Positions 1 to 64,000 of a stretch of DNA of 64,000 nt are shown piece by piece; the stretch's first letter is position 1; each line of letters starts with the position of its first letter. Position numbers and translations under genes: made by a program. Where the stretch lies: assembly GCA_050944855.1 (NCBI GenBank), contig JBMNRU010000004.1, positions 22,634 to 86,633 on the forward strand. Reading direction: 5' to 3'. A model generated the notes under the pieces. It had not been told where the DNA came from. It saw only the letters and a program-made list of their open reading frames with translations, and made no database searches. The stretch comes from Lachnospiraceae bacterium. Its GTDB lineage: Bacteria; Bacillota; Clostridia; Lachnospirales; Lachnospiraceae.

Positions 1-687
1 TGCTATGTTCCCCATCTGTTTTGGCCGCAGCAGGCAGCGTCTGAGATGAAACCGGTTCTTCCTTCTGATCACATGGATAGATAACAAACTAAGGCTGATG
101 GCCGGTGCCAGACAGGTGGCGAGTACGGCTCCGAACATACCCCAGTTGTTGATGAAAATAAAAATATAATCCAGAACAATATTCGCTCCGCTTCCCAAAA
201 GCATGGCCGCCATAGAAAGTGCAGGATTTCCATCATTTCTTACAAAGGCAATCATAACCTGATTCATCATAAATACGGGAGAAAACAAAAAAATCATACG
301 CAGATACGTATTGGTCATGACAAATGTAGCCTCATCCGCTCCAAGAAAAAAACTGATAGGACCAGAGAAAAAAAGCCCCGCTGTCACAAATAGGATCCCC
401 ACTAATGTGACCATATAGATTGACTGCATAAATGCCATATCCATGGCGATCTGATCCTGACGGGCACCGGCAACCGCATACTGGGTTCCTCCCCCGATGC
501 CGATCATCTGCCCTGCTGCATAGATCAGGCTGTACATCACAATGGCCAGATTCAATGCCGCCAGTCCGTTGCTTCCCAGACCTCTGGCTATAAAGAAGGT
601 ATCTGCCAGAATGTAACAGGAAATTCCTATCATCCCAAGTACATTGGCAGATACGTATTTGCTGAATATACGCAATCCATGATTCAT
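1..687 (-). CDS. MATE-like efflux transporter, N-terminal part (gene runs off the window start)
   Basis: Not in the ORF track because it is truncated. Manual minus-strand translation from ATG 687-685 gives MNHGLRIFSKYVSANVLGMIGISCYILADTFFIARGLGSNGLAALNLAI..., a polytopic hydrophobic protein resembling clostridial MATE N-termini. Confidence 0.6.
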   Translation of the reverse strand, partial: MNHGLRIFSKYVSANVLGMIGISCYILADTFFIARGLGSNGLAALNLAIVMYSLIYAAGQMIGIGGGTQYAVAGARQDQIAMDMAFMQSIYMVTLVGILFVTAGLFFSGPISFFLGADEATFVMTNTYLRMIFLFSPVFMMNQVMIAFVRNDGNPALSMAAMLLGSGANIVLDYIFIFINNWGMFGAVLATCLAPAISLSLLSIHVIRRKNRFHLRRCLLRPKQMGNIA

Positions 688-833
688 ATCTAACTGTCTC
701 CTAATTGGCATCTCCTGTCCTCAGGACAAAAGTTATCGTTCCTGCTTCAAAGCAGTCTTTCAAATATAGCAAAAGTGTCCAGATATTACCCCTGCTAAGG
801 CTTAAAGAAGTAATATCCAGACACTTCTGGTTT

Positions 834-1337
834 TTAAAAGCTCCGGATCTTATCATCTGCATCATCCTGCGTATTTTCAATCTTACGAATGATCACATCA
901 TATCCGACTCCCTCGGCCACCTGTACATGAACCCGGTCTCCCACTTTATGTCCCAGGATTGCTTTCCCGATGGGAGATTCAATGCTGATCATACCCTGCA
1001 GGGAATTTCCACGGATACTGGTAACCAGTTTATAGGTCTCTTCTTCATCCTCTTCTTCAAAATACACGGTGACTGTATTATTCATTCCCACTTCATCCTC
1101 ACGGGAAGTATCTGTCACAATAGAAGCGGTTCTCAGCATACGCTCCAGATAGCGAATACGGCTTTCATTCTTATTCTTATCCCGTTTTGCGGCATAATAC
1201 TCAAAATTCTCGCTGAGGTCTCCCTGCGCTCTGGCTTCTTTTACCGCCTCGATCGCCTTTTTTCGTACCACCAGTTTCCTGTATTCGATCTCTTCTTCTA
1301 TTTTCTTTACATCACTTTCTGTCAACTGTTCCCGCAT
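834..1337 (-). CDS. greA: Transcription elongation factor GreA
   Basis: 167 aa. N-terminal coiled coil (EARAQGDLSENFEYYAAKRDK) plus C-terminal FKBP-like domain (SIESPIGKAILGHKVGD), typical of GreA. Confidence 0.95.
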   Translation of the reverse strand: MREQLTESDVKKIEEEIEYRKLVVRKKAIEAVKEARAQGDLSENFEYYAAKRDKNKNESRIRYLERMLRTASIVTDTSREDEVGMNNTVTVYFEEEDEEETYKLVTSIRGNSLQGMISIESPIGKAILGHKVGDRVHVQVAEGVGYDVIIRKIENTQDDADDKIRSF

Positions 1338-1355
1338 TACCTATCCTCTTTTCTC

Positions 1356-1874
1356 TTAGCCTTCCTGATCGCACAGCAAATGGAGCACCCGGGGCGCCGC
1401 GATCAAAAACCAGGCACAAAACTGTTCCGGATGTGTCTCCAATTCCTTCTGCAGATCCTGTATCGCAATCCAGCGAATCTCCTCAATCTCTTCTGTATCC
1501 GGATGAACCTCTCCCGCATATTCTGTCAGATATACGTGGTCGTACTCATATTCGCTCAGGCCCTCATACTGCTGAAAATATACAAAGGAAAACACTTCTT
1601 TCACATCGCAGCAAATTCCCAGCTCTTCTTTCATACGACGGGGAACCGCTTCCAAAAGTGTCTCACCCTTCCGGGGATGAGAACAGCAGGCATTCGCCCA
1701 CAAGCCTCCCGAATGATACTTGCCTTTCGCTCTTTTTTGAATCAACATTTTATTTCCATTTATGACAAATACCGAAAAAGCACGATGAAGCTGATTTTTT
1801 CGATGGGTTTCTAACTTTTCTCCGCTTCCGATCTCCTGATCCAGAAGGTCTACCCAGATTAAATTCTCGTTCAT
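1356..1874 (-). CDS. idi: Isopentenyl-diphosphate delta-isomerase, type 1 (Nudix)
   Basis: 172 aa. LHRAFSVFV...QKRA..K.HSGGLWANACCSHP and a Nudix-like EELGI segment. Confidence 0.85.
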   Translation of the reverse strand: MNENLIWVDLLDQEIGSGEKLETHRKNQLHRAFSVFVINGNKMLIQKRAKGKYHSGGLWANACCSHPRKGETLLEAVPRRMKEELGICCDVKEVFSFVYFQQYEGLSEYEYDHVYLTEYAGEVHPDTEEIEEIRWIAIQDLQKELETHPEQFCAWFLIAAPRVLHLLCDQEG

Positions 1875-1993
1875 TTCCTATCTACTTTCTTTCTATGTCA
1901 ATTCTCTCAGTTTCTGACATCACACATATACCATTATAATAAATTTCTCAGCTTACTTCAATAGATATCCAAAAATGGCATGATTGGCAGCTT

Positions 1994-3757
1994 TTACAGA
2001 TACTGACTGTGATACAGATTTGCATAAAAACCATTTTTTTGCAGCAGGCTTTCATGATTTCCCTGCTCTATGATCTTGCCGTCTTTCATAACAAGGATCA
2101 CATCTGCTTCCCGAATAGTGGAAAGACGATGGGCTACCAGAAAGCTGGTTCTGCCCTCCATCATCCGGGCAAAGGCCTTCTGAATCCGCATTTCCGTTCG
2201 CGTATCAATGCTGGACGTGGCTTCATCCAGGATCAGCATAGGCGGCAGACAGAGCATAACTCTGGCAATACACAAAAGCTGCTTTTGTCCCTGACTGATA
2301 TTTCCTCCATCCTCGGTAATCTCTGTGTCATATCCCTTTGGCAGACGCATGATAAAGCTGTGGGCATGGGCGGCCTTTGCAGCTTCTATGACCTCTTTTC
2401 TGGTCGCTTCCGGTTTTCCATAGGCAATATTTTCTAAAACAGACCCTTTCTTCAGCCAGGTTTCCTGCAATACCATCCCGTAGCTTCTTCGAAGAGAGGC
2501 TCTGGTGATATCACGAATATCTGTTCCGGATACGGAGATCCTGCCCTGCTGCACATCATAGAAACGCATCAGCAGATTGATCATCGTTGTTTTTCCGCAG
2601 CCGGTAGGACCAACAATGGCAATTCTCTGTCCCGGTTTCACTGACAGATTAAAATTCTCGATCAGCGGACGGTCCGGTACATAAGAAAAAGATACCTGCT
2701 CTAAGTCCACCGTTCCTGTGGTATTTTCAGGTGTCAGCACCCGGGCATCCGGCACATCCTCTGTCTGAGCCCGCTCATCCAACAGCTGAAATACACGGCC
2801 GGCGCAGGCCAGGGCATTCTGCAGTTCCGTCACAACACCGGAAATTTCATTAAATGGTTTTGTATATTGATTGGCATAACTTAAAAAGCAGGATAACTGC
2901 CCTACCGTAATTCCTCCGGCAACTGCATACAAAGCGCCTACCAGGCCAACGCCCGCATATACCACATTATTGACAAAACGGGTACAGGGATTGGTAAGAC
3001 TGCTGAAAAAGATAGCTTTCAAACTGACTTTTTGAAGCCGTCCATTCATGTCATCAAATGTTTCCAATGCCTTTTTTTCATATCCAAACGCCTGCACCAC
3101 ACGCAGGCCTTCCATCATTTCATTAATAAAACTCGTCTGTTCCCCCCGCACTTCACTCTGGGTTTTAAAGTTATGAAATGTCTTTTTCGCAATAAATCCG
3201 GCCACCACAAAACTAAGAGGCGTGACGCACACAACTACCAATGTGATGCTTACATTTACATAAATCATAAATCCCAGTGTACCGATAATGGTCAGAACTC
3301 CTGTGAAAAACTGGGTGAACCCCATAAGCAAACCGTCCGCAAACTGATCCACATCGGTGATCACGCGGCTTACCAGATCCCCGGAGGGATGTCTGTCCAG
3401 GTAAGAAAGCGGCAGTACCTGAATCCGGGAAATGGCTTCATTTCTCAAATCCCTGGATACACTATACGTGATCTTATTGTTGCAAAGACTCATGATCCAC
3501 TGCGCAAAAAAAGTCAGGGCCACAGATGCCAATATGATTTTGCAAATGGCAAAAAGACCGGCAAAATCCACGTTTCCCTCTCCGATCATATAGTCAATGG
3601 CATTCCCTGTGAGAATCGGCACGTACAGCTGGGTCGCCACGGAAAGCGCCGCACACAGCAAGCTGCAGATCACAAATATTTTATAGGGAGCAATATAACG
3701 AAGCACCCTTGTCAAAGTTGCCTTTTTCTGTTCTCTTTTTTCCTTATCCGCCATCAC
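1994..3757 (-). CDS. ABC exporter, fused permease/ATPase (half of a heterodimeric pair)
   Basis: 587 aa. Six-TM N-terminal domain, Walker A GPTGCGKTT, signature ISQGQKQ, Walker B LILDEATS. Start overlaps the upstream partner by 4 nt. Confidence 0.9.
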   Translation of the reverse strand: MMADKEKREQKKATLTRVLRYIAPYKIFVICSLLCAALSVATQLYVPILTGNAIDYMIGEGNVDFAGLFAICKIILASVALTFFAQWIMSLCNNKITYSVSRDLRNEAISRIQVLPLSYLDRHPSGDLVSRVITDVDQFADGLLMGFTQFFTGVLTIIGTLGFMIYVNVSITLVVVCVTPLSFVVAGFIAKKTFHNFKTQSEVRGEQTSFINEMMEGLRVVQAFGYEKKALETFDDMNGRLQKVSLKAIFFSSLTNPCTRFVNNVVYAGVGLVGALYAVAGGITVGQLSCFLSYANQYTKPFNEISGVVTELQNALACAGRVFQLLDERAQTEDVPDARVLTPENTTGTVDLEQVSFSYVPDRPLIENFNLSVKPGQRIAIVGPTGCGKTTMINLLMRFYDVQQGRISVSGTDIRDITRASLRRSYGMVLQETWLKKGSVLENIAYGKPEATRKEVIEAAKAAHAHSFIMRLPKGYDTEITEDGGNISQGQKQLLCIARVMLCLPPMLILDEATSSIDTRTEMRIQKAFARMMEGRTSFLVAHRLSTIREADVILVMKDGKIIEQGNHESLLQKNGFYANLYHSQYL

Positions 3758-5484
3758 GCTTCACCTGCCTTTTTAAACTGACTCTCGTATATTTCCCGAT
3801 ATACCAGACAGCCCTCCAGCAATTCTTCATGCGTGCCGATACCGCATAATTCTCCATCATCCAACACTAAAATCCGATCCGCATGCTGCAGGCTGGAAGC
3901 TCTCTGACTGACGATAAAAACCGTCATTTCTCCCTCCAGGGCAGCAATGGCTTTTCTGAGTGCCGCGTCTGTAGCAAAATCCAGCGCACTTGCACTGTCA
4001 TCCAAAATAAGAATATCTGGTTTTGCCACCAATGCTCTGGCAATGGTCAGACGCTGCCGCTGCCCGCCGGAAAGATTTCTTCCTTCCTGTTCCACCGGGT
4101 CATCCAGACCCAGTTTTTTGCCCCGGACAAATTCCTCTGCCTGTGCCATCCGAAGGGCCTCCCAGAGCTTTTCTTCCTGTGCATCAGGATTTCCCCAGAG
4201 AAGATTGGAACGGATGGTTCCGGAAAATAACTGTGCTTTCTGCTGTACCACACCGATCCGCTCTCTCAGCTGCTCTTTCGGATACTTTTTAATATCCACG
4301 CCAAAGATACGCACTCTGCCCCGGGTCGCATCATAAAACCGGGGAATCAAACTGATCAATGTAGATTTCCCGCTTCCGGTACCGCCGATCACACCGATCG
4401 TCTCCCCCTTTCGGGCACAGAAATTAATATCGGATATACTCTCCGCGCCGGCACCTTTATAAGCAAATCCCACTTGTTCAAAAGCGACTGCCTCTTCTGT
4501 TTCTTCTTTTATGTCAACTCTTTCGACGCCAAATTCCATCTCCGGATCCATGTCCATCACAGACTGCACCCGATTGGCACAGGCAATCGCCTTTGTCACC
4601 AGAATAATCAGATTGGCTAATTTTACTAATTCCACCAGTATCTGGCTCATATAGTTCACCAGCGCCACCACATCACCCTGCTGCAGAGCACCGATATTTA
4701 CCTGTATAGCTCCCTGGTATAAAATGGCAATAATAGCCAGATTCACGATCACATAAGTAACCGGATTCATAACAGAAGAAATCTTTCCCACTGCCAGCTG
4801 CAGTCGGGTAAGCTCCTCATTTGCCTGACAAAACTGCTCTTTCTCCGCTTCCTCTCTGTGGAATGCCCTGACTACACGCACACCGGTAAGATTTTCGCGG
4901 GTTATCCCCAGTACCCGATCCAGACCGCCCTGTACCTTTTTATACATGGGCATGGTCCAGAGCATAATGCCGAACACTACAACAGCCAAAAGAGGAATGG
5001 CCACTACAAAGATCCAAGCCGCCTTCCGGCTGATAAAAAATGCCATGATCATACTGCCGAACACCACAAAAGGAGAACGCAAAAACAGACGCAGAAACAT
5101 ATTAATGCCATTCTGCACCTGATTTATATCGCTGGTCATACGGGTGATCAAAGTGGACGTGCCTACGGTATCCATTTCCGCAAATCCCAGCAGCTGAATA
5201 TGAGAAAAAAGAGCATGACGCAGCTCTGTGGAAAATCCTACTGCCGCCTTCGCCGCAAAATACTGCGCGGTAATACTGCACAGCAGACCGATAATCCCCA
5301 GAGCGATCAGTACGCCGCAAAGCTTCAGAATATAGACGCTGTCTCCTGATGCAATTCCTTTATCAATAATAGCAGCCATGACAAGCGGCACCAAAAGATC
5401 AAAAAACGCTTCCAGCATTTTAAAGAGCGGTGCGATCACACATTCTTTTTTATAGCCACGCATAAATTTTCCGAACTTTTTCAC
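3754..5484 (-). CDS. ABC exporter, fused permease/ATPase (partner subunit)
   Basis: 576 aa. Walker A GGTGSGKST, signature LSGGQRQR, Walker B LILDDSAS. Confidence 0.9.
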   Translation of the reverse strand: MKKFGKFMRGYKKECVIAPLFKMLEAFFDLLVPLVMAAIIDKGIASGDSVYILKLCGVLIALGIIGLLCSITAQYFAAKAAVGFSTELRHALFSHIQLLGFAEMDTVGTSTLITRMTSDINQVQNGINMFLRLFLRSPFVVFGSMIMAFFISRKAAWIFVVAIPLLAVVVFGIMLWTMPMYKKVQGGLDRVLGITRENLTGVRVVRAFHREEAEKEQFCQANEELTRLQLAVGKISSVMNPVTYVIVNLAIIAILYQGAIQVNIGALQQGDVVALVNYMSQILVELVKLANLIILVTKAIACANRVQSVMDMDPEMEFGVERVDIKEETEEAVAFEQVGFAYKGAGAESISDINFCARKGETIGVIGGTGSGKSTLISLIPRFYDATRGRVRIFGVDIKKYPKEQLRERIGVVQQKAQLFSGTIRSNLLWGNPDAQEEKLWEALRMAQAEEFVRGKKLGLDDPVEQEGRNLSGGQRQRLTIARALVAKPDILILDDSASALDFATDAALRKAIAALEGEMTVFIVSQRASSLQHADRILVLDDGELCGIGTHEELLEGCLVYREIYESQFKKAGEA

Positions 5485-5592
5485 CTGTTTTCCTCCTCTG
5501 ATACTCCTATATTTCTACGCTTCTTATCTTCTGCTGCTTTTTCCTTTTTATACCGGAAAAGCAGCGCTGCAAAGTTCTTTTCCACTGTCATT

Positions 5593-8283
5593 TCAGACAT
5601 CTTCCAGCTTCTTTCTTCCCAGACGTATCTCTTCCATCTGTTCCGCAAGCTCATCCGACATATGATGAAACAGATAATTCCTGCTGTTTTGCTTTTTATC
5701 ATGCCATTCTTCCCGGATCTGACGGCGCACAGCTTCTACCTCTTCCTTAAATTCCCTGGCAGATAACAGATTCGCCCCCTGGCCCAAGATGATCACCTGC
5801 TCCAGGCCATCGGAAGTGGCCACCGTTACCCGGTATTTTTTATCCATAGCATGTACTGTTTTTTCAATATACTGATCCGCCGTCTCCGCTTCTTTGGTAA
5901 ATACGACATAAATATTATGATATTTCAATACCTCTCCCGGATAGCCTTCCAGCTTATACGCATCAAATACCACGATCACCGTACATTTTTTGTACCCCTG
6001 ATAGTTGCATAAAATATCCTGCAGCTTACTTCTTGCCGCATCCATATTCACTTCTGCCAGTTCTTTTAACTCATCCCAGGCAAAAATAATATTATAACCA
6101 TCCACCAGAAGATATTCTTCTGCTTTTTTTTCTTTTTTAGGCGCTTTATAACGCTGCACAGGAGGAGAAGATACAGAGGAAGACCGCAGCGCCTCTCCTA
6201 TCCTTGGCTTTACCGGGCCATAGGTTCGCTCAAAAATGGCCTTCAGTTCCTCGTCATTTTGTCTGTCCCGGTCATAAGAGGCTGTGTTTATCGGCACAGA
6301 CCGGGGCGCAGTCTCTTCTTCCCGCGGCTCTTCCCATCCGCTTTGTATATGCATATACTGCTCTACTTCATCCCAGTTCACCACAAATCCGGCACCGTGA
6401 GAGCAGAAAACAGAACCGGTAGGATGTTCCAAATCCCGTTCCGGATCATATCCTATCCTTTCTATCACTTCCTCCGCATTATGACAGACCTCATATCCTT
6501 TTAACATACAGAATAATCGGCCCCGGCCTCTGGTATAAGAAATCACTTCTGCCTGATAGTCCTGCATCCCGGCCACCGGCGCAAAACCTTCCAGCACCAT
6601 GCTGTCCATCTCCAGATACGGAGGCTCAAAACTTCCGGACATCCGCTGCACATCAGACATGGCTCTTCCCACCATCTCGGCGGGTACCTCCAGACGAAAC
6701 TCATAATAAGGTTCCAGAAGAATGCTCTCTGCTTTTTTCAATCCCTGGCGAACCGCCCGATATGTGGCCTGACGGAAATCGCCCCCTTCGGTATGTTTCA
6801 GATGAGCCCGCCCGGTCAGCAGGGTAATCTTCATATCTGTGACGGGGGAACCGGTGAGTACGCCTTTATGTTCCCTTTCTGCCAGATGCGTCAGAATCAG
6901 CCGCTGCCAGTTACGGTCCAGAATATCCTCATCACAGTCCGATGCAAAAACAAGACCGCTTCCCCTTTCCAGCGGTTCCAGAAGCAAATGTACCTCTGCA
7001 TAATGCCGAAGGGGCTCATAATGTCCCACACCTTCCACCGGGGCAGCTATGGTCTCTTTATATACAATATTTCCGGCTCCAAATTCTACAGAAACACCAA
7101 AACGTTCTGCAATTAAGCTTTTTAATATTTCAATCTGGACTTCTCCCATCACCTGGGCATGTATTTCCTGCAGCTGTTCTTCCCAGATAATATGCAGCTG
7201 AGGCTCTTCTTCCTCCAGCTGGCGCAGCTGCAAAAGCATAGTATGCACATCACAGTCCTGGGGCAGCAGAATCTGGTATGTCAGCACCGGTTCCAAAACA
7301 GGCTCTTTTGCTTCTTCTTCCATCCCCAGACCCGCTCCCGGCTGTGTCTGGCTTAAGCCCGTCACGGCACAGATCGTGCCTGCCAAAGCTTCTTTTACCA
7401 TTTCATACTTAGAACCGGAATAGATACGGATCTGATCGGCTTTTTCCCGGTCTTCTGTCAATACATCCTTTACCTTCAGGCATCCTCCCGTAATTTTCAT
7501 ATACGTCAGACGATTCCCCTGATCGTCCCGGGCAATCTTATACACCCGGGCACCAAATGTATCCGGATAAACCGGCATCCGGGTATAATCCCTAAGACCC
7601 TGCAAAAGTTCTTCTATCCCCTGCAGTTTCAGGGCAGATCCGAAATAACAGGGGAATACTTTCCGCTGCGCGATCAGACGGACAATATCCTTCCGATTCA
7701 GTTCTCCCGTTTCCAAATACTGCTCCAGCAGCGCTTCCTCGCACATTGCCAGACTTTCATAAAAGGCTTCCGGATCCCGGCCGGCGTCAAATTCTATACA
7801 GCCATCATCCAGACGTCTCTTCAATTCCTCCAGCAGCGCTTCTCTGTCACAGCCCGGCTGATCCATTTTATTAATAAACAAAAAAACTGGAACCTGATAA
7901 CGCTCCAGCAGTCTCCATAATGTCTGTGTATGTCCCTGCACACCATCTGCACCGCTGATCACCAACACCGCATAGTCCAACACCTGCAGTGTCCGCTCCA
8001 TCTCTGCCGAAAAATCTACATGTCCCGGTGTATCCAGCAGGGTTATCTCGGCATCCTCCAGATAAACCATGGCCTGTTTGGAAAATATGGTGATCCCCCG
8101 GGCACGTTCCAGCTCAAAGGTATCCAGAAAAGCATCTTTATCGTCCACTCTTCCCATTTTCCGGATACTTCCGCCCAGATATAAAATGCTCTCAGAAAGA
8201 GTTGTCTTTCCCGCATCCACATGAGCCAGCAAGCCTACACAAATACGTTTCCTGATTTTCTTTTTTTCCTCCTGTTTGCCCAT
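5593..8283 (-). CDS. Translational GTPase (Tet(M)/EF-G-like) fused to a C-terminal YacP/Rae1-type NYN ribonuclease domain
   Basis: 896 aa. G1 AHVDAGKT, G3 DTPGH, G4 NKMD, then EF-G-like domains to about aa 640. A Ser/Pro/Lys linker follows. Residues 722-896 (nt 5596-6120) read LLVDGYN..VVFDAYK..FTKEAETADQYIE..VATSDGLEQ, matching B. subtilis YacP/Rae1 end to end. Confidence 0.85.
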   Translation of the reverse strand: MGKQEEKKKIRKRICVGLLAHVDAGKTTLSESILYLGGSIRKMGRVDDKDAFLDTFELERARGITIFSKQAMVYLEDAEITLLDTPGHVDFSAEMERTLQVLDYAVLVISGADGVQGHTQTLWRLLERYQVPVFLFINKMDQPGCDREALLEELKRRLDDGCIEFDAGRDPEAFYESLAMCEEALLEQYLETGELNRKDIVRLIAQRKVFPCYFGSALKLQGIEELLQGLRDYTRMPVYPDTFGARVYKIARDDQGNRLTYMKITGGCLKVKDVLTEDREKADQIRIYSGSKYEMVKEALAGTICAVTGLSQTQPGAGLGMEEEAKEPVLEPVLTYQILLPQDCDVHTMLLQLRQLEEEEPQLHIIWEEQLQEIHAQVMGEVQIEILKSLIAERFGVSVEFGAGNIVYKETIAAPVEGVGHYEPLRHYAEVHLLLEPLERGSGLVFASDCDEDILDRNWQRLILTHLAEREHKGVLTGSPVTDMKITLLTGRAHLKHTEGGDFRQATYRAVRQGLKKAESILLEPYYEFRLEVPAEMVGRAMSDVQRMSGSFEPPYLEMDSMVLEGFAPVAGMQDYQAEVISYTRGRGRLFCMLKGYEVCHNAEEVIERIGYDPERDLEHPTGSVFCSHGAGFVVNWDEVEQYMHIQSGWEEPREEETAPRSVPINTASYDRDRQNDEELKAIFERTYGPVKPRIGEALRSSSVSSPPVQRYKAPKKEKKAEEYLLVDGYNIIFAWDELKELAEVNMDAARSKLQDILCNYQGYKKCTVIVVFDAYKLEGYPGEVLKYHNIYVVFTKEAETADQYIEKTVHAMDKKYRVTVATSDGLEQVIILGQGANLLSAREFKEEVEAVRRQIREEWHDKKQNSRNYLFHHMSDELAEQMEEIRLGRKKLEDV

Positions 8284-8388
8284 GAAAATGCCTCCTCCCG
8301 TGAAAAAATACTCTTAGTAGTATATCACAAGAGGAGGCAATCGTCGAGTTTTTCTCATCCCTGTCCATATGAAAATACCGCAGGCATT

Positions 8389-10149
8389 TTACTCTAACTC
8401 TGCAATTTGTTTCTGCAGATATCTGCCCACCACATTAGCAAAGTCTGTAATATCACGAATATAAGCAAAATCTTTTCCGAATATTTTTTTCTCGGCCTGC
8501 AGATCTTCCTCTTCTCCTGCGAACACACCCAGCACAGCAATTTTTCTGTTTCTCAGTTTCCGGATCTCTCCCGCCGTATCCTTTACCGCATAGTCCAGAC
8601 AGTAGGGTTCTTTGTGCTTCTCGTCCCTGTCCTCATAGCGAATATCCTGAATACCGGCAATAATATCACTGGGTCTTCCGTCGCTGAGCACAATGAGAAT
8701 CTTATTCTCCTCGTCCCGTTTTTCCAGACTGTCAGCCACAGCCCGAACAGCAAGACCATCCCGGTTATTGGCGGAACCGTAAAACTCAAAAATCCGGGAA
8801 TTTATCTCTCTTCCATCTTCATAATCCCGGAATTTATTTAAAATAGTATAAGCGCCGAAGGTACAAAAGCCTACAACCCGATGAGGGATTCTCACAATAC
8901 TTAAAGCTTCGCTGATAATATAACCCTGGAGTGCCACCAGACTTTGCCTTCCCTGCTGGGATCCGCTGGCGTCAATCAGTACTTCTACGACAAAATCCGT
9001 ATTGTCCCGAATCAACTCCCGTTCAAACAAACGGCGGTTTTTGGTTCGTCCCACATTCCACAGTTTGGGAACACAGATCATTCCATAATCGCTGCTGCAG
9101 ATTTCTTTTTCCGTTCTGGTAAGCAGTGCCCTCTTCAGGGTTCCTGCCAATACCTGTATATTCTGTCTTGTTACTAACTGTTTTTTTCTGAATTCCTTCA
9201 GATTTTCTTCCTTTACCTTCCGGACAAAAATAGCTTTTGCCGTATGCCCCATCTGACAGTGCAGGATTCCCTCCGTCATATGGATACGGCATTCTTCATG
9301 AATTCCTCTGCATATCTGGGAATTGAAATACTTCTTTTCCTGCTCTGTAAGACAGCTCTTTCCATAATTCCGCTCCACATATTCTTCCATGCGTGCCGTT
9401 GATTCCTGATCCAGGTAAATCATCCGTGCTTTGGATTTCTCCTGCTGTCCATTGTCCTGCGCATCCACATGACCACTGAAAATATTAACCGGCCGGTCGT
9501 CATCCGACTGGGGGACTTCCTCTTCCGTCGTCTCCGTCTCAGCATATTCTTTCCTATCTTTATCGGAATTCTTCACATGGCGGTCCAGCCCTTTGAAATC
9601 CTTTGCAAAGCCTGCTGCATAAGCCTGTTTATAAACCCATTCCAGGCAGGTGCAGATATCCTGGAGAAACTGGGTATCGCACAGACTGCAGATCCGCTCC
9701 AGAAGCGGCTGTATCCTGTCATTTGCCTTTTCCCCATACAAAACATATTCCAAATAACATTTCTCAATATAATCCCAGTCTGTATGGGTAAGCCGCACAA
9801 TATCTTTCTCAAGCGTATCCTGATAAGCTCTTTTGCGGATAGCCGCCACACCTTTTCGTTCCTTTTCAGCCTTCTTCCACACCGCGCTGTCAATACAGAT
9901 CTTCCCCAGGGCCGTAAGAACTGTGCTGTTCATCCCCGCATATACTTTTTTTGCAATAAAATGATCATAGGCTCTGGCATCAAAATACTTTTCAAAAGCC
10001 CCCTGCCGGATGGCATCATAAAAAGCAATATACCTGGACTTCCGATACACATCCTCATCCACCCGGATATCCAGATCGTAATCCTCGCTGACGGTCCAAA
10101 GCACATTCTGGATCCGGCTGCGGATATCCATAATATTTTCTTCTCTCAT
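8389..10149 (-). CDS. VWA-domain protein (NorD/CbbO/CobT-like partner of the AAA+ ATPase)
   Basis: C-terminal VWA domain with MIDAS VLIDASGSQ and ILIVLSDGRPSD. The N-terminal ~400 aa have no domain I recognise. The start was moved to ATG 10149, which overlaps the upstream stop as TAATG. Confidence 0.8.
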   Translation of the reverse strand: MREENIMDIRSRIQNVLWTVSEDYDLDIRVDEDVYRKSRYIAFYDAIRQGAFEKYFDARAYDHFIAKKVYAGMNSTVLTALGKICIDSAVWKKAEKERKGVAAIRKRAYQDTLEKDIVRLTHTDWDYIEKCYLEYVLYGEKANDRIQPLLERICSLCDTQFLQDICTCLEWVYKQAYAAGFAKDFKGLDRHVKNSDKDRKEYAETETTEEEVPQSDDDRPVNIFSGHVDAQDNGQQEKSKARMIYLDQESTARMEEYVERNYGKSCLTEQEKKYFNSQICRGIHEECRIHMTEGILHCQMGHTAKAIFVRKVKEENLKEFRKKQLVTRQNIQVLAGTLKRALLTRTEKEICSSDYGMICVPKLWNVGRTKNRRLFERELIRDNTDFVVEVLIDASGSQQGRQSLVALQGYIISEALSIVRIPHRVVGFCTFGAYTILNKFRDYEDGREINSRIFEFYGSANNRDGLAVRAVADSLEKRDEENKILIVLSDGRPSDIIAGIQDIRYEDRDEKHKEPYCLDYAVKDTAGEIRKLRNRKIAVLGVFAGEEEDLQAEKKIFGKDFAYIRDITDFANVVGRYLQKQIAELE

Positions 10150-11036
10150 TAAAACACATCCCCACAATTCCATGTATCAGGGATACGCGTCATCACAATA
10201 TCTCCGATCAGTTCCCTTTCAAAATTGTCAAAACACTTATCCGTAACGCCCATATGAACGGCATCCAGAGGCGTAAGTCCTCCGCGGATCAAACGAAGGG
10301 CTCCGATCAAGCCTCTCATGTCCACCGCTTTTGTAGATATTTCGCCATTTTGTGATTTTAACTGTAAATCCAGGAATAAACCGGCAAATTGCTCCAACGC
10401 CTCATCCCGGATATCCGGAAATACATTGAGAAGAATCTGCTGCAGCCGGTCCATCGATAACGGCGGCATATTAATTACCATAAAACGGGACACCAGCGCA
10501 TCGTTCAATTCCTTCGTTCCCGCATATCCATAGTTCATCGTTGCGATAAAACGGCAGGCCGGATGCAGCTGAATCCGCTCATACCCGGGAACATCAATGA
10601 TCCTTCTAAAATCCAGGGCAGCATGAAGCACAGAAACCGCATCACTTTTTGCCATATTGATCTCATCCAGTACACCAAATCCGCCATAAACCGCACACTG
10701 ATAAATAGGACCCTTTCTCAGCTGTACTTCATTATTTACAAAGGTATCTGTTCCAATAAGGCTGCTGCTGTCTGTATTGACATGAAAGGAAATATCATAG
10801 ATAGGTCTTTGGAAAATCCATGCCAGATTCTCAGCCAGCACATTTTTTCCTGTAGCCTTGTCCCCGCACAGCAAAAGATTTTCTCCCTCCAAAAGTGCAG
10901 TCACTGCCTTCTCCAGAATCTCTGTTCCGTAAAACGGCATAGACGGCTCTGTCACCCGGGAAAGAACCCGGTCGTCCAGAGAATAAAATTGTTTAAATTC
11001 CTCAATTCGATGGTTTAGTTTTTCATTTATTTCCAT
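10149..11036 (-). CDS. MoxR/CbbQ-NorQ-type AAA+ ATPase
   Basis: 295 aa. Walker A LLLCGDKATGKN (atypical Asn after Lys), Walker B GVLDEINMA, and a CbbQ/NorQ-like motif order. Confidence 0.8.
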   Translation of the reverse strand: MEINEKLNHRIEEFKQFYSLDDRVLSRVTEPSMPFYGTEILEKAVTALLEGENLLLCGDKATGKNVLAENLAWIFQRPIYDISFHVNTDSSSLIGTDTFVNNEVQLRKGPIYQCAVYGGFGVLDEINMAKSDAVSVLHAALDFRRIIDVPGYERIQLHPACRFIATMNYGYAGTKELNDALVSRFMVINMPPLSMDRLQQILLNVFPDIRDEALEQFAGLFLDLQLKSQNGEISTKAVDMRGLIGALRLIRGGLTPLDAVHMGVTDKCFDNFERELIGDIVMTRIPDTWNCGDVF

Positions 11037-11082
11037 ATGATCACCGCTTCCTGTTTTCTTTCTATTTTGTCCTTTTTTTCAT

Positions 11083-11751
11083 TTATGATCCGGAAAGATC
11101 CCGCTTTGCCCGTTCCAGTCTTTCATAAAACTGCGGATAAAAAGATTCTTCCGACCGATACGGCCTCTGAAAAAAGAGCCGCATCACATACAGATTTACC
11201 AGTTTCATTCGTTCCGGATCCGAATCCTCCTGAAAGTCTTCCTGCAGATTTTTCAAAAAATAATGCCAGTCCAGAATAAACTGTTCATTCTCCTTCAAAT
11301 CCGGCGTATCAATCCACTTTTTTACTTTGATCTTAGAGCGATTTTCCTTCCTGCACTCATGAATTTGCAGGAAATACTTAAATCCATGATCTTCATAAAA
11401 TCGACCCAACGGAAACAGACGGCACATGCCCGGACGCAGCGGATGAATACGGCAGCGCCCCTGCTCATTTAAAAATGCACAGACTTCTTTTTCTCCGATC
11501 ATCTTCAGATTCGGCAGGATCATGCCATCCACTACGTTTAATTCCAGCTCTTTTTCCAACAATTCTTCAAATGTCCGATTAAGGCCGGCAGTCAGCCGAT
11601 AGATATCCAGCGGATCCAGTACAACGGAATTTCCCATACCCTGACAACAATGGGAGCATCCGGCGCAGTCCTGACAATCCGCCTTTACCAGATCATTGGC
11701 CGTATATAATTTCCCGTCAGAAATCTCATTCATATCCACATTTCGCAGCAT
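11083..11751 (-). CDS. YkgJ-family cysteine-cluster protein
   Basis: 222 aa. N-terminal CQDCAGCSHCC (CxxCxxCxxCC) plus later Cys residues, typical of the YkgJ/UPF0153 family. Confidence 0.75.
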   Translation of the reverse strand: MLRNVDMNEISDGKLYTANDLVKADCQDCAGCSHCCQGMGNSVVLDPLDIYRLTAGLNRTFEELLEKELELNVVDGMILPNLKMIGEKEVCAFLNEQGRCRIHPLRPGMCRLFPLGRFYEDHGFKYFLQIHECRKENRSKIKVKKWIDTPDLKENEQFILDWHYFLKNLQEDFQEDSDPERMKLVNLYVMRLFFQRPYRSEESFYPQFYERLERAKRDLSGS

Positions 11752-11955
11752 TTTTTCTCTCCTGTATCTATGTTTGCAATCATGAACCTATTATATCCAA
11801 TTTCACAGGCAATTTCCAGTTTGTCTATGAAAAAGATGACACGTTTTTGAAAAAAGACAAGCATTTTCTTCCACTCCCCCCTATATTTACAAAGCCCGCA
11901 CATTCTGCTATAGTGTTTTTACTTTCAAACTATTTTTAAGGGAAGGATTCTGCGC

Positions 11956-13335
11956 ATGGAAGCGAATGAAATAAAAGAAATTATAAGAAATCAAAAAATT
12001 TATTTTCAATCCGGCATCACTTTGAACGTAAAGCACCGAATGGCCGCATTAGAAGCACTAAAAAATAGTATTCTCCGCCACGAAAAAGAAATCAACGATG
12101 CCCTGAAAAAGGATCTTGGAAAAAGCGCCTCAGAAAGCTATATGAGTGAGATTGGCATGGTATTAAGCGAAATCCGTTACATGTTAAAACATATCCGCTT
12201 ATTTTCAAGGGAAAAGACCGTTCGGACGCCTCTGGCACAATTTCATTCCAGAAGCTATAGAAAACCCTCTCCTTATGGCGTGGTTCTTATCATGAGTCCC
12301 TGGAATTATCCCTTTCTGCTGACGCTGGATCCTCTGGTGGATGCCATCGCTGCGGGAAACACTGCGGTACTAAAGCCCAGCGCATATGCTCCCCATACCG
12401 GGGAAATACTCCAGGCCATTGTATCCGAATGTTTCTGCGAAGAATATGTGGCCGTAATTACCGGCGGCAGGACGGAAAACACCTGTCTTCTTCAGGAATC
12501 CTTTGATTATATCTTCTTCACCGGAAATCCAACGGTAGGAAGAGAAGTCATGCGTTGTGCAGCAGAGCATCTCACACCGGTCACCCTGGAGCTTGGCGGA
12601 AAAAGTCCTTGTATTGTGGAAAAAACTGCCGATCTGAAACTGGCAGCCAAAAGAATTGTGTTTGGAAAATTTTTAAACTGTGGACAGACCTGCGTGGCAC
12701 CGGATTACGTATACTGCGATGCCGCTATCCGGGATCGGCTGGTGGAAGAACTGAAAAAGCAGATTACACACCAATTTGGCTCGCATCCACTGGATAATCC
12801 GGATTATGGAAAAATCATCAATGAAAAACACTTCCGCCGGCTCTGTGGCCTGATGGATCACTCTAAAATGATCTTCGGCGGCAGAACCAATGAAAATGAA
12901 CTGCGCATCGAACCCACCCTTTTTTGTCCTGTAACTTTTGATGACGCTATCATGCAGGAAGAAATCTTCGGACCTCTGCTGCCGATCCTGACCTATGACT
13001 CTTTGGAACAGGCAATAGCCGTCATCAATTCCAGACCGCATCCTCTGGCCCTTTATCTGTTCACCAAAAACAAAGCACTGGCCAAAAAAGTAACTGCCCG
13101 CTGCGGTTTTGGCGGCGGCTGTATCAATGATACCATCATCCATCTGGCCACCAGTGAAATGGGATTCGGCGGTTTTGGCGAGAGCGGCATGGGCTCCTAT
13201 CATGGAAAAGAAGGATTTCGGACATTTTCACACGATAAGAGCATCGTAGACAAGAAAACCTGGCTGGATCTTCCGATGCGGTATCAGCCTTATCAAAGCT
13301 GGCAGCAAAAACTGATCCGCTTATTTCTTCGGTAG
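11956..13335 (+). CDS. NAD(P)-dependent aldehyde dehydrogenase (class 3-like)
   Basis: 459 aa. Catalytic motifs ELGGKSP and FLNCGQTCVAPDY. Confidence 0.9.
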   Translation: MEANEIKEIIRNQKIYFQSGITLNVKHRMAALEALKNSILRHEKEINDALKKDLGKSASESYMSEIGMVLSEIRYMLKHIRLFSREKTVRTPLAQFHSRSYRKPSPYGVVLIMSPWNYPFLLTLDPLVDAIAAGNTAVLKPSAYAPHTGEILQAIVSECFCEEYVAVITGGRTENTCLLQESFDYIFFTGNPTVGREVMRCAAEHLTPVTLELGGKSPCIVEKTADLKLAAKRIVFGKFLNCGQTCVAPDYVYCDAAIRDRLVEELKKQITHQFGSHPLDNPDYGKIINEKHFRRLCGLMDHSKMIFGGRTNENELRIEPTLFCPVTFDDAIMQEEIFGPLLPILTYDSLEQAIAVINSRPHPLALYLFTKNKALAKKVTARCGFGGGCINDTIIHLATSEMGFGGFGESGMGSYHGKEGFRTFSHDKSIVDKKTWLDLPMRYQPYQSWQQKLIRLFLR

Positions 13336-13343
13336 AGATAGAT

Positions 13344-13385
13344 GCAAAAGATCCGCCGGAATACAAACCGGCGGATCCATAAATT
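13344..13385. terminator. Hairpin between the convergent aldehyde dehydrogenase and nrdD genes
   Basis: GATCCGCCGG-aatacaaa-CCGGCGGATC, a 10-bp perfect stem at 13350-13377. An A-run lies upstream, giving a T-run on the minus strand. It fits best as the nrdD terminator. Confidence 0.6.
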
Positions 13386-13407
13386 TGTTACTATTGCTTT
13401 ATGTAAT

Positions 13408-15543
13408 TTACATGGACTTTCTCTCGGCAATTTCTGCCATCTTCGCTGCATTCAAACGGGTATCTCCATGCACACGGCTGTAGGAAAGATAACCGTTCAT
13501 ACGATCAATCTTGGTCAGATTTCTGGAACCGCATACCGGACATACGTCCATTTCTAATTCCTGGTGTCCGCAGTCGTCACAATATGCCAGAGACAGATTG
13601 ACACCCTCATAAAATCCTTTCTCCATGGCTCTGTGGATCAGCGTGCGGATAGCATCCACATTATAACTGATAGGATAACGTACATACTGGATCTTACCGC
13701 CGTTGCACAGTTCCCAGAACCGTCCTTCACAATCCTGTTTTTCAATAGGAGTCATATCTTCTGTTACATGACAATGGAAGCTGTTGCTTACATAAGGTCT
13801 GTCAGATACGCCTTCTACAATACCGTACATTTTACGGAACTGTTCTACCTGGAGACCGCAGAGACTTTCTGCCGGCGTACCGTAAATAGCATATAAGTGG
13901 CCGTCTTCTTCCTTAAACTCATTCACCTTCTTATTAATATAACGCAGTACTTCCAATGCAAATTCCCCGTCTTCCCGGATAGACTTGCCATTATACAGTT
14001 CCTGCAGTTCGTTTAATGCAGTAATGCCAAAGGAAGCGGTCATCGGTTTTAAGATTGGCTTGATCTTATCATGCGGCTGCAGATGGCCGCCGTAGAAACC
14101 GCCTTCACAGTAAGCCAGCGGGTTGGTGGATGCACGCATCTCGCCCAGATAATCATAAGTACGAATATGCAGATTACGGATCATCTCCAGATAAAAATCC
14201 AGCACCTCGTAGAAGTCACGGTTTTCGGCTCTGGACTTAGCCAGAATCATGGGAAGATGCAAACTGACTGCACCAATATTAAAACGTCCTACAAAGACTG
14301 GCTTATCCTCTGCATCTGCCGGATTCATGCCGCCTCGTTCATACCAGGGACTCAGAAATGCACGGCAGCCCATGGGGCTGATGACACGCTTATACTGCTT
14401 ATACATACTTGCAATATAACCCTGCCCGCTTAAAGACAGCCAATCCGGATACATGGTCTTAGCGGAACATGCAACGCCTGCCTCAAATACATCATTGCTG
14501 ATGCCGCCTTCCTCATGAATCTCTTTATCATACAAGAAAACAATCTTAGGGAATAATACCGGCTTCTTATGACCTGCTTTTCCCTGGCCTTCCTTATGTA
14601 CCTCCAAAAGGGAAATCGAACACATCTTTTCAAAGGGTTTGGTACCCAGACCTATGGTCACCGTTACAAACGGATAATCCCCGCGGGAAGAGCCAACGGT
14701 ATTCAGCTTATATTCAATGCCCTGCCAGCCCTGGTCAAACTCTCTTCTTACTTTATCCAGCGCATACTTCTTTGCTCTTTCTTCTCTGCCGGACCAGTTT
14801 TCATCAGCATATTTCAAAAATTCTTCATAATGCTTGTCATAGCTTTTCTGTGCATAGGGTCCTAAAATCTTATCTACCTCAGGCACGGTAAATCCGCCGT
14901 ACTGCTGCGCAGCCGTACTTAAGATAATATCTCCCATCACATCGAAGGCAGTATCCAGCGTCTTAGGTTCGTTATACCAGACATTTCCCATCTCAAATCC
15001 GCCTTTTAAAACAGAAGCCACATCAAAAAGACAGCAGTTCATGGTATCCAGTCTGGCCGACTGATCGTGAATATAGATATAACCATCCTTGCACGCCTGC
15101 AGTTCGTTGCGGTTCATAAAGAACTTACGATACAGTTCTTTATTGAGTTCATTAAAGATCAAACTTCTTTTGGTTGCCACCAGGGCGCTGTCCGTATTGG
15201 CATTGCTCTTATCACCGATATAACGGATTGCCTGACTCTTGGTATACACCTCATCCATCATATGAATAAAATCCAGCTTATAATTCCGATAATCACGATA
15301 ACTTTTAGCAACAGCCGGATTCACCTTTTCCAAAGCACCTTCTACAATATTGTGCATATCCAGAATGGGGATTTCACTCTTTCCCAGGGATTCTGCATGT
15401 TCCGTTGCAAACTGACAGATAAACTCAATTTCTTTTTCAGAAAATGTATATAAAATTCTGCTGGCTGACTTATTTACCGCGCGGACAATCTTCTGTGCAT
15501 CAAATGCCTCTCTTGTTCCGTCCTTTTTAATAATGTAAATCAT
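13408..15543 (-). CDS. nrdD: Anaerobic ribonucleoside-triphosphate reductase (class III)
   Basis: 711 aa. N-terminal ATP-cone (IIKKDGTREAFDAQKIVRAV), C-terminal Zn-Cys cluster (CDDCGH..CPVCGS) and a glycyl-radical tail (RMNGYLSY). Confidence 0.95.
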   Translation of the reverse strand: MIYIIKKDGTREAFDAQKIVRAVNKSASRILYTFSEKEIEFICQFATEHAESLGKSEIPILDMHNIVEGALEKVNPAVAKSYRDYRNYKLDFIHMMDEVYTKSQAIRYIGDKSNANTDSALVATKRSLIFNELNKELYRKFFMNRNELQACKDGYIYIHDQSARLDTMNCCLFDVASVLKGGFEMGNVWYNEPKTLDTAFDVMGDIILSTAAQQYGGFTVPEVDKILGPYAQKSYDKHYEEFLKYADENWSGREERAKKYALDKVRREFDQGWQGIEYKLNTVGSSRGDYPFVTVTIGLGTKPFEKMCSISLLEVHKEGQGKAGHKKPVLFPKIVFLYDKEIHEEGGISNDVFEAGVACSAKTMYPDWLSLSGQGYIASMYKQYKRVISPMGCRAFLSPWYERGGMNPADAEDKPVFVGRFNIGAVSLHLPMILAKSRAENRDFYEVLDFYLEMIRNLHIRTYDYLGEMRASTNPLAYCEGGFYGGHLQPHDKIKPILKPMTASFGITALNELQELYNGKSIREDGEFALEVLRYINKKVNEFKEEDGHLYAIYGTPAESLCGLQVEQFRKMYGIVEGVSDRPYVSNSFHCHVTEDMTPIEKQDCEGRFWELCNGGKIQYVRYPISYNVDAIRTLIHRAMEKGFYEGVNLSLAYCDDCGHQELEMDVCPVCGSRNLTKIDRMNGYLSYSRVHGDTRLNAAKMAEIAERKSM

Positions 15544-15565
15544 ATAACCTCTCCTTACCGATTCG

Positions 15566-15613
15566 GCACAACATCTTGTGTTTCCTCAATCTAAAAACCA
15601 CAATATTTATAAT
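15566..15613 (-). promoter_or_regulatory. Candidate tandem NrdR boxes upstream of nrdD
   Basis: GCACAACATCTTGTGT (15566-15581) matches the 16-bp NrdR palindrome consensus acaCwAtATaTwGtgt at 13/16. A second half-conserved box CCACAATATTTATAAT (15598-15613) lies 32 bp centre-to-centre. A TGnTATACT-type -10 sits near 15629-15637. Confidence 0.4.
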
Positions 15614-15695
15614 TATTTGTAAAACCCAGTATATCACTTCTATCGCCAAAAAGAAAGGGGAATTTTCTCTTTTTACAATTTTTCTCCAGTATCCT

Positions 15696-17042
15696 TTACC
15701 GGGTTACATGATTCAGCCATTTCATGGAACGATAACGCTGCAGACAGAAGGGAATTTTAACAACTTCATCACTCATGATCACAATATAAACCCATGGCAT
15801 GGGAATTTTCAGTACAAAAGCGGCAATCGCTCCCAACAGGATAGAACTGCCCCACATCAGACATACGTCCAGAAATACGCCGTAACGGATATCGCCTCCG
15901 GCACGGCAGACCCCCACGATCATCGTACAGTTAAATGACTGACAAACAGCATAATATGACATGACGATCATCATGACCCAGAGATAACTTTTTGCCGTCT
16001 CCGACAAATTCAGGAAATGTCCGGCTGCCGGAGCAACTCCCAATATGATAAGGCCTCCGACGGCGCCAATGACAACCGACAATTTGAGAAGACGGGCAGC
16101 ATAAATCTTCGTCCGGTCTTCATCGCCCTCTCCAATGGTCTTCCCGATCATAATTGCCGTTGCACTGGACACTCCAAAGCTAACCACCGTCGCCATCTGT
16201 CTTGCCACCTGCGCCACGGAATTGGCGGCTACTGCGGGACTTCCCAGATGTCCGATTATGGCCGCCATTACCGCCATTCCCATACTCCAGGCAAACTCAT
16301 TGAGCATAACCGGAAGGGCATATTTGCAAAAGTCCTGCAGCAGCCATTTTTCTCTCCGGAAAAGATACTTTTTCTGGATCCTCACAACATCATTTTTCTT
16401 TTTCGCATACCAAACTACCAGCAATACTTCCACAAACCGGGCACAAACGGTTCCCAGTGCGGCACCCCTCACGCCCATTGCAGGCCAGCCCAGCAGGCCA
16501 AAAATGAAAATAGCATTTAAAATAATATTAACCGCAAGGGAAATGGCATACACCACCGTGGAGATCACCACTCGCTCCACGCTCCGGATAATATTCAGAT
16601 ATACCACGGTAAAGGCGGACAACACATAGGATAAAGAAATAATCTTCAAATAGCCTACTGCCTCCTCCAGCACAGCCGTTTCATTGGTAAATAATGACAT
16701 GATCTGATACGGTGCGATCCATACCATAATTGTGGCCAAAAATGCCACGCTGATTCCGATCTGAAAGGAAATCCCCAGAACCTTTTCAATGGTTTCGGTA
16801 TCCTGCTTCCCCCAATATTGCGCAGTCAGAACACAGGCCCCCGATGTTAATCCAAACAATACCAGAGATACTACAAAATACACCTGACCTGCCAGAGAAG
16901 AAGCCGATAATGCAATCTCGCCCACTTTGCCCAGCATGATGACGTCGGCAGAAGTCACTCCCACATTGATCAGATTTTGTATTGCCATAGGCAATACCAG
17001 TCCAAAGGTAGTTTTATAAAATTGTTTTTGTTCCTTATTCAT
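15696..17042 (-). CDS. MATE-family efflux transporter
   Basis: 448 aa, 12 predicted TM segments, with a MATE-like N-terminus FYKTTFGLVLPMAIQNLINVGVTSADVIMLG. Confidence 0.9.
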   Translation of the reverse strand: MNKEQKQFYKTTFGLVLPMAIQNLINVGVTSADVIMLGKVGEIALSASSLAGQVYFVVSLVLFGLTSGACVLTAQYWGKQDTETIEKVLGISFQIGISVAFLATIMVWIAPYQIMSLFTNETAVLEEAVGYLKIISLSYVLSAFTVVYLNIIRSVERVVISTVVYAISLAVNIILNAIFIFGLLGWPAMGVRGAALGTVCARFVEVLLVVWYAKKKNDVVRIQKKYLFRREKWLLQDFCKYALPVMLNEFAWSMGMAVMAAIIGHLGSPAVAANSVAQVARQMATVVSFGVSSATAIMIGKTIGEGDEDRTKIYAARLLKLSVVIGAVGGLIILGVAPAAGHFLNLSETAKSYLWVMMIVMSYYAVCQSFNCTMIVGVCRAGGDIRYGVFLDVCLMWGSSILLGAIAAFVLKIPMPWVYIVIMSDEVVKIPFCLQRYRSMKWLNHVTR

Positions 17043-17065
17043 GTCTATCCCTCAAATTCATTTCG

Positions 17066-17103
17066 CGCAGAAAACAGGGAATCTTTTTTCCAAGATCCCC
17101 TGT
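17066..17103 (-). terminator. Intrinsic terminator after gatB
   Basis: On the minus strand, ACAGGGGATCTT-ggaaaa-AAGATTCCCTGT is followed by TTTTCT. Confidence 0.6.
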
Positions 17104-17111
17104 AGTTAAAA

Positions 17112-18542
17112 TTACAATAATTCTTTTAAAATCTGATTTACCATAGCCGGATTTGCTTTGCCTTTCATCGCTTTCATGGTCTGCCCCACCAAAAAGCCAA
17201 TGGCTTTTTCTTTTCCGCTGTGGTAATCCTCCACTGATTTTGGATTCGCTGCAATGACAGCTTCGATGGTGCTTCTCAGTGCACCCTCATCATTTACCGT
17301 CTTTAAACCTTTCTCTTCCACATACTGATCCGGATCAATATCTTCCAGGAAAATTTTCTCAAATACCTCTTTCGCCACCGAACTGTTAATGGTTCCTGCA
17401 TCTGCAAGATCGATCAGCTTTGCCAGGTTTTCCGGAGAAAATGCCAGATCTTCCGGTTCCTGTCCATGCTCTTTTAACAAACGCAGTGTTTCTACCATCA
17501 GCCAGTTAGAAACCTTCTTTGGCTTCTTGCAGATAGCGGTAGTCGCTTCAAAGATATCTGCCATTTTTTTGTTTCCCGTAATGATCTCTGCATCATACTG
17601 AGGAATATCGAATTCTCTCTTATATCGTTCTAACTTTTCTGTTCGAAGCTCCGGCTGACGATCCCGGATTTCCTGCAGCCACTCATCACTGATAATAACA
17701 GGTACCAGGTCAGGATCCGGAAAATAACGATAATCCTGCGCATCCTCTTTGGATCGCATGGCATACGAATATTCTTTATTATCATCCCATCTTCTGGTTT
17801 CCTGAATAACTTCTTTACCTGCTTCCAGCAGATCGATCTGACGATTGGTCTCTGCTTCGATGGCACGGGCAATGGCTCTGAAGGAATTCAGATTTTTCAT
17901 CTCGGTTCTGGTACCGAACTTCTCGGCGCCCACCTCCCGAACGGACAGGTTTACGTCTGCACGCATAGAACCCTCCTGCAGCTTACAGTCAGAAGCGCCC
18001 AGATACTGAATAAGCATTCTTAGCTTTTCAAGGTACGCGATCACTTCTTCCGCACTTCTCATATCCGGCTCGGATACAATCTCAATGAGCGGCACACCAC
18101 TTCGGTTAAAATCTACTAAAGAACAGTCCTCCCACTCATCGTGGATCAGCTTGCCGGCATCCTCTTCCATGTGAATTTCATGGATACCGATCACTTTTCT
18201 GCCACGTTCTGTCTCAATCTCCACGCCACCTTCATAACAGATAGGCAGATACAGCTGAGAAATCTGATAGTTCTGCGGATTATCCGGATAAAAATAATTC
18301 TTTCTGTCAAACTTACAATACTGGTGGATCTTACAATTGGTGGCAAGGCCCACTGCCAGCGCATATTCTACTACCTGTTTATTCAATACCGGAAGAGAAC
18401 CGGGCATACCCGTACACACCGGACAGGTGTGCGTGTTGGGAGCTCCGCCAAATTCTGTGGAGCAAGAACAGAAAATCTTTGTTTTCGTAGCCAGTTCTAC
18501 ATGGACTTCCAGTCCAATGACAGTTTCATACTGTTTACTCAT
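17112..18542 (-). CDS. gatB: Asp/Glu-tRNA amidotransferase subunit B
   Basis: 476 aa. The N-terminus YETVIGLEVHVELATKTKIFC is diagnostic of GatB. Confidence 0.97.
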   Translation of the reverse strand: MSKQYETVIGLEVHVELATKTKIFCSCSTEFGGAPNTHTCPVCTGMPGSLPVLNKQVVEYALAVGLATNCKIHQYCKFDRKNYFYPDNPQNYQISQLYLPICYEGGVEIETERGRKVIGIHEIHMEEDAGKLIHDEWEDCSLVDFNRSGVPLIEIVSEPDMRSAEEVIAYLEKLRMLIQYLGASDCKLQEGSMRADVNLSVREVGAEKFGTRTEMKNLNSFRAIARAIEAETNRQIDLLEAGKEVIQETRRWDDNKEYSYAMRSKEDAQDYRYFPDPDLVPVIISDEWLQEIRDRQPELRTEKLERYKREFDIPQYDAEIITGNKKMADIFEATTAICKKPKKVSNWLMVETLRLLKEHGQEPEDLAFSPENLAKLIDLADAGTINSSVAKEVFEKIFLEDIDPDQYVEEKGLKTVNDEGALRSTIEAVIAANPKSVEDYHSGKEKAIGFLVGQTMKAMKGKANPAMVNQILKELL

Positions 18543-20017
18543 TACTGTGCCCCTCCCTTTGCTGCAATTTCCGGTGACTCATAGCTTCTGCTTTGTTCAT
18601 AAGCATAACCGGCACGGATAATATTTTTCTCTTTAAAACAATCTCCGATCAGCTGCAGACCAATGGGCAGACCCTTAGCATCCCTGCCGCAAGGCACCGT
18701 CATACCGGGCAGACCTGCCAGGTTAACAGAAATTGTATAAATATCACCTAAATACATCTTTAACGGGTCACTCAGGGAAGCTCCCAGCTTAGGTGCTGTA
18801 GACGGAGAGGCCGGACCCAGGATAACATCATATTTTTCAAAGGCTTTATCAAAAGCCTGTTTGATCAGCGCTTTGGTACGCAGCGCTTTCAGATAATATG
18901 CATCGTAATAACCGGAGCTCAGTACGAAAGAGCCCAGCATAATACGACGCTTTACTTCCTCGCCGAAGCCCTCTGAACGACTCTTCTTATACATATTATG
19001 AAGACCTTCATAGTCCTCCGTACGATATCCGTATTTAATGCCGTCAAAACGGGACAGGTTAGAACTTGCCTCAGCAGAAGCGATGACATAATATGCAGGA
19101 ATCGCATATTCTACCAGGCTCAGATCAAATTCTTCTACAATGGCCCCTTTATCCTTTAATACTTCTGCGGCTTTTAAAATGGCATTCTTTACTTCCTCGT
19201 CCAGACCTTCGCCCATATAATCTCTCGGAATACCGATGCGCATACCCTTCACATCATCCACCAGGGCAGAAGCAAAGTCATATTCTCTCTCTATGGAAGT
19301 ACTGTCTTTTAGATCATGAGACGCAATCGTATCCAGAATGACCGCACAGTCCGTGACATCCTTTGCCACCGGTCCGATCTGGTCCAGCGAAGAACCATAG
19401 GCAATCAGACCATAACGGGAAACCGTTCCATACGTAGGTTTGATGCCCGTCACACCGCAAAAAGAACTTGGCTGGCGAATGGATCCGCCTGTATCGGATC
19501 CCAGTGCATAAAAGCACTCATTTGCCGCTACCGCTGCACAGGAACCGCCGGAAGAACCTCCCGGTACGTGCTCTGTATTCCATGGATTTCTGGTCACGCC
19601 GTACGCGGAAGTCTCTGTCGTACTTCCCATAGCAAACTCATCCATATTCGTCTTGCCCAGAACAATAGCTCCTGCCTTTTCCAGATTGATCACTGCCTCC
19701 GCAGTAAAAGTGGGTTTAAAATTATATAAAATCTTAGAACTGCAGGTTGTCAGCATCCCTTCGATGCACATATTATCCTTAATTGCCACGGGCACACCTG
19801 CAAGAGGACCGGTAAGCGTTCCGTTTTGAATCAGCTTCTGTACTTCTTCTGCCCTCTTTAATGCGCCTTCTGCATCCACTGTAACATAACAGTTTAAAGT
19901 TTCATCCAGAGCCTGAATCTGATCCAAAGCTGCCTGTGTCGCTTCCACTGCGGTAACTTCACCTGCTTTGATCTTCTTGCCCAGCTCTGCTGCTGTTAAA
20001 TCTAAAATACTCACCAA
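18542..20017 (-). CDS. gatA: Asp/Glu-tRNA amidotransferase subunit A
   Basis: 491 aa. Amidase signature GGSSGGSCAAVA. Confidence 0.97.
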   Translation of the reverse strand: MVSILDLTAAELGKKIKAGEVTAVEATQAALDQIQALDETLNCYVTVDAEGALKRAEEVQKLIQNGTLTGPLAGVPVAIKDNMCIEGMLTTCSSKILYNFKPTFTAEAVINLEKAGAIVLGKTNMDEFAMGSTTETSAYGVTRNPWNTEHVPGGSSGGSCAAVAANECFYALGSDTGGSIRQPSSFCGVTGIKPTYGTVSRYGLIAYGSSLDQIGPVAKDVTDCAVILDTIASHDLKDSTSIEREYDFASALVDDVKGMRIGIPRDYMGEGLDEEVKNAILKAAEVLKDKGAIVEEFDLSLVEYAIPAYYVIASAEASSNLSRFDGIKYGYRTEDYEGLHNMYKKSRSEGFGEEVKRRIMLGSFVLSSGYYDAYYLKALRTKALIKQAFDKAFEKYDVILGPASPSTAPKLGASLSDPLKMYLGDIYTISVNLAGLPGMTVPCGRDAKGLPIGLQLIGDCFKEKNIIRAGYAYEQSRSYESPEIAAKGGAQ

Positions 20018-20026
20018 TGCTTCCTC

Positions 20027-20320
20027 CTACTCTACTGTCTTCGGCACTTTAAAAGAGCCGTCCTTCTCTTCCGGTGCATTCGCCAGAATATTCTCTCTGT
20101 CATCGCCGTTGACCACCACATCTTCACGGAACACATTATGTACCGGAAATACATGGGACATTGGCTCCACACTGCTGGTATCCAATTCATTTAATTTATC
20201 AATATAATCCAGCATACGCCCCATGTCCTTTTTAGCTGCTTCCTTTTCTTCCTGGGACAATTCCAGCTTTGCCAAAATACCTACATACTCGATTGTTTCA
20301 TCACTAATGATATTTGCCAT
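20027..20320 (-). CDS. gatC: Asp/Glu-tRNA amidotransferase subunit C
   Basis: 97 aa. It matches the GatC pattern and sits in gatC-gatA-gatB order. Confidence 0.95.
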
Positions 20321-20344
20321 ATTCTGCTCCTTTTTCTATTCGGT

Positions 20345-21418
20345 CTATTCATAATACGATGCGTAATCTTCGCTTATAATACGATCACTGGGTCTCAATT
20401 CTATAGAAAGCCCTTCAATATTCAGGAAATATCCTTCCGGTATGACTACATGCTGAATCAGCACCGGATCATACGTCTGATTCGGATTGGTGTCCAAATA
20501 ATAGCAGTCCTGATAATATTCATCTCCGTCATTCTCAATATATTTCAAATCTACGTTTCCATATCCCTCAACCGCTGCAAGATCATAGGTACCGGCCGGA
20601 AAATCAATCCCCGCCGTATAAACTCCTTCGGAAAGGCCGGTAACCTCTGTCACCGGATTTTCCTGTACTGGCGACATTTCCGATATCTGAGCATTCTCGC
20701 TGACTAATTCCACTTCCAGACCGCCGGAAACATTCAGTCTGGCATCCGGAAACAGACGAAGATCCTCTATTTCTGTAACATCGTCCCCATAGGCGCCATC
20801 TCCCAAATACTCTCCCAGGTAAATCCCTCTGGCATCATCCTCCAGATAAACACTTCCCTGATTCTTCTGGACAACAGCCCGATAGTTTCCTGCGGGAATA
20901 TCTGCACCTACGATATAGTATCCCGCTGTTAATACCGTCTGATAGGAATCTCCTGTCTCAGGAAGCTTTTCTTCCAGATATTCATAAGGATCATACTCTT
21001 CCTCTGTATAGTCTTCTTCACTGTCCGAAAAAATATCCATATTTTCCAGGTTTGTGCCAAGCTCATCCTGCAAAGCAGAAAAGATTGGAGGAATCAGATT
21101 TACAACGGCAATAACGATTACGATAATCAGCCCGATGGGCTTTTTACTCCTTGCTTTCTGCGTGGTACCGCTGGCTTTTCGCCCCTGCTTATCATGATAA
21201 GTACGGGGTTTAGCTGCTTTTTGCTGCTTCCATTTCGTTTCCTGTGATTCCCATGTACTGGTGGAACTTTCATGATGTACATGAGTCATAGGTTCTTTGT
21301 CACAGGAACTTTGGTTCAATCTATAATCGGATTCTGACTTGCCATTATGCATCCCACATTCGATGCAGATGCCATTCACAACTTTTCCATCACATAAACA
21401 ACACCGATTTTGTTTCAT
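20345..21418 (-). CDS. Zinc-ribbon membrane-anchored protein with two internal repeats, function unknown
   Basis: The start was moved to ATG 21418 (MKQNRCC...), 7-8 nt after GAGGGG. N-terminal CCLCDG..CIECG zinc ribbon, one TM (IGLIIVIVIAVVNLIPPIF), then two copies of a G.Y..G.D.PAG.Y module. Confidence 0.6.
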   Translation of the reverse strand: MKQNRCCLCDGKVVNGICIECGMHNGKSESDYRLNQSSCDKEPMTHVHHESSTSTWESQETKWKQQKAAKPRTYHDKQGRKASGTTQKARSKKPIGLIIVIVIAVVNLIPPIFSALQDELGTNLENMDIFSDSEEDYTEEEYDPYEYLEEKLPETGDSYQTVLTAGYYIVGADIPAGNYRAVVQKNQGSVYLEDDARGIYLGEYLGDGAYGDDVTEIEDLRLFPDARLNVSGGLEVELVSENAQISEMSPVQENPVTEVTGLSEGVYTAGIDFPAGTYDLAAVEGYGNVDLKYIENDGDEYYQDCYYLDTNPNQTYDPVLIQHVVIPEGYFLNIEGLSIELRPSDRIISEDYASYYE

Positions 21419-21511
21419 TCGCCTACCCCTCTCTTGTTTTTTGTGCCATTTCACCATCTATAATATCTCATACTCTCACAGAAAAGTCCAGAGCAGGAAA
21501 AAGAAAAAAAT

Positions 21512-21561
21512 AAAACAGCCTGATGAACGGAGGGCAATCACTTGCTCCATCAAGCTGTTTT
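21512..21561. terminator. Orphan bidirectional terminator-like hairpin in a divergent intergenic region
   Basis: AAAACAGCCTGATG...CATCAAGCTGTTTT is a 14-bp stem with one mismatch plus an inner GGAG/CTCC extension. It is flanked by an A-run (21503-21515) and a T-run (21558-21565). Confidence 0.45.
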
Positions 21562-21703
21562 ATTTGCGTTCGTGTTGGGGGACACAAACAAATGGGTCAA
21601 ATCAGTTTTCTTATTGCATTATTATCATATCCTACTCCTTGACAAAATTCATCTATTTTCTTATCATATTATTGCACTATATTACTTTTCGGAGGAAAGC
21701 TTT

Positions 21704-22585
21704 ATGGAATTTTTAAAAGACGAATTCCCCTTACCGGATGATTTTAAATTCAAGCTCCATCGTACCAACGGCAAAATCCGGCACATGCACTGCCACGATT
21801 GTCTGGAGATTGATTACATAGAAAGAGGAACAGCTACTTACTTAGTGGAAAATAATAGTTATGACATGCAGCCGGGAGATATTATGGTGATCAACAACTC
21901 TGAGCGGCATATGATCATCCCGGACAAAAACTGCACGATACTAATGCTGATCTTCGATCTGGACTTTGTCTGGCAGTATATTCACGAATACAGCTATTTA
22001 GATCCTTTCTTCCACCGTACCGCCTATTTTTCCAACCGAATCCGACGGCAGGATGCGTTTTACCAGGAATTATATGATTGTATGGATAAAATTTCCTATG
22101 AATACGGGCTGCAGGAAGAAGGCTGGCAGGTAATGACCCGTTCCTATCTTATCCAGATCCTGATCAATCTCTGCCGCCATTATGATAAAAGCGAAAGCGA
22201 AAACGAAGATATACTTCCAAACTACCCGGGCGCCTATGACAAACTCAGACCGGTTGTGGATTATATCAGCGACCATTTCCGCGAACAGATTACACTGGAC
22301 ACCCTTGCAGACGAAGCTATGATGAGCCGTAATTATCTTTGTTCCTTCTTTAAAAAAACATTCGGTATTACTATTTTTGAGTATATTGAACAGGAGCGGA
22401 TTAATTATTGCACTATGTTACTGGATTCCTCTGATTTATCCATTACCGAAATTGCGATGAAAGCTGGATATAACAGTATATCCTACTTCAACAGAATCTT
22501 TAAACGAATCAAAGGATGTTCTCCGAGGCAATATCGTAAAAATAAAGCCGAGGCTATTGCTGCTGCGGCGGCAACGTCAGAATAA
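21704..22585 (+). CDS. AraC-family transcriptional regulator (cupin plus HTH)
   Basis: The start was moved to ATG 21704 behind GGAGGA. N-terminal cupin (HMHCHDCLEIDYIERG) and C-terminal AraC HTH (ISYFNRIFKRIKGCSPRQYR). Confidence 0.85.
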   Translation: MEFLKDEFPLPDDFKFKLHRTNGKIRHMHCHDCLEIDYIERGTATYLVENNSYDMQPGDIMVINNSERHMIIPDKNCTILMLIFDLDFVWQYIHEYSYLDPFFHRTAYFSNRIRRQDAFYQELYDCMDKISYEYGLQEEGWQVMTRSYLIQILINLCRHYDKSESENEDILPNYPGAYDKLRPVVDYISDHFREQITLDTLADEAMMSRNYLCSFFKKTFGITIFEYIEQERINYCTMLLDSSDLSITEIAMKAGYNSISYFNRIFKRIKGCSPRQYRKNKAEAIAAAAATSE

Positions 22586-22619
22586 ATATAATGGATTTAT
22601 TGAGAAAGAAGGTATAAAA

Positions 22620-23078
22620 ATGAAAATCGTATCATACAGTCCGGAATTTAAAAAAGATTTTATTGAAATGAACAAATTTTGGATTTCTTCTATGTTTGCA
22701 ATAGAATCCGAAGATGAGCGTGAACTTGCCAACATCGATCCATATATAGAGAACGGCGACCAGATTTTTTTCGCTCTGGATGATAATAATAATGTTATGG
22801 CTTGCTGTATGATAGCCCCCAGAAATGACGGCGATTGGGAAATTATGAAATTTGCTGCCAAAGGAATGTATACGGGAACGGGAGCAGGAAGTGCGTGTTT
22901 GAAGGCTTGTATTGATTATGCACGGGAACAGGGCATTGAAAGAATAATAATCGTATCAAGCCATAAATGTGTTCAGGCAGTACATCTTTACAGAAAATTT
23001 GGGTTTACTGAAATGCCCGTTGACAAAGAAAAATTTCCGTTTGAACGGGCAGACATTGCTTTTGAACTATTTTTATAG
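22620..23078 (+). CDS. GNAT-family N-acetyltransferase
   Basis: The start was moved to ATG 22620 (MKIVSYSPEF). Acetyl-CoA motif region YTGTGAGSACLKACIDYA and RKFGFTE. Confidence 0.8.
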   Translation: MKIVSYSPEFKKDFIEMNKFWISSMFAIESEDERELANIDPYIENGDQIFFALDDNNNVMACCMIAPRNDGDWEIMKFAAKGMYTGTGAGSACLKACIDYAREQGIERIIIVSSHKCVQAVHLYRKFGFTEMPVDKEKFPFERADIAFELFL

Positions 23079-23107
23079 CAGGAGAACGGCATCAACCGTT
23101 TCTGCAA

Positions 23108-23147
23108 GTAAGAAAACGATGTAACTCATTGACTTGAGTTACATCGT
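23108..23147 (-). terminator. Intrinsic terminator after dapL
   Basis: 13-bp perfect stem ACGATGTAACTCA/TGAGTTACATCGT (23116-23147), followed on the minus strand by TTTTCTT. Confidence 0.65.
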
Positions 23148-23170
23148 ATCCTAAAACGTCCTTAATACGA

Positions 23171-23198
23171 CGGGTATTTACGGATACCCGCTTTTTTA
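23171..23198 (+). terminator. Intrinsic terminator after the GNAT gene
   Basis: CGGGTAT-ttacgg-ATACCCG followed by CTTTTTT. Confidence 0.6.
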
Positions 23199-23200
23199 TC

Positions 23201-24415
23201 TTACAATGCTTTGATTCTTTCCAGTGCTTCCACTGTATTCTCATAATTGCCAAATGCAGACAGACGAAAGTACCCTTCACCGCATGGTCCAAAACCGGAT
23301 CCCGGCGTCCCTACTACATTTGCATGCTCCAGCAGATAATCGAAGAATTCCCAGGAACTCATTCCATTTGGCGTCTTAAGCCATACATACGGCGCATTCA
23401 CTCCGCCGGATACTGTGTAACCGGCGGACTTTAATCCTTCATAGATCGCTTTTGCATTATTCATATAATAATCCACCTGCTGCTTCAGCTGTGCCTTGCC
23501 TTCCGGCGAATAAACAGCTTCTCCCGCTTTCTGGATAATATAAGGTGCGCCGTTGTATTTGGTACCATGGCGTCTTGCCCAAAGGGAATGTACTGCCACA
23601 TCACCACATTTTAATTCTTTCGGAATTACTGTATAACCTAAACGGGTGCCGGTAAAACCTGCATTTTTGGAAAAACTCTTCAGTTCAATGGCACAGGTTC
23701 TCGCTCCGTCACACTCATAAATAGAATGTGGAATTCCTTCTTCTGAAATATAAGCTTCATACGCTGCATCATATAAAATCACAGCGCCGACCTTGTTGGC
23801 ATAGTCTACCCATTCCTGCAGCTGAGCTTTGGTAATCACAGAACCGGTAGGATTATTCGGGAAACACAAATAAATAAGATCCGGCGTTTCCTTTGGCAGT
23901 TCCGGTGCAAAATTATTTTCTGCCACACACGGCATATAGATTACATCACTCCATGTTTCTGTTTTGGGATCATAGGTGCCGGTCCGGCCTGCCATAACAT
24001 TAGAATCCACATAAACCGGATATACGGGATCGCAGACTGCAATCTTATTATCCAGCGCAAAAATTTCTTGAATATTGGCAGAATCGCATTTTGCCCCATC
24101 CGATACAAAAATTTCATCGGGAGAAACATCGCAGCCTCTGTCTGTGTAATCATTTTTTGCAATGGCATTTCTTAAAAACTCATATCCCAGGTCAGGAGCA
24201 TAGCCGTGAAAAGTTTCTGCATGCGCCATCTCATCTACCGCCCCGTGCAGCGCGTCAATAATAGCCGGTGCCAGCGGCTGTGTCACGTCGCCAATCCCCA
24301 GACGGATAATCTTTTTATCCGGATTGGCTTCCGCATAAGCGTTAATCTTTTTAGCGATGGTGGAAAATAAGTAGCTGCCCGGCAATTTCAGGTAATTATC
24401 ATTAATCTTAAACAT
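23201..24415 (-). CDS. dapL: LL-diaminopimelate aminotransferase
   Basis: The start was moved to [17 protein letters not shown], a typical DapL N-terminus. PLP aminotransferase fold with a [15 protein letters not shown] lysine motif. Confidence 0.9.
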
Positions 24416-24465
24416 ATCAATTCTCCTCCTGGTCATTTTTCTCCCATTCTAATACAAAGATCGCT

Positions 24466-25302
24466 CTATGGCAAGATAATTTCGCCATCAAAAACAACTG
24501 TTGCCGGTCCCGTCATATATACCAGGTTCTCTTTTCGATCCCAGTAAATATCCAGATCGCCGCCTAATAACTTTACGGTTGCATGCTCTTTCACATAACC
24601 GTTCAGCACAGAAGCCACCACCGTAGCACAGGCTCCGGTTCCGCAGGCAAGAGTTTCTCCCGCGCCGCGTTCCCATACACGCATCTCTAACGTGTGCTCG
24701 TCAATGACCCGCACGAACTCTGTATTGACACGATCCGGAAAGCAGGGATGATGTTCAAACTTCGGACCGACTGTTTCGATATCCAGGCCTTTTACATCCT
24801 CTATATAGACCACTGCATGAGGATTTCCCATAGATACCGCCGTCATGTGATACGTGATCCCATCTACCTCAATCGGTTCCGCAATGACCTGTTCTTTCTT
24901 GGAAACAACAGGAATTCGGGATGCCTGCAGCTCCGGCGCCCCCATATTGACTTTTACTTTCACTGCTTTTCCATCCTCTACGGTCAGATCCACGTATTTG
25001 ATGCCGCTTTTTGTATCAATACTGATCTGGGTCTTGGGAATAAGCCCATAATCATATACATACTTTGCCACACAACGGATACCATTTCCGCACATGGCCC
25101 CCTGGGAACCATCGGAATTATACATATCCATCTCACAGTCTGCTTTTTCAGAAGGTTTAATCAAAATCAGTCCATCGGATCCAATTCCAAAATGTCGGTC
25201 ACTAACATAAACCGCTGTTTTTTGAGGATCCTCCACTGTCTCTTCGAAACAGTTTACATAAACATAGTCATTTCCGATTCCATGCATTTTCGTAAATTTC
25301 AT
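24466..25302 (-). CDS. dapF: Diaminopimelate epimerase
   Basis: The start was moved to [16 protein letters not shown]. Both catalytic Cys motifs are present ([17 protein letters not shown]). Confidence 0.93.
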
Positions 25303-25324
25303 ATTATCAGCTCCTTTTTGCATT

Positions 25325-25843
25325 TCATCCTACCAACAGATACCCTTTATTTTCCAATTCTTTTTCAATCAAATCTAAAATTTCTTCGCTGTCTGCCTCC
25401 ACCGTATGAGAATGCTTAAATGGTGTCAAACTCATAAGGGGTGTAGAACGGCCGGAAGAAATCTCTTTTAAAAAGTCCTTTACCTCTTTTCGGGAACGGA
25501 TAGGAAGCGGTGCTTTTAAAGAACCATAGACCGCATGCTCCACCATGACATCTTTTATCCTTCCTCCAAGATCTACAATCGTATTCAGTTCATCTTCTAT
25601 CTCTTCGCAGCCATGTTCTACATAGTACACCCTGCTGCAGCTTACCGGTGTTCGAATCACATATCCTTTTGGTGTAGAAAAAATATCATAATCTGAAGCC
25701 CGCAAAAGTGCAATATCCTGCACGATAATCTGACGGCTCACCTGACACAGCTTTGCCAATGCACTCCCTGAAATGGGCTCTTTTGCATTTATAAGCGTCT
25801 GTAATACCTGATTACGTCTTTCTTCTCCTGTCATCGCCGTCAT
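25325..25843 (-). CDS. niaR: NAD-biosynthesis transcription repressor NiaR (NadR/YrxA type, HTH plus 3H domain)
   Basis: 172 aa. N-terminal HTH ([26 protein letters not shown]) and a C-terminal 3H-like His-containing domain. It is the last gene of the nadABC cluster. Confidence 0.85.
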
Positions 25844-25849
25844 CCTTTC

Positions 25850-26701
25850 CTAAATTGCGTGGAGATTTTTTAAGGATACATCCAGGATGGGTGCGGAATG
25901 AGTCAACGCACCGCTGGATACATAATCCACGCCTATATCTGTAATATTCTTAATATTTTCTTTTGTTACATTTCCCGAACACTCTGTCTCTGCCCTTCCT
26001 GCAGCCATCTTCACCGCTTCTTTCATGGTTTCCACAGACATATTATCCAGCATGACAATATCTGCGCCCGCATCCAGAGCTTCACGGAGCATATCCAGAT
26101 CTTCTACTTCTATTTCTATTTTTCTGACAAAGGGCACATAGGACCTGGCCATTTCGATCGCCTTTGCTACACCGCCTGCCGCGCCGATATGATTGTCTTT
26201 AATCAGAACGCCGTCTGACAGATTATAACGATGATTATAGCCGCCCCCTACCTTTACCGCATATTTTTCAAAAATGCGCATATTGGGAGTCGTCTTTCTG
26301 GTATCCAGCAGTTTTGTCTTTGTCCCTGCCAAAAGATCTGCCACGCTTCTTGTATAAGTAGCTATGCCGCTCATTCTCTGCAGATAATTTAAGGCTGTTC
26401 TTTCACCGGACAGAATGGCGCGGATATCGCCGGTTACCGTAGCCAGCAATTGTCCTTTCTTCACCTGGTCCCCATCCTTACACATCATTGTAACATTAAT
26501 ATTTTCATCCAGCAATGCAAAAACTCGCTGAAATACTTCCATACCTGCGATAATGCCATCCTGTTTGCAGATCAGATCTGCCGTTCCCGCCTGTGCAGAG
26601 GGCATAACCGCATTGGTTGTTACATCTTCGCTGGAAATATCCTCCCGAAGTGCCTGTAAAATAAGATTATCCACATTTAATTTGGTTGTGATCGGATTCA
26701 T
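25850..26701 (-). CDS. nadC: Nicotinate-nucleotide (quinolinate) pyrophosphorylase
   Basis: 283 aa. QRMSGIATYT, LDTRKTTPNMR and IMLDNMS motifs. Confidence 0.93.
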   Translation of the reverse strand: MNPITTKLNVDNLILQALREDISSEDVTTNAVMPSAQAGTADLICKQDGIIAGMEVFQRVFALLDENINVTMMCKDGDQVKKGQLLATVTGDIRAILSGERTALNYLQRMSGIATYTRSVADLLAGTKTKLLDTRKTTPNMRIFEKYAVKVGGGYNHRYNLSDGVLIKDNHIGAAGGVAKAIEMARSYVPFVRKIEIEVEDLDMLREALDAGADIVMLDNMSVETMKEAVKMAAGRAETECSGNVTKENIKNITDIGVDYVSSGALTHSAPILDVSLKNLHAI

Positions 26702-28016
26702 GTTTTTCTTCCTTTCTGATTGCCTTCCAGATTAATTCTTTTCCTTCTTCTGCATATTTTTGTTTATCTTCATAATCCTGCAGCCGGATCTGATACCGTT
26801 CCTGTATCTGCTCCCAGTTCAGATTTCCTGTCTCCGGCATATTTTTCATACTATTTTCTGTCTGCAGCATATGAGAAACTGCCCGCTTGGCAAATACAAG
26901 GCTTTCCAACAAGGAATTGCTGGCCAGCCGGTTCGCTCCATGTACGCCGTTGCAGCTGGTCTCCCCTGCCGCATAAAGCCGCTTCATGCTGGTCTTACTG
27001 TTCTTATCCACATACACGCCGCCCATAAAATAATGCTGTGCCGGTACTACCGGAATTGGCTCTTTTGTAATATCATACCCTTCTTCCAGACATCTCTGGT
27101 AAATATGAGGAAAACGCGTTTTCACATCCAGATCCTGTATGGTAAGAAAAGACAGCCAGACACAAGGTTCTTTGTCCTTTTCCATCTGCCTGCGGATTTC
27201 CCGCGTCACCACATCTCTGGGGAGCAGTTCATTCACAAATCTCTCTCCTGCTTTATTATACAGCACTGCGCCCTCTCCTCTTACTGACTCGGAGATGAGA
27301 AAACGACGGCCGGGCTCTTTGGAATACAGGGTAGTGGGATGAATCTGCACATAATTAACATGTTCTAACCGGATACCTCTTCTAAGAGAAATAGCCAAGG
27401 CGTCTCCCGTCAAATGTGGAAAATTGGTCGAATGTTCATAGATACCGCCGATTCCTCCGCATGCCCACAGTACATAATCCGCAAAAACTGCCTTTTTTTC
27501 TCCTTGATCTGTCTCCAGCAATATACCTTCGCAGCAGTTGTCCGCTGCCAGGATATCTAACATGGCAGTGTGCGTCAACAGTGTAATATTTTCACGTTTT
27601 TTTACCTGTGAAAGCAGCGTACGGGTAATCTCCTCCCCTGTAATATCTTCGTGATATAAAATACGGTTTGTGGAATGAGCCCCCTCTCTGGTATATAACA
27701 GTTCTTCTCCATCCCTTGCAAAATCCACTCCGTAACCAATCAGCTCATCAATCACTTCTCTGGATGACCGAATCATAATATCCACCGATTCTTTTCTGTT
27801 TTCGTAATGTCCGGCACGCAGGGTATCTTCGAAAAAGCTATCGTAATCTTCTTCACTTTTCAATACACAGATTCCACCCTGCGCCAAAAAAGAATCGCTC
27901 TCTTCCAAATCTGACTTCGTAATCATAAGAACCTGTTTCTTTTTGGGCAGATGCAGGGCGGCAAAACAGCCGGCCACACCGCAGCCTACAATAATAACAT
28001 CATATTTTTTTCTCAT
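26667..28016 (-). CDS. nadB: L-aspartate oxidase
   Basis: 449 aa. FAD site DVIIVGCGVAGC, SFLAQGGI, and HGANRLASNSLLE. Confidence 0.93.
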   Translation of the reverse strand: MRKKYDVIIVGCGVAGCFAALHLPKKKQVLMITKSDLEESDSFLAQGGICVLKSEEDYDSFFEDTLRAGHYENRKESVDIMIRSSREVIDELIGYGVDFARDGEELLYTREGAHSTNRILYHEDITGEEITRTLLSQVKKRENITLLTHTAMLDILAADNCCEGILLETDQGEKKAVFADYVLWACGGIGGIYEHSTNFPHLTGDALAISLRRGIRLEHVNYVQIHPTTLYSKEPGRRFLISESVRGEGAVLYNKAGERFVNELLPRDVVTREIRRQMEKDKEPCVWLSFLTIQDLDVKTRFPHIYQRCLEEGYDITKEPIPVVPAQHYFMGGVYVDKNSKTSMKRLYAAGETSCNGVHGANRLASNSLLESLVFAKRAVSHMLQTENSMKNMPETGNLNWEQIQERYQIRLQDYEDKQKYAEEGKELIWKAIRKEEKHESDHNQIKCG

Positions 28017-28031
28017 CGAAATCCCCTCCTG

Positions 28032-28937
28032 TTATCTGGACAATTCCAGCATACGAAGCAGCGGCGCATGTGCCTCTTTTAATAGGTACTCCTGCATCTG
28101 AACCTCTTCGCCCTGTTCCAGCACGCGAATCACCTTTTCCAAAGTGATTTTTTTCATATCCGGGCAGATCTGCATATCCCCTGCAAGATAAAACTGTTTA
28201 TCCGGATTTTGTTTTCTTAATTCGTACAGCACGCCCATCTCTGTACAGACGATAAATTCTTTCGCTTCACTGTCTGTGGCATAAGCAATAATACCTGCAG
28301 TGCTTCCTACATAATCAGCCAGATCGGATACTTCTTTTTTACATTCCGGATGCACCAGCACTTTTGCCTGCGGATGCTCCTTTTTTGTCTTCGCTATGTC
28401 TTCTGGTTTTATCCTGGTATGTACATGACAGTAACCATCATTAAAGATAAAATTCTTTTCTGGCAGCTTTTCGGCAATATAGCGTCCCAGATGCTGATCC
28501 GGAATAAAATAAATATTTTTATTAGGCAATGCCTGTACAATCTTCATGGCATTGGACGATGTAACACATACGTCTGCATGGACCTTCAGCTCAGCAGTTG
28601 AATTGACATAACATACAACTGCTACATCCTCATATTCTTTCCGTACCGCCTCAATCTTTTCAATTGCTGCCATATGTGCCATGGGACAATCCGCCTCCGG
28701 TTCCGGCAACAGCACCCGTTTATCGGGATTTAAAATTCTGGCGCTCTCACCCATAAAAGAAACTCCGCAAAGTACGATAGTATTCTCTCTTACCTTTGTC
28801 GCCATATCACTCAAATAATAAGAATCACCCACATAATCTGCAATTGCCTGTACCTCATCATCCACATAATAATGAGCCATGATTACCGCATCTTTTTCCT
28901 TTTTCAGCTGTTGGATCCGCTGTACTCTTTCATCCAT
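28032..28937 (-). CDS. nadA: Quinolinate synthase
   Basis: The start was moved to ATG 28937 (MDERVQRIQQLKKEKDAVIMAHYY) behind GGGAGGA. NadA type with conserved Cys residues. Confidence 0.93.
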   Translation of the reverse strand: MDERVQRIQQLKKEKDAVIMAHYYVDDEVQAIADYVGDSYYLSDMATKVRENTIVLCGVSFMGESARILNPDKRVLLPEPEADCPMAHMAAIEKIEAVRKEYEDVAVVCYVNSTAELKVHADVCVTSSNAMKIVQALPNKNIYFIPDQHLGRYIAEKLPEKNFIFNDGYCHVHTRIKPEDIAKTKKEHPQAKVLVHPECKKEVSDLADYVGSTAGIIAYATDSEAKEFIVCTEMGVLYELRKQNPDKQFYLAGDMQICPDMKKITLEKVIRVLEQGEEVQMQEYLLKEAHAPLLRMLELSR

Positions 28938-28999
28938 GATATCCTCCCTATCTATATAAGATGCGTCTCTTGCGCATCTGATTTTCACATTTTCATGCC

Positions 29000-29028
29000 A
29001 GTATACCACAATTATTTACACCTGACAA
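29000..29028 (-). promoter_or_regulatory. Predicted sigma-A promoter of the nad operon
   Basis: On the minus strand, TTGTCA (29028-29023), a 17-nt spacer, then TGgTATACT (-10 at 29005-29000). Confidence 0.5.
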
Positions 29029-29174
29029 GACAGCAGTTTGCAAAGCTGTACAAATGTATATTTTATCCGGAGACAACTTTACAAATCTTTGCAGCCATGC
29101 TATTTTTTTGATGTGCCTTCGGGCGAACATATTTTATGCAATATATAAATTCGACAGAAATGGAGTTACTTAAC

Positions 29175-30071
29175 ATGAAAGAAAATTCTTTACGCAGCTC
29201 ACTGCTGCTTCTTTTAACAGCTACTATATGGGGAACTGCTTTTGTGGCACAAAGCGTGGGTATGGATTATGTGGGCCCCTTTACCTTTAACAGTGTCCGT
29301 AATTTTATCGGAGGTATGGTGCTGATCCCCTGTATCTGGTTCCTCAACCGAAAGAAAACCAAAGAAGAACGAGAAATACAGACCGGCGATACAAAAACAC
29401 TGCTTATGAGCGGTATCTGCTGCGGTATCTGCCTGGCACTGGCCAGCAGTTTCCAGCAAATAGGAATACTATATACCACCGTGGGAAAAGCCGGTTTTAT
29501 CACGGCCTGCTACATAGTCATCGTTCCGATCCTGGGGCTGTTCCTCAAGAAAAAATGCAGTCCTTTGATCTGGGTTTCTGTAGCCCTGGCATTTGTCGGC
29601 CTGTATATGCTGTGTATCACGGAGTCTTTTTCCATCGGAAAAGGAGATATCCTGGTTATGATCTGTGCACTGCTGTTCTCGCTGCACATTATGGTCATTG
29701 ATTTTTTTGCCCCCCGAACAGATCCTGTAAAAATGTCCTGTATTCAGTTTTTTACCTGCGGGATCCTATGTGCATTTCCCATGTTCCTTTTCGAAACACC
29801 CCGCCTGACAGATATGCTGGCAGCATGGATGCCCATCCTCTATGCAGGCGTACTCTCCTGCGGAGTTGCCTATACCCTGCAGATCGTCGGACAAAAAAAT
29901 ATGAATCCAACGGTAGCATCCCTCATTCTGAGTCTGGAATCCTGTATCTCTGTGCTGGCAGGCTGGATCATCCTGCATCAGCAGCTTTCCGCAAAAGAAA
30001 TCGTCGGCTGCTTCCTGATGTTCTTCGCAATCGTTCTCGCACAGCTCCCTGTGGGCTCTAAAAACAAATAA
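29175..30071 (+). CDS. DMT (EamA-type) transporter
   Basis: Ten TM segments and two EamA-like halves. ATG 29175 (MKENSLRSS) is preferred over the track start 29136, but the start is uncertain. Confidence 0.8.
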   Translation: MKENSLRSSLLLLLTATIWGTAFVAQSVGMDYVGPFTFNSVRNFIGGMVLIPCIWFLNRKKTKEEREIQTGDTKTLLMSGICCGICLALASSFQQIGILYTTVGKAGFITACYIVIVPILGLFLKKKCSPLIWVSVALAFVGLYMLCITESFSIGKGDILVMICALLFSLHIMVIDFFAPRTDPVKMSCIQFFTCGILCAFPMFLFETPRLTDMLAAWMPILYAGVLSCGVAYTLQIVGQKNMNPTVASLILSLESCISVLAGWIILHQQLSAKEIVGCFLMFFAIVLAQLPVGSKNK

Positions 30072-30075
30072 CACA

Positions 30076-30113
30076 ACAGTCGGCAGAAACTACTGTCTGT
30101 CGGCTGTTTTTTA
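30076..30113 (+). terminator. Intrinsic terminator after the DMT gene
   Basis: ACAGTCGGCAG-loop-CTGTCGGCTGT is an 11-bp stem with two G-U pairs, followed by TTTTTT. Confidence 0.55.
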
Positions 30114-30309
30114 CTGTCATTTCTCTGGTAAATATTTCTATTTCCATTCAAAAAGCGCCGTTTTATCGTAATTTTTCGAGCCTTTCGATTCTTTCCGAAT
30201 TCATTTTTTACACACTTTTTTCTTTCTATGCTATCCTTTATATAATATTAATCTCTAAGATTTGCAGCTTGAAAAATTCTACTATAGAAAAGACAAAGGA
30301 TGTGAGTCT

Positions 30310-31182
30310 ATGAAATATTTAGACAAGTTGTTTTCCGCCCATCACCCCAGTAAAGATTTCCTTGCAAACAACTGCAAACATTTTTATTGTGACGTTCTAT
30401 CCATAGCAGAAACGATTCCATCACCTGATCGGGTTATTTTACCCTACAGTCACGCACATGAGGAATATGAGTTTACATTCCCGCTCACTCCCATTCCTGT
30501 ACTGATCAACGAAGGCGCCGTATTTTTCGGAGAAGTGGGTTATGCTTACCCGGTGCAAAGTAATCATCAACACGGAACTTCATTTCGAGTCTCAGACATT
30601 GCACAGGATCGTATCATCATTCAAAAGGAATATCTGGAAGAACTGATGGCAAAAAAGCACCTGGCCGGTGCACAGTTCTGCGACCGGTTCGAGGTAACCA
30701 GAGATTTAAAATCTTATATTCAATTATTTAAACACGAATTTGAAAAAAATCCGAAACCTGACAATGAAAATCTGATGCACCTGGCAGCTTTGATCAGTTC
30801 CACAATTATTGAACTGGGAATCTATCATGCGGTTCCGCATCACAAAGAAACATGGTCGTATCAAAAAGGAATTACGGAAGTTGCAACGTACATGAATCAA
30901 CATTTTCAGGACAATCTGTCCATCGATCAGCTGGCTTCCATGTGCGGTCTGACAAAGAATTATTTTATTTCCGCATTTAAGCGCTCCATGGGAGAAACCC
31001 CGTATTCCTATCTCAGCAAACTGCGGATTTCAAAAGCAAAGATCCTTCTGGAGACCACTGATCTTTCCATTCAGGAAGTGGCTGCTGACTGCGGGTTTCA
31101 AAAAGCCAATACACTGACTACGCTGTTTAAAAACAATACTTCCATGACGCCGTCCCAATACCGTGCATCATTAAAACCATAA
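30310..31182 (+). CDS. AraC-family transcriptional regulator
   Basis: The start was moved to ATG 30310 (MKYLDKLF). C-terminal AraC HTH pair (LTKNYFISAFKRSMGETPYSYL, FQKANTLTTLFKNNTSMTPSQYR). Confidence 0.8.
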   Translation: MKYLDKLFSAHHPSKDFLANNCKHFYCDVLSIAETIPSPDRVILPYSHAHEEYEFTFPLTPIPVLINEGAVFFGEVGYAYPVQSNHQHGTSFRVSDIAQDRIIIQKEYLEELMAKKHLAGAQFCDRFEVTRDLKSYIQLFKHEFEKNPKPDNENLMHLAALISSTIIELGIYHAVPHHKETWSYQKGITEVATYMNQHFQDNLSIDQLASMCGLTKNYFISAFKRSMGETPYSYLSKLRISKAKILLETTDLSIQEVAADCGFQKANTLTTLFKNNTSMTPSQYRASLKP

Positions 31183-31289
31183 ATAAAATACCTTATTATT
31201 TTTTCTCTGTTTTCTCTTGCCTCAAATATTACACTTGACGAATATATCGGTTTGTGATACTGTTTGTACTGCGTGTATCAACACAAACG

Positions 31290-31462
31290 AAGTTCGTAGG
31301 AAAAAGCAGACGCTTACCGAAGGAGTAAAACTCTCAGGTGTCCTGATCTTGTCGGGATAAAGACTATGAATGGATGTGACTCTGGAGAAATTCGATTGAC
31401 TCGAATGCCGAAGGTGCAAACACGGATTACTGTGTGAATCTCTCAGGCAAAAGGACAGAGGA
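31290..31462 (+). promoter_or_regulatory. Tandem glycine riboswitch (two aptamers)
   Basis: Aptamer 2 is textbook: CTCTGGAGAA...GCCGAAGGTGCAA...CTCAGGCAAAAGGACAGAG. Aptamer 1 is a variant: GTAGGAAA...ACCGAAGGAGTAA..CTCAGG-[hairpin]-TAAAGAC, with P1 TCGTAG/CTATGA. It lies upstream of an alanine/glycine symporter. Confidence 0.85.
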
Positions 31463-31477
31463 TAGAAGAAATTTTCC

Positions 31478-31518
31478 AGGGGATATTGTGCCTTTTCGCC
31501 GATATCCTCTTTTTTTTC
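31478..31518 (+). terminator. Riboswitch expression-platform terminator
   Basis: AGGGGATAT-loop-ATATCCTCT followed by TTTTTTTT. The 3' strand can alternatively pair with CAGAGGATA at the end of aptamer 2. Confidence 0.75.
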
Positions 31519-31555
31519 GTTTGGTTGAAATTCAAAAGAAAAAGGAGAAAAGAAA

Positions 31556-32899
31556 ATGGAACTGATAACAAAAATTGTAGCTGCAGTCAACGGTCTTCTG
31601 TGGGACAAAAACTTACTGCTGTTTTTACTTTGCGGAACCGGTATCTTTTATACCATTCGCCTGCGCTTTATCCAGGTACGTAAGTTCGGCGAAGGCGTAC
31701 GCCGTCTGTTCAGTGGTTTCAGCATGAACGGCAAAGCAGCAGATGAATCCGGTATGAGTCCTTTCCAGGCACTGACCACTGCCATTGCCGCACAGGTAGG
31801 TACCGGTAATATTGCCGGCGCGGCAACCGCTATTGCCTGCGGTGGACCCGGTGCGATCTTCTGGATGTGGGTTTCTGCTTTCCTGGGCATGGCCAATATT
31901 TATGCGGAAGCTATCCTGGCTCAGGAATATAAAACTACCATTAATGGACGCGTAGCAGGCGGTCCTGTTTACTACATTCGTACTGCATTTAAAGGAACTT
32001 TTGGAAAATTCCTGGCAGGATTTTTCTCTGTCGCCATTATCCTGGCCCTGGGCTTCATGGGAAATATGGTACAGTCCAACTCGATCGGTGCAGCCTTCAA
32101 TAATGCATTTGGCCTGAACCGTATTCTGGTAGGCGTAATTGTTGCTATTATTGCTGCCTTCATTTTCCTTGGCGGTGTAAAACGAATTGCATCTGTAACA
32201 GAAAAGGTCGTTCCTGTCATGGCTGTTTTATATGTGATTGGCTGTCTGATCTTCTTAATTTTAAATGCATCTGCCGTTCCGGGCGCTTTCAGAGACATTT
32301 TCGTAGCTGCTTTCTCTCCGCAGTCTATCGGCGGCGGTCTGATCGGTATTACCGTACAGAAAGCTATGCGTTATGGTGTTGCCAGAGGTTTGTTCTCTAA
32401 CGAAGCCGGTATGGGTTCCACACCTCACGCACATGCCATGGCAAAAGTTAAAAAACCTCAGGATCAGGCTGTTCTGGCCATGATCGGTGTCTTCATCGAC
32501 ACTTTCATTGTTCTGACAATGACTGCTCTGGTTATCATATCCTCCGGCGTAGCTGCTACCGGAGCAAATGAATCCACACTGGCACAGGACGCATTTAATC
32601 AGACTTTTGGTTCCTTTGGCAATATCTTCATCGCCATCTGTCTGTTATTCTTTGCTTTCTCCACCATCATCGGATGGTACTTCTTCGGCGAGACAAACGT
32701 AAAATATCTGTTCGGCGAAAAAGCAGTGAAGATTTATGCGGCCATTGTCATCGTATTCATTGTATTGGGATCTGCATTAAAAGTACAGCTGGTATGGGAT
32801 CTGTCCGATATGTTTAACGGTCTGATGGTAATACCAAACTTACTGGCTCTGCTGGTATTAAACGGAACCGTTGCCAGAATTGCCAAAGAAGACGATTAA
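31556..32899 (+). CDS. Alanine/glycine:cation symporter (AGCS family)
   Basis: 447 aa. SPFQALTTAIAAQVGTGNIAGAATAI and FSNEAGMGSTPHAHA are typical AGCS motifs. Confidence 0.92.
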   Translation: MELITKIVAAVNGLLWDKNLLLFLLCGTGIFYTIRLRFIQVRKFGEGVRRLFSGFSMNGKAADESGMSPFQALTTAIAAQVGTGNIAGAATAIACGGPGAIFWMWVSAFLGMANIYAEAILAQEYKTTINGRVAGGPVYYIRTAFKGTFGKFLAGFFSVAIILALGFMGNMVQSNSIGAAFNNAFGLNRILVGVIVAIIAAFIFLGGVKRIASVTEKVVPVMAVLYVIGCLIFLILNASAVPGAFRDIFVAAFSPQSIGGGLIGITVQKAMRYGVARGLFSNEAGMGSTPHAHAMAKVKKPQDQAVLAMIGVFIDTFIVLTMTALVIISSGVAATGANESTLAQDAFNQTFGSFGNIFIAICLLFFAFSTIIGWYFFGETNVKYLFGEKAVKIYAAIVIVFIVLGSALKVQLVWDLSDMFNGLMVIPNLLALLVLNGTVARIAKEDD

Positions 32900-32926
32900 A
32901 AACAAATTTTTGTAATACGGATACAT

Positions 32927-32980
32927 AAAAAGTCTTCCCGTAAAAGCTTTTTTACAAGCTTCTTATGGGAAGACTTTTTC
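32927..32980 (+). terminator. Intrinsic terminator after the symporter gene
   Basis: AAAAGTCTTCCC...GGGAAGACTTTT is a 12-bp stem with T-rich 3' flank. Confidence 0.7.
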
Positions 32981-33412
32981 GTTCGTGCTTACAAAACCAC
33001 TCCATCTTGTGCCATGTCATCAAACAGGCCGCTCCTTCTCAGCTAGCCGTCAAGACGCACTAAGCCTTTCAGGAAAGCCTTCAAGCCTAAGTGCTTACTA
33101 GACGTCGGATCTTCCAACTCGCTTTCCCTCATGTTTTTGCCATGGCACAAGATGAGCGGCCCAGGCAGCCCGGCAGGCACAGTCTGTCGATAGAGTGTAT
33201 TTTTATCAGCCATTGTCGCTCGGTATTGTAAAGTCCCTGCCTCTTCCCTGCAAATGCGTAGAAAAAGCGCGCCTGAAAATCCTGAGCCTAGCATACACTT
33301 AGCCTCGAAGGCTTTCCTGAGAGGCTTATGTGTATCTTGGCTCATAGTTGAAGGGAAGCGCCTCGTATTTGCAGGGAAGAGGCAGGGATATTCCTATAGC
33401 GAACGATATTCC
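32980..33412. repeat. Structured intergenic repeat element, long copy with nested insertion
   Basis: 32980-33066 and 33294-33388 are collinear with 51768-51937. The ~40-nt core AACAGGCCGCTCCTTCTCAGCTAGCCGTCAA.ACGCACTAAGCCT is nearly identical, and the right arm is about 90% identical. About 230 bp of extra sequence lies in between and contains inverted element-derived blocks. Confidence 0.7.
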
Positions 33413-33423
33413 GTCACTAATCT

Positions 33424-34173
33424 TTATTCTTCTCCAGTCAATCTGAGTACATCCCGTATCTCTTCTTCCTCCATATCCAACAGAATCGATAATTCTTCTA
33501 TACTGAATTTATCTCCAACTTCTTCTGTCAGTTTCCGTACCGTTGACTCCAGCTTTTCTACTTTCTCTACCAGGTAATTATCCTGACGCTTTTGTCCCAC
33601 AGATAATGCTATCATCTGCTTTAGTCCTGCATGAATTTCGGCACAAAGCTTTTCATGAGGCTGATCCGTCTCTTTCCAGTCCTCAAGGGCCATGACAAGC
33701 GCCAGATTCCCTTCCTGAATCATATCACCCAGAAATAATCCTTCCGGTTTCTTTTGCAGGCAAATGGCAATGACCTCCTCCAGATACAGCTCAGTCAACC
33801 TCTTTTTCGCCGTTTCTGATCCTGTTTCCAGTGCATGAAATAAAGCTATTCTCTCCTCTTCGTCCACCGGCCGAATATCCTTTAAACTCTCCCGGTATTC
33901 CTCTAAATACTTCTCTTCCTCCGGCAATAAAGGAGCTGCTTCTTCTGTCGTTTCTTCCCAGTCTTCTGAAAATGCTTCTTCTCTGTTTCCATCCTTATCC
34001 AATAAGGCAATTCCCTGGGCTTTCAAATATTCAAAAACTTTCTGCAGCTGCGTACTGTCCAGTCCGTCTTCTGCAAAATACTGCTCCATCAATTCCATGG
34101 AAAGACAGTTATGATTCTTTTTTGCCAGAGTTTTCATATCCTCCAGCTTTTTCTGAAAGGTTTGAACGTTCAT
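33424..34173 (-). CDS. Sigma-70 (SigA)-like protein lacking region 4
   Basis: The start was moved to ATG 34173 (MNVQTFQKK) behind AGGAG. Region 1.1-like N-terminus and an acidic linker. The region 2-like segment (RLTELYLEEVIAICLQK...FLGDMIQEGNLALVMALEDW) lacks the aromatic -10 residues. A region 3.0-like end (FSIEELSILLDMEEEEIRDVLRL) is followed by the stop. Confidence 0.65.
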   Translation of the reverse strand: MNVQTFQKKLEDMKTLAKKNHNCLSMELMEQYFAEDGLDSTQLQKVFEYLKAQGIALLDKDGNREEAFSEDWEETTEEAAPLLPEEEKYLEEYRESLKDIRPVDEEERIALFHALETGSETAKKRLTELYLEEVIAICLQKKPEGLFLGDMIQEGNLALVMALEDWKETDQPHEKLCAEIHAGLKQMIALSVGQKRQDNYLVEKVEKLESTVRKLTEEVGDKFSIEELSILLDMEEEEIRDVLRLTGEE

Positions 34174-34272
34174 TGCTTCCACTCCTGTTATATTCTCATA
34201 ATCAGCTACAGTATAACATACTTTTTTTATTCTGCACATACATTAATAACAACGCCTTTGGGAGTTCTTCCT

Positions 34273-35031
34273 TTGAAACATCTTTTAAAATTTCTCTTCA
34301 CTTCAGTATTGATTGCAGGCCTTGCTGCCGGTACTCTATACCTGTTTCCCAGCTCTATTTCCGTAAGCAGCAATGTAAATGGCAGAGAATTGCCTATCTA
34401 TTGCGTAGACACCTCCAAACCCCAGGTAGCGTTAACATTCGATGCTGCCTGGGGAAATGAGGATACCCAGAAAATTTTAGACATTCTTGCCAAACACCAG
34501 GTCAAAGTTACCTTTTTCATGACCGGTGGATGGGTGGAGTCTTATCCGGATGATGTAAAAGCCATTCTGGCTGCCGGTCACGATCTGGGCAATCACAGTG
34601 AAAACCACAAAAACATGAGCCAATTATCAGACGAAGAACAAAAGGACGAACTGCTGAAAGTACATAATAAAGTAAAAGAATTGACCGGCGTAGAAATGCA
34701 GCTTTTTCGCCCACCCTACGGAGATTACGACAACAGTGTCATCCTGAATGCCAAGAGCTGCGGCTATTATCCCATCCAGTGGTCTGTAGACAGTCTGGAC
34801 TGGAAAGACTATGGAACCGACAGTATTTTAAATACCGTTTTAAATCACAAAGCGCTGGAAAACGGCGCCATCATTCTTTGCCATAACGGTGCCAAATATA
34901 CCGCAGATGCCCTGGATTCACTGATCACCGGGCTGAAAGACAAGGGCTATGAACTGGTACCGCTGTCGCAGCTCATCTATAAAGAGGATTATCACATGGA
35001 TGCAGCTGGAAAACAGATCTCAGAAAAATAA
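34273..35031 (+). CDS. Polysaccharide deacetylase family protein (PdaB-like)
   Basis: A TTG start at 34273 (LKHLLKFLF..., signal/TM) lies 9 nt after GGGAG. NodB motifs TFDAAWG and HSENH. The track ATG at 34111 would overlap the convergent gene. Confidence 0.8.
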   Translation: MKHLLKFLFTSVLIAGLAAGTLYLFPSSISVSSNVNGRELPIYCVDTSKPQVALTFDAAWGNEDTQKILDILAKHQVKVTFFMTGGWVESYPDDVKAILAAGHDLGNHSENHKNMSQLSDEEQKDELLKVHNKVKELTGVEMQLFRPPYGDYDNSVILNAKSCGYYPIQWSVDSLDWKDYGTDSILNTVLNHKALENGAIILCHNGAKYTADALDSLITGLKDKGYELVPLSQLIYKEDYHMDAAGKQISEK

Positions 35032-35105
35032 GTATGTTATCCATTGATTTTAGAGAAAGATAAGGATATGATAAAGAAATAGAATAATCTTACAGGAGTT
35101 CTGCT

Positions 35106-36173
35106 ATGACACAAACGATAAAAAATTTCCTTATATGTGCAGGCTTTCTGAGTGCTGCCAGCCTGATCTGTTTCCTGATTTTGCATCTGAATAATAACGA
35201 AGGAAACTTGACCGTTGTCTTTACTCTGGCCACATTTCTGATCGCAAAATACACAACCGGTTACGTCTGGGGCATCCTCTCCGCCGGTATCGGTGTGATC
35301 TGCATCAACTATATTTTCAGCTATCCTTATTTCGAGCTGGATTTCTTTCAGGTTGGATATCCGCTTACGTTTTTAGGCATCCTCATTGTTTCCACAGTTA
35401 CCAGCGCCATGACGACACACATTTATAAACAAAACCAGCTGGCAATGAAACAGGAAGCACTTTTGATGGAGGCAGAAAAAGAAAAGATGCGTTCCAATCT
35501 GCTGCGGGCCGTATCCCATGACCTTCGTACCCCTCTGGCAGGGATGATCGGCGCCAGCTCTACTTATCTGGAAGCGAAGGATTATCTGAGTGAAACAGAA
35601 AAGGAAAAACTGGTGCAGGGCATCTACGAGGATGCTAACTGGCTTTTGCACATGGTAGAAAACCTGCTCAGCGTAACCCGGATTGATCAGGACACCGCCA
35701 AAGTAACGAAAACAGAAGAAGTTTTGGAGGAAATGGTATCCGAAGCTCTGATCCGTTTTCAAAAACGCTATCCTCAAACCCATATCGAGGTTACCGCCCC
35801 GGAAGAATTTCTTCTGATTCCTATGGATGCCACACTCATCGAACAGGTCATTATTAATCTGCTGGAAAACGCCGTTATCCATGGAAAAAGTATGGACCGA
35901 ATTGATCTTATCATAACAAAGGAAAAAGATTTGATTAATTTCTATATCCGTGATTACGGCTGTGGTATTGTCCCGGAACAGCTGCCCTTCATTTTTGACG
36001 GCTCTCCTGTCTCCAATGAAGATAAAAATGACCGCCGAAAAGGGATGGGAATCGGCCTGTCTATCTGCAAGACAATCATTGTTGCCCACGGCGGAAAAAT
36101 ATATGCGCGAAATCATGACAAAGGTGCCGAATTCTATTTCTGGCTGCCATTAAAGGAGGAAGAGAACGTATGA
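35106..36173 (+). CDS. Sensor histidine kinase, KdpD C-terminal-half type (membrane domain plus HisKA/HATPase)
   Basis: 355 aa. Four TM segments, H-box SHDLRTPL, N-box LLENAVIHG, and G-box GMGIGLSIC. There is no N-terminal KdpD/Usp sensor module. Confidence 0.85.
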   Translation: MTQTIKNFLICAGFLSAASLICFLILHLNNNEGNLTVVFTLATFLIAKYTTGYVWGILSAGIGVICINYIFSYPYFELDFFQVGYPLTFLGILIVSTVTSAMTTHIYKQNQLAMKQEALLMEAEKEKMRSNLLRAVSHDLRTPLAGMIGASSTYLEAKDYLSETEKEKLVQGIYEDANWLLHMVENLLSVTRIDQDTAKVTKTEEVLEEMVSEALIRFQKRYPQTHIEVTAPEEFLLIPMDATLIEQVIINLLENAVIHGKSMDRIDLIITKEKDLINFYIRDYGCGIVPEQLPFIFDGSPVSNEDKNDRRKGMGIGLSICKTIIVAHGGKIYARNHDKGAEFYFWLPLKEEENV

Positions 36174-36877
36174 CACCACCCAAATTAACGGCTTTAATCG
36201 TGGAAGATGAATCAAACATCGGCAACTTTATCTCTGCCATCTTGCAAACCAATGCATACAAAACCATTATCAGCAAGACAGGCGAAGGGGCTTTGGCACT
36301 GACCAAGTCTCATTGCCCGGATATTATACTACTGGATTTAGGATTGCCGGATATGGACGGTATGGAAGCACTAAAATCGATCCGTTCCTGGTCCTCCATT
36401 CCCATTATCATCATTTCTGCCCGTCACCAGGAAACGGAAAAAGTGCAGGCACTGGATTTAGGTGCAGATGATTATATTACCAAACCTTTCGGCACCAAAG
36501 AACTGCTGGCCCGTATCCGCACAGCCATGCGTCATTCTTCCCGCCTGGATTCTCAATCCGCACCTACCTCTGTCTATCGTGCAAAAGATCTGCTCATTGA
36601 TTTTGATAAGCGTCTGGTGCAGTTAGAAGGAAAAGAAATCCGGCTGACTCAGATTGAATATAAATTGGTTTCCCTGCTGGCTCAGAATTCCGGCCGGGTG
36701 GTCACCTATGAAACCATCATCCGTTCTCTCTGGGGTCCGGACGCCAATATGGATAATCAGATCCTTCGGGTAAATATGGCAAATATCCGCCGTAAAATCG
36801 AGAAAAAACCAGCCGTCCCTGTTTACATTTTTACAGAAATCGGTGTCGGCTACCGTATGACGGAAAATGAGGTATAA
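36170..36877 (+). CDS. OmpR-family response regulator, KdpE-like
   Basis: 235 aa. Receiver domain (LLDLGLPDMDG, ISARHQETEKVQALDLGADDYITKPF) plus winged helix. ATGA overlap with the kinase gene. Confidence 0.9.
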   Translation: MTPPKLTALIVEDESNIGNFISAILQTNAYKTIISKTGEGALALTKSHCPDIILLDLGLPDMDGMEALKSIRSWSSIPIIIISARHQETEKVQALDLGADDYITKPFGTKELLARIRTAMRHSSRLDSQSAPTSVYRAKDLLIDFDKRLVQLEGKEIRLTQIEYKLVSLLAQNSGRVVTYETIIRSLWGPDANMDNQILRVNMANIRRKIEKKPAVPVYIFTEIGVGYRMTENEV

Positions 36878-36970
36878 AATACCCTGCGAACATACTTTGG
36901 GGATTGCACATCTTCTATTTCAGGTTATAATATAAGAGACTATTTTTACTATAGAAAGGAAATCCAAACA

Positions 36971-37447
36971 ATGAACAAAAGAAAAGGGTTCATCAAAGAA
37001 TTTCAGGCATTTATCATGCGTGGCAATGTCATGGACATGGCAATCGGTGTTATCGTCGGCGGCGCTTTTCAGAAAATCATCACCTCTCTGGTGGATGATA
37101 TCATCATGCCTCTCATTAGTAAACTGACCGGCGGCATTGATTTTTCCAACTGGTTTGTTTCCCTGGACGGAAGCCATTACGCAACCCTGGCTGCTGCCAA
37201 AGAAGCGGGCGCTGCCACATTAAACTATGGTACTTTTATAACCGTAGTGATTAACTTCTTATTAATGGCACTGGTTATCTTCTGCCTTATCAAATTCATG
37301 AACTCTCTCAATGAAAAAATGCTCCATAAAGCAGGCAAGGAACCAGAAGCAACACCTACGACCAAAATCTGTCCATTCTGTAAAACAGAGATACCTATTG
37401 ATGCCAGCAGATGCCCTCACTGTACATCTGTCTTGGATGAGGCTTAA
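36971..37447 (+). CDS. mscL: Large-conductance mechanosensitive channel with a C-terminal zinc-ribbon extension
   Basis: MscL core FIMRGNVMDMAIGVIVGGAFQKIITSLVDDIIMP. An extra tail reads KICPFCKTEIPIDASRCPHCTS (CxxC..CxxC). Confidence 0.9.
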   Translation: MNKRKGFIKEFQAFIMRGNVMDMAIGVIVGGAFQKIITSLVDDIIMPLISKLTGGIDFSNWFVSLDGSHYATLAAAKEAGAATLNYGTFITVVINFLLMALVIFCLIKFMNSLNEKMLHKAGKEPEATPTTKICPFCKTEIPIDASRCPHCTSVLDEA

Positions 37448-37503
37448 ATCTACGGTATAAGAGATGCAAAAAGACATCAGAAAGTAGATAAAATTTAGGA
37501 ACT

Positions 37504-37537
37504 CCGGCGTGATATGGAATCTCGCCGGGGTTTTTTA
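37504..37537 (+). terminator. Intrinsic terminator after mscL
   Basis: CCGGCG-13 nt-CGCCGG followed by GGTTTTTT. It lies inside the 5' extension of track ORF 37514. Confidence 0.65.
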
Positions 37538-37585
37538 ATGTATAATAAGACGAATCTGCTTCTAATTTACAAGGAGGAAATATAT

Positions 37586-37801
37586 ATGAGAAGAAATGGA
37601 AGAATAGCTTTGGGTATTGTTACTATTATTTTAGTATTTGCTTCATCTGCAATTGGATTAGGATTGCTGCCTAATTCTATTCCGGGAAGTTTCATCATGC
37701 GGTTTATCTTAATCGTTACGCCATGTATAACAATTTTGACAATGATTCATCTGTTAATCGAACAGAAAGCAAAGGATACTTCTTCATCAGATAGATTCTG
37801 A
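37586..37801 (+). CDS. Small two-TM membrane protein, unknown function
   Basis: ATG 37586 follows AAGGAGGA. The 71-aa product reads MRRNGRIALGIVTIILVFASSAIGLGLLP..FILIVTPCITILTMIHLL. Its last codons run into the first unit of the tandem repeat. Confidence 0.45.
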   Translation: MRRNGRIALGIVTIILVFASSAIGLGLLPNSIPGSFIMRFILIVTPCITILTMIHLLIEQKAKDTSSSDRF

Positions 37802-38215
37802 TTTTAAAAGAATTCTATCTGACAAACTCAAGCACTGGGCAAGCTTTTTGTCAGATAGATTTCAGTTTTAAAAGATTCTATCTGACAAACATAAGTCCAG
37901 GGCGACCTTTTTGTCAGATAGATTTTAACTTTGAAAGATTCTAGATGACCAGTTCAGGCTTTTTTGTCAAATAGATTCTAATTTTGAAAGATTCTGGATA
38001 ACCAGTTCAAGCCTTTTCGGCAGATAGATTCCAATTTTGAGAGAGTTCTAGATGACAAAAATCTGTTTAAGGTGACCTTTTCATCAGATAGATTCCAATT
38101 TTAAGAGAATTCTAGATGACAAGAATCTGTTTAAGGTGACTTTTTCATCGGATAGATTCTGATTTCAAAAGATTCTAGCCGACCAGCTCAAGCCCTGACA
38201 ACCTTTTCGCCAGAC
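37787..38215. repeat. Degenerate tandem array of 7-8 units, 53-64 bp each, with an internal inverted repeat per unit
   Basis: Unit starts are at 37787, 37851, 37914, 37967, 38021, 38085 and 38149, with a degenerate one at 38211. The consensus core is TCAGATAGATT-N-AAAAGATTCTATCTGACAA. Unit 2 has a perfect 12-bp inverted repeat TTGTCAGATAGA/TCTATCTGACAA (unit 1 keeps the inner 9 bp TCAGATAGA/TCTATCTGA), and later units are diverged. Confidence 0.85.
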
Positions 38216-38256
38216 TAATTACAGATTGAAAGTGGGCTAAAGCACCATGGAAACGT

Positions 38257-38308
38257 AAAAAAGTAGCGTTTCTGTCCTCCCCGCAGGGAGATGAGAAACG
38301 CTGCGTCT
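38257..38308. terminator. Bidirectional terminator hairpin
   Basis: GCGTTTCT..CTCCC-cgca-GGGAG..AGAAACGC, flanked by AAAAAAG upstream and TCTTTTTT downstream. It serves the minus-strand gene ending at 38312. Confidence 0.6.
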
Positions 38309-38311
38309 TTT

Positions 38312-38812
38312 TTAACTCACTAAATGTCCTAACACGCCATAGCTTACGATCAGCATGATCACAGATGCCATAGCAAGTCCGAGAAGAATGGCCGGCACGG
38401 ACTTCTTAAGGTCCACCTCTAACAGAGAAGCGATCAGAGCTCCCGTCCAGCCTCCCGTTCCGGGAAGGGGAATTCCCACGAAGAGAACCAGCCCCCAAAA
38501 TTCCATCGTTTTAATCTTATCACTTTTTCCCATCGCTCTTTTCTCAAGTTTTTCGATAAGGGGACAGAAAATAGGTACTTTCTTCAGCCATTTAAAAATC
38601 TGTTTAATAAACAACAAAATAAACGGTATGGGGATAATATTTCCGACTACACAGATAATGGTCGCTGTAACGATCGGCACCTTCAGCATAGAAGCCAGCA
38701 GAAGACCGCCGCGAAGTTCCAGAATAGGAACCATGGATACCAGAAAAACTGCCATTTCGGGTGAAAGAAAGCCCGGCATATTTTCATAAAACCACTGTAC
38801 TAATACTTCCAT
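38312..38812 (-). CDS. Small multidrug-export-like membrane protein (COG2426 family)
   Basis: 166 aa, 4-5 TM segments. SMVPILELRGGLLLA and GIPLPGTGGWTGALIA motifs. Confidence 0.75.
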   Translation of the reverse strand: MEVLVQWFYENMPGFLSPEMAVFLVSMVPILELRGGLLLASMLKVPIVTATIICVVGNIIPIPFILLFIKQIFKWLKKVPIFCPLIEKLEKRAMGKSDKIKTMEFWGLVLFVGIPLPGTGGWTGALIASLLEVDLKKSVPAILLGLAMASVIMLIVSYGVLGHLVS

Positions 38813-38829
38813 AATCTCTCCTGTTCTCT

Positions 38830-40020
38830 CTACTCCTGAATATATGTTTCAGCCAGTTTCTGAAAGCCCGGCATGGCATTCATAATCGTCTCATAAGCTA
38901 CGCAGTATGCGATCCTTACATAACCGGGGCAGGCAAAGGAAGAGCCCGGAACAATAAGAATATTGTATTTTTTCGCTTCCTCACAAAATGCCTTTTCATC
39001 CGGAATCGGAGATTTCACAAACAAATAGAAAGCGCCCTCCGGCTTGATGCACTCAAATCCCAGGTCTTTTAATCCATAATATAACGCTTCCCGATTCCTG
39101 TTATAGAATGGCACATCTACCTGTGCGTCCAGACATTTGGCAATGACACGCTGCATCAGTGACGGGGCATTGACATAGCCCAGAATACGGGTTGCCACAT
39201 TGGCCGCTGTCTGCACATCGGCGCTGTCATCTACTTCATCGGGAATGACCAGATAACCAATACGTTCTCCCGGAAGGGACAAAGATTTACTGTAAGAATA
39301 ACCTACAATCGTATTATCATAATATTTGGTCAGATAAGGAACCTCCACTCCATCATATGCCAGCTCACGATATGGTTCATCCGAGATCAGATAAATAGAA
39401 ATTCCCAGCTCTTTCTGTTTTTCTTCCATAATAGAGGCCATTTTTTTGATCGTTTCCTCAGAATATACCACACCGGTAGGATTATTGGGAGAGTTCACGA
39501 TAACTGCTTTTGTCCTTGCTGTAATCTTCTGAGCAAACTCCTCCAGATTTGGCTGGAACGTCTTTGTATCAGGAGAAATCGCTACTACCTTTCCATCATA
39601 ATTAGCCGTATAAGAGTTATATTCACCAAAATATGGAGCAAAGGCGATCACCTCATCACCGGGATTCAATAAGGTTTTTAAAATCACATTCAGCCCACCG
39701 GCAGCACCCACTGTCATTACAATATTGTTCAGATGAAAATGTGTGCCAAATCTCTGATTCAGAGACTGTGCCACTGCTTCCCTTACATCTTCATATCCGG
39801 AATTGGCCATATATCCATGGAGCATAACCGGATCGTCCTCATTCAAAATTTCCAGAATCGCTTCCTTTACTTCTGCGGGAGCCGGTACATTTGGATTTCC
39901 AAGGCTAAAGTCAAATACATTCTCTGCTCCATACTGATCTGCCAATTTCTTTCCTTCTTCAAACATGGCACGGATCACGGAGCTATTCTTTACCAGCCCA
40001 ACCATTCTATCTGCTATCAT
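38830..40020 (-). CDS. PLP-dependent aminotransferase, class I (aspartate/aromatic type)
   Basis: 396 aa. NSPNNPTG and YSYSKSLSLPGERIGY lysine motif. Confidence 0.9.
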   Translation of the reverse strand: MIADRMVGLVKNSSVIRAMFEEGKKLADQYGAENVFDFSLGNPNVPAPAEVKEAILEILNEDDPVMLHGYMANSGYEDVREAVAQSLNQRFGTHFHLNNIVMTVGAAGGLNVILKTLLNPGDEVIAFAPYFGEYNSYTANYDGKVVAISPDTKTFQPNLEEFAQKITARTKAVIVNSPNNPTGVVYSEETIKKMASIMEEKQKELGISIYLISDEPYRELAYDGVEVPYLTKYYDNTIVGYSYSKSLSLPGERIGYLVIPDEVDDSADVQTAANVATRILGYVNAPSLMQRVIAKCLDAQVDVPFYNRNREALYYGLKDLGFECIKPEGAFYLFVKSPIPDEKAFCEEAKKYNILIVPGSSFACPGYVRIAYCVAYETIMNAMPGFQKLAETYIQE

Positions 40021-40100
40021 ATATTCTCATCCTTTCTCTTTTTTGTGCATATTTTGTATCATTATACTCGTATTGTCTCCAAAGGTCAATGCGAGCCATA

Positions 40101-41834
40101 TTACTGAAATGACAGTTCATACAGATTTGCATACAGTCCTTTTTTCTCCATCAGTTCCTGATGCGTGCCTTCTTCTGCAATGCCCTCTTCTGTGAGCACC
40201 AGGATCCGCTTTGCCTTCCGTATGGTACTCAGGCGGTGCGCAATAACAAACGTAGTCCTGTCTTTTGCCAGTTCTTCCAGGGAGGCCTGTACGATCTTCT
40301 CACTCTCATTATCCAACGCGGAGGTCGCCTCGTCAAAAATCAGGATCGGCGGATTCTTCAAAAAGACACGGGCAATGGAAAGTCTCTGTTTTTGTCCGCC
40401 CGAAAGCTTCACACCCCTCTGTCCGATATCCGTGTCATATCCCTGTTCCATACTCATGATAAAGTCATGGGCATTGGCCAGTTTCGCCGCGCGAATGACC
40501 TCCTCATCTGTAGCGTCCGGCTTTCCGTACCGGATATTTTCCATAATCGTGCCTGCAAACAGATATACGTCCTGCTGCACGATTCCAATGTGATGGCGCA
40601 GACTGGCAAGCTGAATATCCCGGATATCCCGTCCATCCAGATAAACAGCGCCGCTGTTCACATCATAAAAGCGGGGAATCAGGCTGCACAGGGTAGTTTT
40701 GCCGGCACCGGAACTTCCCACCAGGGCAACATACTCTCCGGCTTTCACGGTCAGATTTACATTATGGAGTACCTCATCCAGCCCTTCTCCATAGCGGAAG
40801 GATACATGGTCAAACACCACCTCTCCTTTTACATCCGTAAGTACTACTGCATCTTCCTTATCCTTAATATCCGGAGCAATGGCCATAATCTCTAGAAAAC
40901 GCTCATATCCGCTGTAGCCGTTTTGGAACTGCTCTGTAAACGTAACCAGTTTCTTCACCGGATCCGTAAGATTGTTGATGTAAAGAAGAAACGTAACCAG
41001 ATCTGTCACGTCCAGACGCTGCTTCATGATCAGATACGCTCCCACAAGCATAACCGCTATCGTGATCAGCGTGGTAAAAGCTCCCATACCGGCGTTGTAG
41101 GTGCCCATGTACTGATAGCTTTTTCTCTTCGTATCCACAAACCGGGCATTATCCCGGCCGAATTTCCGCATCTCTTCCTTTTCATTTGCAAAAGATTTTA
41201 CCACACGAATTCCGGACAAGCTGTCTTCAATCTGTGTATTCATGTCCGCAATTTTCGCCCGATTCTCTTTAAACGCATTTTTCATTCGCCGATTAAAGAA
41301 AATCGCATAAAAAATCAGAAACGGAGTAAATAAAAATGCAGTCAGAGCAAGTTTCCAGTTGACAAATGCCAGAATGACAAAAGCGCCGACAAACTTAATC
41401 ACTGAGATAACCAGATCCTCCGGTCCATGATGCAGCAATTCACTGATATCAAACAAATCCGAGGTGATTCGGGAAAGGAGATGGCCTACCTTCTGATTAT
41501 CATAAAAAGTAAAAGAAAGCTTCTGATAATGACCGAAAATTTCGTTGCGCATATCATGTTCAATATTTGCTCCCATGATATGTCCGTAATAGGCAATATA
41601 AAAATTGCAGAAGGCCTCCACCAGAACCAGTACGATCATAATCACTCCCAGTTTCACAATGATGGAAAAAGCCTGTTCCATATCCATAAGAATCACCGTA
41701 TTGGTAATATAACGAACGATCAATGGTATAATCAGCGTAATGGCAGCCGCCAGCATGGCAAAAAACATATCTGAGAAAAACAATCCCAGATACGGCTTAT
41801 AATAGGCCGCCAGCCGTTTTAATGTTTCTTTCAT
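40101..41834 (-). CDS. ABC exporter, fused permease/ATPase
   Basis: 577 aa. Walker A GSSGAGKTT, signature LSGGQKQR, Walker B LIFDEATS. The start overlaps the helD stop as ATGA. Confidence 0.9.
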   Translation of the reverse strand: MKETLKRLAAYYKPYLGLFFSDMFFAMLAAAITLIIPLIVRYITNTVILMDMEQAFSIIVKLGVIMIVLVLVEAFCNFYIAYYGHIMGANIEHDMRNEIFGHYQKLSFTFYDNQKVGHLLSRITSDLFDISELLHHGPEDLVISVIKFVGAFVILAFVNWKLALTAFLFTPFLIFYAIFFNRRMKNAFKENRAKIADMNTQIEDSLSGIRVVKSFANEKEEMRKFGRDNARFVDTKRKSYQYMGTYNAGMGAFTTLITIAVMLVGAYLIMKQRLDVTDLVTFLLYINNLTDPVKKLVTFTEQFQNGYSGYERFLEIMAIAPDIKDKEDAVVLTDVKGEVVFDHVSFRYGEGLDEVLHNVNLTVKAGEYVALVGSSGAGKTTLCSLIPRFYDVNSGAVYLDGRDIRDIQLASLRHHIGIVQQDVYLFAGTIMENIRYGKPDATDEEVIRAAKLANAHDFIMSMEQGYDTDIGQRGVKLSGGQKQRLSIARVFLKNPPILIFDEATSALDNESEKIVQASLEELAKDRTTFVIAHRLSTIRKAKRILVLTEEGIAEEGTHQELMEKKGLYANLYELSFQ

Positions 41835-43894
41835 TTCTCCTCACCATTCCTTAACATCTCATTTTGTATCTGTTTCAAATCGTATACATATAATTCATGC
41901 AGGGCTCTTGTAGCGCAAATATATCGAAACTGCCCAAACAGCGGACTTTCTTTTCTTCCGCCTACCACAAACACCTGGTCAAATTCCAGCCCCTTTGCCA
42001 TGTAAAAGGTGGTCACTGTGATTCCCTTCCGGAAACTGGAGCTGTCACGATCCACATAAAAAACATCCTCCCGTTCCTTTGCAAGGCGACGGTACCAGTC
42101 CCGTGCTTCCCGTTCCGTCATCACAAGCACAGCCGCTGTCTCATACCCTTCCGCATCCAGGGCGATCCGTTTCCTTATACTCTCCTGCACCTCTGCTGCA
42201 GAAGCACAGACTATTTCCTCCACTTCTTTTCCATGACGTTCCAGGTACTCTATTTCCGTAACACCTGTGATTTTCTCCGCATAGGCAGAAATCTCGGCTG
42301 TATTGCGATAACTCTTGTTCATCTGGATACAGCGCACTTGTTTTCCAAAAATCCGAGGTAAAAACGTCAGTACGTCCTGCATATGCTTATCCACAGTCTG
42401 TGCCCGATCCCCCAGGATCGTCATATTACAGGAAAACATACTCTCCAGGATCACATACTGCAGATAAGAATAATCCTGCATCTCATCAATGACCAGATGA
42501 CGAATCCTCTTATGGGAATTCACAGAGCCCAGACGATACTTGAGATACAACATGGGATAAACATCTTCATATCTAAGTCTTCGTTTTTCCCTCGGTACAT
42601 CCGGCAGGCAGGGCCAGCCATTGTCCTGTAAAAACCAATTATAAATCTCATATAAGTCCGTAGAAACATACAAACTTCGATACTTTTCCCGGATCCGTTC
42701 CTTTTCTTCTTCCGGAATATCTCTGCCATACAAAGTCTCATATTCATCCACATGATACTCCATAACAGCATCCATGCGGGACAGCAAAGGGATCTCCTGG
42801 AATTTGAAATAAAACATTTCCAGAATCTCCTCCGCGGTCATTTTCATCTCCCGGTACGTTACATCAGCAAATTCTACCAGACGATCCTCCAGCTCCGCCA
42901 GAAAGCCTTCTGCCGCACAAACATATTCTCTGGACTGTTTCCAGCGATATCGTTCTTCGGCCTTTGCATCTTCATCTGCAATCTGACGCTCAATCTGATC
43001 CCAACGATCCTCACAATCGTATACCACACCCTGTAATTCCCGGTATGCAAACAGATCAAAGCTGATCTCCTGAATGGGTTCCTCTCCCAATTCCGGCAAA
43101 ACATGGGAAATATAATCTGAAAAAACACTGTTCGGGGATAAAATCAATATATTGGAAGACTTCAAATGCTCCCTGTCATGATACAAAAGATAGGCGATCC
43201 TGTGCAGGGCAATGGAGGTCTTCCCGCTGCCGGCTGCCCCCTGGATTACCAGAATCTTATCCCTGGTGTTCCGGATAATCGTATTCTGTTCCTTCTGAAT
43301 GGTGCGAATAATACTTTTCAGCTGCGTATCACTGCTGCCGCTTAACTCCTGTTTTAATATATCATCATCAATCTTCGTGTCACTTTCGAATTCATAAATC
43401 ATCCTGCCGCCCCGGATCTTATACTGCCACTTAGACAGAATTTCCCCATACATAGTACCGGCAGGAGCCTCATAAGAAGCATCTCCCTTATCATAATCAT
43501 AAAAAAGGCTGCTCACCGGAGCTCTCCAGTCAAAAATAAGGGGAACATTTCCCCGTTTCTCTGAAAAATTCCCCACACCGATGTAAAATCGCTCCGCCTG
43601 TTCTTCTCCCTCATAAACAAAATCAATACTTCCAAAAAAAGGAGAATCCATCATCTTTTTCAACTTCCGCAGCTGAAGCTGCTGATCCTGGCGGACATTT
43701 ACCTGCATCAGGAGCGCCTGCTGATTATCGAAATTCTCATATCCATACTGGTCCATCTCCGTATAATTTTCCCAGTAATATTCATTCATATCGACAATAT
43801 CCTGCTGCGTTTCCTGCAAAGATCCCACGATCTCATCTATTTTCAATTTTATCTTTTCTGTAACTGCATAGAGAAATTCAGTTCCTCTGCTCAT
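41831..43894 (-). CDS. helD: HelD-type (helicase IV-like) RNA polymerase-associated UvrD-family ATPase
   Basis: 687 aa. HelD-like N-terminal region (FFGSIDF..ERFYIGVGNF......IFDWRAPVSSLFYD), Walker A VIQGAAGSGKTS, and C-terminal UvrD motifs (YICATRALHELYV). Confidence 0.85.
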   Translation of the reverse strand: MSRGTEFLYAVTEKIKLKIDEIVGSLQETQQDIVDMNEYYWENYTEMDQYGYENFDNQQALLMQVNVRQDQQLQLRKLKKMMDSPFFGSIDFVYEGEEQAERFYIGVGNFSEKRGNVPLIFDWRAPVSSLFYDYDKGDASYEAPAGTMYGEILSKWQYKIRGGRMIYEFESDTKIDDDILKQELSGSSDTQLKSIIRTIQKEQNTIIRNTRDKILVIQGAAGSGKTSIALHRIAYLLYHDREHLKSSNILILSPNSVFSDYISHVLPELGEEPIQEISFDLFAYRELQGVVYDCEDRWDQIERQIADEDAKAEERYRWKQSREYVCAAEGFLAELEDRLVEFADVTYREMKMTAEEILEMFYFKFQEIPLLSRMDAVMEYHVDEYETLYGRDIPEEEKERIREKYRSLYVSTDLYEIYNWFLQDNGWPCLPDVPREKRRLRYEDVYPMLYLKYRLGSVNSHKRIRHLVIDEMQDYSYLQYVILESMFSCNMTILGDRAQTVDKHMQDVLTFLPRIFGKQVRCIQMNKSYRNTAEISAYAEKITGVTEIEYLERHGKEVEEIVCASAAEVQESIRKRIALDAEGYETAAVLVMTEREARDWYRRLAKEREDVFYVDRDSSSFRKGITVTTFYMAKGLEFDQVFVVGGRKESPLFGQFRYICATRALHELYVYDLKQIQNEMLRNGEEK

Positions 43895-44030
43895 ATCATC
43901 TCGCCTTTCTGTTCTGCCATCCCTATACTATAGGATCGAGAAACTATTTATTATTCTAACACGAGATAAGGACTTTGAACACCTAAAACTGAAAAAGAAA
44001 CATATGCTTCCATCGCAAAAATCGGATATA

Positions 44031-44750
44031 TCATTGCAGCGTATCTAAATATTCTTCCAGACAAATATCGTTCTCATATATTTCTTTTGCTGCCTTTTTC
44101 CCTACATAGCGATAATGCCAGGGTTCATAGCAGATTCCGGTAATTTCACTCTTATCGCTGGGATAGCGAAGAATGAAACCATATTTATAAGAATTTTCCA
44201 TAAGCCATTTCTGTTCCTCTGTGTTTTCCTGCTTTTTATCTAACAACTGATAATCCAGAGCGACAATATCCACAGCCAATCCCGTCTGATGCTCGCTGGT
44301 ACCTGGATATGCCACCCATTTCGCCGCCATTGCTTCTGCCTCCTCCCGGGAATATCCCTGGCTGGAATAATCATTTACCTCATCTTGATATAAGTCCTGC
44401 TGTTTTTCCTCAGTTCTGTAGGAAGAACAGATAATAGGCGATAACCCATCCTTTTTGGCCGCATCCATCATGGCCTGCAGGTCCGAATAGATCCGTTCAT
44501 CCACCGCCTGTCCGTTCTCTGCCTCCTGCAATTTTACAGAAAACCCTTCCGGCAGTTTATTCCAGGCATTTACCAGCAGCAGATTCCAATCATCACTTGT
44601 CACCTCTTTTTCCTGTGTCTCTTCCAGGATAATAAGATTAGGCTGTTCCTCTCTGATCTGCACGTCTGCATAGAGAACGCCACCATACAGCGCACCGCTG
44701 ACTGCTACAATACCACATAATACCATTCCACAAAACAGTTTCCATTTCAT
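44031..44750 (-). CDS. VanY-type D-alanyl-D-alanine carboxypeptidase (peptidase M15B)
   Basis: 239 aa. N-terminal TM, zinc ligand motifs SEHQTGLAVD and EPWHYRYVG. Confidence 0.85.
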   Translation of the reverse strand: MKWKLFCGMVLCGIVAVSGALYGGVLYADVQIREEQPNLIILEETQEKEVTSDDWNLLLVNAWNKLPEGFSVKLQEAENGQAVDERIYSDLQAMMDAAKKDGLSPIICSSYRTEEKQQDLYQDEVNDYSSQGYSREEAEAMAAKWVAYPGTSEHQTGLAVDIVALDYQLLDKKQENTEEQKWLMENSYKYGFILRYPSDKSEITGICYEPWHYRYVGKKAAKEIYENDICLEEYLDTLQ

Positions 44751-44761
44751 AATCGTCCTCC

Positions 44762-44810
44762 TAAAAAATAAAGCATTTATTTCATAGAAAATTCTACAAA
44801 ATAAATGCTT
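44762..44810 (-). terminator. Hairpin between the two-component operon and the VanY-type gene
   Basis: AAGCATTTATTT-15 nt-AAATAAATGCTT is a 12-bp stem, followed on the minus strand by TATTTTTTAG. The RBS and ATG of the VanY gene come immediately after. Confidence 0.6.
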
Positions 44811-44825
44811 CTTTTTAGATACAGG

Positions 44826-44844
44826 GTTGTATCACAGTTGTATC
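44826..44844 (-). promoter_or_regulatory. Direct repeat GATACAAC-n3-GATACAAC (11-bp period), candidate response-regulator site
   Basis: On the minus strand, GATACAACTGTGATACAACC overlaps the stop codon of the 283-aa gene, upstream of the VanY-type gene. The same hexamer and period recur at 47819-47835. Confidence 0.35.
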
Positions 44845-45694
44845 ATTTGTCTAAAATCGTATCATATTGTGTGGACGCCATATTATCATGATCCGTAATA
44901 AGGGACAAACTAAATACCCGGCTCAGCGTATCCTGGAAGGATTCCCCGTCATACACAGTATAGGGTTTATCACTGTCGGAATAATTCAGCTGATAAGAAT
45001 TCTCCTGCCCGGTCTTTTTGTTAACAGAAATAGGATATAAATAGAGACGGTACTTCCCATAATAACCAATGGTTTCAAAAACATCCTCCGGATCTTCCTC
45101 TCCTTTTGAAAAGGTATACAGGTAATCTAAAAATTCCTCCGGAAAAATTTCTGACTGATAAAGTTCAGAGAGACCGTATTTATGAAGAATATTGATATCA
45201 TATATGGCAGAAATATCCGAATCCATATAGACACACAGATAAAAATCCGGATACTCGGCATAAATTACCCAGACGCGAACCGCCAGTTCTGGATAAGATT
45301 CGTCCGGCATATAAGTTTCTTTCAGAGCAAATGATTGCATGGCTCCGGAAAATGACAGTTCCGGAAGCATTCCCATGCTCTGCATTGTGATCAGCTGCTC
45401 TTCCATGGTATATAATAGTTCTTCCTTCTCTATTGCTTCTGTCTCCAGATCCGTAAATGCCGCCGCCCGCGTCACAGCAACAGAATTTTTGATGATCTTG
45501 ATCCGATCCCATATCGTATACTCTTTGGCAGTTTCTTCCCCATCATCAAAGAGCTCCTTCTCCACCGGATATGAAACCATTTTATCCAGTAAATATTTGT
45601 CCTTATATTCCATAAAAATATCAGAAGTCCAGATAAATGCGAACAATATTCCAAACAATACGATAATTTTTATACTTTGTCTGCGCCTGTTCAT
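44843..45694 (-). CDS. Membrane-anchored protein of unknown function, last gene of the two-component operon
   Basis: 283 aa. N-terminal TM (IKIIVLFGILFAFIW) and an acidic, Tyr-rich extracytoplasmic part. 4-nt overlap with the kinase gene. Confidence 0.6.
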   Translation of the reverse strand: MNRRRQSIKIIVLFGILFAFIWTSDIFMEYKDKYLLDKMVSYPVEKELFDDGEETAKEYTIWDRIKIIKNSVAVTRAAAFTDLETEAIEKEELLYTMEEQLITMQSMGMLPELSFSGAMQSFALKETYMPDESYPELAVRVWVIYAEYPDFYLCVYMDSDISAIYDINILHKYGLSELYQSEIFPEEFLDYLYTFSKGEEDPEDVFETIGYYGKYRLYLYPISVNKKTGQENSYQLNYSDSDKPYTVYDGESFQDTLSRVFSLSLITDHDNMASTQYDTILDK

Positions 45695-47124
45695 GTTCCA
45701 TTCTCCTCCATAGTGATCGTTACCGCAGTGCCTACATGCAAGGTACTTTCGAATGAAATGGAAAATTCATGAAGCATCAGTATTTCATTACAGATAGCAA
45801 GGCCCAGTCCTGCACCTCCCTGCTTTCTCGATCTGGATTTGTCTATCCGATAAAAAGCATCTGTGATTTTCTCCAGCTCGGTTTTCTCCATACCCATTCC
45901 GGAGTCCTGAATCGTTACCATATATTGATCCGCCTGTTTCCTGCCCCGGATTATGATCGTACCGCCTCGCTCCATGGACTTTCTGGCATTGTCCGCGATA
46001 TTAATGAACACCGTCTTCATCAATTCCGTTTCCATCGGGATGACTGCCTGCTCCACATCATAGACCAATTCTATGTGTGCAGCAATAAGCTGAGGCATGA
46101 TCACTGCTCTGACCTCATCTAAAACTGCCTTAACAGAAACCGGTTCCAGATGGATCTCATGCTTTTTTAATACGATCAGATCCAAAAGCCGCATGGATAA
46201 CCTTTCCAGGCGCTTTCCTTCCGTAAAAATATATTCCGCACAAATATGCCGCTTTTCTGCATCCATTTCTTTCCGTCTCAGCAAATCGGAATAGCCAATA
46301 ATAGAGGTAAGCGGCGTTTTCAATTCATGGGAAAAAGAACCTACAAACAATTCTTTCCGTTCTGCCTCCTCCTGCAGTTCATGGATTTTCTCTTCCAAAT
46401 GATCTGCCATCTGATTAAAATTCTCGGAAAGCAGGGTGATCTCATCATTTCCCCGCACTGCAGCACGTTCACTCAGATTTCCGTCGGAAATAATTTTGGT
46501 AATTGCTGTCAGGGCAGTAATACGGCGCAGTAACAGCTTGGAAATTGCAAAAGTAAGAACACCTGCAAATACAATCATTCCTGCCAGGATTTTTATCATG
46601 ATCCCATACTGATATTTCTGATCTGCAAAAATATGCGTTACATCCCGAACAATCTCAATATAAAACAGATTATCCAAACAAATGACCGGGCGCATAATCT
46701 GAATATATGTCTTTTGATCCTCTTCTTTCAACATCCATCCTGCACTGTCAGAATCTAAAGAAGAGAGTATCGTTTTATCCAAATCCACATTTAAAGAGGA
46801 AAAAATCACATTTTGATTTTCATCCAGAATACCAAATGTAATTTTCTGATTCATAGCGCTGATGCTGATGGAGCGTACACTTTGCGAAACTGCGCTTTCT
46901 ATCTCACTGGCAGCATCGGCTGATATGGCAAATCCCCGCTGCCTTACATCCTGAAATTCATTGGACAGAGAATAATACACGATCTCTCCATAATCCTGTG
47001 CGATTTTTACCTCACTGTCCAGCTGTGAGTGAAAATTAGCGTTGATCATAAGATATCCGCTTAATATGACACTGATCACACTGATAAACATGGTAGTAAA
47101 AAACACTTTCCAGAAAAACTTCAC
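45691..47124 (-). CDS. Sensor histidine kinase (two TM, HAMP, HisKA, HATPase)
   Basis: 477 aa. H-box SHELKTPLTSIIGY, N-box ADNARKS, and G-box GGAGLGLAIC. Confidence 0.9.
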   Translation of the reverse strand: MKFFWKVFFTTMFISVISVILSGYLMINANFHSQLDSEVKIAQDYGEIVYYSLSNEFQDVRQRGFAISADAASEIESAVSQSVRSISISAMNQKITFGILDENQNVIFSSLNVDLDKTILSSLDSDSAGWMLKEEDQKTYIQIMRPVICLDNLFYIEIVRDVTHIFADQKYQYGIMIKILAGMIVFAGVLTFAISKLLLRRITALTAITKIISDGNLSERAAVRGNDEITLLSENFNQMADHLEEKIHELQEEAERKELFVGSFSHELKTPLTSIIGYSDLLRRKEMDAEKRHICAEYIFTEGKRLERLSMRLLDLIVLKKHEIHLEPVSVKAVLDEVRAVIMPQLIAAHIELVYDVEQAVIPMETELMKTVFINIADNARKSMERGGTIIIRGRKQADQYMVTIQDSGMGMEKTELEKITDAFYRIDKSRSRKQGGAGLGLAICNEILMLHEFSISFESTLHVGTAVTITMEENGT

Positions 47125-47780
47125 GGCTGCACCTCCAGACGGTAACCGATCTTATATACCGAGACAAGAATATTCTCCAGCGACAGTTTTTTTCTCAGAC
47201 GCTGCACGTGAAGGTCCACGGTACGACTGTCGCCCAACTGATCACTGCCCCATACCTGTGCATAAATTTGCGTGCGGTATAGGGCTTTATTTTTATTTCT
47301 GGCAAAATAAAGGAGCAGATCAAATTCCTTGGCTGTTAAATTTACCGGTGTGCCCTGCTTTGTCACGATCCGGGACTCCGTATCAATCCTCACATCGCAA
47401 AAGTCAATCACTTTTACCGCTTTATGAAAACGCCGCAAAACTCTTTCCACTCTTGCTAAAAGTTCCATAACTTCAAAAGGTTTGGTGATATAATCCTCCG
47501 CCCCCGCTCTTAACCCCTTCACTTTATCATTCACATCTGCTTTGGCGGTCAGAAAAATAACCGGTGTCTGATAAAAACGGATATAATCCATCAATTCATA
47601 ACCGCCGATCCGGGGCAGCATAACATCCAGCAAAATCAGGTCAAAGGTTTCTTTTTCTATCTTATCGGCGGCTTCCTGCCCGTCATATGCGCAAACACAG
47701 TGATATCCCTCGTCCAACAGACTCATCTTAATTAAATCCGAAATGGATTTTTCATCTTCCACAATTAAAATTTTAATCAT
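47121..47780 (-). CDS. OmpR/PhoB-family response regulator
   Basis: 219 aa. Receiver domain (LILLDVMLPRIGG, LTAKADVNDKVKGLRAGAEDYITKPF) plus winged helix (VDLHVQRLRKKL). Confidence 0.92.
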   Translation of the reverse strand: MIKILIVEDEKSISDLIKMSLLDEGYHCVCAYDGQEAADKIEKETFDLILLDVMLPRIGGYELMDYIRFYQTPVIFLTAKADVNDKVKGLRAGAEDYITKPFEVMELLARVERVLRRFHKAVKVIDFCDVRIDTESRIVTKQGTPVNLTAKEFDLLLYFARNKNKALYRTQIYAQVWGSDQLGDSRTVDLHVQRLRKKLSLENILVSVYKIGYRLEVQP

Positions 47781-47818
47781 TTATCTTTCCCTCCTATATC
47801 TAAAATATAACACAAACA

Positions 47819-47856
47819 TGTATCGAAATTGTATCCTCCCGGAGGGTTTTTGTATC
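47819..47856 (-). promoter_or_regulatory. Three GATACA boxes upstream of the response-regulator gene (two at 11-bp period)
   Basis: On the minus strand, GATACA(47856)-n15-GATACAatttcGATACA(47819), then 9 nt and TATATT (47809-47804), then the AGGAGGG RBS. Confidence 0.35.
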
Positions 47857-47880
47857 ATGAAAAGCAAAGTTTCCATGATG

Positions 47881-47916
47881 CAAAAAATGACCGAAAGCAT
47901 AAAACAGCTTTCGGCC
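47881..47916 (-). terminator. Intrinsic terminator after metF
   Basis: On the minus strand, GGCCGAAAGC-tgttttat-GCTTTCGGTC is followed by ATTTTTTG. Confidence 0.7.
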
Positions 47917-47944
47917 ACTTAACATAAGGCAAATTACTATATTC

Positions 47945-48823
47945 TTAAATTCCAGCCTGTTTGAGAAGATCCGGTACTTTGGACTCCCATCCCAGTGCCA
48001 TAATATGTACACCCTGACAATAAGGCTTACACTCTTTAATAATACGTGCAGCAATCTCTACGCCAGTGATGCCTGCTTTGGTTTTTTCCTTATCCTTTTT
48101 CAGTTCATCAATCATTTCTTGAGGAACATGAATACCGGCAACATTATCATTCATGAATTTTGCCATTCCGGCTGACTTCGGAATTACGATACCAAGCTGA
48201 ACCGGTTTGCCAAATTCTTTTGCCTTTTCCATAAATTTAATAAATTTTTCAGGCTCATAAACTGCCTGTGTCTGGAAATAATCTGCGCCTGCACGAACTT
48301 TTCGTTCCATTTTTGCAAGCTGTGCATCCAGGGAATCGCTGCAAGGTGATACCACTGCACCTTTGGCAAATTTAGGAGGTTCTCCAACCAGTTCATTTCC
48401 TCCAAGGTCTACACCTGATTCCAACTGTTTCACTGTATGGATCAAAGAAACAGAATCTAAATCGAAAACAGGTTTTGCCTGCGGATGATCACCCATCTTT
48501 GTATGGTCACCTGTTAAAAGCAGCAGGTTCTCGATTCCGAACATAGCAGCACTTAAAAGATCAGACTGCAGCGCAATACGGTTTCTATCACGGCAGGTTA
48601 ACTGATAGATAGGTGTCATTCCCTGATCCTTCAGAGCTTTGCATGTGGCCAGAGAACCCAGACGCATAACTGAGGACTGGTTATCTGTTACATTAACCGC
48701 TGTAACGTTGCTCAAATAAGTCTTCGCTTCTTCCAGCAAATGATCAATATTTGTTCCTTTTGGTGGTCCTACTTCTGCAGAAACTACAAATTCACCACGT
48801 TCAAATAACTCAGTAATATTCAT
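47945..48823 (-). CDS. metF: Methylenetetrahydrofolate reductase catalytic subunit
   Basis: 292 aa. VNVTDNQSSVMR, YQLTCRDRNR and LLLLTGDH are typical of clostridial/acetogen MetF. Confidence 0.9.
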   Translation of the reverse strand: MNITELFERGEFVVSAEVGPPKGTNIDHLLEEAKTYLSNVTAVNVTDNQSSVMRLGSLATCKALKDQGMTPIYQLTCRDRNRIALQSDLLSAAMFGIENLLLLTGDHTKMGDHPQAKPVFDLDSVSLIHTVKQLESGVDLGGNELVGEPPKFAKGAVVSPCSDSLDAQLAKMERKVRAGADYFQTQAVYEPEKFIKFMEKAKEFGKPVQLGIVIPKSAGMAKFMNDNVAGIHVPQEMIDELKKDKEKTKAGITGVEIAARIIKECKPYCQGVHIMALGWESKVPDLLKQAGI

Positions 48824-48869
48824 TATACATTGCTCCTAATCTTTATAAATTTTAGTATCTGTTCCATTG

Positions 48870-49493
48870 TTACTTAGACACTTCGTCATCTGTTGCAAAA
48901 TTACGCACCTGAACCGGGGCCTGCAATACATCCAAACGGCCGATCTGTTTCAGACGTCTGTAAATACGCTCCCAGCCACATTCCATGTTGCTGTCTACTT
49001 CGCATTTGCCGTTCTTGGCACCGCCGCACTGTCCGTTCACCAGGCTCTTGGAGCAGGCAGTGATCGGGCAGATTCCGCCGGTCAGATTCAGGTAACATTC
49101 TCCACATTGTTTACAATCATATTCTAACGGTGTCACACCCTGGAATCCCGGCAGCGGATAGGTATCACAGGCTGCACATACTTTTTTGTCTTCTAAGTAT
49201 TCTGCAACTGTCTGCACGCCCACACCGCAGGAAAATACCAGTACCATATCAGCAGCTTCGATCTCACTCATATGTTTTTGAAGGCGTAACTTCATATTCT
49301 CCGGATTGCATATATAATCAGTGGTAATGATTCCGGTCACACTTCCGTCAGCAGCCAATTCCTTCTGGAGCTCTTTGGCTTCTTCTTCCGGAAAATGGAC
49401 TTCTTTGCATCCCTGGCAGTTAATGATAAAAACTTTTTTTCCATCCACCAGTGATACGATAGTTTCCTTGGGTTTTAACTGGGTAATTAACAT
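48870..49493 (-). CDS. metV: MTHFR-associated Cys-rich subunit MetV
   Basis: 207 aa. CKQCGECYLNLTGGICPITACSKSLVNGQCGGAKNGKCEV, immediately upstream of metF. Confidence 0.8.
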   Translation of the reverse strand: MLITQLKPKETIVSLVDGKKVFIINCQGCKEVHFPEEEAKELQKELAADGSVTGIITTDYICNPENMKLRLQKHMSEIEAADMVLVFSCGVGVQTVAEYLEDKKVCAACDTYPLPGFQGVTPLEYDCKQCGECYLNLTGGICPITACSKSLVNGQCGGAKNGKCEVDSNMECGWERIYRRLKQIGRLDVLQAPVQVRNFATDDEVSK

Positions 49494-49494
49494 A

Positions 49495-51495
49495 TCACTT
49501 CATCCCCCTTATCGCATTTTTTCCGGCTTTAATCTTGCTGACTAATGGAATCTTAGAGGAGCAGATAAATTCACAGCTTCTGCACTCTACACAATCCATA
49601 ACATTTTTATCCTTCATAGCCTGCCAATCCTGTGCATCCGCAAATTTTGCAAAATACAGCGGAGAAAGTTCCATCGGACATACATCCATACAGCGTCCGC
49701 ATTTGATGCATGGCTGCTCTACCGTATGATCGGTATCCACAACGATAATACCGTTGGAACTCTTCATGATCGGTACATTCACATCAGAAAGCTCAAATCC
49801 CATCATCGGGCCGCCTGCTTTGATCGTGACATCATCACCTGTCACACCGCCGCAGTAATCGATCAGCTCTTTGGTATTGGTACCGATCTTCACAATATAA
49901 TTGCCCGGCTTTTTCAGTTTTTCTCCTGTCACTGTTACCACACGCTCAATCAGAGGCATACCTTTTTGGATCGCATCAGCGATAGCTTTTGTAGTGCTGA
50001 CATTGCTCACAACGCAGCCTACATCTGCCGGAAGACCGCCGCTCGGCACCTGTCTTTTCATGACACGCTTGATCAGCATCTTCTCAGCACCCTGTGGGTA
50101 TTTGGTCTTAGCTACCACAACCTCTATGTTGCTGATATCCGCAGTCTTCGCCTGCATCAGTTCAATGGCATCCGGTTTATTATCTTCAATTACAATAAGA
50201 CCTTTTTCGGCATCCACCGTTTTCATCATTGCTTTCAGGCCATAAATCACATCATCCGCATATTCTAAAAGCACTCTGTGGTCTGCTGTTAAAAGCGGTT
50301 CACATTCACAGCCGTTTAATAAAATAGTATCTACCGGTTTAGCAGGTTTTAACTTCACCGATGTAGGGAATCCGGCGCCTCCCATACCTACAATGCCAGC
50401 CTCGCTGACGATCTGAATGATCTCATCCGGCGTCAGGCTGTCAAGATCCTTATGCGGCTGTACCGATTCGTGCAGAGTATTTTTCCCATCCGACTGAATG
50501 ACAACGGACATACATTCCCCTCTTGTGGCGTGCAGGCGTGTCTCAATGGCGATTACCGTTCCGCTGACGCTGGAATGTACCGGACTGCTGATAAAGGCAG
50601 ATGCTTCACCGATTTTCTGACCAACCTTAACGGTATCTCCCACCTGTACAACAGGATTTGCCGGAGCTCCCGCATGCATGGACAAAGGAATAACCACAAC
50701 TTCCGGATCCGGGAATCTCTCCAACGCAAGATGTTCTGTAAACTCTTTGCGTTCTGACGGATGAATACCGCCGTAGTAGCCCTCAAACCGTTTTTCCCGG
50801 ATAGCCTTCACATATTCATTTACAAATTTAAAATCAACCTTGGAGTAATCACGCACCTGTATAGACTGATCTACAAACTCTGAAACACGTCCCTGTTTTT
50901 CCAGTCTCTTATGTATTTTTTCCCAGGCGCAGTCTTTACTGCTGTCTACTTCACATTTTCCGTTCTTCGCGCCTCCGCACTGTCCGTTGATCAGACTCTT
51001 AGAGCAGTCAACGATAGGACAAATTCCACCGGTTATATTCAGATAACATTGCGCACATGCATCACAGCTTCGCTTCGTCAGCGCCATACCATGATGACCC
51101 GTATAGTTCAGTGAATTGCTGGCCGCATATACAGGTTTCTCTGCTAAATCTGCAACTGTCTGAATTCCCAGACCACATGAAATTACAAAAACATTTTCCG
51201 TACCTTCCGGAATTACATCCTGTAATTTTTTTTCAGTTTGAGTCTTGTTGCACAGAAAATCAACCTTTATACTTCCTGTGATTGTTTTTCCGTGTTCCGC
51301 AGCGATTTTCTCAAACTCACCGCAATCTGGTTCGTCAATGGCTGCAAATTCCTTGAAGCACTTGTTACAAGCAACAATGAACAGATGATCCTTATCGGCC
51401 AATAACGACGCCAGTTCATCGTTTCCTTTCAACTTATACTTGGTATAGTTCTCCAATTGCTCACCTTCCTTATAAAATTGATCCGCAAACCTCAT
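49495..51495 (-). CDS. rnfC2: RnfC-like NADH-binding flavo-FeS subunit with an N-terminal MetV-like domain (RnfC2 type)
   Basis: The C-terminal ~440 aa are RnfC/NuoF-like (GMGGAGFPT, two 4Fe-4S motifs CIKCGRCMDVCP and CVECRSCEFIC). The N-terminal ~200 aa repeat the MetV Cys pattern. The start is uncertain: ATG 51495 or TTG 51456 behind GGAAGGTG. The track start 51585 spans a terminator-like hairpin. Confidence 0.8.
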   Translation of the reverse strand: MRFADQFYKEGEQLENYTKYKLKGNDELASLLADKDHLFIVACNKCFKEFAAIDEPDCGEFEKIAAEHGKTITGSIKVDFLCNKTQTEKKLQDVIPEGTENVFVISCGLGIQTVADLAEKPVYAASNSLNYTGHHGMALTKRSCDACAQCYLNITGGICPIVDCSKSLINGQCGGAKNGKCEVDSSKDCAWEKIHKRLEKQGRVSEFVDQSIQVRDYSKVDFKFVNEYVKAIREKRFEGYYGGIHPSERKEFTEHLALERFPDPEVVVIPLSMHAGAPANPVVQVGDTVKVGQKIGEASAFISSPVHSSVSGTVIAIETRLHATRGECMSVVIQSDGKNTLHESVQPHKDLDSLTPDEIIQIVSEAGIVGMGGAGFPTSVKLKPAKPVDTILLNGCECEPLLTADHRVLLEYADDVIYGLKAMMKTVDAEKGLIVIEDNKPDAIELMQAKTADISNIEVVVAKTKYPQGAEKMLIKRVMKRQVPSGGLPADVGCVVSNVSTTKAIADAIQKGMPLIERVVTVTGEKLKKPGNYIVKIGTNTKELIDYCGGVTGDDVTIKAGGPMMGFELSDVNVPIMKSSNGIIVVDTDHTVEQPCIKCGRCMDVCPMELSPLYFAKFADAQDWQAMKDKNVMDCVECRSCEFICSSKIPLVSKIKAGKNAIRGMK

Positions 51496-51763
51496 TCTTT
51501 GTGGGTTTTTCCTGCCTTTTCCTCCTCTGCACTCTGAAGAAAAAACAATAAAAAACAAAGAACTCAGTTCTACTATTAATACCAATTAAGTATAGCATAT
51601 ATCGGTTAAATTATCCAGTATAAACGAAGATTTCGGCACAACTATTTACCATAAAACTGCAAACCTCCAAGAATACCATAACCGATATCCTTGGAGGCAG
51701 CCTGTTTTCCCTCAAAAGAAATATTATTTCAAAAAATTACAGATTACATTTAAAATAAAAATG

Positions 51764-51945
51764 CTATCGTTCGTGCTTACAGAACCGCCCTTGCCTGTGT
51801 CATGCCAAAAACAGGCCGCTCCTTCTCAGCTAGCCGTCAACACGCACTAAGCCTCGAAGGCTTTCCTGAGAGGCTTAGGTGTATCTTGGCTCATAGTTGA
51901 AGGGAAGCGTCCCGTATTTGCTCAAGAGGAGCAGGGCCATTATTA
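51764..51945. repeat. Structured intergenic repeat element, short copy
   Basis: A long imperfect hairpin: left arm CCGCTCCTTCTCAGCTAGCCGTCAACACGCACTAAGCCT, loop CGAAGGCTTTCCTGAG, right arm AGGCTTAGGTGTATCTTGGCTCATAGTTGAAGGGAAGCG. It is collinear with the two ends of the 32980-33412 copy. Confidence 0.7.
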
Positions 51946-52027
51946 TATTGACAATAAAATATACCCACGACATACCGTAATTTACGTCCTTCGGACTGGT
52001 GTACTTCACACGCTAAGGTATATTTTT

Positions 52028-52528
52028 TTATTTCCACTCATAGTTCCGCAGGTGTCCTTCTGCCTGCATATGCTGAAATCCATGCTGACGCAGTGCTTCA
52101 TAAAGCACAATTGCCACAGAATTGCTCAGATTCAGGGAACGGGTTTCTCCCATCATGGGAATCCGCACCGCCGTTTCCTGATTTTGTACCAATATTTCTT
52201 CCGGAATCCCCGCACTTTCTTTCCCAAACATAATATAACAGTCTTCTTCATACTGTACATCGGTATATTTCTGCGGAGCTTTCGTTGTTGCCATATAAAT
52301 TTTCGCTCCCGGGTTTTTTTCCAGAAAATCCTCGTAATTGATATAGGTGGTCACATCCAGATCTGCCCAGTAATCCATGCCGGCCCGCTTAATCGACTTT
52401 TCATTCAGACGAAAGCCCAGGGGTTCGATCAGATGCAGCCTGGTTCCCGTGGCTACACAGGTACGTCCGATATTTCCTGTATTTGCCGGTATCTCCGGCT
52501 CAAATAATACAATATTTAACCTTGCCAT
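52028..52528 (-). CDS. trmL: tRNA (cytidine/uridine-2'-O)-methyltransferase TrmL (SpoU family)
   Basis: 166 aa. NIVLFEPEIPANTGNIGRTC and RSLNLSNSVAIVLYEALRQ. Confidence 0.88.
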   Translation of the reverse strand: MARLNIVLFEPEIPANTGNIGRTCVATGTRLHLIEPLGFRLNEKSIKRAGMDYWADLDVTTYINYEDFLEKNPGAKIYMATTKAPQKYTDVQYEEDCYIMFGKESAGIPEEILVQNQETAVRIPMMGETRSLNLSNSVAIVLYEALRQHGFQHMQAEGHLRNYEWK

Positions 52529-52537
52529 TTCTTTCTC

Positions 52538-53530
52538 CTACTGATATATCTTGTACAGCTCATCACTCTGCGGCTTATCCATATAGCGTATTTCCTCGCC
52601 GTTTCGCAAAATCCTGTCATTGCCTTCTGTTGCTTTTCCTACTACAGCGGCATGAATCCCTGCCTCTTTTAACGCCCTTACCAGCTTTTCTCCGTTATCT
52701 GCCGCGATCAGCATAGAACCGCTTGACATAAGAATATAGGGATTCAGATCAAATACTTCACAGACTTCCACCGTTTCCTGACGAATGGGAATCTTCTTCA
52801 GATCAATGTCCATTCCCACATCGGCACCGCTTCCCATCTCCCAGAGGGCGCCAAACACGCCGCCTTCCGTAATATCGTGCATGGCAGTAACTCCTGCATC
52901 TGCCGCTTTCGCGATCTGCGCATCCTCTACTACCGATAAATACTGATCAAAGCTTCTGGCCTCTACCACAAAATCAGCCGGGAGAGTCTCTCGCAATTTC
53001 TCTTCTTTTTCTTTGGCAATAATCGTGGTTCCCTCCAGACCGATCCATTTTGTAATGACAATATCCTGTCCCGGTTTTACCTGATTCGTTTTCAGTATCT
53101 CTGTCTTTTTTACTTTACCGACGCCGGTGATGGAAAGAAGCGGCTGGTTCACCACATTTGTCACTTCTGTATGTCCTCCCATCACTTCTATATGCAGCTC
53201 TTTGCAGGCGCTCTCCACATCTGCCATCATATCTTTTAACTGTTTTTCCCTTACCCGTTCCGGGATCATTACAGTAATCATAATCCCAATGGGTTCTGCT
53301 CCGGAAGCAGCCAGATCGTTAGCTGTTATGTGTACACTGTGCCGCCCAATATCCTTTACCGTGCCGGTAATAGGATCAGAAGACAATACGATCACTTCAT
53401 CCGGTCCCACCTCCATCATGGCACAATCCTGCCCTACTGCAGGGCCGGAGATCACTTCTTCTCTTCTGTGTTTAAGCTGCTTTAAAACGGACCGGATCAA
53501 AACAGGTTCCGGTAATTTTCCTATTTTCAT
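52538..53530 (-). CDS. AIR synthase-related (PurM/HypE/ThiL superfamily) protein
   Basis: 330 aa. GQDCAMM, SSDPITG and HDITEGGVFGALWE motifs of the PurM-like fold. Confidence 0.8.
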   Translation of the reverse strand: MKIGKLPEPVLIRSVLKQLKHRREEVISGPAVGQDCAMMEVGPDEVIVLSSDPITGTVKDIGRHSVHITANDLAASGAEPIGIMITVMIPERVREKQLKDMMADVESACKELHIEVMGGHTEVTNVVNQPLLSITGVGKVKKTEILKTNQVKPGQDIVITKWIGLEGTTIIAKEKEEKLRETLPADFVVEARSFDQYLSVVEDAQIAKAADAGVTAMHDITEGGVFGALWEMGSGADVGMDIDLKKIPIRQETVEVCEVFDLNPYILMSSGSMLIAADNGEKLVRALKEAGIHAAVVGKATEGNDRILRNGEEIRYMDKPQSDELYKIYQ

Positions 53531-53551
53531 GTATCTTTACCTGCTTTCTCT

Positions 53552-53665
53552 CTACGCCAGATAGGAAAGACCCATCGGCAGTACCATCGCCAGCACCAGA
53601 AAAGCAATAATAATGCCGGATATGATTCTTTTTGTCTTGTCATTATGAAGATTCATCATTTTCAT
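53552..53665 (-). CDS. Possible 37-aa membrane peptide
   Basis: Not in the track because it is under 60 aa. It reads MKMMNLHNDKTKRIISGIIIAFLVLAMVLPMGLSYLA. Its ATG overlaps the upstream stop as TGATG and it fills the only gap in a tightly packed operon. Confidence 0.35.
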   Translation of the reverse strand: MKMMNLHNDKTKRIISGIIIAFLVLAMVLPMGLSYLA

Positions 53666-54381
53666 CACCTCTTACTTATTCTTCCATATGTGGATAGCAG
53701 CGTATCGATCATACGGGATGCTTCACTCTTCGTCATACTCTCTATTTCTACATTAAGACTAATTTTATGATATTTCACCAAATCCTGCAAGTATCCTTTT
53801 TGTGCATTGGTAATGGGGCTTTGTCTTTTCGCCTTATACTGCAAGGCTGCCGGACAAAACAGATCCGGACGCGCCTCCCCAAACGCCATCTTCAGTTTCT
53901 GATACAGCAAATGCGTCGTATGGGCATCGTCCAGGGCTCTGTGAGCCTTATCCTGCGGGATTTTATAATATTCCCTCAAATACTGCAGACTGCGGCTCGC
54001 AAGCTCCGGCAGCATACAACGGGCAATTTTCAGCGTATCCAAACCGTCTTTCTCAAAAACCAGCTTTAAATTTACCGCACTGCATTTTACAAAGCTATAG
54101 TCAAAAAGTATATTATGCCCCAACAAAGGCAGATCTTCACAGAAATTCAGCAGTTCCCGAATTGCCTGCTCATTTTCTTTCTGCCCCGCTACCATCTCTT
54201 CCGTAATACCGGTAATCTGTGTAATATGAGCCGGAATTTTCATCCTGGGATCGATCAGAGTATGGTAAACATCTTCTATCTTTCCATCGACCACCTTTAT
54301 GGCGCCAATCTCCAGAATTCGGTCTGTTTTAGGCTGAAGCCCGGTGGTTTCCAGATCCAGCGCTACATACATATCTGTCAT
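53665..54381 (-). CDS. DEDDh 3'-5' exonuclease (DnaQ/epsilon-like)
   Basis: 238 aa. ExoI VALDLETTG, ExoII GHNILFDYSF, ExoIII HRALDDAHTT. Confidence 0.8.
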   Translation of the reverse strand: MTDMYVALDLETTGLQPKTDRILEIGAIKVVDGKIEDVYHTLIDPRMKIPAHITQITGITEEMVAGQKENEQAIRELLNFCEDLPLLGHNILFDYSFVKCSAVNLKLVFEKDGLDTLKIARCMLPELASRSLQYLREYYKIPQDKAHRALDDAHTTHLLYQKLKMAFGEARPDLFCPAALQYKAKRQSPITNAQKGYLQDLVKYHKISLNVEIESMTKSEASRMIDTLLSTYGRISKR

Positions 54382-55013
54382 GACTTCTTCCCCTTATACT
54401 CCTTACAATATTGGGTCAAAAAACACTCCTGGCACTTTGGATTTCTGGCAAAACAGATCTGTCTTCCGAAAGTAATAATCTGAATGTTGTATAAAATCCA
54501 GTGGTCTTTTGGCAGTACCTTCATCAATTCATATTCGATTTTCTCTGGATCTTCTTCTCTGGTCAGACCCAATCTTTTAGAAATCCGCTTCACATGCGTA
54601 TCTACTACCACACTGGGTTCATGAAAAATATTTCCCCGGATCACATTGGCCGTTTTTCTTCCCACACCGGGAAGCTTTGTCAGGGCCTCCAGATCATTGG
54701 GCACCTCTCCGTCATACTTTTCCATCAGCATTTTTGCACAGCCGATAATATTTTTCGCTTTATTATGATAAAATCCTGTGGGGCGGATATCCTGTTCCAG
54801 TTCTTTCAGATCCGCATTAGCAAAAGACTGCATGTCCGGGTACTTTACAAAAAGATCCTTGGTCACCACATTCACCCTGGCATCCGTACACTGTGCACTC
54901 AGCATAGTAGCGATCAACAGCTGTCCGGGGTTCTCATGGTGCAGATAACACTTATATTCTGTTGTATACACTTCGTCCAGCAAATTCAGAATTTCTTTTG
55001 TACGCTTCGTCAT
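54378..55013 (-). CDS. nth: Endonuclease III
   Basis: 211 aa. HhH-GPD (LTKLPGVGRKTANV, VDTHVKR) and a C-terminal 4Fe-4S Cys cluster (CFARNPKCQECFLTQYC). Confidence 0.93.
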   Translation of the reverse strand: MTKRTKEILNLLDEVYTTEYKCYLHHENPGQLLIATMLSAQCTDARVNVVTKDLFVKYPDMQSFANADLKELEQDIRPTGFYHNKAKNIIGCAKMLMEKYDGEVPNDLEALTKLPGVGRKTANVIRGNIFHEPSVVVDTHVKRISKRLGLTREEDPEKIEYELMKVLPKDHWILYNIQIITFGRQICFARNPKCQECFLTQYCKEYKGKKS

Positions 55014-56776
55014 GACAGTTCCACCATCCTTGCCGTTCCATCATACGTGAGAGGATCCCGGCTCTGATAATCAAACAGCAGGAAAAACTCACCCTTTTGT
55101 TCCAATATCTCTTCCGCTGTTGTATCTTCCAGCACCGGATAAGAAAATACTTCCACGTGGGTCATACGCGCCATCTGTTTCGCCTGCATTCCCTGATATC
55201 CCGGCAAATATACCGGTTCCTCTTCTTCCCTTCGGTAAAAAGATTTAATTCTTTCTTTATAGGGCAACAGATCCTTTGCCCAGTCCGGACGGCTTTTCAT
55301 ATTCTCCCGGATATACAGATCATAGATCAGCAGTTCCCGGTAGTAATCCAGCCATTCCTTTGGTTTTCCCCATTCTCGCTGCAATTCTTCCAGAAAACCG
55401 ATCAGAATTTCATACCGCCGGATACGGGTATGGGATACCTGATACAACCCCTGTTCTTCATAATACCGGGCCAGTTTTTCAAACATCACAAACGGTCTGT
55501 CAAACAATTTTTCCATGGCTGACAATGTCTGTTTAAACTGGCCGCTGTTGTAATATACTTCTACCATTTCCTCCACGGCCTTCAAACGAAGGACGTCCTG
55601 ATAAGAAAGCCACCTGGTAGACAGCACCTCATAAGGTTCTCTGCTTTTGTATATACAGGCATAGGTTTCTGCCATCTCGTGCATATAAGAGCCCTTCAAC
55701 ACTTTTAAAAAGCCCAGCTGCAACTGTTCCGGATGCAGAGCATAGACATCATCAAAAGAATGTCCGAAGCTTTCATAATCCTCATAGGGCAGTCCTGCGA
55801 TGAGATCCAGATGCTGATGGATATTTCTTCCTGCCTGTACCCTTTTTACAATCCGGCATACTTCCTTAAAATCCATTTTTCTTCGAATTTCTTCAATTGT
55901 TTTCGGATTGGTGGACTGTACGCCGATTTCCAGCTGAATCAGGCCCGGACGCATACCGGCGATCAGATCCATTTCTTCCTCTGTAAGAAGATCTGCAGCA
56001 ATCTCAAAGTGGAAATTGGTCACCCCATTGTCGTGCTCTTTCAAATAGCTCCAGACAGCCATGGCGTGACTATGCTTACAATTAAAAGTACGATCCACAA
56101 ACTTCACCTGGGGCACTCGCTTATCCAGGAAAAACTGCAGTTCCTCTTTTACCAGTTCCAAATCCCGAAAACGCAGCCGCTTATCCACCGATGACAGACA
56201 ATAGCTGCAGGAAAATGGACACCCTCTGCTGCTCTCGTAATAAATAATTTTATGGGCGAACTCTTCCATATCCTCATATACAAAGGGAAGCGTACTCAAA
56301 TCCAAAACTTCCCTCCAGGGATTTGCCTGAATTCCCGCTTCGCCTCGATAAGTAATTCCCTTTATCTCGGAGAGCGTCCCGCTTTCCTGACCGACATAAT
56401 ATCTGACCAGCTCCAAAAAGGTTTCTTCGCCTTCTCCCATCATTACGCCCGCAACATACGGACATTCTTTTAAAAATGCCTCCGCATCATAGGAAACTTC
56501 CGGTCCGCCGACCCAGATCGGTACTTGGGGCATCACTTTATGAATATCTTCCATAATCTCTTTCACAAAAGAAATATTCCAGATATAGCAGGAAAAACAC
56601 AACACATCCGGATGCTGCTCATACAGGCCTTTTAAAATCTCGTCCTTTTGCTGATTAATAGTGTACTCATTTACCGCAACAAAAGAAGCGTAAGCTTTCG
56701 CATACGCTTGCAAACTGTATACTGCCAGATTGGTGTGTATATATTTGGCGTTCACCGCCGTTAGGAGAATCTTCAT
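55010..56776 (-). CDS. B12-binding-domain radical SAM protein (DUF4080-type C-terminus)
   Basis: The start was moved to MKILLTAVNAKYIHTNLAVYSL. Radical SAM motif SSRGCPFSCSYC. Confidence 0.85.
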   Translation of the reverse strand: MKILLTAVNAKYIHTNLAVYSLQAYAKAYASFVAVNEYTINQQKDEILKGLYEQHPDVLCFSCYIWNISFVKEIMEDIHKVMPQVPIWVGGPEVSYDAEAFLKECPYVAGVMMGEGEETFLELVRYYVGQESGTLSEIKGITYRGEAGIQANPWREVLDLSTLPFVYEDMEEFAHKIIYYESSRGCPFSCSYCLSSVDKRLRFRDLELVKEELQFFLDKRVPQVKFVDRTFNCKHSHAMAVWSYLKEHDNGVTNFHFEIAADLLTEEEMDLIAGMRPGLIQLEIGVQSTNPKTIEEIRRKMDFKEVCRIVKRVQAGRNIHQHLDLIAGLPYEDYESFGHSFDDVYALHPEQLQLGFLKVLKGSYMHEMAETYACIYKSREPYEVLSTRWLSYQDVLRLKAVEEMVEVYYNSGQFKQTLSAMEKLFDRPFVMFEKLARYYEEQGLYQVSHTRIRRYEILIGFLEELQREWGKPKEWLDYYRELLIYDLYIRENMKSRPDWAKDLLPYKERIKSFYRREEEEPVYLPGYQGMQAKQMARMTHVEVFSYPVLEDTTAEEILEQKGEFFLLFDYQSRDPLTYDGTARMVELS

Positions 56777-56958
56777 ATAACTTCCTTCTCTTCCTCTTTT
56801 TGAATCGGTTTTCCGCAGCTGCCGGGACAACCCGCACATCCGCAGCTGCAGAATTTACCGTTTTTTGCATCTTTTACTTTCTTTTTTATGACCCAGACCG
56901 CATAAAGGCCGATCCCTAATGCCAGAATAATTGTCGCTGCCACAGCATCACCCCACAA
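56773..56958 (-). CDS. FeoB-associated Cys-rich membrane protein
   Basis: 61 aa, one TM followed by CSCGCAGCPGSCG, immediately downstream of and overlapping feoB. Confidence 0.75.
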   Translation of the reverse strand: MWGDAVAATIILALGIGLYAVWVIKKKVKDAKNGKFCSCGCAGCPGSCGKPIQKEEEKEVI

Positions 56959-58939
56959 TCAGACTTCCTATCTGAAATACGATAACAGCCATTATATAAG
57001 CCAGTATAAGCTGTGCCAGAGCCATAGTCAATGTCCATTTCGTCGATTTTGTTTCTTTCCGTATGGTAGCAACACTGGCCATACAGGGTGTATACAACAA
57101 ACAGAATATCATCAGGGCATAGGCATTGACACTGGTGAAGCCCATATCTCCCAGAATAGCCGTCAGAGAACTCATACCGGCCGCAGAATTGATATTCTGA
57201 ATACCGAACAGCACAGCAAAACTGGAGATTACCACCTCTTTTGCGGACAGGCCGGAAATCAATGCCACGCCGATCTGCCACATGCCCAGACCTGCCGGTG
57301 CCAGAACGGGTTCCATCCATCTTCCCAGCATGGCGCCAAAACTCTCGGATACATCCGTTACCATTCCATGCATACCAAAGTTCAAAACAAACCAGATAAC
57401 AATAGAAGCCACAAAAATCGTGGTACCTGCTTTCACCAGGTAATCTTTTACTTTTTCCCACACATAGATGGCAACCGTCCTGCTGTTGGGCATCTTATAT
57501 TCCGGAAGTTCAATCAGAAGAGCCGCATCACTTCCGTTTTTCTTTCCTTTCGTCAGGATCAATGCCACGATAATAGCCATCACCAGACCAAACAGATACA
57601 TGGAAAGTGCCACAAGAGAAGCATACCTGCCGAAAAACATACCTGCAAACAGCACATAAATAGGAAGCTTCGCCGAACAGGACATAAAAGGAGTCAGCAG
57701 AATTGTCTTCCTCCGGTCACTTTCCTGCTCCAACGTACGGGAAGCCATCACTGCCGGTACCGTACAGCCAAAGCCCAGTACCATAGGAAGAAATGCCTTT
57801 CCTGACAGGCCCACCCGGCTCATAATGCCGTCCATAACATAGGCTACCCTGGACATATAACCGCTGTCTTCCAGAATTGCCAGCGCAATAAACAAAATAA
57901 AAATGTTGGGGAGAAAGGTTAAGATACCTCCCACACCGGCCATAATACCGTCAACGATCAGAGAAATCAGCCAGTCCGCAGCATGTATTTTCATCAGCAA
58001 AACAGTCACCAGATCAAAGAGCTGCTCCATACCCCCTTCAAAGATGCCGGCAATGGCATCTCCCAGAGTAAAGGTCAGCAAAAAGACCAGCATCATAATC
58101 CCTAAAAACACGGGAACGCCCCAGAAACGATGGGTCAGGATGCGATCCACCTTTTCTGTAAATACTTCTTTTATACTTTTATAAAAAAGAGTTTCCTCTA
58201 CAATTTCTTCTATGTAATCATACTTCTGATTAATAATAATCTTTTCGTAGTCCTTATTTACGATCTCCCTTACATTAACAGGATGATCCTTCAAAATCTC
58301 TTCATCATTTTCCAGCAGCTTAATGGCATGCCAGCGAAGATTCGTATCCTCCGGCCATTCTTTGTGCAAAACCTGCTCCAGCTGTGCTATCTTCTCTTCC
58401 ACTTCCTCACTGTAGGTCATCACATAATCCGTATGTGCCTCTTCAAAATGGTGTTCCACCGCATGCATCAGCACATCCAGACCGGTACGCTTTCTGGCAG
58501 ATACCGGCACTACCGGAATATTTCCCAACATCTCCGGAAGACGGTGCATATCCAGTTCCATACCCCGCTCTTCCACAATATCCATCATATTCAATGCCAG
58601 GACTACCGGCTTTCCCATCTCCAAAAGCTGCATAGTCAGATAGAGATTACGTTCCATGGCCGATGCATCCACAACATTTACAATAACATCCACTTCATCG
58701 TCCAAAATGGCACTTCTGGACACTTTTTCCTCAATAGAATAAGAGGTCAGACTATAAATTCCAGGCAGATCCAGAAGACGGATCTGCTGCCCTTTATAAT
58801 TGGTTTCTCCTTCCACCCGCTCTACCGTAACGCCCGGCCAATTGGCTACTTTCAGATTTGCACCGGTATAAGCATTAAAAAGTGTCGTCTTACCACAATT
58901 GGGATTGCCTACAAATGCAACACAAATCGGTTTATTCAT
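56948..58939 (-). CDS. feoB: Ferrous iron transporter FeoB
   Basis: 663 aa. N-terminal G-domain GNPNCGKTTLFN, DLPGIYSL, NMMD, then a polytopic permease. Confidence 0.95.
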   Translation of the reverse strand: MNKPICVAFVGNPNCGKTTLFNAYTGANLKVANWPGVTVERVEGETNYKGQQIRLLDLPGIYSLTSYSIEEKVSRSAILDDEVDVIVNVVDASAMERNLYLTMQLLEMGKPVVLALNMMDIVEERGMELDMHRLPEMLGNIPVVPVSARKRTGLDVLMHAVEHHFEEAHTDYVMTYSEEVEEKIAQLEQVLHKEWPEDTNLRWHAIKLLENDEEILKDHPVNVREIVNKDYEKIIINQKYDYIEEIVEETLFYKSIKEVFTEKVDRILTHRFWGVPVFLGIMMLVFLLTFTLGDAIAGIFEGGMEQLFDLVTVLLMKIHAADWLISLIVDGIMAGVGGILTFLPNIFILFIALAILEDSGYMSRVAYVMDGIMSRVGLSGKAFLPMVLGFGCTVPAVMASRTLEQESDRRKTILLTPFMSCSAKLPIYVLFAGMFFGRYASLVALSMYLFGLVMAIIVALILTKGKKNGSDAALLIELPEYKMPNSRTVAIYVWEKVKDYLVKAGTTIFVASIVIWFVLNFGMHGMVTDVSESFGAMLGRWMEPVLAPAGLGMWQIGVALISGLSAKEVVISSFAVLFGIQNINSAAGMSSLTAILGDMGFTSVNAYALMIFCLLYTPCMASVATIRKETKSTKWTLTMALAQLILAYIMAVIVFQIGSLIVG

Positions 58940-59162
58940 TTGACAGTTCCTCCACTTCTATTCCTTTTACAATCGAACTGCCCAAAGCCCAGCGCGCACC
59001 CCGCACTTTGATGATCATAGCTCCGTTTCTCTTGCAGTTCAAAACTTCCACACGGGTTCCTTCTAAAATACCAAGGGCTTCCAGACGGCGTCTGATCTTA
59101 TCGTCCATGTAAATATCCGTTACCCGGCAGCTTTTACCCACTGAAATATTCTGTAGATTCAT
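58932..59162 (-). CDS. feoA: FeoA-family iron transport protein
   Basis: 76 aa. SH3-like pattern RRRLEALGILEGTRVEVL. Confidence 0.85.
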   Translation of the reverse strand: MNLQNISVGKSCRVTDIYMDDKIRRRLEALGILEGTRVEVLNCKRNGAMIIKVRGARWALGSSIVKGIEVEELSNE

Positions 59163-59240
59163 ATGTCTTTCGTCTCCTTACGCAAGTTAGCTGTTCCTAC
59201 CTCAGCTGTAAAATTCCCTTATACTTTTTCTCACCTACCT

Positions 59241-59269
59241 ATTATAATTAGACAGCAAAAAACTGTCAA
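59241..59269 (-). promoter_or_regulatory. Consensus sigma-A promoter of the feoA-led operon
   Basis: On the minus strand, TTGACA (59269-59264), an exact 17-nt spacer, then TATAAT (59246-59241). The spacer holds a short dyad GACAG-n7-CTGTC. I could not find a clear Fur box. Confidence 0.6.
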
Positions 59270-59326
59270 TGCACATCTGCATAAGAACAGATCTTTCCTG
59301 TAAAACCAAAAACCTTTCTTATAACG

Positions 59327-59372
59327 TAAAAAAGATACTTCCAGATCCGGAACTACCGGAAATGGAAGTATC
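59327..59372 (-). terminator. Intrinsic terminator after the phosphohexomutase gene
   Basis: GATACTTCCA...TGGAAGTATC is a 10-bp stem with an inner TCCGG/CCGGA pairing, followed on the minus strand by TTTTTTAC. Confidence 0.7.
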
Positions 59373-59383
59373 CCTGTTTCATT

Positions 59384-61066
59384 TTATGAAAAAATAGGTT
59401 TCAGTGCTTCTGCCAGTTCTTCTTTCTGTGCCTGGGCTTCTGCCAGATCTTTTCCAAGCGTTGTAAAATATGTCTTAATCTTTGGTTCCGTACCGGACGG
59501 ACGAACCACTACCGTTGCACCGCCCTCCAGAGCGTAGATCAATACGTTCGCTGCAGGCAATCCTGTTTCTTCCGGCTTCTTGTAATCCGTAACCTTCGTT
59601 ACTGCATATCCGGCAATTGCAGCAGGGGGATTCTGACGAAGATCCTCCATAATTGCCGTCATCTTATCCATACCGGATAATCCCGGGAACTCAAAGCTGT
59701 CCACCTTATTCAGGTAACGGCCATATTTCGCATAAATCTCTTCCAGACGTTCTTTGATAGAAGAACCGATACTTCTGTAGTATGCTGCCATCTCACAGAT
59801 CAGCATAGAACCAATGATCGCATCCTTATCACGAACATACGGACCGGCCAGATAACCATAGCTTTCCTCGAAGCCAAAGATAAAGCGGTCTACTTCGCCC
59901 TTTGCCTCCAGACCTGCGATCTGATCGCCAATCCATTTGAATCCGGTTAATACGCTGCGAAGCTCTACCCCATAATTGGCTGCCACCGCATCTGCCAGCG
60001 GTGTAGAAACAATAGACTTCACCGCAACTGCATTTTCCGGCATCGTTCCATTCTCAATACGTCCTGCGCAAATATAGTCAAGGAGAAGTACTCCCACTTC
60101 ATTTCCCGATACCAGCTCATAAGAACCATCCGGGCATTTGATAGCGATACCGACACGGTCTGCATCCGGGTCCGTGGCAAGCATCAAGTCTGCGCCGGAC
60201 TTCTCAGCCAGTTCAAGGCCTAACCGCAATGCTTCAAAAATCTCCGGGTTCGGATATGGACAGGTTGGGAAATTGCCATCCGGATACTGCTGTTCCGGCA
60301 CAATGGTAATATCCGTAATACCAATGTCATGAAGCACGCGGGTCACCGGTACCAAACCGGAACCATTCAGCGGGGAATATACCAGCTTAAGTCCGGCTGT
60401 CTTACAAAGACCTGGACGTACACTTCTTGCTTCAATTGCCTCATAAAGTGCTTCTTTACAGTCTTCGCCGACATACTGAATCAAACCGGCTTTCATGCCT
60501 TCTTCAAAATCCATCAGCTTGGCGCCTGTTAAAATATCCGTCTTCTGAATTTCCGCATATACAATGTCCGCAGCTTCGTCTGTCATCTGGCATCCATCCG
60601 GGCCATATGCCTTGTATCCGTTATATTTTGCCGGATTGTGAGAAGCCGTGATCATAATACCGGCGTTTGCTTTATAGTAACGGGCAGCAAAGCTAAGTGC
60701 CGGTACCGGCATAAGTGCATCATAGATATAAACCTTTACGCCATTCGCCGCCAATACCTTTGCTGCCTCTTTTGCAAATATATCACTGTTAATACGGCTG
60801 TCATAGCTGATCGCAACCGACTGGCTTCCGCCCTGTGTTTTCACCCAGTTTGCCAATCCCTGTGTTGCCTGACGAACAACATAAATATTCATACGATTGG
60901 AACCTGCCCCCAAAACACCTCTTAATCCGGCTGTACCAAACTTTAATGCCACCGCAAAACGCTCTTTTATCTCTTCTTCGTTTCCTGCAATCGCTTTAAG
61001 CTCAGCTGTCAATGCTGCATCTTCAAGTTCCGTGTTCATCCAACGCTTATAATCTTCCATATACAT
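59384..61066 (-). CDS. Phosphoglucomutase/phosphomannomutase family protein
   Basis: About 560 aa. Active-site loop TASHNPAKYNGYK, metal loop DPDADR, and sugar loop GFEESYGY. The start among three nearby ATGs is uncertain. Confidence 0.9.
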   Translation of the reverse strand: MYMEDYKRWMNTELEDAALTAELKAIAGNEEEIKERFAVALKFGTAGLRGVLGAGSNRMNIYVVRQATQGLANWVKTQGGSQSVAISYDSRINSDIFAKEAAKVLAANGVKVYIYDALMPVPALSFAARYYKANAGIMITASHNPAKYNGYKAYGPDGCQMTDEAADIVYAEIQKTDILTGAKLMDFEEGMKAGLIQYVGEDCKEALYEAIEARSVRPGLCKTAGLKLVYSPLNGSGLVPVTRVLHDIGITDITIVPEQQYPDGNFPTCPYPNPEIFEALRLGLELAEKSGADLMLATDPDADRVGIAIKCPDGSYELVSGNEVGVLLLDYICAGRIENGTMPENAVAVKSIVSTPLADAVAANYGVELRSVLTGFKWIGDQIAGLEAKGEVDRFIFGFEESYGYLAGPYVRDKDAIIGSMLICEMAAYYRSIGSSIKERLEEIYAKYGRYLNKVDSFEFPGLSGMDKMTAIMEDLRQNPPAAIAGYAVTKVTDYKKPEETGLPAANVLIYALEGGATVVVRPSGTEPKIKTYFTTLGKDLAEAQAQKEELAEALKPIFS

Positions 61067-61597
61067 GTTAAGCACCATCCTTATTTTTAGGCTTAATTAA
61101 AATGAAACCCTTATAAAATATAGTATAATTTCTACCACTATCCTTTGTCAATATCATCCGTTTATCTGCTCTTCTTTCACCGTTATCGGATATCTGCGAT
61201 ACAAAATATACCCCGCCGCGGCCGTCAGCACTTCCGCAATGGGTCTTCTGGTTGAAGAGTTTTTATATTCTCATAGATTTTTTCAAATTTTTTAACATCA
61301 CCCATACCTGCTCCCCATTATGAAAACTGTATAAACTTGAAATATATTATAACCTAAATAGCCTAAAACGTTAATAGAGCATATGAGATTCCAAGCAGCG
61401 AAACGAATCTCAGGAAGATATACGATTCCAAAAGCCTTGCTAATCTTAAAGCCGAGATTGAGAAATAGATACTTGTAAGGCCTGTTAAAAAAGTTGGAAC
61501 TGTGAGCCCATGCTCACGGCTCCATTACTATATCTTGTGTTTGTGGGGGCTCTATCGGCTCCAAAGCGTTAGGATATTCAGACAAATCGCGACAAAC

Positions 61598-61642
61598 AAG
61601 ACCCCCGAAAACACTGATATTTTCGGGGGTCTTGGTATTTTT
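61598..61642 (+). terminator. Strong terminator-like hairpin in the non-coding gap
   Basis: AAGACCCCCGAAAA-cactga-TTTTCGGGGGTCTT is a 14-bp perfect stem followed by GGTATTTTT. The T-run is better on the plus strand. No plus-strand gene precedes it. Confidence 0.55.
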
Positions 61643-61743
61643 GCAGTCTGATTATCTCTTGCAAAGTTCCAAACCTTTATTTCCCGGCATTTTCAAGGTA
61701 ATTGTTAGTTACCTGTCACTTACTCATAAACATTCATACTCAC

Positions 61744-62220
61744 TCATTTTATTTTATTCAGCTCATTCAAAATATGATTTATATCCGTCAAAACAATCCT
61801 AACCCCTCTTTTATTTAATCTAACCACCTTTCGCACGATACCATTTATTTCTGCTGATAATTTATCATTTATAGTAACCGGAACTGTATTGTTTTCAATC
61901 ATATACTGACAATCAATGTACTCTTCAGTCACCGGACAAAGATTCTGAATCAGAAAAGCTCTGTATTTTCCATTTACATATCCGAACCGTAGGCCATCAT
62001 ACTCCCTGTATCTCATTTTCTTTTTATCATACAACGCTTTATACTTTTCCGTTTTAGATGATATAGGAACCATCCAAAAATATCCGTCCATTTCAAAACA
62101 ATAGAAACAGGGTCTCCCATGCACTCCTGCTTCATCATCATCTTTATTCCCCATTAATCCACAATTAGGAAATCGTTTATAATATTCGTCCTTAATAAAA
62201 TAAAAATTACCTGTATTCAA
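61744..62220 (-). CDS. Type III toxin-antitoxin system toxin, ToxN/AbiQ/CptN family (endoribonuclease)
   Basis: NFYFIKDEYYKRF, RPCFYCFEMDGYFWMVPISSKTEKY and AFLIQNLCPVTEEYI follow the ToxN/AbiQ pattern (FY.I...Y...L, ...YL.PL.S.K, IN...MIP). The likely start is TTG 62220, 4 nt after AGGAGA; the track ATG 62238 lies in the terminator T-run. Confidence 0.8.
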   Translation of the reverse strand: MNTGNFYFIKDEYYKRFPNCGLMGNKDDDEAGVHGRPCFYCFEMDGYFWMVPISSKTEKYKALYDKKKMRYREYDGLRFGYVNGKYRAFLIQNLCPVTEEYIDCQYMIENNTVPVTINDKLSAEINGIVRKVVRLNKRGVRIVLTDINHILNELNKIK

Positions 62221-62235
62221 ATTGTCTCCTATGTA

Positions 62236-62264
62236 CAAAAGTGCCCCGCTAAACAGCGGAGCAC
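62236..62264 (-). terminator. Intrinsic terminator between the repeat RNA and the toxin gene
   Basis: On the minus strand, GTGCTCCGCT-gttt-AGCGGGGCAC is followed by TTTTGT, immediately 5' of the toxin RBS. Confidence 0.7.
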
Positions 62265-62358
62265 AAATATTTGTATCCCAGCCATTTATTAGTCGCTCGC
62301 TGGGTAGCGAAAAATATTTGTATCTGCACCTTTTCTATAAATGCCGATATGCAGTTCC
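62265..62358 (-). ncRNA. Candidate type III antitoxin RNA: two 47-nt units
   Basis: Unit 1 (62358-62312) is ggaacTGCAtatcggcatttatagaaaaggTGCAGATACAAATATTT. Unit 2 (62311-62265) is ttcgctaCCCAGCgagcgactaataaatgGCTGGGATACAAATATTT. They share an exact 13-nt 3' block and have positionally equivalent stems. Confidence 0.55.
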
Positions 62359-62398
62359 GGCAGAATAATAAGAGATTCATCTGAACTTCTTAATTTAT

Positions 62399-62404
62399 AT
62401 TATA
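62399..62404 (-). promoter_or_regulatory. Possible -10 box for the repeat RNA/toxin transcript
   Basis: TATAAT on the minus strand, about 40 nt upstream of unit 1. There is no good -35 (GTAGAT at 17 nt). Read-through from rpsI is an alternative. Confidence 0.35.
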
Positions 62405-62446
62405 CTCATTTTCAGATAAATATCTACTGGCATTTTATACAAAAGG

Positions 62447-62482
62447 TTGCAAAATCCCCAAAACATACAGGTTTTGGGGATT
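62447..62482 (-). terminator. Intrinsic terminator after rpsI
   Basis: On the minus strand, AATCCCCAAAAC-ctgtat-GTTTTGGGGATT is a 12-bp perfect stem followed by TTTGC. Confidence 0.75.
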
Positions 62483-62518
62483 AAAATGCATCGTTGATAT
62501 TTCTGTATTCTCTTTGAA

Positions 62519-62911
62519 TTATCGCTTGCTGAACTGCGGAGCACGACGAGCTGCTTTGAGACCATATTTCTTACGTTCTTTCATACGTGGATCACGTGTT
62601 AAGTATCCTGCTGCTTTTAATGTCGGTCTGTATTCGCCGTCTGCCTGAAGCAGTGCTCTTGCGATACCATGTCTGACAGCACCAGCCTGGCCTGTATATC
62701 CGCCGCCATGTACGTTTACTAATACATCAAATTTATCCAGTGTATCAGTTGCAACCAGTGGCTGACGAACGATTACTTTCAATGTATCCAATCCAAAATA
62801 ATCATCAATGTCTCTTTTATTAATTGTAATTTTACCTGTGCCGGGTACTAAATATACTCTTGCGATTGATTTTTTTCTTCTTCCTGTTCCGTAGAATTTT
62901 GCACTAGCCAA
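62519..62911 (-). CDS. rpsI: 30S ribosomal protein S9
   Basis: 130 aa. It starts with [12 protein letters not shown] and ends RRAPQFSKR. Confidence 0.98.
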
Positions 62912-62929
62912 TGTTATTTACCTCCTTCA

Positions 62930-63358
62930 CTAAAATGTTAATACTTCTGGCTTCTGAGCTGCATGTTCATGCTCTGGTCCAGCGTATACATGAAGTTTCT
63001 TGATCATAGTTCTTCCCAAAGGTCCCTTAGGAAGCATACCTCTCACTGCGAGTTCGATAACTTTCTCAGGCTTTTTAGCAAGCATCTCTCTTAAAGTAGT
63101 TTCTTTCATTCCGCCTACATATTCAGAGTGGCTGTAATAAACTTTCTGATCTAATTTTTTACCTGTTACTTTGACCTTATCAGCGTTTACGATCACTACG
63201 TAATCGCCTGTATCAATATGAGGGGTGAAAACTGGTTTGTTTTTACCTCTTAATACTTTTGCTACTTCGGATGCGAGACGTCCCAGAGTACAACCTTCAG
63301 CGTCTACCACATACCATTTTCTTTCAATCTTATCTGGATTAGCCATATAACTCTTCAT
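62930..63358 (-). CDS. rplM: 50S ribosomal protein L13
   Basis: The start was moved to ATG 63358 ([22 protein letters not shown]) behind GGAGGG, giving 142 aa. Confidence 0.97.
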
Positions 63359-63474
63359 GGTTTTCCCTCCTGTTAAACAATGGTTATAATACTCATTTTC
63401 TTTAGCATTTATAATGTAAAATACCACTACCGGGGCTTTGGTTTGGATATTTTCGCACTATGTCACATTGAAAT

Positions 63475-63503
63475 ATTATATTATACAAGCTTTTGCCTGT
63501 CAA
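63475..63503 (-). promoter_or_regulatory. Consensus sigma-A promoter of rplM-rpsI
   Basis: On the minus strand, TTGACA (63503-63498), a 17-nt spacer, then TATAAT (63480-63475), leaving a leader of about 110 nt. Confidence 0.65.
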
Positions 63504-63520
63504 TATCTTTTTCGATTTTC

Positions 63521-64000
63521 CTACTGGTTTCTTCCATATAATGCCGTCATTTTGCGCATCTTCTCTACCAGTTCCGGTGTGAAGGCATTTTTCCTCATGC
63601 GCCACTGCCAGTTGCTGCCCACTGTAGACGGGGTATTGATCCGGGCTTCTTCTCCCAGCCCCAGGTAATCCATGGCCGGAATGACGCAAAGATCCGCCAC
63701 GCTGCGCATGGCCAGTGCGATATAATCCCAGTGGATCTGACTTCCCGGAGTATAAAAATTATTCAGATAGCGAAGCGCCACACTCTTTGAAACCGGATCC
63801 ATACTGCGATACCAGCCCTGTGTGGTGTTATTGTCATGCGTACCCGTATATACCACACAATTTCTTTCATATTCGTGGGTCAGGTAATTACTTTTTTCTT
63901 CCGCATTAAATGCAAAATGAAGGACTTTCATGCCAGGATAACCCGTATCACGCAGCAGCTGATATACGCCTTCCGTCAAAAAGCCCAGGTCTTCTGCCAC
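63521..64000 (-). CDS. malQ: 4-alpha-glucanotransferase (amylomaltase), C-terminal part; gene continues beyond the window end
   Basis: GYPGMKVLHFAF, VVYTGTHDNNTTQGWY and INTPSTVGSNWQWR are typical GH77 C-terminal motifs. Confidence 0.85.
   Translation of the reverse strand: MAEDLGFLTEGVYQLLRDTGYPGMKVLHFAFNAEEKSNYLTHEYERNCVVYTGTHDNNTTQGWYRSMDPVSKSVALRYLNNFYTPGSQIHWDYIALAMRSVADLCVIPAMDYLGLGEEARINTPSTVGSNWQWRMRKNAFTPELVEKMRKMTALYGRNQ

Follow-up and report, generated by a model that had tools for sequence, protein, structure and literature searches.

The locus raises the question of what a single polypeptide does when it carries an EF-G/Tet-like GTPase, a tether and a Rae1-type nuclease. Our best reading is a ribosome-docking GTPase delivering a Rae1-type nuclease. 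The GTPase-NYN architecture itself is not new, having been described by Atkinson 2015 (PMC4342817) and Matelska et al. 2017 (PMC5499597). Our literature search found no experimental work on any member of the fusion family, in line with the initial annotation, which knew of no experimental characterisation. The window referred to below is the whole stretch of DNA analysed, 64,000 nucleotides in length.

Integrity of the fused gene and its nuclease domain

The ORF listing shows a single open reading frame of 896 aa on the minus strand of the window, with an ATG start and no internal stop codon. A protein identical to its product is already present in NCBI/JGI, under the NCBI title ‘NYN domain-containing protein [Lachnospiraceae bacterium]’. 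The features of the gene and its upstream region are:

5593..8283, minus strand: complete GTPase-NYN fusion gene, stop codon at 5593-5595 (from the ORF list)
8291..8299, minus strand: Shine-Dalgarno sequence GGGAGGAGG, 7 nt 5′ of the ATG (read from the sequence)
8319..8347, minus strand: promoter-like site, TCGACG, a 17-nt spacer and TATACT, with TG preceding the -10 hexamer (extended -10; a consensus match only)

The promoter-like site is weak evidence, since shuffled sequence gives about as many such matches.

A fusion of this kind could be an artefact, an adjacent Tet-like GTPase gene and yacP having been joined by a sequencing or assembly error in a metagenome-derived contig; the sole point in its favour is the probable MAG origin of the window. 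The comparative data refute such a merger and leave it a negligible chance. Both halves were present in all 120 close homologues, and the fused frame ran uninterrupted through 75 of 80 related genomic loci, which come from different species and assemblies, isolates among them; most of the other five end at a contig edge. Among 150 distant representatives, 121 passed strict motif matching for both halves and nearly all were 830-1150 aa long. The tether also contains a conserved helix that is in frame. The gene therefore encodes one polypeptide, as the initial annotation held, with no stop or frameshift splitting it near 6120-6360.

The C-terminal part of the protein consists of the tether and the nuclease domain:

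6121..6333, minus strand: tether, residues 651-721 (pLDDT below 50 in two stretches)
6211..6267, minus strand: conserved amphipathic tether helix, residues 673-691, DEELKAIFERTYGPVK (family motif EL..IF.RTYG)
5596..6120, minus strand: YacP/Rae1-type NYN endoribonuclease domain, residues 722-896 (Pfam NYN_YacP; 5mq8/5mq9 match)

A profile search placed Pfam NYN_YacP (PF05991) at residues 725-887 (2.1e-55; 187.7 bits, gathering cut-off 24.6), the match spanning positions 1-165 of the 166-position profile, and the sequence of the B. subtilis YacP/Rae1 crystal structures (5mq8/5mq9) was matched over Rae1 residues 3-167 (E=1.5e-27). The C-terminus is thus a full-length domain of the proposed YacP/Rae1 type, and the assignment of residues 722-896 to nt 5596-6120 was arithmetically correct. 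The NYN motifs (described for YacP in PMC5499597) were located as LLVDGYN at 725, VVFDAY at 771, ETADQ at 800 and ATSD at 822, with GYN at 729-731; two basic-rich helices follow the active-site region. The acidic residues foreseen for an NYN site are present: D728, D774, D803 and D825 align with Rae1 D7, D53, D81 and D104, and the published catalytic mutant of Rae1 is D7N D81N (PMC10351889). These four aspartates, together with Y730 and N731, were invariant in 80 relatives, and 16 key positions were identical in 133 of the 150 representatives. Identity to B. subtilis Rae1 reached 46% over a 114-residue local alignment; the Rae1 homologues of S. aureus (44%) and C. difficile (41%) are about equally close to it, each over the stretch that aligned. 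A search of the C-terminal 295 residues against NCBIfam matched no model, and NCBIfam appears to hold no HMM for Rae1. No second NYN gene was found within the 64-kb window.

The tether is composed of two variable, predicted-disordered stretches (658-675 and 693-714, conservation 0.15 and 0.19) around the conserved helix, which was modelled at 673-688 with a pLDDT of about 77, had a conservation of 0.46 against 0.15-0.19 in its flanks and was also found in Monoglobus. The initial annotation of an ~80-aa Ser/Pro/Lys-rich linker hence applies to the two disordered stretches; residues 603-650 are instead a structured extension of domain V, and the helix at 673-688 interrupts the disorder. In the 41 of 80 relatives in which both flanking motifs could be cleanly located, the span from the hairpin motif of that extension to DGYN was 77-121 aa. 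Such a constrained length, with a sequence free to vary, fits a leash.

The GTPase module compared with Tet proteins

Residues 1-650 were divided as follows:

7579..8250, minus strand: G domain, residues 12-235 (Pfam GTP_EFTU at 14-234, 8.5e-51; alignment with Tet(M)/Tet(O)/TetB(P)/EF-G)
7324..7554, minus strand: domain II, residues 244-320 (EF-G_D2 at 245-313; model pLDDT above 90)
7078..7293, minus strand: domain III, residues 331-402 (EFG_III at 331-402)
6727..7071, minus strand: domain IV, residues 405-519 (EFG_IV at 405-519, 4.9e-19; loops compared with Tet and EF-G)
6478..6726, minus strand: domain V, residues 520-602 (EFG_C at 522-602, 2.1e-16)
6334..6477, minus strand: structured, family-specific C-terminal extension of the module, residues 603-650 (pLDDT 94-96)

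All five Pfam domains exceeded their own cut-offs. The G domain carries G1 AHVDAGKT (20-27), the switch-I motif RGITI, G3 DTPGH (84-88, its last residue being the catalytic His88), G4 NKMD (138-141) and G5 GSALK (215), while the EF-G-type G′ insertion is essentially missing. The complete translational-GTPase layout first read from the sequence was thereby recovered, with the G domain and domains II-V. The predicted structure (pLDDT 90.6) has a five-domain EF-G fold, and Foldseek matched it to EF-G, EF-G2 and aEF2, ribosome-bound EF-G structures included, at E ~1e-53 over ~690 columns. The G1, G3 (including His88) and G4 residues were invariant in 80 relatives at 42-62% identity. Judged by G1-G5, the His after DxxG and domains II-V, the fusion is a translational GTPase of the EF2/EF-G family in the broad sense. 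At the level of the alignments, its GTPase and nuclease centres are both intact and under purifying selection.

Domain IV is the A-site probe of EF-G and Tet proteins. It was the best-conserved segment of the fusion (mean column conservation 0.66), with family-specific tip loops GVGH[FY]EPLRHYAEVH (418-432) and GRAHxKHTEGGDFRQ (491-505). The idea that this His/Lys/Arg-rich tip forms a second catalytic site was set aside for want of any supporting evidence. The extension behind domain V was modelled as a helix (603-610), a beta-hairpin (624-635, SVFCSHGAGFVV) and a short helix (640-643); S624, F626, G630 and V635 were near-invariant in 80 relatives, and relatives that lack the NYN domain (P0255, L096-L100) retain it.

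A Tet-type function would make the protein a ribosomal protection or tolerance factor that dislodges tetracycline or another A-site drug, its accessory nuclease clearing the mRNA of drug-stalled ribosomes. The best NCBIfam model was indeed tet_protect (NF012153), in one end-to-end alignment, TetO was the top PDB sequence match, and the HMM-based classification of Atkinson 2015 had assigned these proteins to a broadly defined ‘Tet’ subfamily. However, the scores were far below the cut-offs (tet_protect 420.1 against 775; TetM/W/O/S 294.6 against 1100; Otr(A) 313 against 900; Tet(Q) 263 against 1425), and identity to Tet(M), Tet(O), Tet(S) and TetB(P) was about 30%, against 29% to true EF-G. The EF-G HMMs TIGR00484 and NF009381 gave 304.6 versus 659.4 and 330.8 versus 583, with the alignment split around the missing G′. 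Tet domain-IV tip loops contact and dislodge tetracycline (PMC4342817). The domain-IV loop reads GLYYSPVSTPADFR in Tet(M)/Tet(O) and GEFFSPASTPADFR in TetB(P), but GRAHLKHTEGGDFRQ in the fusion: the YSPVS position is replaced by AHLKHTEGG, a different loop with an EF-G-type tip His, conserved in 80 relatives. In a neighbour-joining tree of GTPase modules rooted on EF-G (moderate evidence, with few references and no bootstrap values), the fused family and its NYN-less relatives were monophyletic and formed a clade separate from Tet(M)/Tet(O)/TetB(P). We consider ribosomal protection quite improbable. By sequence the fusion is not a Tet resistance protein, in agreement with the initial warning against annotating it as a tetracycline resistance determinant.

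Distribution and gene neighbourhood

A survey of how widespread the fusion is gave at least 150 clusters at 50% identity and at least 80 Clostridia species with the same architecture. Across Clostridia this is a large, chromosomally encoded family, with what looks like the distribution of a core gene passed on vertically. No gene neighbourhood or island was conserved across 80 related loci, and unbiased clustering of the neighbours gave generic families only, each in at most 11 of the 80. Such a widespread chromosomal distribution with variable context is like that of a housekeeping factor.

In the window, the fusion gene is immediately followed downstream by a heterodimeric pair of multidrug-type ABC exporter genes, with a MatE exporter gene nearby. 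Given that the bmrBCD leader is a target of Rae1 in B. subtilis, a conserved operon with the ABC pair and a bridging small ORF was an attractive idea. It was rejected as a general feature, since none of the 80 related loci contains the ABC pair, the vWA gene or the AAA gene. For ribosomal protection, the exporter genes count in favour, MatE genes recurring at 10 of the 80 loci, as does the observation that NYN-less relatives adjoin mobile-element genes, as Tet genes do. Against it stand the missing recurrence of the ABC pair and the chromosomal distribution of the family across Clostridia, in which a conserved mobile context is absent.

The NYN-less relatives indicate that the GTPase module has some function without the nuclease, and the nuclease-free form arose at least twice. 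An estimate that nuclease loss is rare (1 in 150) was withdrawn: total-score ranking favours fused proteins, and five NYN-less relatives appeared in a scan of viral contigs.

The same scan bears on a possible anti-phage role, proposed in the initial annotation, in which the fusion would shut off translation in response to phage or stress, as a nuclease of abortive-infection type that is freed to act on ribosomes under GTP control. Ribosome-targeting nucleases recur in defence systems, and a few relatives adjoin prophage genes. Yet PADLOC, run on the protein and its neighbours, returned only a marginal ThsB match (E=8e-4, 17 bits) and no domain past threshold, and was otherwise negative beyond generic similarity of the window’s ABC genes to the ATPase parts of mads models. 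Among 2.9 million viral contigs of IMG/VR we found six family-type matches, five of them without the nuclease and one ending at a contig edge before the nuclease region. Two ‘Bacteriophage sp.’ records in INPHARED carry the fusion; both have UNVERIFIED status, and cellular genes are present in the one examined. With no conserved neighbourhood or defence island at the 80 loci and a distribution resembling that of a vertically inherited core gene, the phage or defence link was rejected, and we regard an effector of this type as very improbable.

The canonical arrangement cysS-mrnC-rlmB-yacP-sigH was seen in C. difficile. None of the genes of this cluster occurred in the annotated immediate flanks of the fusion (about 13 kb), and none was recurrent in the 80 loci. 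A search seeded with C. difficile YacP gave matches from Peptostreptococcaceae only. A Monoglobus record with the fusion, from a collection without the strain’s main chromosome, contains sigH with no adjacent yacP.

Proposed function and known systems

Rae1 is a translation-dependent mRNA endonuclease that acts at stalled or collided ribosomes and whose cleavage promotes tmRNA rescue (PMC10351889, PMC12407103, PMC13622287); the tie to collided ribosomes and tmRNA rescue is that of Tetreault et al. 2026 (PMC13622287). The initial annotation relied on Rae1 cleaving mRNA in the A site, a model revised in 2025-26 and no longer accepted (Deves et al.; Tetreault et al. 2026, PMC13622287). Delivery of an A-site nuclease to the A site is therefore too simple a description.

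We instead propose a single chain in which an EF-G/Tet-like GTPase (1-650), a flexible tether of ~70 residues and a putatively active Rae1-type nuclease (722-896) would act together, the nuclease cutting mRNA on stalled ribosomes to which the GTPase delivers it. We give this even chances of being right; ribosome binding, substrate, cut site and GTP control are all inferred. The GTPase module in its GTP form would dock at the ribosomal factor-binding site, where the conserved domain IV would probe the decoding centre and so recognise stalled ribosomes, with an empty A site or blocked translocation. Docking would raise the local concentration of the tethered NYN domain and lead to a cut in the ribosome-associated mRNA near that ribosome. 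GTP hydrolysis on the sarcin-ricin loop would then release the factor, serving as a timer that confines cleavage to persistently stalled ribosomes, and the shortened mRNA would be passed on to rescue by tmRNA and to decay, the route shown for B. subtilis Rae1. Counting against the scheme, its geometry demands either a tether that extends past the 30S subunit or a GTPase bound to the trailing ribosome. The existence of NYN-less relatives and the original rRNA/tRNA-processing prediction for YacP domains (PMC5499597) also speak against it.

The same docking could place the nuclease on the ribosome itself, cutting 16S/23S rRNA near the decoding or GTPase centre or processing rRNA precursors, with ribosome inactivation, turnover or maturation as the outcome. 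In EF-G and Tet structures the domain IV region is next to h44 and H69, to which domain IV and the C-terminal extension of the fusion would be adjacent, and a tether of this length could reach many rRNA sites. The first prediction for YacP, based on its operon with mini-III and RlmB, was a role in rRNA/tRNA processing (PMC5499597; C. difficile locus). Against this, the only characterised YacP-family enzyme, Rae1, cuts mRNA, with no rRNA role reported in the Rae1 literature covered, and in none of the 80 related loci was the fused gene found in an rRNA-processing operon context. Furthermore, a constitutive chromosomal ribosome-killer would need an inhibitor, and a conserved partner gene is absent. 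An rRNA target thus seems unlikely.

Delivery to mRNA on stalled ribosomes can be extended to a bolder scheme that we advance tentatively, as possible though short of an even bet. In much of Clostridia, the fusion may be a sensor and effector for stalled or collided ribosomes, whose EF-G-derived domain IV would read the A-site or translocation state and whose GTP timer would license mRNA cleavage by the tethered Rae1 domain. It would then do in bacteria, with a single protein, what no-go decay (Hbs1/Dom34 with Cue2) does in eukaryotes, and in the lineages concerned it might replace stand-alone Rae1.

Rae1 has newly become central to Gram-positive rescue of collided ribosomes (2025-26), and its contact with the ribosome is too short-lived for a structural study of how the ribosome is recognised (PMC13622287). 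The GTPase of the fusion could in principle be locked on the ribosome by a non-hydrolysable GTP analogue or a His88 mutant and, being tied to a Rae1 domain, would offer a practical handle on this recognition. If the sensor-effector scheme is true, such a trappable GTPase would reveal how Rae1-type nucleases engage the ribosome. The fusion could also throw light on mRNA cleavage at stalled ribosomes in bacteria. Its carriers include dominant human-gut Clostridia (such as Blautia, Roseburia, Agathobacter, Faecalibacterium and Flavonifractor), in which, to our knowledge, translation quality control has hardly been studied. As a separate observation, some RefSeq/NCBI records label relatives of the fusion as TetM/TetW/TetO/TetS family, a mislabelling that can inflate resistome counts in gut metagenomes.

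Among known systems, Rae1 of Bacillus subtilis is matched along its whole length by the last 175 residues of the fusion, the 46% identity applying to the 114-residue core, and the GYN motif, the four active-site aspartates (D7 and D81 equivalents included) and the C-terminal helices are common to both. The NYN domain of the fusion probably shares, on this resemblance, the chemistry and substrate class of Rae1, ribosome-associated mRNA. Rae1 itself is a free protein of 170 aa that binds the ribosome transiently and alone and is encoded in the cysS-mrnC-rlmB-yacP-sigH cluster, whereas the NYN domain of the fusion is covalently tethered to a translational GTPase of 650 residues whose gene has no conserved neighbours.

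Tet(M), Tet(O) and TetB(P) have in common with the fusion the five-domain EF-G-like layout and the reduced G′ region, and the fusion presumably docks at the same ribosomal site. It differs from them in being chromosomal and taxonomically coherent in Clostridia, where Tet genes lie on mobile elements, and in carrying a nuclease. With EF-G (EF-G2/archaeal EF2) it shares the G motifs, the catalytic His, domains II-V and the domain-IV tip His equivalent to H573 of T. thermophilus EF-G. In contrast to EF-G, it has no G′ subdomain and a large deletion between G4 and G5, its domain-IV loop 1 is shorter by four residues and has no GGRGQ(Y/F) motif (HY--E--PLRHYAEV against KFVRQSGGRGQYGHV), its gene lies outside the str operon, and the protein adds the C-terminal hairpin extension, the tether and the nuclease.

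By analogy, SmrB of E. coli, Cue2/NONU-1 of eukaryotes, Hbs1-Dom34/Pelota and Ski7-exosome would share with the fusion the concept of a ribosome-state sensor combined with mRNA cleavage or decay, and in Hbs1 and Ski7 it is likewise a paralogue of the translational GTPases that provides ribosome targeting. The fusion has no sequence relationship to SMR nucleases, and while in the SmrB, Cue2, Hbs1 and Ski7 systems sensor and nuclease are separate or built from other domains, here they are joined in one chain.

One reading frame for a GTPase and an NYN nuclease

The fusion gene is a single 896-codon ORF at 5593–8283 (minus strand) without internal stops. The initial annotation had proposed one fused frame; no stop or frameshift splitting it was seen, and every motif quoted there was found at its position. 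A strong Shine-Dalgarno sequence (GGGAGGAGG) precedes the ATG by 7 nt, and upstream is a promoter-like site whose -10 element is of the extended type. Searches with GTPase/EF-G and YacP-type NYN profiles, which had been suggested as a check, assigned six Pfam domains to the protein, each above its curated threshold.

Pfam domains and modelled extension of the fusion protein (residue numbers)
14–234: GTP_EFTU (E=8.5e-51)
245–313: EF-G_D2
331–402: EFG_III
405–519: EFG_IV
522–602: EFG_C
Extension of domain V: helix 603–610, hairpin 624–635 (SVFCSHGAGFVV), helix 640–643 (AlphaFold2 model)
725–887: NYN_YacP (E=2.1e-55, nearly the entire profile covered)

The C-terminal 175 residues also matched residues 3–167 of the B. 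subtilis YacP/Rae1 crystal-structure sequence (5MQ8/5MQ9; E=1.5e-27), in agreement with the proposed YacP/Rae1 identity of this end. An AlphaFold2 model built from an alignment of 80 diverse relatives was confident (mean pLDDT 90.6, pTM 0.76), and its N-terminal 650 residues matched structures of EF-G, EF-G2 and archaeal EF2, both ribosome-bound and free (Foldseek E~1e-53). The GTPase-NYN fusion observed initially is confirmed. It had been presented without prior reports, but this gene adds one member to an architecture that is already on record: Atkinson 2015 (PMC4342817) reported the fusion and named a test of its RNase ability as a goal, and Matelska et al. 2017 (PMC5499597) reported it and termed its role unclear. 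As the initial annotation supposed, a full-text literature search found no experimental work on the fusion.

We then considered the catalytic residues. Alignment to the Rae1 sequence paired D7, D53, D81 and D104 with D728, D774, D803 and D825 of the fusion; the published Rae1 catalytic mutant is D7N D81N (PMC10351889). Among 80 family members just 42–62% identical to the window's protein, invariant positions comprised A20, V22, D23, G25 and K26 of G1, D84, T85, P86, G87 and the catalytic H88 of G3, K139 and D141 of G4, and D728, Y730, N731, D774, T796, D803 and D825 of the NYN domain, so that the acidic residues said to be present are indeed there. At 16 key catalytic positions, 133 of 150 aligned representatives from a HMMER scan were the same as the window's protein, the exceptions being for the most part fragmentary sequences or carriers of a conservative T/SKxD form of G4. 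Such invariance or near-invariance shows that selection maintains both predicted activities, GTPase and NYN nuclease.

Distribution and genomic setting of the family

An identical protein is present in NCBI, from a Lachnospiraceae MAG. The HMMER scan covered 1.84 billion representatives; its best 150 hits reached down to 43% identity (704 bits), nearly all were 830–1150 aa with an end-to-end match, and 121 showed strict motif matches for both halves. The closest 120 clusters (67–70% identity) were fused in 120/120 cases. A GTDB scan with one genome per species returned at least 599 relatives, of which the best 80 were all full-length fusions, the true fused:unfused ratio being beyond what such score-ranked lists can give. 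These 80 belong to Lachnospiraceae, Oscillospiraceae (Faecalibacterium, Flavonifractor, Intestinimonas), Peptostreptococcaceae, Anaerovorax, Fusibacter, Herbinix, Epulonipiscium and others, and Monoglobus also carries the fusion. An assembly artefact is excluded by these comparative data from clusters and GTDB.

The Monoglobus pectinilyticus locus (NZ_OY725736.1, 358500–370500) lies on a 518-kb record named plasmid that has secA, sigH, pta-ackA and hisD, and so looks like a chromosome fragment or chromid; there pta-ackA precedes sigH, in place of the usual rlmB-yacP. Two records from human faeces entitled 'UNVERIFIED: Bacteriophage sp.' (MT835563.1 and MT835514.1) carry full-length fusion genes. 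The former additionally encodes an NAD(P)H-hydrate dehydratase, a citrate transporter and a peptidoglycan-binding repeat protein, and looks like bacterial chromosomal DNA within a virome data set.

Some relatives lack the nuclease. They stop about 10 residues past the conserved hairpin extension.

Members without an NYN domain (coordinates within the locus that carries each)
L088, 2679–4607: protein P0255
L096, 1–2181
L097, 4473–6848
L098, 1–2265
L100, 395–2350

P0255 (642 aa), found in two independent samples, ends a few residues past the hairpin extension with no NYN remnant downstream. Three of the genes have prophage or mobile-element neighbours: L096 and L097 a GH25 endolysin gene, to which L097 adds an integrase gene, and L100 genes for an HNH nuclease and DNA methylases. 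Since NYN-less members occupy two separate positions within the fused clade (neighbour-joining tree, without support values), the tree suggests that the nuclease was lost secondarily at least twice. Their existence implies that residues 1–650 form an autonomous module, which has some role even without the nuclease.

No conserved neighbour of the fusion gene was found among 80 related loci: the commonest families were generic (response regulators, MatE, ABC ATPases), at variable positions and in at most 11/80. Nor was the gene ever seen, in these loci, in the canonical yacP slot cysS-miniIII-rlmB-yacP-sigH, which was observed in C. difficile.

Genes flanking the fusion gene (window coordinates)
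705–1814, plus strand: 369-aa ORF without Pfam match
1994–5484, minus strand: overlapping ABC exporter gene pair (576 + 587 aa), heterodimeric type IV
5481–5600, minus strand: 39-codon small ORF (MSEMTVEKNFAALLFRYKKEKAAEDKKRRNIGVSEEENR) filling the 108-nt gap from the fusion gene to the ABC exporter gene
8389–10173, minus strand: 594-aa CobT_C/VWA-domain protein (upstream trio, 8389–11751)
10149–11036, minus strand: AAA_5 (MoxR/dynein-like) ATPase (upstream trio)
11083–11751, minus strand: CxxCxxCC zinc/iron-chelating-domain protein (upstream trio)

The exporter pair and the AAA/VWA genes occurred in 0/80 related loci, and a homologue of the CxxCxxCC protein in 2/80. Top PDB matches of the pair were TM287/288-like and other multidrug/lipid exporters. 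Directly downstream, it may be co-transcribed with the fusion gene in this genome only; no terminator was found between them. At its ATG the small ORF overlaps the 3' end of the fusion gene, and at its TGA the exporter's GTG start codon (AGGTGA). Folding of this region is somewhat more favourable than for shuffled sequence (z = -2.6). The arrangement, seen in 0/80 related loci, resembles the leader-peptide control of B. subtilis bmrCD, a Rae1 target. Homologues of the 369-aa ORF (38–45% identity) lie in 6/80 loci (e.g. L007, L015, L032), on the opposite strand a few kb downstream of the fusion gene; its placement may be a weak remnant of ancestral synteny, the ABC pair having been inserted later. 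The sole Rfam family in the window is a glycine riboswitch aptamer (31372–31468, plus strand; RF00504; 66.6 bits, gathering score 32), upstream of a 447-aa ORF (31556–32899, plus strand).

A role in phage defence, raised initially, is left without support and is hardly credible: PADLOC found no defence system and did not match the upstream trio, the 80 loci share no neighbourhood, and just six family-type hits were obtained among 2.9 million viral contigs, five of which lack the nuclease with a clean ending like that of P0255, the sixth being interrupted by the contig end.

The tether and a likely mode of action

The region between the two enzymes had been described as an 80-aa Ser/Pro/Lys-rich linker. 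This holds for residues 658–675 and 693–714, to which predicted disorder is confined in the model and around which column conservation falls to 0.15–0.19. It does not hold for residues 603–650, a conserved extension of domain V modelled with confidence, in which S624, F626, G630 and V635 of the hairpin are near-invariant (80 relatives), or for the conserved helix 673–688 between the disordered stretches, with the family motif EL..IF.RTYG. The spacing from hairpin motif to DGYN was 77–121 residues in the 41/80 relatives where both motifs could be cleanly located. Judged from the alignment, the tether appears to be a leash, constrained in length and free in sequence. Counting 22 + 30 disordered residues at ~3.5 Å apiece and a helix of 19 residues, we estimate that it could span ~200 Å when fully stretched, its realistic reach being far shorter.

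The initial annotation had taken A-site cleavage by Rae1 as established, and this is out of date, understanding of Rae1 having moved beyond the A-site model. Rae1 generates tmRNA substrates on collided ribosomes, and no ribosome-bound Rae1 structure exists because its binding is transient (Tetreault et al. 2026, PMC13622287). Most likely, the GTPase module in its GTP form would dock at the factor-binding site, where domain IV would sense which state the decoding centre is in. The leash would keep the NYN domain near the mRNA of the docked ribosome or the segment between collided ribosomes, the NYN domain would cut this mRNA, and the factor would be released upon GTP hydrolysis. The mRNA entry side would be the easier cut site for the tethered nuclease.

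In disomes, the trailing ribosome's mRNA entry lies against the exit of the ribosome ahead of it. An appealing idea is therefore that the EF-G-like module would recognise a trailing ribosome whose translocation is blocked. That the nuclease is instead directed at rRNA seems unlikely. The fusion is a timely system, so far little exploited, which could bring the recognition of ribosomes by Rae1 within reach of experiment. Overall, the initial interpretation stood as to architecture, intact sites and the rejection of a Tet function, but not as to Rae1 mechanism, prior reports and the anti-phage role.

Relation to Tet proteins, EF-G and EF2

At 29% identity, genuine EF-G was about as close to the fusion as Tet(M), Tet(O), Tet(S) and TetB(P) were (~30%). 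The top curated model for the fusion was NCBIfam tet_protect, where its 420 bits fell short of the cut-off of 775, and it also stayed below the cut-offs of the NCBIfam EF-G models (331 vs 583 and 305 vs 659). Tetracycline is contacted and dislodged by domain-IV tip loops (Atkinson 2015, PMC4342817); the fusion has another loop in place of the Tet loop YSPVS. A neighbour-joining tree built on the GTPase module (EF-G root, without support values) showed the family as monophyletic and distinct from the Tet clade. Low identity, sub-cut-off scores, the replaced loop and the separate clade argue that the GTPase is a distinct EF-G/EF2-family lineage and not a tetracycline resistance determinant, as the first reading held; Tet-like drug protection is accordingly very improbable.

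This distinction matters in practice, since RefSeq/NCBI tag several relatives 'TetM/TetW/TetO/TetS family tetracycline resistance ribosomal protection protein' (e.g. Agathobacter rectalis WP_306784676.1). The window's protein, the one member for which this score was taken, reached 294.6 against that model's cut-off of 1100. Fused members so labelled include those at 3619–6420 of an Agathobacter rectalis locus (NZ_CP143948.1) and proteins P0053 and P0095; such labels are likely to yield false positives when resistomes are surveyed.

Of all parts of the fusion protein, domain IV shows the highest conservation (0.66; G domain 0.58, NYN core 0.60). Its tip bears two family-specific loops, GVGH[FY]EPLRHYAEVH (residues 418–432; G420 and H421 invariant) and GRAHxKHTEGGDFRQ (residues 491–505; H494, K496, H497 and D502 each in at least 72/80 relatives). 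A near-invariant His/Lys/Arg cluster at this tip (nt 6769–7032, minus strand; H421, R426, H427, H432, H494, K496, H497) is conserved above the surroundings of the G motifs. Compared with EF-G, loop 1 of the fusion is four residues shorter and the G' subdomain is essentially absent. The loop that stands in for YSPVS retains the EF-G-type tip histidine, H494 aligning with H573 of T. thermophilus EF-G. The AHxKHTEGG loop is loosely reminiscent of the diphthamide loop region of archaeal and eukaryotic EF2.

Follow-up and report, generated by a model that had tools for sequence, protein, structure and literature searches.

Among described systems, CptIN of Eubacterium rectale (PDB 4RMO; Rao et al. 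2015, PMC4627078) is the closest relative of the locus presented here. It is a toxin–antitoxin (TA) system of type III, with an RNA as antitoxin and a protein as toxin, on the chromosome of a Lachnospiraceae gut bacterium; in it, two antitoxin units are followed by a terminator and then by the toxin gene. E. rectale CptN cuts its repeat RNA itself, the cut ending in a 2',3'-cyclic phosphate, and assembles into a heterotetramer; a single repeat is enough to neutralise the toxin, and the locus stabilises plasmids (PMC4627078). Its active site comprises a Ser-Ser pair and Tyr104, with Asp81 and Ser85 reading the scissile adenine, and CptI is cut at ..UUGA^AAGU.., the cyclic phosphate being left on A45 (PMC4627078).

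More distant are the ToxIN systems of Pectobacterium, Bacillus and E. coli, together with AbiQ/antiQ. These share with the present locus the operon logic, the toxin superfold and, by prediction, a toxin that processes its own repeat RNA, but differ from it by a sequence identity of only 12-14%, by shorter (31-36 nt) and more numerous repeats, and by a heterohexameric complex; moreover, abortive-infection activity is proven for ToxIN/AbiQ, whereas CptIN is so far without it. In toxI and cptI, the repeats are described as nearly identical, and non-identical repeats have been reported only for tenpIN (Sci Rep 2025, PMC12283969). The tenpIN loci concerned resemble the present one in having two differing units, each foldable as a pseudoknot and missed by standard repeat finders; they differ in their toxin family (TenpN) and in the extent of variation between units, which reaches up to 35% there and about 45% here.

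Locus and toxin gene

In the window, by which we mean the whole stretch of 64,000 nucleotides that was analysed, a minus-strand cassette with rplM and rpsI upstream and a phosphohexomutase gene downstream keeps the type III order of promoter-like site, RNA region, terminator hairpin, Shine-Dalgarno sequence and toxin gene (Table 1). We regard it, with a probability of roughly 0.88, as a chromosomal type III TA cassette of the CptIN family. The CptIN cassette is complete and constitutes a new locus in an already known family, placed immediately after rpsI; its distinctive trait is a pair of antitoxin RNA units with a common fold and junction but little common sequence. The general picture of type III system function is left unchanged by these findings; what they contribute is a CptIN locus with good support, from a gut lineage of Lachnospiraceae that is uncultured or little studied.

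Table 1. Coordinates of the features of the cptIN cassette and its surroundings in the window
Feature	Position	Strand	Description and basis
Left copy of flanking direct repeat, GCAAGCGATAAT	62518..62529	-	last codons and stop codon of rpsI
Terminator-like hairpin, AATCCCCAAAAC...GTTTTGGGGATT then TTTT	62451..62482	-	left end of conserved block; 12-nt inverted repeat, 100% complementary
Sigma-70-like promoter	62399..62426	-	TAGATA, 16-nt spacer, TATAAT; consensus scan 10/12; putative function
5' leader hairpin of antitoxin transcript	62369..62392	-	minimum-free-energy fold
Antitoxin unit A, H-type pseudoknot	62324..62362	-	covariation, conservation, shuffle test
Junction 1, GATACAAATATTT	62312..62324	-	exact 13-nt repeat; predicted CptN cut CA^AAU between 62319 and 62318
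Antitoxin unit B, H-type pseudoknot	62277..62310	-	covariation, covariance model, shuffle test
Junction 2, GATACAAATATTT	62265..62277	-	exact 13-nt repeat; predicted cut between 62272 and 62271
Intrinsic terminator between antitoxin and toxin	62235..62264	-	10-bp stem (7 G-C) 62264-62241, then UUUUGU; terminator scan
Shine-Dalgarno AGGAGA	62225..62230	-	TTG 62220-62218 4 nt later; AGGAG conserved in 14 loci
cptN, toxin gene	61744..62220	-	158 aa, TTG start, predicted endoribonuclease
Conserved 3' untranslated region of cassette	61663..61743	-	DNA similarity to related loci runs through, stops at ~61650
Right copy of flanking direct repeat, GCAAGAGATAAT	61651..61662	-	right end of inserted block
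Bidirectional terminator hairpin, 15 bp	61597..61634	.	terminator and inverted-repeat scans

The open reading frame (ORF) from which the preliminary description had started (61744-62238, minus strand) is present as given there, including the peptides quoted from it (sequence and ORF list). A match to a ToxN-family profile had been set beforehand as a test of the assignment, and it was obtained with NF047359.1, the CptIN equivalog of NCBIfam (E 5.8e-50; 169 bits, the cut-off being 90), which aligns over profile positions 1-150 of 150 and begins at residue 10 of the longer ORF reading. The proposal that translation begins at TTG 62220, 4 nt after AGGAGA, gained from the comparison of related loci, 14 of which have TTG and AGGAG invariant; an identical 158-aa product is called from the same TTG in two other assemblies, both of which also carry the phosphohexomutase gene downstream, and TTG 62220 is likely to be the start codon of cptN.

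By sequence, the only significant solved relative of the toxin is E. rectale CptN (4RMO; E 2.4e-20, ~30% protein identity). An AlphaFold model, suggested earlier as a further check and built on 25 homologues (pLDDT 91, pTM 0.87), has 4RMO_A as its best Foldseek match in the PDB (TM 0.80/0.81, E 3.7e-10), followed by AbiQ, E. coli ToxN and then the MazF/CcdB toxins; the predicted structure has the CptN/ToxN (Kid-like) fold. No match to the toxin was returned by Pfam or PADLOC. Because the NCBIfam profile, the PDB sequence search and the fold search agree, we read this silence as a gap in those libraries, which seem to be without a model reaching CptN.

Invariant among the 25 homologues (41-82% identity) are R36, P37, S54, S55, K59, Y60, D75, Q92, N93 and Y106. 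S54, S55, R36 and Y106 align with S51, S52, R30 and Y104 of E. rectale CptN, whose Ser-Ser-Arg triad is unnumbered in the text of the paper, while in the alignment with 4RMO the equivalents of Asp81 and Ser85 are Gly and Arg. Given the retained Ser-Ser/Tyr positions and the changed Asp81/Ser85 equivalents, the catalytic core appears to be kept and substrate reading may differ, and the cleavage specificity of the toxin may differ from that of E. rectale CptN.

Of the signals upstream of the toxin gene, the TATAAT box noticed before (62404-62399) is accompanied by TAGATA 16 nt further upstream, and the -10 box and its surroundings are conserved in about 30 loci. When 14 loci are folded as a consensus, the leader hairpin reappears, and one of its pairs has changed on both sides; at the same position, distant relatives have hairpins of unrelated sequence. 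Equally borne out was the GC-rich hairpin with a T-run ahead of the toxin, the stem being followed by TTTTGT in the DNA. In the 14 close loci, this terminator is only 70% conserved in sequence, its stem being held by compensatory changes (pair 141/156 CG<->UA in 5 sequences, pair 144/153 GC<->AU in 5). By the ToxIN paradigm, it would be leaky.

Antitoxin units A and B

Two 47-nt direct units had been described between leader and terminator. Their period and their junction stood up to analysis, GATACAAATATTT being present in two exact copies 47 nt apart; the units are not near-identical, as A and B, compared in register, agree at 12 of 34 positions outside the 13-nt junction and at 25 of 47 overall. 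The earlier preference for the CptIN branch is upheld by the 47-nt period and the two units, which lie inside the ranges published for it, 40-48 nt and 1.9-3.4 copies (PMC3401426). With the cptIN family as surveyed by Blower et al. 2012, the locus also shares a toxin length near the mean, a chromosomal location and a Firmicute host (PMC3401426). No array was reported by Tandem Repeats Finder over the RNA region and no family by Rfam over 61000-62600, where the top-scoring matches stayed below threshold and resembled terminators.

Each unit folds as an H-type pseudoknot. In unit A, stem S1 pairs UGCCG (62362-62358) with CGGCA (62346-62342) and stem S2 pairs CUGCAU (62354-62349) with GUGCAG (62329-62324), the L2 loop, UUUAUAGAAAAG, being A-rich. 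In unit B, S1 is formed by UCGCU (62310-62306) with AGCGA (62297-62293) and S2 by CCCAGC (62304-62299) with GCUGGG (62282-62277); its L2 is CUAAUAAAUG, with UAAAUGG in common with E. rectale CptI. From one unit to the other, 3 of 5 S1 pairs and 4 of 6 S2 pairs differ on both sides. The 47-nt units are repeats of structure, not of sequence. When the sequences were shuffled, a pseudoknot that has stems of 5 bp and 6 bp and stops directly ahead of the junction arose in 1.1% of cases for unit A and 0.4% for unit B, and since such folds are rare in shuffles and the architecture recurs upstream of essentially every toxin relative, it is more than chance.

For comparison, related loci were collected from species-representative genomes (34), metagenomes (80) and IMG/VR viral contigs (51). 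In almost all of them, a leader hairpin is followed by between one and three pseudoknot units, usually two, and these by a terminator hairpin, a Shine-Dalgarno sequence and the toxin gene; each unit ends in (U)UCAAAU(G/A)UUU. A-type units and the other, canonical units were analysed separately; a single MAFFT alignment of all units was discarded, the S1 helix of the A-type units being out of register with the others in it. Among 61 distinct canonical units plus E. rectale CptI, 93.9% of the cells of the two-helix pseudoknot are paired, a percentage inflated by the finder that located the units, which demanded 4-bp and 5-bp stems beside the junction motif; pair-type diversity is not inflated in this way, and 10 of 11 pairs of the 61 units change on both sides. 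The observed score was reached in 0 of 500 shuffles. Sliding the partner by 1-3 columns as a control lowers pairing to 26-40%. The 20 A-type units are paired in 100% of cells, subject to the same inflation, with 6 of 12 pairs doubly changed and slid controls at 26-52%. With a background of about one match per 230 nt of the window, the finder served as a locating aid only and not as evidence. Covariation over about 80 related units supports both pseudoknot stems.

Unit B can be aligned with the crystallised E. rectale CptI (AAGUUUACCACUGACCGAUAUGUGGUAUAUAAAUGGUCGGGUUGA, recovered from a primer in PMC4627078), including UAAAUGG of the A-rich L2. Both systems have units of 45-47 nt, an H-type pseudoknot and a very short L1, and their toxins share family, fold, the Ser-Ser motif and the equivalent of Tyr104. 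Apart from the changed Asp81/Ser85 equivalents, they differ in the junction (GAAAG in E. rectale, CAAAU here), in the first unit, which in the window is without a 5' junction motif, and in the relation between units, which in the window are about 55% identical with different stem sequences, as opposed to published cptI repeats described as nearly identical. Antitoxins with non-identical repeats, as found here, have so far been reported only for tenpIN.

Within the window's CptIN branch, non-identical units are common. In 82 distinct loci that have two units in a row, the identity between these is 100% in 9, 90-99% in 2, 80-89% in 21, 70-79% in 16, 60-69% in 8 and below 60% in 26, the last class being over-represented because the window toxin served as seed for the sample; only 11 of the 82 thus reach at least 90%. 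The survey of Blower et al. 2012 found its loci through tandem repeats (PMC3401426), so that loci with diverged units, as here, would be missed by it. Repeat-based searches for type III antitoxins miss such loci in general, while a toxin profile combined with the pseudoknot/junction pattern finds them.

The assignment of unit A as antitoxin is less certain than that of unit B. A covariance model of the 61 canonical units left unit A undetected, even when it was searched in isolation with filters off, and gave 69 bits to unit B, which was itself in the model seed; the case for unit A rests, therefore, on its own covariation and conservation and not on likeness to unit B. A-type units are A-rich in L2, as are the canonical ones, and at 61-83% identity they are closer to one another than to the B unit of their own locus. 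The A/B pair is kept in relatives down to 47% toxin identity (loci L065, L066, L068, L071 and L076). Mean pairwise identity in 14 close loci is 93% for unit A and 95% for unit B, compared with 84% for the leader hairpin and 70% for the terminator, in species whose RplM is only 77-89% identical. Next to a drifting leader and terminator, these values indicate that both units are constrained in sequence, as expected of protein-read RNA. Judged by conservation, units A and B both look functional and under purifying selection with compensatory changes.

A doubtful alternative is that unit B is the sole antitoxin and unit A a decayed repeat, persisting as a structured leader for transcript stability or folding, with no binding or inhibition of CptN. 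It would accord with the sufficiency of a single repeat in E. rectale (PMC4627078), with the blank score of unit A under the canonical model and with the window clade's CUUAUUAUUCU on the 5' side of unit A, where unit A is perhaps unprocessed. This reading, however, leaves the preservation of unit A unaccounted for: A-type units keep both stems through compensatory changes as well as their A-rich L2, unit A is held at 93% beside a leader hairpin that drifts, it ends in the same 13-nt junction as unit B, and the A/B pair lasts over long toxin divergence, with CAAAU on both sides of unit A in deeper relatives.

The locus shows that the halves of a two-unit antitoxin can drift apart to about 55% identity, their stems changing in a compensatory manner, with selection still acting on both; this bears on the question raised for tenpIN of whether both non-identical repeats are functional (PMC12283969). 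Tentatively, and at odds that we consider rather low, one could go further and propose that units A and B are two distinct pseudoknot RNAs, kept different over the long term for different jobs and not interchangeable. One conceivable form of this proposal is an asymmetric CptN2:A:B ring; in another, unit A, with the leader attached and uncut at its 5' end, might be a long-lived anchor and unit B a labile sensor that sets the trigger threshold. Were it true, CptIN units would as a rule be non-identical, and the identical tandem repeats of the textbooks would be an artefact of repeat-based discovery.

Predicted processing and proposed mode of action

The two A residues that follow the junction C are invariant in 61 of 61 units. 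From the E. rectale cut site and a motif-to-motif alignment of the junctions, cleavage by CptN was placed at CA^AAU, at positions that should be good to about 1 nt by this analogy. The predicted cuts would free a 47-nt unit B (62318-62272) and a species of about 74 nt made up of leader and unit A, from a transcription start expected near 62392 to 62319. In the window clade, CUUAUUAUUCU takes the place of the CAAAU junction on the 5' side of unit A, so that unit A probably stays joined to the leader hairpin; in the deeper relatives L065, L066, L068 and L076, CAAAU is found on both sides.

By homology with E. rectale CptIN, toxicity, neutralisation, processing and stoichiometry would be as follows. 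A single promoter would give rise to a transcript composed of the leader hairpin and pseudoknot units A and B, each ending in GAUACAAAUAUUU. Most transcripts would end at the hairpin terminator, with a minority reading through into cptN, the translation of which would be limited additionally by the TTG start; together, terminator and start codon are proposed to keep the RNA in excess over the toxin. The CptN endoribonuclease would cut its own precursor within the junctions and stay bound to the pseudoknot products in a closed, inactive RNA-protein ring, made up, by analogy with E. rectale CptIN, of two proteins and two RNAs. Should the locus cease to be transcribed, or the RNA be degraded, the toxin, as the more stable partner, would be freed to cleave cellular RNA and thereby arrest growth; possible triggers are loss of the locus, stress and, perhaps, phage infection.

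Insertion behind rpsI and apparent horizontal spread

The preliminary description had proposed an accessory insertion of about 1.4 kb between rpsI and the phosphohexomutase gene. The insertion stands, whereas its size does not: the inserted block comprises about 870 bp (62517-61651), the rest of the 1.4 kb containing the probable native terminator and a 24-codon remnant of a zeta-toxin-type module. A comparison of the rpsI-phosphohexomutase junction in relatives supported and sharpened the idea, in that most genome loci resemble the window at the DNA level from rplM across the cassette as far as ~61650, with 0 of the loci thus similar having a phosphohexomutase gene downstream.

The left and right copies of the flanking direct repeat agree at 11 of 12 positions in the window. 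A repeat of the rpsI end was found at the same two positions in other genomes (L001 12/12, L003 14/14, L004 12/13, L006 12/13 and L008 16/16), each using its own rpsI end. Scores of this height were reached by 0-1 of 2000 shuffles for L001, L003 and L008 and by 75 of 2000 for the window alone, the repeat of which is, for that reason, convincing only together with those of the other genomes. In each related genome, a different terminator follows right after its own right repeat copy. The flanking repeats and the differing terminators place a cassette of 867 bp, including one repeat copy, between the rpsI stop codon and the native terminator, which in the window is probably the hairpin 61597-61634, displaced by the cassette.

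The hairpin at 62482-62451 was considered as the rpsI terminator and rejected, as it belongs to the conserved cassette block, which begins immediately behind the rpsI stop codon; the hairpin is kept across related loci, among them L012, where rpsI is not upstream. A conserved fold was sought in the 3' untranslated region (61663-61743) and not found.

Directly after rpsI, the cassette occurs in at least 17 species-level genomes. A TA cassette of about 870 bp without a mobility gene of its own thus recurs between the rpsI stop codon and the terminator, and its recurrence there, flanked by a repeat of the rpsI end, suggests a defined hotspot of insertion beside a highly expressed operon. Mean third-codon-position identity between the window and 11 loci is 67% for cptN, compared with 49% for rplM and 52% for rpsI, so that the cassette appears younger than its flanks and looks horizontally spread, a reading strengthened by the expectation that ribosomal genes, being highly expressed, are if anything more constrained. 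In L012, the same cassette with a scrap of the rpsI end adjoins a type I restriction R subunit and a Mob_Pre fragment, and in L006 it is followed by DNA methylases.

The constant position behind rpsI and the conservation of CptN (80-92%), which equals that of the ribosomal proteins (77-89%), are also what one would see if CptN were a domesticated RNase, tied to the rplM-rpsI operon and serving housekeeping RNA metabolism, and not a selfish or defence module. We consider this highly improbable in view of the third-position identities, which speak for horizontal spread and against old vertical descent, of the direct repeats that mark an insertion, of the restriction, Mob and methylase neighbours in L012 and L006, and of the frequency of decayed copies. 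Such decay is seen in L032, where unit B is deleted between the junctions and the toxin is internally deleted, and in the truncated toxins of L027, L031, L033 and L034. Together with the reduction of the nearby zeta-type module to its 24-codon remnant, these copies raise the prospect that the window's cassette is itself an inactive relic, with a dead toxin or an RNA no longer matching it. This, too, is very unlikely, given an ORF that is full length against the profile with all family-invariant residues kept, an identical protein in two other samples, and a promoter, both units, terminator, Shine-Dalgarno sequence and start codon that are intact and conserved.

As for function, the locus had been described as a TA/Abi module. 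The type III TA part of this label holds; the abortive-infection part is not established for CptIN, the tested cptIN loci having conferred no phage resistance in E. coli against coliphages (PMC3401426, PMC4627078). Coliphage assays are uninformative for this family. PADLOC gave no match to the toxin, and a search of cultured phage genomes for relatives found none. The cassette may have anti-phage activity. Relatives do lie on predicted viral contigs and plasmids and beside restriction-modification genes, an observation that is suggestive only as regards phage defence. Finally, an imperfect 16-nt repeat (AAAATGCC...) is present upstream of the promoter and again in the 3' untranslated region; it was set aside as probably due to chance.

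Flanking repeat and surroundings of the cassette

In the window, the stop-codon region of rpsI recurs as an imperfect direct repeat on either side of the CptIN cassette, and an equivalent repeat of 12–16 nt, matching in each case the genome's own rpsI end, is present in six related genomes. The terminator following the right repeat copy differs from genome to genome, and the 867-bp cassette block encodes no recombinase. In other genomes, genes for DNA methylases, a type I restriction subunit, a mobilization protein (as a fragment) and a serine resolvase adjoin the cassette; the region downstream of rpsI behaves like a small hotspot for defence and mobile genes.

Features at and around the CptIN cassette and its relatives
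Feature	Source	Position	Strand	Remarks
Direct repeat, imperfect, rpsI stop-codon region, flanking the cassette	Window	62518-62529; 61651-61662	minus	GCAAGCGATAAT / GCAAGAGATAAT
26-codon ORF	Window	61234-61305	minus	MGDVKKFEKIYENIKTLQPEDPLRKC; own promoter-like site
Group II intron 3' end (Rfam RF00029)	L009	2718-2794		
Group II intron 3' end (Rfam RF00029)	L014	2725-2790		
Two DNA methylases (D12 class, N6_N4)	L006	3941-6402		adjoining cassette
Type I restriction R subunit and Mob_Pre fragment	L012	16-2331 and 4424-4852		adjoining cassette
Serine resolvase	L009	4375-4983		adjoining cassette

In the related loci L009 and L014, a group II intron meets the cassette with its 3' end, exactly at TTGTATAAAATGCC, corresponding approximately to window position 62445, just past the left hairpin of the cassette, a position that fits with introns targeting sites downstream of terminator hairpins.

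Sequences downstream of cptN

The cptN 3' UTR (61663-61743, minus strand) is kept across loci with GGGTAAGTGACAGGTAACTAACAAA as its core; no conserved secondary structure was found in it across these loci. Regarding the short ORF of the window, its first 24 residues match at 75% the 59-amino-acid product of a gene in the related locus L016, which is followed there by a Zeta_toxin-family gene (PF06414), both lying between rpsI and cptIN. This match marks the ORF as what is left of a second toxin-antitoxin-like module adjoining cptIN.

Natural deletion variant and wider distribution

In a natural variant of the cassette (L032, about 2900-3410), antitoxin unit B has been lost, apparently when the two 13-nt junctions recombined; the toxin gene of this locus also carries an internal deletion. 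This combination is the expected outcome if a cassette that loses one of its antitoxin units comes under selection to inactivate its toxin.

In the 2012 survey (PMC3401426), cptIN was exclusively chromosomal. Here, CptN relatives with 27–40% identity are encoded on 14 PLSDB plasmids, among them plasmids of Clostridium perfringens and Megamonas, and each of these proteins bears the annotation "hypothetical protein"; relatives with 33–55% identity occur on 51 predicted viral contigs from IMG/VR (L115-L165).

What the first reader, a model, noticed from the sequence alone, without database searches (positions are those of the whole stretch)
62265..62358. Candidate antitoxin RNA has two non-identical units with conserved position but different stem sequence
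Seen: by my manual alignment the two 47-nt units agree at only 25/47 positions. They share an exact 13-nt 3' block, GATACAAATATTT. Each also has a stem at the same offset but with a different sequence: unit 1 has TGCA..TGCA and unit 2 has CCCAGC..GCTGGG. I found no third unit. Established: described type III antitoxins (ToxI, CptI, TenpI) are arrays of near-identical repeats cut by the toxin into monomers that fold as pseudoknots. Inference: three readings are possible. It could be a heteromeric two-unit antitoxin, which would be a new variation. It could be an array under diversifying or decaying selection. Or only the shared block, the likely processing site, matters. The compensatory-looking stems argue against simple decay.
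Basis: partly seen in the sequence, partly recalled or inferred. Interest (0 to 1): 0.7.

Follow-up and report, generated by a model that had tools for sequence, protein, structure and literature searches.

The report
Two-different-pseudoknot antitoxin of CptIN
This is the RNA antitoxin gene of a CptIN toxin-antitoxin module in which the usual pair of identical repeats has become two differently sequenced but same-shaped RNA pseudoknots, a pair kept intact across a whole clade of gut bacteria and invisible to repeat-based searches.

Summary
On the minus strand two 47-nt units (62358..62312, 62311..62265) agree at 25/47 positions, only 12/34 outside an exact 13-nt block. They lie between a promoter and a terminator, upstream of an intact CptN toxin gene (NCBIfam CptIN 169 bits; PDB 4RMO E=2e-20).

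It is not a decaying array. All 33 other loci with both units readable, whose toxins are at least about 50% identical to this one, carry the same ordered pair. Each unit is an H-type pseudoknot. In 31 distinct sequences 97.4% of cells pair and 11 of 22 pairs show compensatory changes, in all four stems.

Both units are more conserved than the toxin's third codon positions. Unit 2 matches a model of canonical CptI repeats (50 bits). Unit 1 does not, but it keeps the same layout, the A-rich loop and the 3' linker.

In this subclade the cleavage motif 5' of unit 1 is lost and a conserved 5' hairpin precedes it. More distant relatives range from identical repeats to other unlike pairs.

Best reading: two different monomers serve one toxin, which reads the shared single-stranded linkers. 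A mixed complex is unproven. Non-identical repeats were reported for TenpI in 2025, not for CptI. This is a new variant of a known kind.

The parts
62399..62426 (-). Promoter-like site TAGATA-16 nt-TATAAT. The transcription start is inferred near A62391/62390.
   Evidence: 10 of 12 matches. The -10 box and the upstream stretch GTATAAAATGCCAGTAGATATTT are conserved in close orthologues. The start site is inferred, not mapped.
62369..62392 (-). 5'-terminal hairpin of the antitoxin transcript (UAAGAAGUUC-AGAU-GAAUCUCUUA).
   Evidence: It is present in the predicted fold. The shape is kept with quite different sequences in L001, L018, L021, L023, L024, L027 and L034 (judged by eye). Similar hairpins precede the first linker in several canonical arrays.
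62363..62368 (-). U-rich 5' tail of unit 1 (UUAUUC), the degenerate remnant of a first linker ('site 0'). The CAAA cleavage motif is absent.
   Evidence: Site 0 reads CUUAYUAUUC in the window subclade. It reads AAAUAUUU, GAAUGUUC or AAAUGUU in the deeper members L031, L032, L035, L037 and L042, matching each locus's own linkers.
62324..62362 (-). PK1 (unit 1 body), an H-type pseudoknot. S1 is 62362-62358 with 62346-62342. L1 is GAA. S2 is 62354-62349 with 62329-62324. L2 is the A-rich loop UUUAUAGAAAAG.
   Evidence: Covariation: helix 1 is 97.4% paired with 2 compensatory pairs; helix 2 is 99.5% paired with 3. Column identity is 0.888. It is not matched by the canonical CptI model R1.
62311..62323 (-). 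Linker 1 (AUACA|AAUAUUUU). The CptN cut is inferred between A62319 and A62318.
   Evidence: It is an exact copy of the linker 2 core. The core CAAAU is present in 27 of 31 sequences, the rest differing at one base, and the A/G variant changes in concert with linker 2. The cut position is set by analogy with GA^AAG in E. rectale CptI (PMC4627078). It is not measured.
62277..62310 (-). PK2 (unit 2 body), an H-type pseudoknot. S1 is 62310-62306 with 62297-62293. L1 is A62305. S2 is 62304-62299 with 62282-62277. L2 is CUAAUAAAUG.
   Evidence: Covariation: helix 3 is 92.3% paired with 2 compensatory pairs; helix 4 is 99.5% paired with 4. The canonical CptI model R1 hits 62322..62265 with 50.4 bits, E=1e-8. 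The L2 stretch AUAAAUG equals A29-G35 of E. rectale CptI (primer sequence).
62265..62276 (-). Linker 2 (AUACA|AAUAUUU). The cut is inferred between A62272 and A62271. The released PK2 monomer would be 62318..62272 (47 nt).
   Evidence: The cut is inferred as for linker 1.
62237..62264 (-). Rho-independent terminator between antitoxin and toxin (GUGCUCCGCU-GUUU-AGCGGGGCAC plus UUUU).
   Evidence: 10 pairs, 7 G-C. A hairpin is present at this position, with different stem sequences, in all orthologues read.
61744..62220 (-). cptN toxin gene, 158 aa. The start codon is TTG at 62220, with the AGGAG ribosome-binding site at 62230-62226.
   Evidence: NCBIfam NF047359 CptIN equivalog, 169.2 bits (cut-off 90), covering profile positions 1-150 of 150. 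PDB 4RMO CptN, E=2e-20. The family-invariant residues, including R36 and S54, are present, and S55 is nearly invariant. The same start position is used in 32 orthologues.
61597..61634 (.). Two-way terminator hairpin that closes the module downstream of cptN.
   Evidence: Similarity to orthologous modules ends at about 61650.

Best explanation
The region encodes the RNA antitoxin (CptI) of a chromosomal CptIN type III toxin-antitoxin module.

One short transcript runs from a promoter to a terminator that sits just before the toxin gene. In order, it contains a 5' hairpin, a U-rich tail, pseudoknot PK1, a linker, pseudoknot PK2, the same linker again, and the terminator hairpin.

PK1 and PK2 have the same H-type pseudoknot layout as the solved E. 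rectale CptI: stem 1, a short loop 1, stem 2, then an A-rich loop 2 lying along stem 1. Their stems have entirely different sequences.

The CptN ribonuclease is expected to recognise and cut the shared linker (CA^AAU) after each pseudoknot. It would then stay bound to the products: the 3' end of one RNA in its active site and the U-rich 5' tail of the other on its second surface. This inactivates the toxin.

Because the toxin reads mostly the single-stranded tails and the overall shape, the stems of the two units were free to drift apart through compensatory changes. The linkers stayed the same.

In this subclade the cut site before PK1 has been lost. PK1 is therefore probably released with the 5' hairpin still attached, and only PK2 is released as a clean 47-nt monomer.

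Shown: toxin family membership, locus layout, both pseudoknots, and long-term conservation of the ordered pair. Inferred: the cut positions, that both RNAs neutralise the toxin, and that one transcript supplies the two RNAs of one two-toxin, two-RNA complex.
For: Toxin: NCBIfam CptIN equivalog at 169 bits against a cut-off of 90; PDB 4RMO CptN at E=2e-20; family-invariant residues present.

Layout: promoter, terminator and RBS are in the expected places.

Pair conserved: the same PK1/PK2 pair is upstream of the toxin in all 33 other loci with both units readable, with toxin identity from 92% down to about 50%. These loci form one exclusive clade in a neighbour-joining toxin tree.

Covariation: 97.4% of cells are paired, 11 of 22 pairs have changes on both sides (62 cells), and 0 of 500 shuffles reach this. 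Slid controls give 28-41% paired and 0-3 such pairs. All four helices contain compensatory pairs. RNAalifold recovers PK1 stem 1 and PK2 stem 2 on its own.

Purifying selection on both units: column identity is 0.888 for PK1 and 0.839 for PK2. Toxin third-codon-position identity to the window is 0.45-0.76.

PK2 is a recognisable canonical CptI unit, at 50.4 bits and E=1e-8.

Linkers change in concert. A-type or G-type cores occur together at sites 1 and 2, and in deeper members at site 0 as well.

Literature: CptN contacts mainly the 5' and 3' tails, a single repeat neutralises the toxin, and the complex has two toxins and two RNAs (PMC4627078).
Against: PK1 is not detected by a covariance model of canonical CptI repeats, even when searched alone.

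PK1's loop 1 is 3 nt rather than 1, and its loop 2 is 2-3 nt longer. In E. rectale single-base changes in loop 2 abolish function, so PK1 may not bind the toxin in the same way.

In this subclade PK1 lacks the upstream CAAA motif, so it cannot be released as a standard monomer.

There are no expression, processing or binding data. The cut site is placed by analogy with a toxin only about 35% identical to this one. The residues that specify the adenine in E. rectale CptN (Asp81, Ser85) are not the same here (alignment).

Single-sequence folding of unit 1 is no better than that of shuffles.
Confidence: 0.6

Rival explanations
1. Only PK2 is the antitoxin. PK1 is a conserved structured leader. 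It supplies the upstream cut site for PK2 and perhaps stabilises the 5' end or helps recruit the toxin, but it does not itself neutralise CptN.
For: PK2 is the only unit flanked by two CAAAU sites in this subclade. It is the only unit matched by the canonical CptI model. A single repeat is fully antitoxic in E. rectale. PK1 has atypical loop lengths.
Against: PK1 is at least as conserved as PK2. It keeps the A-rich loop ending AAAAGG and the same closing C-G pair plus AUACA 3' tail as PK2. After a cut at linker 1 its 3' end is exactly the kind of product that stays in the active site in 4RMO. Deeper members and the viral contig L081 keep an intact linker before PK1, so PK1 began as a releasable unit. 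PK1's 5' flank follows the A/G type of the locus's own linkers.
Confidence: 0.25
2. PK1 is a cis-regulatory element. It pairs alternatively with the terminator and so sets how much transcription reads through into the toxin gene. It is not an antitoxin.
For: In the minimum-energy fold of the whole transcript, the 3' arm of PK1 stem 2 pairs with sequence at the 3' side of the terminator.
Against: Terminator stems differ widely between orthologues while the PK1 stem 2 arm stays GGUGCAG or GGUACAG. By eye the alternative pairing is not kept, for example in L024 and L029. This was not tested formally. The covariation supports the pseudoknot stems instead.
Confidence: 0.07
3. It is a decaying or randomly diverging repeat array next to a dying toxin gene.
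For: Low identity between the units (25/47) and no Tandem Repeats Finder signal.
Against: The toxin is full length with the family-invariant residues. The same two units recur in 33 other loci. All four stems show compensatory changes. Both units are more conserved than third codon positions.
Confidence: 0.03
4. The stretch encodes a small protein antitoxin: the 43-codon ORF 62380..62249 on the minus strand.
For: An ATG-started ORF spans both units.
Against: In orthologues the start is lost (L001), or the frame has early stops or shifts (L008, L011, L013, L018, L021-L024). Substitutions follow base pairing, not codons.
Confidence: 0.02

Closest known systems
CptIN of Eubacterium rectale (PDB 4RMO; Rao et al. 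2015, PMC4627078) and the CptIN family of Blower et al. 2012 (PMC3401426)
   Same: The toxin family is the same (NCBIfam equivalog; E=2e-20 to 4RMO). The locus order is the same: promoter, about 2 units of 45-47 nt, terminator, toxin. The units are H-type pseudoknots with an A-rich loop 2. PK2 shares AUAAAUGG before stem 2 with the crystallised RNA. An A-rich cut motif lies in the linker.
   Different: The described CptI arrays are called tandem, nearly identical repeats. Here the two units share only the linker (12/34 elsewhere) and have different stems. PK1 has a 3-nt loop 1 and a longer loop 2. The first cut motif is missing and a 5' hairpin stands in its place. Tandem Repeats Finder, the tool used to find such arrays, sees nothing.
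TenpI antitoxins with non-identical repeats (Sci Rep 2025, PMC12283969)
   Same: Both are two-unit type III antitoxins whose units differ yet can each be drawn as a pseudoknot with an A-rich stretch. Both are missed by Tandem Repeats Finder. The same open question applies: does each unit work?
   Different: The toxin family is different (TenpN). The reported variation is up to 35% between units, whereas here it is about 47% overall and about 65% outside the linker. That paper states that toxI and cptI repeats are nearly identical. It offers no orthologue-wide covariation test of the two units as separate, position-specific types.
ToxIN of Pectobacterium atrosepticum, Bacillus thuringiensis and E. 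coli
   Same: The principle is the same. The ribonuclease toxin cuts its own repetitive RNA precursor at an A-rich site and is trapped by the pseudoknot products in a closed protein-RNA ring.
   Different: ToxI has 2.9-5.5 near-identical 34-36-nt repeats and forms a three-toxin, three-RNA ring. The toxins are under 15% identical to CptN.
More distant CptI arrays sampled here (L041-L080, L082-L100)
   Same: The linker core (CAAAU) and the stem and loop order are the same. There are two units per array.
   Different: They range from identical units (L043, L063, L093) to pairs with one fixed compensatory difference. In about 20 loci unit 1 has GUUGC/GCAAC and unit 2 has GUCGC/GCGAC. Others are independently diverged pairs (L082, L086-L092). 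They keep three linker copies. The window clade is the extreme of this range.

Membership tests
CptIN type III toxin-antitoxin system | Toxin homologous to CptN | tested here: met
   NF047359 at 169.2 bits against a cut-off of 90, covering the full profile. 4RMO chain A at E=2e-20. Pfam and PADLOC have no hit.
CptIN type III toxin-antitoxin system | Catalytic Ser-Ser/Thr-Arg triad of the ribonuclease site | tested here: met
   By alignment to 4RMO, S54-S55 (VPISSK) and R36 (GRPCFY) are present. R36 and S54 are invariant and S55 is nearly invariant in 36 homologues. The adenine-specifying Asp81 and Ser85 of E. rectale are not conserved.
CptIN type III toxin-antitoxin system | Order promoter, RNA units, Rho-independent terminator, toxin gene on one strand | tested here: met
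   Promoter-like site 62426..62399, terminator 62264..62241, and RBS plus TTG at 62220.
CptIN type III toxin-antitoxin system | Antitoxin made of tandem, nearly identical repeats (40-48 nt, 1.9-3.4 copies) | tested here: not met
   The period (47 nt) and the copy number (2) fit. Identity is 25/47, and Tandem Repeats Finder finds no array, even at a minimum score of 30.
CptIN type III toxin-antitoxin system | Each unit folds as an H-type pseudoknot with a very short loop 1 and a long A-rich loop 2 | tested here: met
   Both crossing stems of both units are supported by covariation. Loop 1 is 1 nt in PK2 and 3 nt in PK1. Loop 2 is A-rich in both. The tertiary A-minor twist cannot be tested here.
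CptIN type III toxin-antitoxin system | Units match a sequence-and-structure model of canonical CptI repeats | tested here: inconclusive
   PK2 with its linkers scores 50.4 bits, E=1e-8. PK1 has no match even when searched alone. The model carries stem 1 as plain sequence and expects an upstream linker, so it is biased against PK1.
CptIN type III toxin-antitoxin system | Toxin cuts the precursor at the linker and stays bound to the products (two toxins, two RNAs) | not testable with these tools
   Only indirect evidence: the conserved CAAAU core, and the two linkers changing in concert.
TenpIN-style non-identical-repeat antitoxins | Toxin of the TenpN family | tested here: not met
   The toxin is an equivalog of CptN. 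The resemblance is in behaviour of the repeats only.

The most novel reading that the evidence does not exclude
The two unlike pseudoknots are not interchangeable spares. They would be the two fixed halves of an asymmetric complex built from a single transcript.

One toxin sits on the PK1-PK2 junction. A second toxin sits on the 3' site of PK2 and closes the ring on the uncut, hairpin-capped 5' tail of PK1. Every complex would then hold exactly one PK1 and one PK2.

Stem divergence would be favoured because it keeps the neighbouring units from mispairing and removes the direct repeat that replication slippage could delete.
Probability: 0.3. Interest if true: 0.7.

Novelty: new variant of a known kind. 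Interest (0 to 1): 0.55.

Why it matters
Type III antitoxins are defined, and searched for, as arrays of near-identical repeats. In this clade of CptIN modules, common in gut Lachnospiraceae and relatives, that hallmark fails while the system looks fully functional.

This has three consequences.

1. Repeat-based pipelines miss these antitoxins. Tandem Repeats Finder found an array upstream of only 37 of 97 sampled CptN genes, and none in this clade. Such toxins will be annotated as orphans.

2. What the toxin needs from its antitoxin is the linker and tails plus a pseudoknot shape, not a repeated sequence.

3. The two units are natural, distinguishable labels. With them one can ask directly whether a type III complex is assembled from one transcript or from a pool of monomers, and whether position in the array matters. 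[quoted passage not shown] The 2025 TenpI survey left the question of whether each unit works unanswered.

Tried and rejected
- **Rfam:** at permissive thresholds over 61500-62600 there was nothing relevant. No CptI family matched.
- **Pfam and PADLOC:** no hit for the toxin. NCBIfam and the PDB settled the family.
- **Tandem Repeats Finder:** nothing on the window or on any orthologue of the clade.
- **Third block copy:** allowing 2 mismatches gives 7 hits against 3.6 expected. The other five are scattered and unrelated.
- **Small-protein reading:** the 43-codon ORF is broken in many orthologues.
- **Single-sequence thermodynamics:** uninformative for unit 1 (z = -0.01).
- **Linker 1 with linker 2 helix:** proposed by RNAalifold because AAAUAUUU is self-complementary. 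It has no compensatory support, so I do not count it as structure.
- **Blower 2012 supplement:** not held as text, so I could not check whether any locus of this clade was in the original list of 33.
- **First cmsearch result:** in the searches over the whole window and all loci, only one hit per locus was listed even in canonical arrays with two good units. I attributed this to adjacent units sharing a linker. I therefore repeated the search on unit 1 alone.
- **First automatic labelling of the toxin tree:** a poor regular expression made it wrong. It was redone.
- **Folding model for mispairing:** synthetic same-unit arrays average 11.5 and 11.4 expected inter-unit pairs against 3.7 for native arrays, and the native value is lower than both in 27 of 31 loci. 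This is only a hint. The model ignores pseudoknots, the loci are related, and natural identical arrays with high predicted mispairing exist.

Full report
**What is there**

The feature lies on the minus strand. Reading 5' to 3', the parts are as follows.

- A promoter-like site, TAGATA-16-TATAAT, at 62426..62399.
- A hairpin at 62392..62369, followed by a short U-rich stretch.
- A strong terminator hairpin with a U-tract at 62264..62237.
- An AGGAG ribosome-binding site, then a TTG-started ORF of 158 codons at 62220..61744.

The ORF is a CptN toxin. It scores 169.2 bits on the NCBIfam CptIN equivalog, against a cut-off of 90, and covers the full profile. It matches the crystallised E. rectale CptN (4RMO) at E=2e-20. 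It keeps every residue that is invariant in 36 homologues, including the arginine and the first serine of the catalytic triad; the second serine is nearly invariant and also present. Pfam, PADLOC and Rfam have nothing for this locus. This is therefore a CptIN type III toxin-antitoxin module, and the finding concerns its antitoxin gene.

**Check of the observation**

The two units agree at 25 of 47 positions. Outside the exact 13-nt block GATACAAATATTT they agree at 12 of 34, which is close to the roughly 27% expected from local composition. The block occurs exactly twice in the window, 47 nt apart. Tandem Repeats Finder reports no array.

Each unit also has a second stem that crosses the first: UGCCG/CGGCA in unit 1 and UCGCU/AGCGA in unit 2. 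Each unit therefore has the stem 1 - loop 1 - stem 2 - stem 1' - loop 2 - stem 2' order of an H-type pseudoknot. That is the fold solved for E. rectale CptI (PMC4627078). I call the two bodies PK1 (62362..62324) and PK2 (62310..62277).

**Orthologous loci**

I scanned one genome per species with an alignment of the toxin and its homologues. The scan returned 80 loci, and a scan of viral contigs returned 23 more.

Every locus whose toxin is at least about 50% identical to this one, and whose upstream region was recovered in full, carries the same ordered pair. That is 33 loci, from Lachnospiraceae, Oscillospiraceae, Butyrivibrio and Synergistaceae assemblies. PK1 comes first and PK2 second, each followed by a linker with the core CAAAU(A/G)UU. 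None of them has identical repeats, a PK2-PK2 array or a single unit. In a neighbour-joining tree of the toxins these loci form one exclusive clade, and a viral-contig locus (L081) of the same type sits just outside it.

**Covariation**

I tested the four stems on a MAFFT alignment of 31 distinct sequences.

- 97.4% of cells form standard pairs.
- 11 of 22 pairs have changes on both sides, in 62 cells.
- No shuffle out of 500 reaches these values.
- With the 3' partners slid by 1-3 columns, pairing falls to 28-41%, with 0-3 such pairs.
- Each of the four helices has at least two compensatory pairs.

Examples are UGCCG/CGGCA becoming UGUCG/CGACA, CUGCA/UGCAG becoming CUGUA/UACAG or GCGUA/UACGC, and CCCAG/CUGGG becoming CUCGA/UCGAG or CCCGG/CCGGG. 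RNAalifold, run without my structure, recovers PK1 stem 1 and PK2 stem 2.

Both bodies are more conserved than the neighbouring toxin gene's third codon positions. Mean column identity is 0.888 for PK1 and 0.839 for PK2. Third-position identity to the window is 0.64-0.76 in close relatives and 0.45-0.54 in distant ones. Both units are therefore real, structured and under purifying selection. 'Decay' is excluded.

A 43-codon ORF runs across the units, but it is broken in many orthologues.

**How the units relate to canonical CptI**

I built a covariance model from 32 units of more distant arrays, whose toxins are about 40% identical to this one. Those units themselves show both stems.

The model hits PK2 with both linkers at 50.4 bits, E=1e-8, and finds nothing else in the 64-kb window. 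Searched alone, PK1 gives no hit. The model is biased against PK1, because it carries stem 1 as plain sequence and expects an upstream linker.

By layout PK1 is clearly the same kind of object:

- PK1: UGCCG-GAA-CUGCA-UAU-CGGCA-(A-rich loop ending AAAAGG)-UGCAG
- Canonical: GUCGC-UU-CUCGA-UAU-GCGAC-UCAUAAAAGG-UCGAG

PK1's loop 1 is 3 nt and its loop 2 is 2-3 nt longer. PK2 shares the stretch AUAAAUG with positions A29-G35 of the crystallised RNA. Two of those positions, A29 and U30, are essential for antitoxicity.

**Linkers and ends**

The two linkers evolve in concert. Loci have AAAUAUUU at both or AAAUGUUU at both, with a single exception.

In deeper members (L031, L032, L035, L037, L042) and in L081, a third copy of the same motif precedes PK1, as in canonical '2.2-repeat' arrays. 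In the window's subclade that first site reads CUUAYUAUUC. The U-rich tail is kept but CAAA is gone.

Just upstream lies a hairpin whose shape is kept with unrelated sequences in L021, L023, L024, L027 and L034 (judged by eye).

In E. rectale the cut is GA^AAG, with a cyclic phosphate on the last A. By analogy I place the cuts after A62319 and A62272. This predicts a 47-nt PK2 monomer (62318..62272) and a PK1 species that keeps the 5' hairpin. These positions are inferred.

**Mechanism**

In the 4RMO complex two toxins are bridged by two RNAs. Each toxin holds the 3' end of one RNA in its active site and the 5' tail of the other on a larger surface. Contacts are mostly to the single-stranded tails, and one repeat is enough to neutralise the toxin.

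This explains the anatomy here. The parts the toxin reads stay the same in both units: the linker, the tails and the closing C-G pair of stem 2. The stems only have to pair.

The most likely account is that both PK1 and PK2 are working antitoxin monomers for one toxin, made in equal amounts from one transcript (confidence about 0.6).

A two-unit transcript matches the two-RNA complex. A toxin bound across the PK1-PK2 junction already holds the 3' end of PK1 and the 5' tail of PK2. A mixed complex built from a single transcript is therefore attractive, but it is inference only (about 0.3).

The main rival is that PK2 alone is the antitoxin and PK1 is a structured leader (about 0.25). For it: the model result, PK1's odd loop lengths and the missing first cut site. 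Against it: PK1's conservation, its intact 3' site and A-rich loop, and its origin as a unit with linkers on both sides.

**Wider pattern**

Among more distant CptN loci the arrays form a continuum.

- Some units are identical (L043, L063, L093).
- About 20 loci have a fixed, position-specific compensatory difference: unit 1 GUUGC/GCAAC and unit 2 GUCGC/GCGAC.
- Several groups have independently diverged pairs (L082, L086-L092, L094, L097).
- A few have a single unit next to a shortened toxin match (L101-L103).

Tandem Repeats Finder detects an array upstream of only 37 of the 97 sampled genes. The sample is biased towards relatives of this toxin.

A pseudoknot-free folding model predicts fewer inter-unit pairs for native arrays (mean 3.7) than for synthetic PK1-PK1 or PK2-PK2 arrays (11.5 and 11.4). 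The native value is lower than both in 27 of 31 loci. This hints that unlike stems help each unit fold on its own. Natural identical arrays with high predicted mispairing exist, so it is no more than a hint.

**Comparison with the literature and novelty**

The CptIN papers and the 2016 review describe tandem repeats that are processed into identical monomers. A 2025 survey of the TenpIN family reported non-identical tenpI repeats, with up to 35% variation. It asked whether both are functional, and it stated that toxI and cptI repeats are nearly identical. I found no paper in the searchable library that describes unlike CptI units. The supplement listing the original 33 loci is not held.

The finding is therefore a new variant of a known system. 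The concept of non-identical type III repeats exists. New here are the extreme divergence, the position-specific conservation across a clade with covariation in all four stems, and the loss of the first cut site.

**Context**

The module (about 61650-62500) lies downstream of rplM-rpsI in the window and in nine close orthologues. It has other neighbours in L008, L009 and L011.

Noticed in passing
window 31372-31468 (+): Glycine riboswitch aptamer, 66.6 bits against a gathering score of 32. It is the only Rfam match above threshold in the window.
   Followed up: no
window 62218-62220 (-), and the same position in L001-L042: The toxin start codon is the weak TTG in the window and in 18 close orthologues. 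It is ATG at the same position in deeper clade members. This may keep toxin translation low.
   Followed up: partly
window 62311-62323 and 62265-62276 (-); columns 60-66 and 107-113 of alignment A2: The linker core AAAUAUUU (or AAAUGUUU) is self-complementary. RNAalifold pairs linker 1 with linker 2 around PK2. There are no compensatory changes, so this may be a by-product of the toxin's recognition sequence.
   Followed up: partly
window 61243-61381; L015 and L016 1266-1405: A 139-nt stretch downstream of the module is 83.6% identical to a stretch about 1.1 kb upstream of cptIN in two other genomes. Its nature is unknown.
   Followed up: no
L040 about 2237-2513; L026 upstream of 2483: In L040 an insertion of about 275 bp splits the toxin gene near codon 12, while the antitoxin region is intact. 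In L026 the antitoxin region is replaced by unrelated DNA and the toxin match is gapped.
   Followed up: partly
L041, L045, L048, L051, L055, L057, L058, L061, L062, L065, L068-L071, L073, L074, L077, L078 (upstream of the toxin): In the distant 'canonical' clade, unit 1 has stem 1 GUUGC/GCAAC and unit 2 has GUCGC/GCGAC, with different loop 2 sequences. This position-specific compensatory difference is kept across about 20 loci.
   Followed up: partly
L101-L103 (viral contigs), about 100 nt upstream of position 1501: A single CptI unit lies between two linkers, next to a toxin match covering only residues 1-118 or 1-135. The relatives L093 and L096 have two identical units.
   Followed up: no
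window about 62420-62450 (-), and orthologues: The stretch TTTTGTATAAAATGCCAGTAGATATTT, which spans and precedes the -35 element, is nearly invariant in close orthologues even where the upstream neighbourhood differs. It could be an UP element or an operator.
   Followed up: no
window 61597-61634: A two-way terminator hairpin of 15 pairs marks the downstream end of the module.
   Followed up: no
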